Shown here: positions 1 to 32,558 of the stretch, one piece after another | Numbering within the stretch: position 1 is the first letter of the stretch | Layout: every line of letters begins with the position of its first letter | DNA from: Octopus bimaculoides | Taxonomy: Eukaryota | NCBI RefSeq assembly: GCF_001194135.2 | Contig: NC_068982.1 | Span: 142,588,334 to 142,620,891 of the forward strand | Reading direction: 5' to 3' | DNA length: 32,558 nt | Program-made: the position numbers and the translations under genes | The notes under the pieces: model-generated | Told to the model about the DNA's origin: nothing | Database searches by the model: none | What the model saw: the letters and a program-made list of their open reading frames with translations, nothing else

Positions 1-1330
1 GCCTCACGCAGCTCCTGCAGCATTATGACTGGGTTCTGAAGCAGCTACTTGACCATTCAAATGTTGATGTGATATATCTCAACTTTGCAAAAGCCTTTGA
101 CAAAGTTGATCATGGCTTGATATGTCACAAGCTGCGAAACCTTGGCATAACTAGTAAATTAGGAGAATGGCTGCATGACTTCTTGAATGGTAGAAGTCAG
201 GCAGTTGCAGCCAATGGAGAACTATCTAGGGAACACAAATATTGAGCGGTGTTCCGCAAGGAACTGTCCTGGGGCCACTACTGTTCATAGTGGCCCTTCT
301 GGACATGCCCACGGTCAATCGGAGAGCCACTGTCACTAGCTACGCCGATGACACAAAACTATCACAGGCAATAAAGAATCCTGATGATATTGTAAGCCTA
401 CAGAATGAACTAAATGCAATATATGAGTGGGCAGAGCAAAACAGTATGCAGTTCAATGCGGAAAAAATTCAAGTACTGCGCTACAAGGCCACAAGTGCCT
501 CCCAACTGGCATACACAGGACCTGGAGGTACTGCAATCCCAGAACCACAAGCCGTGAGAGGCCTGGGCATCAACATGTGTAGTGATGCATCATTTCACAT
601 GAACATTGTCAAGGTGACCGCAAAGTGCAGACAGCTGGCAGGGTCGATACTGAGGACATTCCGTACAAGGGATCAAAAAGTCATGCTTACTCTATGGAAG
701 ACATTTGTCCTGAGCCGCCTAGACTATTGCTCTCAGTCGTGGTCACCACACAGTGTTAAACGGACAGCAGATCTCGAGGCAATTCAGAGGCACTATACAA
801 AAAAGATCGCCACAGTCCAGCAGATGAACTACAGGGAGCAACTGCAGGCACTAGGTCTCTACCCCCTGGAACGCAGGAAAATATTGGAAGGACTGGTGCC
901 AAATTTTGGCATCAAGTACTACAGGAATTCCCGCACGGGTCGCCACTGCATAGTGCTAAAGGTGCCGTCCACTGCATCTCACATAAGAACAAGATACTGC
1001 AGCAGCCTCGGTTTCAGAGGACCTCAGCTCTTCAATGCCCTGCCAAAACATTTGAGACGTGCAAGACACGGATGTGGGGGTCTTCAGGACAAAACTCGAC
1101 TCTTTCCTCTCCACGATACCAGACGAACCAATGCCTAGAAATGAGACACAGTTTAGGGCAGCGATGTCAAATTCTCTTATACCCCAGATGTGCCATCAAA
1201 ACTCTTGATTGGACTATATCAGGTGCAGGAGAAGAGCCATGCAAGGAACGTGAAGAGAGCAAAGCATAAAGACAGAAAATCACGGTGGTGCTCCAGCATG
1301 ACCGCAACCACTTGGCTGAAACCCATAAAT
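1..1330 (+). mobile_element. CR1-group non-LTR retrotransposon (LINE): 3' part of the RT ORF plus 3' UTR, cut by the window start
   Basis: Frame from nt 3 reads VIYLNFAKAFDKVDHGLICHKLRNLG...WLHDFLNGRSQ, then shifts into ORF 242-1138 with SGVPQGTVLGPLLF, SYADDTKL, LVLSRLDYCSQSWSP and GPQLFNALP. The 3' tail GGTGCTCCAGCATGACCGCAACCACTTGGCTGAAAC lies at 1287-1322. Confidence 0.92.
3..1138 (+). pseudogene. Disrupted reverse transcriptase ORF of the CR1-group LINE
   Basis: Frameshift near nt 240. The RERYAIIYIW segment present in the 20.3-21.4 kb copy is missing here (LERRKILEG), and there is a further frameshift near the C-terminus. RT motifs YADD and PQG are retained. Confidence 0.85.
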
Positions 1331-3159
1331 ACGTAAATATATATATATATANNNNNNNNNNNNNNNNNNNNNNNNNNNNNNNNNNNNNNNNNNNNNNNNN
1401 NNNNNNNNNNNNNNNNNNNNNNNNNNNNNNNNNNNNNNNNNNNNNNNNNNNNNNNNNNNNNNNNNNNNNNNNNNNNNNNNNNNNNNNNNNNNNNNNNNNN
1501 NNNNNNNNNNNNNNNNNNNNNNNNNNNNNNNNNNNNNNNNNNNNNNNNNNNNNNNNNNNNNNNNNNNNNNNNNNNNNNNNNNNNNNNNNNNNNNNNNNNN
1601 NNNNNNNNNNNNNNNNNNNNNNNNNNNNNNNNNNNNNNNNNNNNNNNNNNNNNNNNNNNNNNNNNNNNNNNNNNNNNNNNNNNNNNNTATATATATATAT
1701 ATATATGTATATATATACATACATATATATTAAAGATAAATTTCCAAATTATGATTGGTAGAGATATAGAAGTGAGTACCGAAGTCGCATTTCCATAAAC
1801 ATACTTACGTTAACCTGATATTAAGCATTGATACTATCGCTCACCATTTAAGGATGGTCTATGTCAGTAGACTGCTAAAATTTCTGGGACAGCTAGTTAT
1901 TTTGTTTCTAACCAGTAGACTTGAAAACTTCCGGATCTAGGCTATTTTGGGAGCAATGTCATCACCACGTGTATTTCGGATGGACATGTATTTAATTTAG
2001 ATTCTATCTGAACAATGCGGTTAAATCCAACCCAAATATGCGGCAACTAACAATAAGTGCACATAAAGATGCAAATTTTGTAGAGTGCATTCGTTAAAAT
2101 GCTGCAGGAACATGTGTACGTGCAGACACGAAAAGAAGTAAGGGACTGTTGAATAAAACTCGATATAAATCTTTATTCTCCTATATTATAAATTTATCAT
2201 TCATATATATATATAGGAATAGTATGGAGGTATGTATGTATGTCTATTACGAACGTCTTTGCTGAAGCCTGCAACCAAAATACCGACGAAAAATTGTTAT
2301 AAGAACAAAGTGTTTTACACTGAATAACAGACGACCTCTTCTCATATTCAATGATCCTGAGAATGTATTCAGCAATTGTAATATAGCATAAATAGTAAAT
2401 AAATACATATTATTGACATGTCATGATATATCTCACCTTTTAATCACCCATGTAAATTTATATAAACATAGTGATATTCTGAGTGGGGTGTTTTAAATCA
2501 TAATATATTTATGAATGTTAGTACTAAACTGGATAACGCCATACTAGTTTCACTGAATTTTATGTGTTGAAATCAACGGTTTCTTACATACATGATTATA
2601 TGTTATCGCGGAAATGGTGAATTAAAAATTTATATTCACGTTTGTCGCAAAGGGGCGTAGCTAAATACGAGTAATGTGTCCGTTGTTTTATAGTTTCTTC
2701 GAATCCACGTGCTTATTAGAGCTTCAGGTACATAATTATTAATGGTATACTTTCTACAGTGAAACGCATTCTAACAACTAATGACTATTATAACGGAGAA
2801 TTATAAAGTATCGTATATATGTGAATGATTAATAACTGTTTACAAGTGTCAGTGTCCGGCTGAAGAATCTTTTAAAAGTTACGACATAGCATAATAGGAA
2901 TGAAAGAGTTTACCAAAACTTAAAACACTAAATTGGATCCAGGCTCTGAAATTAGAGAATATAGGAAACACACACCCTTAAATATCCTTTGTCATTGTTG
3001 AATCTTGTAAGGCAAAATAAGTAACCAAAGGCAAAATGTTGATATGAAGACATCAGAAACCTTGTGCTAAGGACTAAATTCAATACGATAAATACAATGC
3101 TAGGTATAACTAGAACAAGCCTCAAACTAGTTTTATGACTGACCTCAATATTAGATATA

Positions 3160-3547
3160 CAGGGTGCCACAAGGTCTGGGTACATAGAATAAATAAATTC
3201 ATAACATACACAATGAAATATAAGAAATAATAATTTCTTAAAGTATGTATTAATCCCCATGTGGGTACATGGAATAAATAAAATCGTAATATAAACAACT
3301 AAATATAAGAAATAATAATTTCTAATTTCTTAACGTATTTGTTAATCCCCATGTGGGTACATGGAGTGAATAAATTCATAGAATAAACAATTAAATATAA
3401 AAAATAATAATTTCTTAAAGTATGTGTTAATCTCCATGTGGGTACATGGAGTAAATAAAATCATAACATAAACAACTAAATATAAGAAATAGTGATTTCT
3501 TAAAGTATGTGTTAATCCCTATGTACCCAGACTTTGTGGACACCCTG
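3160..3547. mobile_element. Tc1/mariner-type MITE, 388 bp, with TA target-site duplication
   Basis: Left TIR CAGGGTGCCACAAGGTCTGGGTACATAG (3160-3187) versus reverse complement of the right TIR CAGGGTGTCCACAAAGTCTGGGTACATAG (3519-3547): one mismatch and one indel. Flanked by TA at 3158-3159 and 3548-3549. No coding capacity. Confidence 0.85.
3178..3520. repeat. Tandem array of four ~85-bp units inside the MITE
   Basis: Units begin with GGGTACAT at 3178, 3263, 3355 and 3440 (periods 85, 92, 85; the second unit carries a 7-nt TAATTTC duplication). Confidence 0.92.
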
Positions 3548-3595
3548 TATAATGAAGACGTTGAGCTTACAGAATCATTACCACCCAATGCACAC

Positions 3596-3643
3596 GACGT
3601 TGATTTTGCCTTTCATCATCTCGGGGGTCGATAAAATAAGTAC
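3596..3643 (+). mobile_element. SINE family 1, central-domain fragment
   Basis: GATTTTGCCTTTCATCATCTCGGGGGTCGATAAAATAAGTAC matches the core of the full copy at 4285-4498. Confidence 0.75.
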
Positions 3644-4284
3644 TTCATATATCCCACGAAATTATTGGTGTTGTGCCAAAATATTCAGCCAATATAACGA
3701 ATATGACGCTACAAATAAATGAAACCTTCATATATAGGCGTCTACAATAATATTTAACACGTTTGTGTACACTCGAGTATGAAGAAAATAATAAGCTGCA
3801 GAAGTTTTCTCAATAGAAGACAACGTTATAGATGATATTTTTGAAAACACCACTGTGCCACTAATAGCGTCATCGGAGCATAAGATCCATGTGTTTTTGC
3901 ATCGTTATGTTTCATCGAGTTTTGGTATCGAGTCATCGTTCATGGTCTATAAAACCACGCCGTTCTTATATGAGAACAGCGAAACATATTTCTGATAATG
4001 TCAACAAAGTATTGTCAAGCTGAAATTTACTTAACTAAGGTCGTGTGCGCAAGAAATTGTTAAATAGTAATTTTACATATTAATAATTCATCTAACATTG
4101 TGTAGAGTTCAGGTAATGAGTTAAACCACGAAACCAATTATAAGGCAAAATTCATACATTGCTAGAAGGAAAACGCTAGGTATACATACAGGACCTCACC
4201 TATTGAATTAAATAAGATATGTAAAATGCTAAGCATAAATACAAGCCTTACTAATTTTAATTTGAACTCAATATGAGACAGAGA

Positions 4285-4498
4285 AAGGCGACGAGCTGGC
4301 AGAAATGTGAGCACACCGGGCGAAATGCTTACCAGTATTTCGTCTGTCTTTACGTTCTGAGTTCGAATTCCGCCGAGGTTGACTTTGCCTTTCATCCTTT
4401 CGGGGTCGATAAATTAAGTACCAGTTGTGTACTGGGGTCAATTTAATCGACTGGCCCCCTTCTCCAAAATTTCATGCCATGTGCCCAGAGTAGAGAAG
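4285..4498 (+). mobile_element. SINE family 1, full-length tRNA-derived SINE with a perfect 15-bp TSD
   Basis: Pol III B box GTTCGAATTCC at 4361-4371; core CTTTCATCCTTTCGGGGTCGATAAATTAAGTACCAG; TSD AATATGAGACAGAGA at 4270-4284 and 4499-4513. Confidence 0.92.
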
Positions 4499-5200
4499 AA
4501 TATGAGACAGAGAGATTACGCTAGGTATAAATACATAGTCATTCCTATATATTCAACATAAATTGAAAGTGAAGTAAAGAGTGTAGAGAGACAGTTAAAG
4601 AATATATTAAGAGCCGTTTGAATCTGCCTTCCAAAACCTGTATGAATAGCCCATATATGAGGGGCGGTGGGGACAATCTAATAAGGGTCCTTCTACTGCA
4701 ATACCTAATCTACTTCTCATCATACCCTGAAGCCGAAAAACAAAAATTGACCCATCCGATAATGTGATATTAGAATCTTCGTATAGGCCGACTGTTTTCG
4801 GCAAAAATTGCTTTGGTCATAGACTTGCTCAGTCAGGGTTGATCCATTCTCCAAAGCAATAACAACAAAGACAGCACGGTTTCATACAAAATACAATTAG
4901 GCTGACTAGAAAAAAAATTGAAAAACATAAGGTAAACGGAATCTAATTTCGGTCGATTATAGACCAAGAAGACTGGAATAAGCTTCGGATTAATGAGCTT
5001 GTAGATTCGTGACAAGACTATAAAAGCATATAGACATATATTTCATGTCATCGGTGTTTGTTTGTTTTTTATAAATTTGATTTATATTTAATCATTCGCT
5101 TTTCTTTCTAAACACACATAATCTATGTCTGCCTTCCTTAGTATTTGCCTTCGCATCTATCATCCTCCTGGCTAAAAGAAGAAAATATTATTGTTGTCAT

Positions 5201-5432
5201 AAGGGTAACAAGCAGGTAGAACAGTTACCGCGCCGGACAAAATGATTTTTTTTTTCTTCCACTGTTTTACATTTGTACATTTGGAGCTCAAATGCTGCGA
5301 GGTCGACTTTGCTTTTCATCCTTTCGGAGTTCTTAAGATCAACTATCTCCTACGTTAAAAGCCAAATATTGCGATCAATTATCCCTCACCATAAGCGCTG
5401 CAGAGTGTTTTGCTTAGATTAGAAACCATTAT
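5201..5432 (+). mobile_element. SINE family 1, degenerate copy
   Basis: Head CGCCGGACAAAATG, core GAGGTCGACTTTGCTTTTCATCCTTTCGGAG and tail AGAAACCATTAT align with the 4285 and 18673 copies. Confidence 0.7.
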
Positions 5433-5738
5433 ACATTCCTCTTTCCTGGTGTACTATATTGTCATTATTGAACGGCGAAAATGTTTTAGTGAACAGGCCT
5501 GGTCTGTGCATGTGTCTGAAGATTGTAAAATGACTTAATGTTTCATATAACTGTAGTTATTTTGTGATTTAAAACAGGCCTAGTAGCTCCCTCTCTGCTT
5601 TGGGGATTTATAAAAAAAATATAGTTTTGCTATTTTCCTAATTTACACCTTTGATTCTTATCATGTAATCTCGCTCTGTAATGTCCTGTACCATAATAGA
5701 TTTTTTTTTATCATCCCTTGTAGTTAATAATAACTGTA

Positions 5739-5811
5739 TTCTCCTTCTTCTTCTTCTTCTTCTCCTTCTTCTTCTTCTTCTTCTTCTTATTATTATTATT
5801 ATTATTATTAT
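5739..5811. repeat. Compound microsatellite (TTC)n-(TTA)n
   Basis: Read directly from the sequence; it produces the poly-R/poly-I ORF 5638-5889. Confidence 0.95.
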
Positions 5812-5899
5812 GGTAATTGCTTTCAAATGGTAAATGTTGAGACGGGAAGACCTGTCAACTGAAGTGAATCCAATAATTGATTTGTACATATGTTATCGT

Positions 5900-6260
5900 T
5901 CTCATATGGATGAGAGTACCATACATTGCATCTTAACTCGGACTGATTCGTATACATGAATAAATAACGTAAGCATAATACCAACCAGGCTCTATTACTG
6001 CTTCAAAGAAACTAAATGAATTCCTCAAACTGTGATTTAATAACAAACCAATTCTAATACCTTACGCCAAGTGTTAAAACGTACGAGAGATCATTTTTCA
6101 AACTGTGTATTGTTATCTTTGATAGATGTTGTGGTAATTGCTTTCCAAGCTAGTTTACTGAAACCTATGATCAGATTGAATTTTATTTCTTTGTCGTCAA
6201 GAACATACATTAGCATCTTGAAGCAGTATATATACTTTCCCGACGTCTTCTCTGTTACTA
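5900..6260 (-). mobile_element. Possible highly decayed RTE-like LINE relic
   Basis: Minus-strand pieces DDKEIKF...KLAWKA and FEAVIEPGWYYA loosely resemble the post-RT region of RTE-type elements (KxIK...AWxA...FxAxVExxLLYG). Many stops and frameshifts, so similarity is weak. Confidence 0.25.
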
Positions 6261-7171
6261 ATGCAAATTCTTAAGATCGCAGCTGGATATTTCGGTTGTA
6301 AATTCCAAGAATATTACCGAGTGTAAATATGAAATGTTATTCTATTGTCGTTGTGAAATTGTTTTCCATTGCCTGCAAGAGTATTAAGAATATGTATGAC
6401 GTAATTTTCCTTAGTAGTATGGTGGCAGAGTGGTTAAGCTAATATATATTATATCATAGGTCAGAACGGAGGTTTCACAGACTCATTGTCAAAAACTTTT
6501 CAGGTCATTCTTCTTTGAATTTAAATATTCCGACTTTGCTTATATATATTAGGTGCCCTATATAGAGCTGCCGATAGTAACAGCATACATTTTACTCTAG
6601 GATTTCGGCCCTAGTATTTGTCTAAAAATTATAATATATGTTAAGCAGTGAGTCAGACTTCAAAATATCTTTGAATTCATCCTACATTACCAGGACTCAT
6701 CTTATTCTTGGCTCTCGATAACGGATCAACTTGGAATATTGTCGTTGTACGCTGCCATGCAGTAATAGAAAGCCTGTTAGAAAAAGCAGTCTGCCTTAAA
6801 GGAAAGAAACATTGGATGATGTGTTTTAGGGTGCATGTGGATTGAAATTTAAAAAAAAAAAGTGAGAGAGCATGTATCCCTGATAGTTCGGTGTTGGGAG
6901 AACTTATAGATAACTTCGAATTACGTGACTACCAACATAATTTAACCTATGCTCCGAAATCCCTACAGGTCACAAAAAGGTTTAGGCACGTATGATCGGT
7001 ACCACAATCCGCTCCTAACTATAATGTAGTTAGACAATCCTCAACATAATAGATAAGCTGGTAAGCGCATTATATAAAACATCACAGAAAACGCAATCGG
7101 CATTTTGCTGATAATGCGCCTAAGTGCTCGTTTAATTTGACGTGTAGATGGGAATGTAAGCTCATGTTTTC

Positions 7172-7310
7172 CTGCCGAGGTCAACATTACTTTTCATCCC
7201 TTCGGGGTCGATGAAATAAGTACCAGTTACGCAACGGGGTCAGTGTAATCGACTAGCCAGCACCCCTAAAATTTTAGGTCTAGTGCCATTAGCAGAAAGG
7301 ATTATTATTA
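7172..7310 (+). mobile_element. SINE family 1, 5'-truncated, with (ATT)n tail
   Basis: GCCGAGGTCAAC...TTTTCATCCCTTCGGGGTCGATGAAATAAGTACCAG...CCCCTAAAATTT...AGAAAGGATTATTATTA. Confidence 0.85.
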
Positions 7311-8435
7311 TAATTTTAATTAATATATGAAAAGTTACAGCATATTTTCCTGGGTATGACAGAAAGTGTCGGCTGTCCACAGTCAGCAGACTAAGGCGAC
7401 ACTTGTTTACTGATCATGATTCAAGAACGCAGTGAGGAATCTTTGCAATTCCAAACAATGCTGATTTTTGTATGTGTTCTACCTTTACACTTGCACCGAA
7501 CTTTTTCAGCCATGTTGGTAGTTGAATGCTGATATTTCCAAATGCACCAATTACTATTGGTACAATGACTGCTTTCTTCGTTGTCCACAACCTTCGTATG
7601 TCCTACTTTAATTCATCGTAGTTGTTTATTTCTTCTTTCACATTGATCCTGTTGTTACCACAACAACGTCCGGTTTCAGATGTCTGGTCGGGTGATCACA
7701 CTGAATCATTGCATCCCATCGGATTTTGAAATTTCATTTTCGGTTATTCCTCCTGGAGTTTTCTCATACCGGATATTTGCTCTTTGTAGGCCGTGGTTTC
7801 ATTTTAGCCATATTGTCAGGCTGTCGTTTGTATTATCGGTGTGCCAATTTCGAGCATTTGCCAACGATGTTTTACCCCTCTCACCACACATTCTGCATTT
7901 GTCGCTATCAGTAGTGTTGTCTATTCTGCACTTCATATAGCTGGTCTTTAACGCTTGTTCCTGAGTTGCGAATATGAGTTCTTCTTTCTCTATCTTCAAG
8001 TTGCTTCTCCTCATCAATAGCCACCAGTCGTCCTTAACTGTCTTGGCGTCACATCTCTTGCAAACTGACAGCATATCTTCTTTTCCTTCCATGCTGTTTT
8101 TTTTTTCCCGTTTTGTTTATTTTCGGTTTTGATGACACCGGCCTTCTTCGTGTGTTTCAAAAGTGGGTCCACGGCATTTTTTATATACCACCCTAAGCTG
8201 TTTTCCTCTGCTTCGATACAGTCCTGGCAATTGATCAAACCTTTCTTCTGGACAAGTTCAGCCTATCGGTGTGTCACGCTTAGGCTGGAAGGCGCCGTGT
8301 ACTGTCAACATTTTTCTTGTCTTGGTATCCATTTTCGTCATTTCTCTATGTTGTCATTTTGTAATTCCCGTTCCATACATAAGTGATGCTATCGCCCACG
8401 TATTAACTGCTTGGCTTTCATTCCATCCAGTCAAT
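7311..8435 (-). mobile_element. R4/Dong-like RLE-type non-LTR retrotransposon, 5'-truncated and decayed (copy 1)
   Basis: Minus-strand translation across frameshifts gives AVNTWAIASLMYG, MDTKTRKMLTVHGAFQPKRDTDRL, QEQALKTSYMKCRIDN, the zinc-knuckle start CRMCGERG, IQCDHPTRHLKPDVVV (PD of the restriction-like endonuclease) and VIVPIVIGAFG, followed by a short 3' UTR ending in TAATAATAA. Confidence 0.88.
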
Positions 8436-8543
8436 ACCATCACCATCATCGTCATCGTCATCATCATCATCATTATTATTATTATTATTATTGTTATTAT
8501 TATGATACAGGTATGTATGCCCATAAACACACACACACACACA

Positions 8544-8603
<60 letters not shown>
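8436..8603. repeat. Compound microsatellite (CAT)n-(TAT)n-(CA)n-(TA)n
   Basis: Read directly from the sequence; lies at the 5' junction of Dong-like copy 1. Confidence 0.95.
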
Positions 8604-8605
<2 letters not shown>

Positions 8606-9285
8606 CAAATGAATGCATTTGTGTATGCATGTATATATAAAGGAAAGAGTGATGGTAGGGCGGGAGAGACATTTTAATAAAGATAAAACATAGCTAAAAT
8701 GATGATAATACTAGAGGAGTAAATGAAATGTTTGTGGTTAAGAAATAATATATGTGATGTACAATACACAAAGAATATTCGAAATAGAATGGTAGCACAC
8801 ATTGTATAGATTTTTCAGTCGATTTTTGCAGTTTGTTAATATTCTTAAGCGCTTCAGGTTGTATAGTGATCAATACTGGAAAAGCTCAATAGATTTCTTA
8901 TTGTTTAAAACCTATTAGTGCTATTGATTTCATTGTTTCAATTGTTGTTAGTCTTACAACTGCTGTTGTTCTTAGTTTTTATACGATTTTTTTTCTTTTG
9001 TTTTGATTTTATTTGATAACGAAGCGATTGTGAAGACTATGGTGATGTGAATAATGAGCATAAGATTAATTATGACGATGATGAGCATATGTATTTACAT
9101 ACGTGTACTAAATTCAAATACATATACATATAAATATAAATATAAACAATCACGCATACGCAGAGGCGTACCCACTCACGTGTATAAACAGATCTACATG
9201 CATTCATAAATGTATATGTATAAATATGTATATACCCTACACATACATACACCCACATGCACATATGTATACACACACCACCCAC

Positions 9286-9395
9286 ATATACATATATATA
9301 TATACATGCATACATACATACGTTCATACATACATACATGCATGCGTGCATGCATACGTACATACGTACATACGTACATACGTACATACGTACAT
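9286..9395. repeat. (TA)/(TACA)/(TACATACG)n microsatellite
   Basis: Read directly from the sequence. Confidence 0.9.
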
Positions 9396-9404
9396 CAATG
9401 ACAT

Positions 9405-10290
9405 CATTGACGTCTTTTTGCGGATGTCTCTAAGCTTCTGAAGGTCATCGTCAAAGTAAGAAACTAGCTAATCTTCAATCGGATCTGCTCGTTGGAATCC
9501 AATAGGCAGAAAAACACAGTATACAGCTAAACACTTGTAAGTTTAAGTTAATCCACCTCAGTAAAGAGGCTGCAGCCAAACTACAATACGTTCTTCCCTC
9601 GGGAGAAAACCTCGTAACAACAGACTCCGCAAGGGACCTTCGAATAACAGTCGACAACTTAAGCTAGCGTACCCATATAAACAAGAATATTAACATGGCT
9701 CGCATGGGATGCTTCGGATGCTCAGGACTTCCTGGTCTAGAGACGTTCCTATGAAACCTTTCTGCTCTTCCTCCGCCCGCCTCACCTTGAATACTGTTCT
9801 CGAAACAAAAGATGGAGATTGAAGCACACCGGAGTCCAGTCATACAAAAAAAGAAGTAGATGACATAAGGGCTCTTGGTTATTGGGATCGGCTGGAAACA
9901 ATAACACTAAATTCATTCCAACACTGCCGTGGACACTATATCATGTGTATGATATTGAAAATAACAATTGCGCAAATGTTGTTGGCATCAACTTTAAAAT
10001 TCACTCTATCCTTGTTCCCCTGCCATCCACCCTCTACAAAAATCTTGCTCACCTCACATCGCAACACTAACAGAGAACTATGTTACACCAACTTTCTCTG
10101 CTCTCTTTAAAATCATGCCAAGACACATAAGAAGAGAAAATGATCTTAAAACGTTTATTCAAAACAAATTCCAGATAAATCACACACACAGTATACATAT
10201 CTGCAAAAAATAACTCATTACTTCAATGGGCTATGATACCCAAGAATAACTGTATTACATTAAATATATTTTCCAGCGGTTAGTCATTTC
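9405..10290 (+). mobile_element. Old CR1-group LINE fragment (RT C-terminal half), different subfamily from the copy at 1-1330
   Basis: Degenerate FADVSKL (from FADDTKL), LQSDLLVGIQ*AEKHSIQLN, DSARDLRITVDN, RPHLEYCS, YWDRLE, LFKIMPRHIRR and AKNNSLLQWA. End points are approximate. Confidence 0.8.
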
Positions 10291-10354
10291 CTGTGCCAAT
10301 TCTGGCAAAAACTTATCTAAATATTTAAGTATTTATATGTGTATATATGTGTGC

Positions 10355-10848
10355 ATTATCGTTGTGCCAATTTCAGGCATTTGCTAACGATGTTTTATCC
10401 CTCTCACCACACATTCTACGTTTGTCGCCATCGGTAGTATTGTCAATTCTACACTTCATATAATTGGTCCTTAACGCTTGTTCCTGAGCTGCGCAAATGA
10501 GTGCTTCTGTCTCTATCTTCAGGTCAATCCTCTTCGTCCATAGCCACTCGTCTTCTATATCCGTCTTGGCTTTCACATCTCTTGCAAACTGACTGTGCAT
10601 TTTTTCTTCTATGCTTTTCGTTTTTTTTTTGTTTTGTTTTTTTCTTTGGTTCATTTCTTTGTTAATTTTTTATTTAGTTACACAACTTTCAGTTTTGATG
10701 ACGCCGACCTTCATCGTGTGTTTCAACAATGGTTCAGCGGCACTTTTTATGTACCACCTCAGGTTGTTTTCCTCGATCTACAGCAATATTTGTATACCAC
10801 CCTAGGCTGTTTTCCTCGCTCCACGGCATTTTTTAATACCTCCTTAGG
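10355..10848 (-). mobile_element. R4/Dong-like LINE internal fragment (copy 2)
   Basis: MHSQFARDVKAKTDIEDEWLWTKRIDLKIETEALICAAQEQALRTNYMKCRIDNTTDGDKRRMCGERD (ORF 10373-10654). Aligns at DNA level with 7830-8215 and lacks the RLE domain and 3' end. Confidence 0.88.
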
Positions 10849-11033
10849 TCATCGTCAAAGTAAGAAACTAGCTAATCTTCAATCGGATCTGCTCGTTGGA
10901 ATCCAATGGGCAGAAAAAACACAATATACAGCTAAACACTTGTAAGTTTAAGTTAATCCACCTCAGTAAAGAGGCTGCAGCTAAACTACAATACGTTCTT
11001 CCCCCGGGAGAAAACCTCGTAACAACGGACTCC
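10846..11033 (+). repeat. Local 188-bp duplication of 9442-9628 (a piece of the CR1 fragment)
   Basis: Manual alignment shows 5 substitutions and 1 indel over 187/188 bp (~97% identity). Confidence 0.95.
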
Positions 11034-11045
11034 TCACTCCACGGC

Positions 11046-12030
11046 ATTATTATAATTACTCTTTCGTAGCACTGTGTAGGTAAAGATGCACCGGAGACTT
11101 TAGTCATCTGTCAAGACACAACAAGGACGTTAGAATATAATACTCAACTTAAGATGTGCGTTGTGCTCAATAAGGCTAATTTTAGCAAGCCATCTAACTT
11201 ACATGGGATTTCCAGTTGCCTTATGAAATCTTGAACTTTCGATGGGATTGAGCCGAACATTCCGATCACCACTGGTATCACTTTCACAATGCCCTCTCGC
11301 ATTCCGTACAGTCTTGCGATGTCTACTTTCATTTCGGAATACATTGTGATTTTCCCAGCTTCTTTACATGCATGTCATCTAACAGTATTTGTCTCTCTTA
11401 TTCAATATGACAATATCCGGCCGACGGTGTTCGATTACGCGATTTGAAAACCATAGTCCCAAAGTGTCATTACTTTTCCATCCTCCTGCATAACTTTACT
11501 TGCTACATGCTCATATCAGTGCTTTGTTACGTCATATTGGTACTTACATCATGAGAGCCAATTAAGATACCCACACACATTGTTGTAGCGGCGCTTGTAT
11601 TCTTTTTGTGCAAGGTTCTCACATCCACTTTCCAAGTGGGTCACATTTTCCACACTTTTTCCACAGAGTCTGCATTTCTAGGTGTCAGACGTTTTATAGA
11701 TGTTATACTTCAATGAATTGGTAGCAAGTGCCTGGTCTTGTGCAGCAATGATGAGGCTTTCGGTGGTACGCTTAAAATCACCTCATTCAGTCCATGTTCA
11801 CGATGCTGTATTATCCTTACCGTCCTCTGTATTCTTTTCAAACTGTCCATGTATTCTCATTTCAAGAAGGTCTTCTTTTTTCTTCTCCTCAACTCTTCCT
11901 TGCCCATTATTTCATCTTTATTTACACCCATATCTTTCGCGCGATATTGATTATTATTTTTTTTTAAATAAAATATGGTCCATTGCCTTCTTCTGAACCG
12001 GGGTCAGCTCTTGACCCTAGGATCACAGCA
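11046..12030 (-). mobile_element. R4/Dong-like LINE, 5'-truncated, distinct subfamily (copy 3)
   Basis: In-frame IHGQFEKNTE...ESLIIAAQDQALATN...KCRLCGKSVENVTHLESGCENLAQKEYKRRYNNV (CCHC knuckle), RRPDIVIL and VKVIPVVIGMFG...LALLSTTHILS*. The 3' UTR ends in TAATTATAATAAT. Confidence 0.9.
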
Positions 12031-12037
12031 GGACCTC

Positions 12038-12038
<1 letters not shown>

Positions 12039-12098
<60 letters not shown>
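12039..12098. repeat. (TTA)n microsatellite
   Basis: Read directly from the sequence; separates Dong-like copies 3 and 6. Confidence 0.97.
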
Positions 12099-12349
12099 GT
12101 TCAGTAGTTTTATTTTTATACTGTGCTTTTACTTCACTACCGAGCGCAGCTTTATGTGCCTTGGGTATGTGCTGTGGTTTGCTGTGATGCTCGTATGGTT
12201 ACTGTATTGAAAGTGGGTTGCGTAGGATGTGTGCAGTGCCCAGTAGTGCAATTTTCTGTATGTTATATATATTTGTAAGTCCTGGTGTTTTTGTTATGTA
12301 TTTGTCTGAAAATGTTTTATTATACGTAAGGCACCTACTATGATAGGAA

Positions 12350-12352
<3 letters not shown>
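12099..12352 (-). mobile_element. R4/Dong-like LINE, extreme 3' end, ~250 bp, third subfamily (copy 6), embedded in (TAA)n
   Basis: Minus strand TIPIIVGAL...DKYITKTPGLTNIYNIQKIALLGTAHILRNPLSIQ*, then a 3' UTR ending AAAACTACTGAAC(AAT)n. TTA arrays lie directly on both sides. Confidence 0.88.

Positions 12353-12388
<36 letters not shown>
12353..12388. repeat. (TTA)n microsatellite
   Basis: Read directly from the sequence. Confidence 0.97.
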
Positions 12389-12570
12389 GGACGCAGAGCG
12401 CGATTCGATTGTAGTAGATATTTTATTGGTTGAACGACATTTCAACAGTAAGTCTGTCTTTCTCAAGTTGAAAATAAGATGAGATAAAAATTCAAGATTA
12501 TAGAAATTTAAATGTAAAGTATGAACGAGAGCAACCAGCATCCACACGATTATGGAATGACATCATCAGT
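12389..12570 (-). mobile_element. Probable Penelope-like element terminal (pseudo-LTR) remnant
   Basis: Minus strand CTTGAGAAAGACAGACTTACTGTTGAAATGTCGTTCAACCAATAAAATATC is a hammerhead-like core followed at once by AATAAA, the layout typical of Penelope-like 3' ends. No ORF supports it and the boundaries are uncertain. Confidence 0.45.
12430..12472 (-). ncRNA. Degenerate minimal type I hammerhead-like motif (U3-A8 variant)
   Basis: TTCAAC-TTGAGAA-A-GACAG(ACTTA)CTGTT-GAAA-TGTC-GTTCAA. Stem I pairs 5 of 6 and stem II is 5 bp including one G-U. Confidence 0.4.
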
Positions 12571-13354
12571 CTTTAAGTTTCAATTTTGTAACAGCCGAAA
12601 AGAAAAATACAGAAAGAAAGAGGAAAGAAAAGAGTGGAAAGAAAAAGAAGAATATTTAATCAAACACTTTTGTATAAATTCGATGATATTCTCCTGTTAA
12701 TTTATTCATTCCTCCAGGGCGTGATGTTAATAACCCGCAAACCTATTTCTCCTCATGCACTGTGAGAAGTTAACGTGAAGCAGATTCAGAATATTTTCTG
12801 AGAATATGCATTTTCAAGTCTTTTTCATTTGTGCATCATTATGTCAAACGCAGTTACTGTGAATCGCGATTAAAGGAAATAGCAAATGAAATAGCTAAAA
12901 TTAGCAAAGGTAGACTTTTTTTTCTACCTTTTGTCTGTCTTCTTTTTTATGTCTTTTTCTTTTCGCCTGTTATAAAATTGAAACTTAAAGATTGATGATG
13001 ACATTCCATCAACTTGTGGACGCTGGTTGCTCTTATTCACACTTTACATTTAAATTTCTATAATTTTGTATTTTTNNNNNNNNNNNNNNNNNNNNNNNNN
13101 NNNNNNNNNNNNNNNNNNNNNNNNNNNNNNNNNNNNNNNNNNNNNNNNNNNNNNNNNNNNNNNNNNNNNNNNNNNNNNNNNNNNNNNNGAAACAGATGTT
13201 CTATGACTAAGCAATTCAATCCATCGTTACCACGTCTTAGTTTCGAAAAAAATTTACCCAAGAATTTACGAATGCAGAACAATTGCTGGTTATATAAAGA
13301 AGATATATGTGAATATATATCATTTAGTCGTTGCTAAAGATAACTTCATGCAAA

Positions 13355-13355
<1 letters not shown>

Positions 13356-13434
<79 letters not shown>
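13356..13434. repeat. (TAG)n microsatellite, ~26 units, followed by degenerate (CAT)/(CAG) tracts to ~13630
   Basis: Read directly from the sequence; it produces the poly-Y/poly-D/poly-A ORF 13324-13716. Confidence 0.95.
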
Positions 13435-13574
13435 ACCGTTACCAGCACTCAATCGTAGTAATAGAATTATCATCATCATTAGCAGCTTCACCAACACGGT
13501 ATTAATCAAATCTAACATCAGTAGCACCGACACTAGTGCTATAGTAGCCAGGGTAATAGTAGTATCATCATCAG

Positions 13575-13605
<31 letters not shown>

Positions 13606-14187
13606 AGCAGCAGTAGCAGCAGCAGCAGCGACATGATCGTTCTGACTAATAAAATCTTTCGATCTTTTTCCGAGATCTTCATAAGAAAATAATTTCCGGC
13701 GACTCAGCGAAATCACTCCACAATCACAATTAATCGTTTTACAGAAAGGAGAATTTGATTATTTCTCACAAATCGACCTTGACAGAGCTTCTTTTGCTGA
13801 TTTAGTACATTGCACAGCAATCTTTCTGGGACAGCGATTTCAAGAGTTTTGACCAATAATATCGATCGCCAACAATGGTTGCATTGCCCATACGCACACA
13901 TACACACACACACGCATACACTCACTCATATACCAACGCACACACACACATAATGCAGAATGGACATAGAGCAAAAAAGATTTACTACGCATACATTATA
14001 TGCATACATACTTATACATACATACATACATACATATATATATATATATNNNNNNNNNNNNNNNNNNNNNNNNNNNNNNNNNNNNNNNNNNNNNNNNNNN
14101 NNNNNNNNNNNNNNNNNNNNNNNNNNNNNNNNNNNNNNNNNNNNNNNNNNNNNNNNNNNNNNNNNNNNNNNNNNNNNNNNNNNNNNN

Positions 14188-14269
<82 letters not shown>
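14188..14269. repeat. (GATA)n-(GACA)n compound microsatellite
   Basis: Read directly from the sequence. Confidence 0.95.
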
Positions 14270-14270
<1 letters not shown>

Positions 14271-14837
14271 TGCATACAATGCACACGTGCCACACAGCCA
14301 AACACTTGTCCATCGGTATACATACACGTTCTACGGTCTCAACCACATATGAATGCACACTTCTACGTACATACATACATATATGTGTGTGAGTTTGTGT
14401 ATGTGTGTGAGAGTTTGTGTGTGTGCGTGTGTGCGTGTGTGCGTGTGTGTGCGTGTGTGTGTGCGTGCGCGCGTGTGTGTGATAATTTATTTCTGCGCTC
14501 GTGTGTCTGTGAGTGTGTTCGCTCATATTAGCATTCGGGTGGAAATAAATACATTCCAAACAAAATCCCCATCGGTATTAGTGTCAGATTAAATAATCCC
14601 CCCTTTCGTCAATGTCCACTTTGTATTTCGTATCTCACGAGAATGGTGAAATATTTTGTAAACAAAAGCTAAAATCTCGAATGTTTTTTGACTAAATTCC
14701 CAGGGGTAATTGTTTACATCAAAAGCCTTCAAAATTTTCGAATCAAATTTAAATATCTCATTACGAAATTGCAGTTATATAGATGTAAATATTCAACAAA
14801 GCACTTCAAAAATTTTTTTAGCAACAACTCATACACG

Positions 14838-15076
14838 TACATACATACATACATACATACATACATACATACATACATACATACATAGAAGCATACATAC
14901 CCAGTTGTTGATGGTGAAATTCCAATGAAGGAGCCTTGAATCTAGGTTAGAAACCGGCTCTTTCTCTATTGGCAAGAAATCTTGAAATGAAACTGAAAAT
15001 GACATACATACATACATACACACACACACATACATACATACATACATACATACATACATACATACATACATACATA
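14838..15076. repeat. Two (CATA)n tracts (14838-14885 and 15002-15076)
   Basis: Read directly from the sequence. Confidence 0.9.
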
Positions 15077-17053
15077 GGTCACGCTTAGAAAGACAAAGTA
15101 ATTTACGAGTGAAACACAAAAAACTGTAAACTTCAAAAATGCAACAGTTACATAGGTCAAAATTGCACGGTACCGTTTGGAGGCTTACCAGCTTACCATG
15201 CAGTTTAAACTATGTGCACTGGTAACACTCTATACCACATTCTACATAATAAAGAGAGATACAAAAATATGAAGGGCAAATATTTCTGTAATAATTTATC
15301 CTTTAAGGGCGATTTAAAGCTCGTATTGGTTGACAAATTACCACTATTTAGACTTTCATGTGTATTTTTGTTCTTGTATTGAAACTGCATTTTATTGGTA
15401 TCAAATTTGGGTTTGAATGTTACAGTTTTTATGAAAAAGCCAAAAGAAAACATGAGTGATTGCTAATAAGATATTTTGTTATACCATCTTAAGTAAGGTT
15501 CATTAAGTTAAGTTTTTTATAAGTTACATAAGGCAAATTTCACGATTGAAGTTTAATCCCAAACCGTCAGAGACACATCTGTGAATATTGGATTGAAAAA
15601 ATGATATTCAGCACCGTACAGAATGGCTCAGAAAACGATTGATTGCAGGGGTAAACTAATATTGCAATGAAGGCTACAATTAGTATCTAACATAAATGCT
15701 TCTCAAATGCAAATCAGATTTTCTAGAGACTCCGCTTTTTAACGGATTGGTTCTGGCCGGAAAGTTTGTATAAAGATATGCCACCCACTACGAAAGGCTG
15801 CCGAGTAGATTAAAACACTTCATAGATAGGAGATGATACTGAGATGACTTGGAAATGTTTGTGTAGTCGAATTTAAGAATAATATTGTTCTAAAATATGT
15901 ATATAAAATCTGATACACCGGGACCTGAAAAAAAGGTTAAAAGAATAAAGAGATTACAATAGAAAATAGTTGAGTTTTCAATATGTGTTTAAGAATACCT
16001 GTTCATTTTACATTCATGTATAATTGTGTGTATGTGTGAATGTGTGCAGGATGTATATTCTTGGGGGAATACACCTCATAGGAATATGGTCAGTTAGTTA
16101 GGGCGATTAGAATAAAGAACCCACAGTGAGAAATTTGAATGCCAATATAATGTTTCCAAATAAATTTTACTCCAAAAGACCATCGGTTGTAACAGAATGC
16201 TATACATACACACTTCACGCACGCACGCACACTCACATACACACACGAATTTTTATTTATGTATGTGTGTGTGTGTCAAATAGCGATTAAATACAATAAA
16301 TTGAACTCCATTTTCTTCGGAGTCTATTCTATTTCCTTTATACTATCGGAATCTCATTAGAAATAATACAATTTAAATAATCAATATATGAAATATACTA
16401 ACCCTTCCAAACGCCAAATTAAACATTATGCTACATATAGGACTGATATCTTTAATGCGTAGCTCTGTTAGGACCATCACATATTGCGTACATAGATTCA
16501 CACATAAATGTGTGTATATATGTGCTCTGAGCGAATTCTCCGTGTATTAACATGGTCCTCCTAACGACGAAGTAAACTTCATTTATTCAAGATAAAACTT
16601 GGCCTGCGGTATAAATACCTCGCTTAGATATTTGCCACTTCCGCTCTCTACGGAATATATGTAGTCCGGATTTTATCTACTCCATTCCTTATTTCTTAGG
16701 CATACATATATATATATATATAAATTGGAAAAAAATAATAAGGTACTCAGATATCTAGATGGTTGTACATTTACAGATTTTTATTAATAAAAGCCAAATG
16801 AATAAAAAATCTGTAAATGTACAACAACCATCCAGATATCTGAGTACCTCATTATTTTTTCTAATATATAATTCCCGTACATCACCTCCAAACCTTATAA
16901 TATATATNNNNNNNNNNNNNNNNNNNNNNNNNNNNNNNNNNNNNNNNNNNNNNNNNNNNNNNNNNNNNNNNNNNNNNNNNNNNNNNNNNNNNNNNNNNNN
17001 NNNNNNNNNNNNNNNNNNNNNNNNNNNNNNNNNNNNNNNNNNNNNNNNNNNNN

Positions 17054-17090
<37 letters not shown>

Positions 17091-17655
17091 TATACATATA
17101 TATATGAGTAAGTGTATGTGTGTGTGTTTGTACGTATATATGTATGTAAACACAGACACACACGCATAGAGATATTCATGTATCAGTGTATTTCTGCATG
17201 TATATATCTATATATGCATCAGCATATCTATATAAAATTTATCAAACTATCTATAAAATGTATTCCTTTCTATTTTAGTAACGATATTATTAACACACAC
17301 AGCTGAGTACCTTCATGGCCTATGGCCAGCGTAATCTTCTAAGTGGCAACAATATACTAATATCTTTAACCTAAGAATCGTGAGGTGAGCCTTCTATACG
17401 ATTAATTTGATGCATAAAATTATTTGTTAATCATTTAAACTATATTTCAAATACTTTAATTTGATCTGCAGATTAAAATATCTTTAGTATAGCGTCCCAT
17501 ATACATTTCATTAGTAACTTCAAAATCGCTAGTTCGTCGTTTCGGGTTTTTCTATATGAAGCACTCGCCAAAATTATTAATACACTTTTGAGTATAATCT
17601 TTTCATAACTTAGTATCGTGATGTCTCTTACCACAACACACACATACATACATAC

Positions 17656-17689
<34 letters not shown>

Positions 17690-18672
17690 ANNNNNNNNNN
17701 NNNNNNNNNNNNNNNNNNNNNNNNNNNNNNNNNNNNNNNNNNNNNNNNNNNNNNNNNNNNNNNNNNNNNNNNNNNNNNNNNGCAAAATTAAATTTTGTTG
17801 TATTAAATTTCTTATTGAAAAAGAAAACCTGATTAAATATAAAATATATATTAGTCATGTTCTTCCACAGTGGCCATTTTATTTTCCCATGATTGATATT
17901 CCCCCTTTTATTTTCTTTCCTTTATATTTCGTCTTTATGAGAAACTATTTCTTTCTATTTCCCTTCCAGCAATTATCTCTTTCATTGCCGTCCTTCATTG
18001 ACGAATCTAATAATTTATCATGAATTCTATGCCTTTTAGATTGAAATGATTTTTCAATTCAGTCGGAATGATTGGCAGGAGCACGCAAAACAGACCATCC
18101 TATAATTCATACCGACCAGCGTCTATTATACATAATACAAGCCAATGCAAACAGGAGTTTGATGATTAGATTCAAAGAAAGTTTTGCATTTTGAAAATAT
18201 TTTTTCTTTTTTAGTTTTCATTTCTCTATCTTTCTCTCTTTCACTAACTCCATACAGACCAAAGGACGTAGAAATACACGTAAAAACACACACATACACG
18301 CATGTGTGCGTAGGAGTATGAGGGTGTATATCTTATAATTAATACACGACAATCTTTGTGCTTAATTTTAAATATAAAGTTTCAATTTCTTTTTTTTTAG
18401 AACTAACCTTACTTTTGCCGTGGGCGAAAAAAGGGATCTTTTCTGTTGCTTAACTTTCGTCATTAAAGTAATACTTGTCTCCTGGCTTCATAATATATTA
18501 ATAGATTGTGGCCTTTTATAATGTATAAACATTCAGATAGAGCTAAAGTCCAGTTCGCGTAAAAGTCTTTGCACTAACATGTTTCACTAATTAATTAAAT
18601 AGTTAATTGATTTGTTAACATTTCACTGAACATGCTTTTGTCGGTAAAATATAATGTTAATATATTAATTCA

Positions 18673-18880
18673 AAAAAGGCAGTGATAGAATCGTTAGTAC
18701 GCCGGAGAAAATGCTTAGCGGCATTTCGTCCTTCTTAACTCTGAGTTCAAATTCCGCTGATGCTGGCTTTGCTTTCCATCATTTCAAAGTCGATAAAATA
18801 GGTACCAGTTGTGTACTGGGATCGATGTAACTGACTTTCCCCCTCTCGCGAAATTGCTAGTCTTGTGCCAAAATTTGAAC
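18673..18880 (+). mobile_element. SINE family 1, near full length, with a 16-bp TSD
   Basis: B box GAGTTCAAATTCC and core GTCGATAAAATAGGTACCAGTTGTGTACTGGG. TSD TTAATATATT[A/G]ATTCA at 18657-18672 and 18881-18896 (one mismatch). Confidence 0.88.
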
Positions 18881-20306
18881 TTAATATATTGATTCAGTCT
18901 TATGTCAAAAGATGCGCACAGTGCTGAAATTGTTCTGTACAACTATTTTAAAGTTCAGGCATTGTACACACAAGAGTTATAAAAGTGTTGCTTAATGTAA
19001 CACGAACCCGTCTGTTATTTGTTTCCATCGGCTACATTGCCGGGAGCCTTCCCTTGACTGGGAAGTGCTGGCAGTTTTTCTATGTCCTGTGGCCATGGCG
19101 AAAATATTTGTTTTCTTGTTAAATTGAAACGGATAAAATTTTTCTCTATTCGTCCAAGCTAAATAAAAAATCGTGTGTGTTGGAGATGTAGGTTAGAGGT
19201 TGTTGAGAACGTTGTAGATTAGAGCAGGCGTGGATAGAAGGGGCGGTTATATGTATGAGATGACTTTCTTAGTTGCAGATAAATCTTTCGGTTGGAGACA
19301 AAGGTGTAGGTTAGAGAAGGTGTTGATTGGTGAAGATGTGCATAAGAGAGGAAGATGTGTGTCACAAAAGTAGGTGTGTGTTGAGGAGGATCGTATGAGA
19401 TAGAAAAAAAGGTAGTGCCTGCCACTAGATTTAATACATATTAGATAAGAGAGATGGGAACGGTCTGAGTGGGTAGGGCAATTGGTATCATGGAAATGTA
19501 GGCGAGGTTGTAAGCTGCAAGAGTACTGTTGCTCTTGTTTATGAGGTCAATCTGAACATATGGGCTCCCTTCATTGTAAACATGTGCCTCTTCACTCTTT
19601 GGGAAGTATCATTTTATTTGCTTTTTTTATTACTGTATAGCTTTTGTTAATTTTCACAATCGATTCTGCGTAAAAGCTGTTTATTGTGAGTTGCAGTTTT
19701 AATGTTCCCCTCAGCTCCTACCCTTGTGGCAAATTATAAAAAAACATTATTCATAGTAATGATGATGATGTTGACGGGGGTTGTTGCTGTTGAAGATGGT
19801 GGTGGTTGTGATGTTGGTAATGAGGAATGTGATGATGATAATATCATCGGTGTTGTTGTATTTGCGGTTAAGAAAAAAAGACTCACAGATGTGTTTTTGA
19901 GCCGAACTAAATTTCCTACGTCATATAATTATGTGGCTTTACATTTTAACTCAAATTTCAATAGGAAATTCTTTGCCTTTCATTTCAGATGAAAACCTAA
20001 ATAAATACCTCCAGTATACAGCTGTGGATTCTATCGATAATAGCTATTTCATAAATTGCGAAACGATTAGGAATCGATGTAGCATAATTATTAGGGAATA
20101 GTGGATGAAGAATCGCTATGATGATCAAAAAGAACATCATCCAGCAGTTTATTCCGGCTTTTTGTAGCGTGAGTTCAATTCTCAATGAAGTAAACTCTTA
20201 CTTTCATTTTTCTAGTATTTGATGGAATATCGTCAAATAGTTTAGTCGATCAAACCGAATCTTTGTATTTTTCTATTTATATTAGACTTGATTTTTATTT
20301 TCTAAT

Positions 20307-21400
20307 TTTATTTTATCTAGTTTCTGCTCACGAGCTGTGGTCATGCTGGGGCACTGCCATTTGAGGTTGCTACATTATTTTACTTCACGAATACTTTTTA
20401 GGAATTGACATTTAGTGCACGAGAGAGCTTGATGCAGCTGCCCTCATCTGCATTTCCTGCTACGAAGTTGGTTCATCTGGGACACTTGACTGTAAGAGGT
20501 CCAGATTTATTTTGAAGACACCTACATCCGCACCATGCAGGTCTCTCAGGTCCTTCGGGATGATATTGAAGAACTCTGACGCCCAGGCTATTGCAGTATC
20601 TTATCCTACATCTTCATGGCAAATATGGAGTCCTTGGCACTATACAGTGGCGCCCAATTCTTGTATTTGTGTAACTCGCAATGCCAAAGTTTGGGACAAG
20701 TCCTTCCAGATGTATATTATGGCGTATCTTTCTCGCCTACGCTCTAAGGAATAGAGTCTTAATCTCTTGAATCTTTCCAAATAGCTTATATGCTGCATAG
20801 AGGCTATCTTCGTGTAGCTTCGTTGGATTGTCTCAAGTTCTGGGATTAATTTCACACTGGTTGGTGACCATAGCTGCGAGCAATGCTCAAAGTGGCTTAG
20901 GACAAGTGTCCTCCAGAGGACCATCATGGTTTTCTGTTCTCTTGTTGTAAAAGTTCTAAGAATCAATCCGGCCAGCCGCCTGCATTTTATTGCCAATTTA
21001 GCAACATGTACGTGAAAGGATGCATCATTACTCATGTAAATATCCAGGTCTCGCTCTGACTGTGCCTCTGGGATTGCAAACCCTCCATTTCCAGTGTATT
21101 TAATGGGTATTGCATTTAGTTTTGCATGCTATTCTTTTCAGCCCACTTTTATATTTCATCCAGCTCACATTGCAGGTGCATCGTGTCTTCAGGGTTATGT
21201 ACTACCTATGAGACTTTTGTATCATCTGCATAACTTGTGATCGTGCCTCTCAGTGGCTTGAGTAACACCGCTCACTATTTGCGTGTTATTGGCGGTGGAT
21301 CCATTGGCTACTACCACCTAATTTCTATCCTTCAGAAGGTTATGAAGCCATTCTCCCAATTTTCCAACAATGCCGATGTCACGCAGCTTGAGACAGATCA
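20307..21400 (-). mobile_element. CR1-group LINE, 5'-truncated, same family as 1-1330
   Basis: Minus strand VICLKLRDIGIVGKLGEWLHNLL, SYADDTK, ILRTFTTREQKTMMVLWRTLVLSHFEHCSQLWSP and LERRRERYAIIYIWK. About 56 bp (equivalent to 267-322, LGPLLF...) is deleted. The tail GTGCCCCAGCATGACCACAGCTCGTGAGCAGAAAC lies at ~20320-20354. Confidence 0.92.
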
Positions 21401-22504
21401 CAGATATTATCATTTAAGTTTCCGCTGGGCAGGAAGTCCACTTGCTGCCAATATCAAATTGAAATAAACTCGAGTTACCGTCTCAGATGACGCACTGACA
21501 AGCTCTGCATCTAATTCACATATACAAATACCTTTTTGATGACAGCAACGTCGAAAATAGGAACGAACTGACATAGGCGCACTTTGTGTTGTTTGTCTCC
21601 CGGACCGAACTGCAATAATTAGTCGAGCGTTGAACGAGGTCGGACATTTGGCATCGAGAATGTTGACTAGCACACAAAACACTATATTTGCTGTACAAAG
21701 CGGTCTGCCTGGAAATAACTCTAGATCACTATAGATGGTTAGCAGAAGGTTAATTAATTCGGTGGTTTCCATTTTTAGCAACAACATATATTACAATATA
21801 CCGTGACCATGGTACATTGTCATATACTGGGGGGTAATACATTTTTACACCACGTTTTAGTTTTGACGCCAAAGTACCGATATATTGTTCTATTAAAATA
21901 GCTGCCTATGCGATCATGCATATGGTCATTGTTATTTTATTTTTCATCTGGAATTGGCAGTCAGAAATGCTATGATCAATTTTTGTCTTTATGCTCATGT
22001 CAGATTTCCCTTTTTCTAAATGTTGTCAGTAGCTTTGTAGTTATCGCTGGCTTTCACGCAAAAGCTTTTTTCCCTTTCTCTACACATAGACGAATTTCGA
22101 GATTTATTTATTCACTGTACTTTGGAATGGAATCTTTTTCTATATTTTAATAATCATTCTCATCTTTATTTTATTGATATTCACATATGTTGTTCAGGGT
22201 GCATGTACTCTAAGAAAATCGTTGCGTTGTTTCTTCACGAAACTATTTTGTACTGTATCGGTAAAATATTATGTGGATTATGGCCACGATATAGCGAGCA
22301 TTATGGCCTGCACGTTCAATCTGGCAGAAATACCTGGCAGTAATGCACTTTCGTGTAGCGTTTCTTGCTTTGTCAATATTCCACATCTGTCTATCAATAT
22401 TCCCATAAAATGGGTGTGTTGATGTTGTTCTTGTTGCTCACGTTACTCGTATCCCTTGCTTAGCACCAACTGAACCGAAGTAGAGTTTTTGTTTGAGCCA
22501 TGCC

Positions 22505-22587
<83 letters not shown>
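22505..22587. repeat. (TATC)n-(TA)n microsatellite running into a gap
   Basis: Read directly from the sequence. Confidence 0.95.
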
Positions 22588-23287
22588 NNNNNNNNNNNNN
22601 NNNNNNNNNNNNNNNNNNNNNNNNNNNNNNNNNNNNNNNNNNNNNNNNNNNNNNNNNNNNNNNNNNNNNNNNNNNNNNNNNNNNNNNNNNNNNNNNNNNN
22701 NNNNNNNNNNNNNNNNNNNNNNNNNNNNNNNNNNNNNNNNNNNNNNNNNNNNNNNNNNNNNNNNNNNNNNNNNNNNNNNNNNNNNNNNNNNNNNNNNNNN
22801 NNNNNNNNNNNNNNNNNNNNNNNNNNNNNNNNNNNNNNNNNNNNNNNNNNNNNNNNNNNNNNNNNNNNNNNNNNNNNNNNNNNNNNNNNNNNNNNNNNNN
22901 NNNNNNNNNNNNNNNNNNNNNNNNNNNNNNNNNNNNNNNNNNNNNNNNNNNNNNNNNNNNNNNNNNNNNNNNNNNNNNNNNNNNNNNNNNNNNNNNNNNN
23001 NNNNNNNNNNNNNNNNNNNNNNNNNNNNNNNNNNNNNNNNNNNNNNNNNNNNNNNNNNNNNNNNNNNNNNNNNNNNNNNNNNNNNNNNNNNNNNNNNNNN
23101 NNNNNNNNNNNNNNNNNNNNNNNNNNNNNNNNNNNNNNNNNNNNNNNNNNNNNNNNNNNNNNNNNNNNNNNNNNNNNNNNNNNNNNNNNNNNNNNNNNNN
23201 NNNNNNNNNNNNNNNNNNNNNNNNNNNNNNNNNNNNNNNNNNNNNNNNNNNNNNNNNNNNNNNNNNNNNNNNNNNNNNNNNNNNNNN

Positions 23288-23352
<65 letters not shown>

Positions 23353-23802
23353 ACACACATATATTCCTTTTTATACATAGGGTACTGAATCTTTTACTGC
23401 TTCCTTTTCACTATTCGTATTTAAGTCGGAAGACCGGATTACGTCCTATTGTACTTAATATTGTGAATGGCTTTTCTATCCTATCATTTACTAAGAAGTA
23501 GGAGTTAGTGATACGATAGACCTTGGAGAAATGGTCTTCTCATGACCAGTTGCAGACCTTCCAAGATTAGTGAGATGAAGCGAAACAGTGAGGTACACTG
23601 AAACGTAACGTCTGGCCTGAATGGTTGTAGTATATTTCATTGCGTTAAAAACTACCAAAGGATTACGTAAGTCTTGTATTACAGGAATATTTATTATACA
23701 CTGTAGATGTCTCATGCCATAGACAGCGTGACGATACATTACCTTGTTTAATACATTGAGCCTCGCTCTATCTACTGAACGGTGTTCATAATATGTACTA
23801 TA

Positions 23803-23835
<33 letters not shown>

Positions 23836-24294
23836 GTGTTGCATGTTTTTAATTGCTGCATTTAAGCCTACCAGCATGAGTTACTTTAATTGTTTAGTTA
23901 TATCTATTGAATGAAATCTAGTTGAGAAATACCTATTGATTATGATATTCATTCAGATGAATTTCGTTGATTAATGCAGGTATTCCATGAGGTCTTCTTT
24001 CAGAAATTTAGTATTTCATATTAACATTTCTCTTGAGGTAACACTGCATACTTAATGAATCAGAAACCATGGCGGTGTCTGAACGGCCGCCATTTATGTG
24101 TTTCTTAATTAGTATTTCATAAGTGGTATAACGTTCAGTTTTGCGGGTTATTTTTAATGGCCTTTCACAGCTCTCATCAGCATTAATTGCTGCGGTAGCA
24201 GATATATCAAGAAATAAGCATTAATGGTATTTTGTACTTAGGTTTCTATTTTTATATTAGTTCAAATCACATCAATTTTGATTAAGAAACGTGA

Positions 24295-24510
24295 GGTTTG
24301 CTTCCTAACCACGTTTCCGTGTTTACTCTCACTGCATGGCACTTTGGTGCAGCGTAGATGTGTGGTAAGAAACTTGCTTCCCAACAACGTGGTTGTAAAG
24401 CCTGGCACCTAGAGCAAGTGTCTTTTCTACTATAGCCTCGAGCCAACCAAAATGTTCTGAGTCGATTTGGTAGATGGAAACTGAATGAAGTCTGTTGTAT
24501 ATATATGTGC

Positions 24511-24559
<49 letters not shown>

Positions 24560-24789
24560 TGTATGTGTGCGTGTTTGTGAGTGTTTGTGTGTGTGTGCGC
24601 GTGTGTGTGTGTGTGTGTGTGTGTGTCAGTGTTTGCGTCCTCTTAACTTTCCGGTTCGGCAAAAGAGACGGCTAGAATAAGTATTAGGCTTACAAAGAAT
24701 AAGTCTAGGGATCGATTACTTCGACTAAAAGAGGTGCTCCATCACGGCTGCATCCAAGTGACTGAAACAAGAAAAAGAATAAAAGAATA
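24295..24789 (+). mobile_element. SINE family 2: tRNA-like head (partially duplicated), CORE-like segment, internal (TA)/(TG) microsatellite and CR1-like tail
   Basis: A-box-like TGTGTGGTAAG, then GCACCTAGAGCAAGTGTCTTTTCTACTATAGCCTCG, an internal microsatellite at ~24496-24626, and GGTGCTCCATCACGGCTGCATCCAAGTGACTGAAAC followed by (AAAAGAAT)n. Continuity across the microsatellite is supported by the second copy and by my recollection of an octopus SINE consensus. Confidence 0.8.
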
Positions 24790-24796
24790 TTGTCTT

Positions 24797-25139
24797 GGAT
24801 CGAACAAAACCTTCTGGAAGACACTGTCGTATATATCTCTTTATATATATATATATATATATACCTTTATATATGTATGTGTGTGTATGTTTGTATGTGT
24901 GTGTATATATATGTGAGTACGTGTTTCTCTTTGCGTTAGTGTCTGTTCCTCATCATCACCGCTTGACCACTGGTGTTGTAGGGTGTTGGCATTTCGTAAC
25001 ATAGCACTTTGTTAAATGAGACCGATGGAATAAGTACCAGGCTTTAAAAGAATAGGTGCTGGGGTCGATTCCTTCGACTGAAAATTCTTCAAGATGGTGA
25101 CCCAGGCGAATAACTGAAATAAGGAAAAGATAAAGGATA
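24797..25139 (+). mobile_element. SINE family 2, second tandem copy lacking the head
   Basis: GTCGTATATA plus microsatellite, then GACCGATGGAATAAGTACCAGGCTTT...CTGGGGTCGATTCCTTCGACT...ACTGAAATAAGGAAAAGATAAAGGATA, paralleling 24490-24789. Confidence 0.75.
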
Positions 25140-25294
25140 TCTGAAGGAGCTGTCCCCACAATTTTTTTCAACTATTCCAAATATAGTTCTTTACAACAAT
25201 ATGGTTAATATTATTACGTAAATTGAGACATTTGGTCCTATTATAAGAGGTCAATATAATTACTATCTTATTAATCATCAAATCACTTATTATT

Positions 25295-25378
25295 GTTGCA
25301 CTGTGGTCAATATAAAGCAGTAGCGCTTCCCCTAAAATTCCAAGGCTTGTACTTATACCAGAAAAAATTATTATTATC
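25295..25378 (+). mobile_element. SINE family 1, 3' fragment with (ATT)n tail
   Basis: CTGTGGTCAATATAA...CCCCTAAAATTCCAAGGCTTGTACTTATACCAGAAAAAATTATTATTAT aligns with 7240-7310. Confidence 0.65.
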
Positions 25379-25389
25379 ATTTTGGTTGG

Positions 25390-25830
25390 GTTGTGGTAAC
25401 CTCAGGCATTCGCTAACAGTTTGCCATGCAGTTTCTCCACTTGCACTGCACGTTCTGTATTCATCGCTCTCATTTGTATTTTCAATTCTGCATTTCACAT
25501 GGTTAGTCCTTGACGCTTGTTCTTGTGCTGCGCATATAGGCGCTCCTGTCTCTATCTTCAGATCACTCCTCCTCATTCATAGCCACCGGTCTTCGTACAT
25601 CTTGCAAACTCACCATACATGTTTTCTTTCCGTGCTCGTTCTTTTTTTCTTAGTTCTTTCCTTTTTAAGACTTCTTTCTTTACAGAATTATCAGTTTTGA
25701 TGATGCCGGTTTCCTTCACATGCTTTAACAATGGTTTCCACATGTTTCCACGGCATTTTTTACATACCACATTAAGCCGTTCTCCTCTGCTTCTACACAA
25801 TCCTGACAACTGATCGTACCTCTCCCAGCT
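25390..25830 (-). mobile_element. R4/Dong-like LINE internal fragment (copy 4)
   Basis: MRRSDLKIETGAPICAAQEQASRTNHVKCRIENTNESDEYRTCSASGETAWQTVSECLRLPQ and PLLKHVKETGIIKT...MYGEFAR. Aligns with copies 1 and 2. Confidence 0.85.
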
Positions 25831-26592
25831 TTTCTTCTTCATAAGTACAAAGTATCAGTGTCAGTCTTGGGATGGAATGTTCCATGCGCTCTCAATATTT
25901 TGCATGCCACATAATGATAGAATTTATACAAAAAATACAGCATTTTACTTTGCTTTCTTTCGTTATTGTCACTGACGATCTTATCTGACACCTCTGATTC
26001 AACATTATGAGAACTCCATAACGTTTTTTTTTTATTTATATTTATCCTTATTGGTGTCGTTTCTATTGCTGTCATTATTGTAAATAATGTTGTTGCTATT
26101 CCTATTATTATTATTGCTGACGTTGAAGCTATTAACGATTTAATAAGTTTAACATAAATACAGTTATTAGTAACACAAGTATTATTACTAGTATTGCAAC
26201 TATTACTAGTACTGCTGCCTCTTTTAATATGGACTTTAATATACAATGAAGACAATGTTTCTTTATGGCATTTAATAATAGAAAAATTAGCTATACATAG
26301 GCAAACAATGCCAAACGGTATGATCAAATTGTGTAAAAGAAATATTTTGTATTCGAATCAAAACGAGTAAAAGAATTACAAAAGCAAAATATCTGAGACT
26401 GCAGTAATTCAACACACAGATAAGATCTATTAATTATGGAGTACATCGCTAGCCAAAACTCAATGGAAGAATGTTATATGGCGTCTGAGGCGTTAATGAA
26501 GCTAAGGTAGTTATTTACTCATATATANNNNNNNNNNNNNNNNNNNNNNNNNNNNNNNNNNNNNNNNNNNNNNNNNNNNNNNNNNNNNNNNN

Positions 26593-26625
<33 letters not shown>

Positions 26626-27080
26626 CGTTAAGCCTCCTGCAATTTAGCAAAAATCCATAGAACCATTATTTATATTATTGTAAATGCACAATGGAGCTAC
26701 GTTAAAACCAAGGAAATCAGATGAAGATAGTATGATAAAAAATGTTTCATTGTATTCAAAATAAACGCAATCAGTGTAGAAAATTCTTTAAATTCCTATC
26801 AAACTATAATTATATTCACATGGAATGGAAAGTCATTTACAGTTCTGGGCAAATATGAAGTAAAACGTTATATATACTTATATATAAAAACAAACATAAT
26901 AATTTTTATTCTATATTTTGTAGAGAATTTCTTTTTACACATTTGTTCAAATATGCATATAAACATATCCACATACGCATACATATACACATACTTATTT
27001 ATGTATCCAGGAATATATGTTTGTGCATGCGTGTGTGTACGTGTGTTTCACCAATTTATATATATATGTATCCATATTCA

Positions 27081-27127
<47 letters not shown>

Positions 27128-28559
27128 CTGTGTGTATATATGTGTATGTGTGTATGCATATATATATATATATATATATATNNNNNNNNNNNNNNNNNNN
27201 NNNNNNNNNNNNNNNNNNNNNNNNNNNNNNNNNNNNNNNNNNNNNNNNNNNNNNNNNNNNNNNNNNNNNNNNNNNNNNNNNNNNNNNNNNNNNNNNNNNN
27301 NNNNNNNNNNNNNNNNNNNNNNNNNNNNNNNNNNNNNNNNNNNNNNNNNNNNNNNNNNNNNNNNNNNNNNNNNNNNNNNNNNNNNNNNNNNNNNNNNNNN
27401 NNNNNNNNNNNNNNNNNNNNNNNNNNNNNNNNNNNNNNNNNNNNNNNNNNNNNNNNNNNNNNNNNNNNNNNNNNNNNNNNNNNNNNNNNNNNNNNNNNNN
27501 NNNNNNNNNNNNNNNNNNNNNNNNNNNNNNNNNNNNNNNNNNNNNNNNNNNNNNNNNNNNNNNNNNNNNNNNNNNNNNNNNNNNNNNNNNNNNNNNNNNN
27601 NNNNNNNNNNNNNNNNNNNNNNNNNNNNNNNNNNNNNNNNNNNNNNNNNNNNNNNNNNNNNNNNNNNNNNNNNNNNNNNNNNNNNNNNNNNNNNNNNNNN
27701 NNNNNNNNNNNNNNNNNNNNNNNNNNNNNNNNNNNNNNNNNNNNNNNNNNNNNNNNNNNNNNNNNNNNNNNNNNNNNNNNNNNNNNNNNNNNNNNNNNNN
27801 NNNNNNNNNNNNNNNNNNNNNNNNNNNNNNNNNNNNNNNNNNNNNNNNNNNNNNNNNNNNNNNNNNNNNNNNNNNNNNNNNNNNNNNNNNNNNNNNNNNN
27901 NNNNNNNNNNNNNNNNNNNNNNNNNNTATATATATATATATATATATATTTCTATGTCCTTGGAAAAGTTAATGAGCATGTACTCTCCTAAATGTATTGA
28001 GTAATCTTTCCGTTTAATGTTAAACTCCTTCTGTCAGTATTTCTAACCATGTGTTTGAACAATCAAACTACCTTGTAATTAGAGTTTCAACTTGTAATTG
28101 TGAAGTCTTGGGTCATCTAAGTACAACCAATGTGATCAAAGGCCCTCCAACCAGGACAATTCCCATTGGTCCACTTTTTCACATGAAGTAACAATATGTC
28201 TCCGCTATGAAGTGTGCCTTCACTTTTGAAGACAGTAGTGTGTGATTAAACGAGATTTACTTGCTCTTACTACAACATCAACGCATTTCATAGATAATAC
28301 CTCGCTGTCTCACATAATACTAGCAGGCAGGTGGAATGAGATAACGTTTTTGCCTTTAATGAAGAAAAATTCAACCCTATTACTCTCCCTCCTCTACTAC
28401 TAGTAGTAGTAGTAGTCGTAGTAATAACTGACAATTGTTGTTTAAAATGTTGGTCCAAGATCAGACATTTTTAGAGGTGCTACTTAGTTGATTACATTGC
28501 TTAAGAACTCCACTGGTACCTTCTTTATCGATTCTGAAAGAATGAATGTGTGTGTTAGT

Positions 28560-28602
<43 letters not shown>

Positions 28603-28883
28603 TGTGTGTGTGTGNNNNNNNNNNTGTGTGTGTGTATGTGTGTGTGTGTGTGTGTGTATGTGTGTGTGTGTGTGTGCACGTGCTTGATTGTGTTTGTATA
28701 TGTGTGTGCGCGCAAGTGTTTGTGTGTATAGAAAGAGAGAGGGAGAGAGAGAAACATACCTGTACATCCACATATCGTTGAATTGTGTGAAATATGTACG
28801 AAACTAAGTGAGAATTTACAGATGTTACTGCCATGAATCGATAAGCGAGATTATAACAGTAGTGTTGTATGTCGTCAGTTATA

Positions 28884-28917
<34 letters not shown>

Positions 28918-29220
28918 GTAATAATTGTTAGCATTATAATTATAACAATAATAAGATAAGATGATGATGATCAGTAATATTGAGAAACACCGGGATTAGT
29001 ATAGAAGGACACATGAAGGAGAGATCAACACCTGGAGAGTGGTACAAATGTAAAAGATTAGAGCACCTACAAAAATCATCTTCAGACCGCAAAAGATTTC
29101 TGGAATTTTTTTGTTAAACTTGATCAATAAACAAGAGTTACTCTAGTCTACTCGCTGTGGATGGCTGACATGTTCTATCATACCCAGCATAAAACGATGA
29201 GATTTTTCATTAAATAATGA

Positions 29221-29440
29221 TAATAATAATGATTTCAAATTAGGCACAAAACCAACAATTTTGGGGAGGGAATAAATCGATTACATCGATTCTAGTACTC
29301 AGCTGGTATTTATTTTATCGACCCCGAAAGGATGACAGGCAAAGTGGACCTCAGCGGAATTTGAACTAAAAACGTAAAAGACAGACGAAATACAACTAAT
29401 CATTTTTTCCAGCGTGCTAACGGGTCTGTGAGCTCACCTT
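29221..29440 (-). mobile_element. SINE family 1, full length, inserted in a TAA tract
   Basis: Reverse complement reads AAGGTGAGCTC...AGTTCAAATTCCGCTGAGGTCCACTTTGCCTGTCATCCTTTCGGGGTCGATAAAATAAATACCAG...TTTGAAATCATTATTATTA. TAA repeats lie on both sides. Confidence 0.88.
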
Positions 29441-29443
29441 ATG

Positions 29444-29478
<35 letters not shown>

Positions 29479-29479
<1 letters not shown>

Positions 29480-29805
29480 TAGCAAGGATTATCCAGTGAA
29501 CACTTTGCAGAAAGTACGAACTTGACAGAGCAAAAAAGTGGTACGAACTTAAACCGGAAGGCATCATCGAAAATGATAATGCAAAGATCCTATGGAATTT
29601 AATGATTCAGTGCGACCATGAGATAGAGAATAGGAAACCAGACATAGTGTTACTTGAGAAAGAAAGCAAACGATGCTGGATCATAGATATAGCATGCCCA
29701 GCTGACAACAATGTGTGCGATCAGGAAGAAAGAAAAGTCGATAAATATGACAGGTTAGCTTGGGAGGTTAAGTAGTTGTGGACGATGAAAAAGGTCGTAG
29801 TAGTA
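29479..29805 (+). mobile_element. R4/Dong-like LINE, RLE-domain fragment (copy 5)
   Basis: One frame reads IARIIQ*TLCRKYELDRAKKWYELKPEGIIENDNAKILWNLMIQCDHEIENRKPDIVLLEKESKRCWIIDIACPADNNV...KYDRLAWEVK*LWTMKKVVVV, a clear PD-D restriction-like endonuclease. It starts directly after (TAA)n at 29441-29478. Confidence 0.92.
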
Positions 29806-30806
29806 TGACATACATCGAAGATTGCCGTGGACTATGTCACTCGACGTATTAGATATAGGAGCCAACTCAATTTGAGATCATGACCCGTCGTCATAAGTAA
29901 CCGAATGAAATCTTACACATAATAGGACAGCATAGTTATATCTGGAAATTCTTTGATATTACTTACTTCAATGGAATTAGGAAAACTTGGAGTGAAGCAA
30001 CAACAAATTTTACAAGTACATCTAACTGTATGCTTCTGATTTGTTTATCAACAGTTTCAATTATATTACAAAATTTCAAAAGCAAATGTTAACACTTAAA
30101 TCCTGTTACTAAATCCACTATAACTTATATCCTATATCTCAGTTATCTTCAATGATACATTAGTCTTAAATGTGATATTGTAGATATTGTATCAGTTATT
30201 CGAAATATTTCTATGAAGACTTTACTGACTAATTGTATAAATACATTTGTCGATCAATTTCTTGTTCTTATGTTCTTTAACAATAACTTACATTGTGTAT
30301 TCGTGTATTGTGTACACACACGGGTTTAGACATATATCCATAATTATAGACGCACATAGACACACAAAGACACCGACACACACCCATAGATATACACCAT
30401 TGTGCTTACAACACACTCAAAGAGATAGTGTCTTACATACATATTGAATATGTGCAACGAGATATTCATCTTAGTATAGTAAACTTCAGCTAAAAACTCA
30501 GAGAGATAAGAAAAATTCTTATTGCCTAGTATTATAGACATTGATATATAAAAAAAATGCCTAACAGTATATTACACATATGAAAACAACAATATTAGGT
30601 TGCGACTATATTAAAATAACTCTGCTTATTCTGTATATCTAATATTCTTGGATAAATACTATGTGTTTCCAAAAAAATGGCGCCTTTAAGCAGATTTGAT
30701 TCAGAGGCGGAGGTAAATGGAGCGAATATTCCCTGTATTAACATGTTGTTGTTGTTGCTGCTGCTGCTGATGTTGTTGTTGTTGTTGTTAGTATCATTTA
30801 TTCCAC

Positions 30807-31015
30807 AAGGCGACAGAATCCTTAATATGCTGGACAAAATGCTTAGCAGCATTTCGAACGCCTTCTTCTTCTGAGATCAAATTCCGCCGAAGTTGACTTC
30901 GCTTTTCATTTTTTCGTGGCAAATAAAATAAGTATCGGTTGAGCCCTGTGGTCGATGTAATCGACTTACACTCTACTTCAAAACTGTTGATCAAAGAGTG
31001 GCTAAATCTAAAACG
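30807..31015 (+). mobile_element. SINE family 1, degenerate copy
   Basis: AAGGCGACAGAATC...GGACAAAATGCTTAGCAGCATTTCG...GAGATCAAATTCCGCCGAAGTTGACTTCGCTTTTCAT...GGTCGATGTAATCGACT. Confidence 0.8.
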
Positions 31016-31525
31016 AGTAGTAGTAGTAGTAGTTGTTGCTGTTGTTGTTGTTGATAGTGGTGGTGGTGATGGCGTTCCTCTATATACAAGTGCGCATGCG
31101 TTTTGAATATATATATAAACCAACATACAGTGTAGCCGTAATCGAGTAAGATGAATTTTCGGTCATGCGGATAAATAACGGTAGAATAATTTTCAAAATC
31201 TTCGCGTTCGTGTTCAAATGTTTGATCGCCTAAGCAAGGGTAAAATACGGGATTGAAAAGATTCACTCGCTTTTCATAATGATCTGCTGGTTAATGTGAG
31301 GAAACCATCAGAAAAGAAACATCTTCAAAATATGGTTTTAGGTAATGAAGAGCCTTGCGGATTATCATAGTTGAAAGAACTTCGGCATAAACGTAACCAG
31401 TTAGGGTTACGCTAGGATATTGAACAGCAATTGATTCCAAGTTATATATTATACGTCCAGATATAACAACTGTGCAGCGAGTGACAGAATTTAGAATATG
31501 GACTTCGACTAGCAGGTCATGCTAC

Positions 31526-31568
31526 TCCAGACTGATGACGAGCAAAGACTCACAAATATGTCTCTGGA
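31526..31568 (+). ncRNA. Degenerate type I hammerhead-ribozyme-like motif
   Basis: TCCAGA-CTGATGA-CGAG(CAAAGA)CTCA-CAAA-TATGTC-TCTGGA. Stem I is a perfect 6 bp, the CUGAUGA core is intact, stem II has 3 bp, the GUC cleavage triplet is in place, and GAAA is mutated to CAAA. Confidence 0.5.
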
Positions 31569-31892
31569 TGCAGGATTAGCTGGGTGGAGGTGCTTGTATC
31601 TCCCTTCTAAACAGGAAATGTGTCAAGGCCGACAGGACGCGGTGTAGCTTCCTCGGTCTAACCAACAATAGTATTATTCCCTTCAGGGGACTGTCACATT
31701 AAGTTGACAGCACACAACTACTTCATCGTATAACTACTGCATAAATCTCTCTGAGAGATTTAGAAATGTATTATTTCTAAAAATGGAAGTGTGTGTATGT
31801 GTGTGTGTGTGTGTGTGTGTTGTATGTGTGTGTGTGTATGGGTGTGTGTGTTGTATATGTGTGTGTGTGTGTAATTGTGTGTGTGTGTGTTA

Positions 31893-32331
31893 TATATGCA
31901 ATAATCTACATATGGATAATTCTAGAAGGGCTACTACCTAACTTCGGCATTGAGTGTTATACAAATGCCAGAACTGGTCGCCATTGTAGTGTACCAAAGC
32001 TACCATCAATTCTATCTATATTCAGGACCTGTTACTGCAATGGTCTTCAATACCATGCCACAAAAATTAACAAATCCACAAAAAGGTAGATGTAGATGAG
32101 TTCAAAAAGGAACTAGACATTCTCCTCTCCACAATACCGGATGGACCAACAGAGTGACATGAGGTGCAGACGAGGGCAACAAATCAAATTCCCTTACATA
32201 CCAAATAGACCAACAGCTAGAAGTAAGGCACGTACAGGAGTGGTGATGTGAAACATCCCAATCTGAGGCTGTCAAAAAAACCACGGTGATGCTGCAGCAT
32301 GACCGCAACTGAAAGGAGTAAAAGAATAAAA
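31893..32331 (+). mobile_element. CR1-group LINE, 3'-terminal fragment, same family as 1-1330
   Basis: YAIIYIWIILEGLLPNFGIECYTNARTGRHCSVPKLPS aligns with 880-1000 and 20640-20740. The tail CACGGTGATGCTGCAGCATGACCGCAACTGAAAGGAGTAAAAGAATAAAA lies at 32282-32331. Confidence 0.88.
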
Positions 32332-32440
32332 TTATATGTATATATATGTACGTATGTATGTATGTATGTATATATATATTCGTTTCTATGCCTATATATA
32401 TAAATACAGATGGACAGACGGATAGACAGACAGAGACCGA

Positions 32441-32491
32441 ATGTGTGTGTGCGTGTGTGTGTGTGCGTGTGCGTGTGTGTGTGTGTGCGTC

Positions 32492-32558
<67 letters not shown>
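32441..32558. repeat. (TG)n microsatellite to the window end
   Basis: Read directly from the sequence. Similar (TG/CA)n tracts occur at 14400-14480, 23288-23360, 28545-28680 and 31790-31890. Confidence 0.95.

What the first reader, a model, noticed from the sequence alone, without database searches (positions are those of the whole stretch)
7172..7420. SINE (ATT)n tails appear to act as landing pads for TAA-targeting R4/Dong LINEs (tail-to-tail pairs)
Seen: at 7172-7310 a plus-strand SINE ends in GGATTATTATTA and is followed immediately by the 3' end of a minus-strand Dong-like LINE, whose own strand ends in TAATAATAA. The same arrangement recurs at 25295-25378 and 25390-25830. At 29221-29805 a SINE and a Dong-like fragment share one TAA tract head-to-head. 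Established: Dong-type R4-clade elements are reported to insert into (TAA)n microsatellites. Inference: a prolific SINE disperses the microsatellite target that a sequence-specific LINE needs, a one-way facilitation between unrelated retroelements that I do not know to be described for this group.
Basis: partly seen in the sequence, partly recalled or inferred. Interest (0 to 1): 0.7.

Follow-up and report, generated by a model that had tools for sequence, protein, structure and literature searches.

The report
SINE and Dong-like LINE share TAA tracts
In this octopod genome window a short retroelement (SINE) and a TAA-repeat-seeking LINE really do sit tail-to-tail far more often than chance allows. 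But the ATT "tail" is target-site sequence, not something the SINE carries, so the SINE has not been shown to supply landing pads for the LINE.

Summary
At 7170-7437 a 5'-truncated plus-strand SINE is followed by 12-14 nt of ATT repeat, then the 3' UTR of a minus-strand, 5'-truncated LINE.

This LINE has a restriction-like endonuclease (RLE), a TAA tail and TAA flanks, so it is Dong-like. The arrangement recurs at 25294-25960. Three convergent pairs give P about 5e-7 under random placement.

- **No ATT tail on clean copies.** The SINE copies with clean 15-16 bp target-site duplications (4285-4497, 18673-18880) have none.
- **The ATT "tail" of the full-length SINE at 29231-29440 is a duplication.** It is a perfect 14-bp target-site duplication (ATTATTATTATCAT, found at both ends), so this SINE entered a TAA tract that already existed.
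- **The 14-mer marks SINE flanks.** Its only three exact copies in the window are SINE flanks.
- **The LINE does not need SINEs.** It forms tandem arrays through its own TAA tails (10349-12388).

Only the 7170 copy hints at SINE-first nesting, through a 12/15 candidate duplication (p 0.01-0.03).

The best reading is that both families home to the same short TAA/ATT runs with opposite strand polarity. The order of arrival is unresolved. No further DNA from the source species was reachable, so no genome-wide test was possible.

The parts
7170..7300 (+). SINE copy E, 5'-truncated (3' 130 nt of the family)
   Evidence: It is 71-74% identical to copies A and B.
7301..7314 (.). Junction 14-mer ATTATTATTATAAT. 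On the LINE strand it reads ATTATAATAATAAT, the LINE's own irregular terminus.
   Evidence: The terminus AATTATAATAAT is shared with the SINE-free LINE copy g at 11048-11060.
7313..8437 (-). Dong-like LINE copy a, 5'-truncated and decayed. The 3' UTR is 7313-7413, the stop codon is 7414-7416, and the CCHC and RLE remnants lie upstream.
   Evidence: The composite translation is 38% identical to P0001 over 98% of its length.
8438..8506 (.). (CAT)12(ATT)10 compound tract flanking the 5' end of LINE a
7151..7165 (+). Candidate left target-site duplication of SINE E, GGAATGTAAGCTCAT. Its partner GGTATGTATGCCCAT lies at 8510-8524.
   Evidence: 12 of 15 positions match, at the same offset from both boundaries. 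Shuffle p is 0.011 and the genomic null gives p 0.032.
25294..25366 (+). SINE copy F, heavily 5'-truncated, with TTATTATT immediately upstream
25367..25380 (+). Exact 14-mer ATTATTATTATCAT at the SINE F / LINE c junction
25381..25960 (-). Dong-like LINE copy c, 5'- and 3'-truncated. It ends at an internal GATAAT, as copy b does.
28884..28971 (.). (AAT)n tract followed by (GAT)4, the 5' flank of LINE d
28972..29216 (+). Dong-like LINE copy d: the last ~48 codons, a stop at 29115-29117 and the 3' UTR
   Evidence: It is 69% identical to copy a over 197 nt, E 3e-15.
29217..29230 (-). 3' copy of the SINE A target-site duplication (ATTATTATTATCAT on the SINE strand). This is also the start of the LINE d tail.
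29231..29440 (-). SINE copy A, full length (head AAGGTGAGC..., end ...AATTTGAAATC)
29441..29479 (.). 5' copy of the SINE A target-site duplication (29441-29454), continuing as (ATA)12 up to the 5' end of LINE e
29479..29805 (+). Dong-like LINE copy e, holding the RLE motif region (RKPDIV...IIDIA...KVDKY)
   Evidence: It is 51% identical to P0001 residues 357-465. The motif aligns to the R2 protein 9nl2_A.
10349..12388 (-). SINE-free tandem array of three 5'-truncated Dong-like copies joined by TAA tails: f (12099-12348), g (11061-12039) and b (10349-11047). Flanking tracts are at 12349-12388, 12040-12098 and 11048-11060.
4285..4497 (+). SINE copy B, full length. Its target-site duplication is AATATGAGACAGAGA and it has no ATT tail.
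18673..18880 (+). SINE copy C, full length. Its target-site duplication is TTAATATATT(A/G)ATTCA and it has no ATT tail.

Best explanation
Two unrelated retroelement families converge on the same short TAA/ATT runs, with opposite strand polarity. That convergence makes antisense, tail-to-tail pairs.

**Shown.**
- The LINE is an RLE-type, TAA-tailed, Dong-like element.
- Each copy with a readable 5' end has a TAA-type tract upstream. Only about 10-14 nt of TAA separates its 3' UTR from the next non-repeat sequence.
- It also stacks into head-to-tail arrays through its own tails.
- The SINE makes 14-16 bp target-site duplications that begin ATTAT, AATAT or TTAAT.
- At copy A the duplication is the TAA run itself.

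**Inferred.**
- The LINE integrates by target-primed reverse transcription, in which the cut target DNA primes copying of the element's RNA. The primer is the (ATT)n strand.
- The SINE is moved by another, probably AP-endonuclease-type, LINE that nicks AT-rich sites.
- A TAA run read on its ATT strand is then an array of good SINE sites. This fixes the SINE's orientation opposite to the LINE.
- The "(ATT)n tail" of the SINE is therefore mostly duplicated target or LINE tail, not cargo.
- Dong-like 3' termini are one abundant source of such runs.
- At 29217-29454 the SINE most simply entered the tail of LINE d in a d-to-e array.

The order at the other two pairs is unresolved. Facilitation may run in either direction.
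For: - **LINE identity.** The C-terminal CCHC plus PD..D..K region aligns to the R2 protein 9nl2_A, E 8e-7. A relative, L001, ends in about 250 nt of (TAA)n. The window copies end in TAA runs.
- **TAA flanks.** Copies a, d, e, f and g have TAA-type tracts at their 5' ends. Five of the seven tracts of 20 nt or more touch a Dong-like fragment.
- **SINE-free arrays.** These are seen in f-g-b and in another genome, L003.
- **SINE A duplication.** SINE A is flanked by a perfect 14-bp direct repeat that includes a G interruption. The exact 14-mer occurs only three times in the window, each time as a SINE flank. One- and two-mismatch variants flank SINE E (3' side) and SINE G (5' side).
- **No tail on clean copies.** B, C and H have no ATT tail.
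- **ATT upstream of SINE 5' boundaries.** Two of eight SINE 5' boundaries have an ATT 8-mer within 16 nt upstream. The background is 0.6-0.9% of positions.
- **Non-random pairing.** P is 5e-7.
Against: - SINE E has no ATT at its 5' flank. It has instead a 12/15 candidate duplication that encloses the SINE, LINE a and the (CAT)n(ATT)n tract (p 0.011-0.032). If real, that tract belonged to the SINE and the LINE came second.
- In all three pairs the SINE body lies 12-14 nt from LINE unique sequence. Both elements therefore used nearly the same bond. Independent homing does not fully explain this.
- The sample is one 32-kb window with 8 SINE and 7 LINE fragments.
- All copies are old (65-78% pairwise identity), so ages cannot be ranked.
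- The SINE's partner LINE was not identified.
Confidence: 0.55

Rival explanations
1. The SINE arrives first and carries or grows an (ATT)n tail. The Dong-like LINE then nicks that tail and primes from it. SINE spread thus multiplies LINE targets, a one-way facilitation.
For: - The geometry fits target-primed reverse transcription from the ATT strand.
- For SINE E, a 12/15 candidate duplication encloses the SINE, the LINE and the tract.
- LINE g likewise leaves only 13 nt of TAA before the next non-repeat sequence, the 5' end of copy b. The LINE may therefore always insert about 13 nt from the downstream edge of a tract, with the SINE body acting as that edge.
- LINE c ends at an internal AUGAUAAU that is complementary to the SINE-flank primer ...ATTATCAT.
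Against: - Copies B, C and H have no ATT tail.
- The ATT stretch after SINE A is a target-site duplication of a pre-existing tract.
- SINE F has ATT on its 5' side too.
- No SINE in the window has an unoccupied ATT tail.
- Copy b is cut at the same internal site as c without any SINE.
- The LINE thrives in SINE-free TAA tracts.
Confidence: 0.2
2. This is reverse facilitation. The canonical 3' terminus of the Dong-like LINE (...A(T/G)ATAATAATAAT) is itself the preferred landing site of the SINE. LINE spread thus seeds SINE targets.
For: - The SINE A duplication copies exactly the 14 nt that follow the LINE d 3' UTR.
- The junction sequence at E/a contains the irregular AATTATAAT terminus shared with the SINE-free copy g, so that part is LINE-encoded.
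- In A and G the duplication ends in CAT at the SINE head. The same CAT lies where the tails of LINE c and LINE d begin.
Against: - SINE E shows no matching 5' duplication.
- SINE G has the 14-mer-like flank with no LINE nearby.
- The SINE A result is equally compatible with a generic compound (ATT)n(ATC)n microsatellite hit by both elements.
Confidence: 0.18
3. The SINE is mobilised by the Dong-like enzyme itself, priming from the opposite strand of the same staggered cut.
For: - Both elements use nearly the same bond in all three pairs.
- (AUU)n and (UAA)n are complementary.
Against: - B and C have 15-16 bp duplications at non-microsatellite AT-rich sites. That is typical of AP-endonuclease LINEs and not of R2-type insertion.
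- No sequence is shared between the SINE 3' region and the LINE 3' UTR.
- Worked through on paper, twin priming on one cut gives head-to-head pairs, not tail-to-tail ones.
Confidence: 0.04
4. The pairs are chance juxtaposition or a mis-assembly at microsatellites in a gapped draft assembly.
For: The window holds 2,344 N, mostly next to simple repeats.
Against: There are three independent, mutually diverged junctions with the same fine structure, and P is 5e-7 under random placement.
Confidence: 0.03

Closest known systems
Dong (Bombyx mori) and DongAg/DongBg: R4-clade, TAA-microsatellite-specific non-LTR retrotransposons (PMC3812793 and PMC2887409, citing Xiong & Eickbush 1993 and Kojima & Fujiwara 2004). 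"Dong-R4" families are annotated in octopus genomes (PMC9115989, PMC13282606, PMC8967140).
   Same: - An endonuclease of the restriction-enzyme-like type lies C-terminal to the reverse transcriptase.
- The 3' tail is (TAA)n.
- Copies sit inside TAA tracts.
- Copies are 5'-truncated and form head-to-tail arrays.
   Different: - Clade placement by reverse-transcriptase phylogeny was not done, because the window copies lack the RT domain.
- Two copies end at an internal GATAAT.
- (GAT)n runs sit at two of the 5' junctions.
Retroelement tails as sources of microsatellites: Alu and L1 poly(A) tails (PMC3812793) and RTE 3' ends that create SSRs including (ATT)n (PMC2887409)
   Same: A simple repeat sits at the 3' end of a retroelement and becomes part of the local microsatellite landscape.
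   Different: Here the ATT run beside the SINE is, where it can be tested, duplicated target rather than element-borne tail. The papers found and read here do not link such tails to a microsatellite-specific LINE.
Octopus tRNA-derived SINEs: OK/OR1/OR2 (Ohshima & Okada 1994, cited in PMC4824008) and the tRNA-Core and tRNA-Deu families (PMC8967140)
   Same: - The element is about 210 nt long and highly repeated.
- It has a B-box-like GAGTTCRAATTCCGC motif.
- It has a conserved core, CCTTTCGGGGTCGATAAAATAAGTACCAG.
- It makes 14-16 bp target-site duplications.
   Different: The family was not identified by name, because no reference sequence was at hand. Rfam and ARAGORN do not recognise the head as a tRNA.

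Membership tests
R4/Dong-type non-LTR retrotransposon | Restriction-enzyme-like endonuclease (CCHC knuckle plus PD..D..K) C-terminal to the reverse transcriptase | tested here: met
   P0001 residues 318-474 align to the R2 protein 9nl2_A residues 934-1068. Window copy e keeps RKPDIV...IIDIA...KVDKY, and copies a, b, c and g keep C(R)xCG.
R4/Dong-type non-LTR retrotransposon | 3' end made of (TAA)n | tested here: met
   Copies a, d, f and g end in TAA runs of 9-59 nt. The relatives L001 and L003 end in (TAA)n.
R4/Dong-type non-LTR retrotransposon | Insertion inside (TAA)n microsatellites, with a tract on both sides | tested here: met
   The 5' flanks of a, d, e, f and g are TAA-type tracts.
R4/Dong-type non-LTR retrotransposon | Reverse-transcriptase domain groups with Dong/R4 rather than with R2, NeSL, Hero or CRE | not tested
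   The window copies are 5'-truncated and lack the RT domain. No named Dong or R4 reference sequence could be fetched. Related octopod RLE-type LINEs in Argonauta (L002) end in (ACAT)n instead, so tail specificity varies within the group.
tRNA-derived SINE | Internal Pol III promoter / tRNA-like head | tested here: inconclusive
   A B-box-like GAGTTCRAATTCCGC motif is present in copies A-D. ARAGORN finds no tRNA. Rfam finds no tRNA match at E up to 10 on copy B.
tRNA-derived SINE | Short, non-coding, dispersed copies bounded by target-site duplications | tested here: met
   There are eight copies or fragments. The duplications are 15 nt (B), 16 nt (C) and 14 nt (A).
   In B and C the body is followed directly by the duplication, and H also lacks ATT. 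In A the ATT stretch is the duplication itself. E is a possible exception.

The most novel reading that the evidence does not exclude
The SINE is itself a target-selective element that homes to the motif (ATT)3ATCAT. In this genome that motif is supplied largely by the 3' termini of Dong-like LINEs. Both would cut nearly the same bond, which would build self-extending TAA-tract nests.
Probability: 0.2. Interest if true: 0.55.

Novelty: new member of a known kind. Interest (0 to 1): 0.35.

Why it matters
SINEs make up about 12% of octopus genomes, and Dong-R4 LINEs are among the recently active families (PMC13282606).

If two unrelated retroelement families systematically share short TAA runs, three things would follow:
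- Those tracts would be predictable nests of repeated insertion.
- They would be a source of compound microsatellites.
- They would confound repeat annotation and age estimates, because what looks like a tail would really be target sequence.

The papers read here treat tail-borne repeats and repeat-specific LINEs separately.

Tried and rejected
- **Getting more DNA of the source species.**
  - The SINE-core pattern found nothing in viral or metagenome contigs.
  - The intact 298-aa ORF of the window is not on record.
  - The three protein searches returned no Octopus-genus protein; the only octopod hit was Argonauta hians. The closest named relative of the window's other LINE is from Argonauta hians, at 55% identity.
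  - So no genome-wide enrichment or age test could be run.
- **Argonauta locus L002.** It holds RLE-type LINEs, but they end in (ACAT)n, and its SINE-like piece has no ATT tail. It is not informative for this pair.
- **Pfam.** It has no model for the LINE C-terminal region.
- **Rfam and ARAGORN.** They gave only microsatellite noise and no tRNA for the SINE head.
- **A shared 3' region.** I looked for one between the SINE and any LINE in the window, either the Dong-like 3' UTRs or the CR1-like family ending ...CAGCATGACCGCAAC. None was found.
- **Target-site duplications enclosing F+c and A+d.** The matches were low-complexity only.
- **Twin priming of two RNAs on one staggered cut.** Worked through on paper, it gives head-to-head pairs, not tail-to-tail ones.
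- **LINE 3' transduction of flanking SINE sequence.** This was rejected because the SINE-distal ends carry no TAA run.

Full report
**Setting**

The window is AT-rich (33% G+C) draft sequence with 2,344 N and many microsatellites.
- Its intact 298-aa reverse-transcriptase ORF (242-1138) has its best named relative in Argonauta hians, at 55% identity. The source is therefore an octopod, but the species could not be named.
- Published work reports that octopus genomes are about 12% SINE. It also reports abundant, partly recent "Dong-R4" LINEs (PMC13282606, PMC8967140, PMC9115989).

**The two elements**

*The SINE.*
- Eight copies or fragments are present. A, B, C and D are full length (about 210 nt). 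E, F and H are 5'-truncated. G is a 5' part only.
- They share a B-box-like GAGTTCRAATTCCGC motif and the core CCTTTCGGGGTCGATAAAATAAGTACCAG.
- ARAGORN and Rfam do not call the head a tRNA.

*The LINE.*
- Seven fragments are present: a, b, c, d, e, f and g.
- A composite translation of copy a finds P0001 at 38% identity.
- The C-terminus of P0001 aligns to the zinc knuckle and restriction-like endonuclease of a solved R2 protein, 9nl2_A, E 8e-7.
- The copy that encodes P0001 ends in about 250 nt of (TAA)n.
- In the window, copies a, d, f and g end in TAA runs. Copies a, d, e, f and g have TAA-type tracts at their 5' ends.
- Together with the literature on Dong (PMC3812793, PMC2887409), this supports "Dong-like, TAA-targeting". 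Clade phylogeny was not possible.

**The observation**

- The pair at 25294-25960 is real, but LINE c stops at an internal GATAAT about 560 nt short of the canonical end. Copy b does the same with no SINE beside it.
- Immediately to its left lies a third tail-to-tail pair, LINE d with SINE A.
- Three convergent pairs within 20 nt have P about 5e-7 under random placement.

**Does the SINE bring the tract?**

Mostly not, as far as this window can tell.
- Copies B and C have clean 15- and 16-bp target-site duplications directly after the SINE body, with no ATT tail. Copy H also has none.
- Copy D lies in a (GTT)n tract.
- The key result concerns SINE A (29231-29440). It is bounded by a perfect 14-bp direct repeat, ATTATTATTATCAT on its own strand, at 29217-29230 and 29441-29454. 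The repeat includes a G/C interruption of the TAA repeat.
- Joining the two flanks gives an uninterrupted TAA tract running from the 3' UTR of LINE d to the 5' end of LINE e. That is the same kind of head-to-tail array as f-g-b and as in another genome, L003.
- So SINE A entered a tract that already existed. Its ATT "tail" is duplicated target.
- The exact 14-mer occurs only three times in the window, always as a SINE flank. The third copy follows SINE F. Near-copies follow SINE E and precede SINE G.
- SINE F also has TTATTATT at its 5' boundary. An ATT 8-mer within 16 nt upstream is seen at 2 of 8 SINE 5' boundaries, against 0.6-0.9% of positions.

- For SINE E there is no ATT on the 5' side. 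A 12/15 match lies at the same offset from both boundaries: GGAATGTAAGCTCAT at 7151-7165 and GGTATGTATGCCCAT at 8510-8524 (shuffle p 0.011, genomic p 0.032). It encloses the SINE, LINE a and the (CAT)n(ATT)n tract.
- If real, the tract belonged to that SINE and the LINE came second.
- LINE g leaves only 13 nt of TAA before the next non-repeat sequence. The LINE may therefore insert at a fixed short distance from a tract's downstream edge. That would explain the 12-14 nt spacing under the SINE-first order.

**What remains unexplained**

- In all three pairs the SINE body is 12-14 nt from LINE unique sequence, so both elements used nearly the same bond.
- Part of that stretch at E/a is the irregular terminus AATTATAAT, which is shared with the SINE-free copy g and is therefore LINE-encoded.
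- Either order can be made to fit. The window cannot rank ages, because all copies are 65-78% identical to each other.

**Conclusion**

- The pairing is real and is driven by TAA/ATT runs and by strand polarity.
- The Dong-like LINE does not depend on SINEs (array f-g-b). Five of the seven long TAA tracts touch a LINE fragment.
- The premise that a prolific SINE disperses the LINE's target is contradicted by most copies and weakly favoured by one.
- The best reading is shared homing to the same short runs. LINE tails are a likely source of SINE sites at one or more junctions.
- A genome-wide test is needed. It could not be run because no further DNA of the species was reachable.

Noticed in passing
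window 10349-12388: Three 5'-truncated Dong-like copies (f, g, b) lie head-to-tail on the minus strand, joined only by TAA runs of 59 and 13 nt. The same kind of array occurs in an unrelated genome at L003 11740-12700.
   Followed up: partly
window 10349-10360 and 25381-25400: LINE copies b and c both stop at the same internal GATAAT, about 560 nt upstream of the canonical 3' end. This points either to a subfamily with a new 3' end or to internal priming on a TAA-like site.
   Followed up: partly
window 8438-8471 and 28955-28971: Runs of (GAT)n on the LINE strand sit between the long (AAT)n tract and the 5' ends of LINE a and LINE d. In both cases the LINE therefore lies at a GAT-to-AAT transition of a compound microsatellite.
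   Followed up: no
window 30744-31053: SINE copy D (30807-31006) is flanked by (GTT)n-type repeats on both sides and is followed by (AGT)5. This is another SINE sitting in a trinucleotide tract.
   Followed up: no
window 5187-5330: SINE fragment G (5' part only) is preceded by ATTATTGTTGTCAT. This is a two-mismatch variant of the 14-mer that flanks SINE A and SINE F, and no LINE is nearby.
   Followed up: partly
L002 7620-7690 and 15370-15410 (Argonauta hians): Two RLE-type LINE copies related to the window's LINE end in (ACAT)n rather than (TAA)n. This suggests different microsatellite specificities within octopod RLE-type LINEs. The window is also rich in (ACAT)n tracts, for example 9294-9395 and 14838-15076.
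   Followed up: partly
L001 2400-2450: The 5' end of a TAA-tailed Dong-like copy abuts the poly(A)/TAA end of a different LINE. This is another retroelement tail used as an insertion site.
   Followed up: no
window 242-1340, 20300-21035 (-), 31900-32310: A second LINE family has an intact 298-aa RT C-terminal ORF at 242-1138. Its copies share the 3' end ...GGTG(G/A)TGCTSCAGCATGACCGCAAC and it is unrelated to the SINE 3' region.
   Followed up: partly
window 3177-3524: An 85-bp tandem repeat is present in four copies at 83% identity. Its nature is unknown, and at least three of the units contain AATAATAAT.
   Followed up: no
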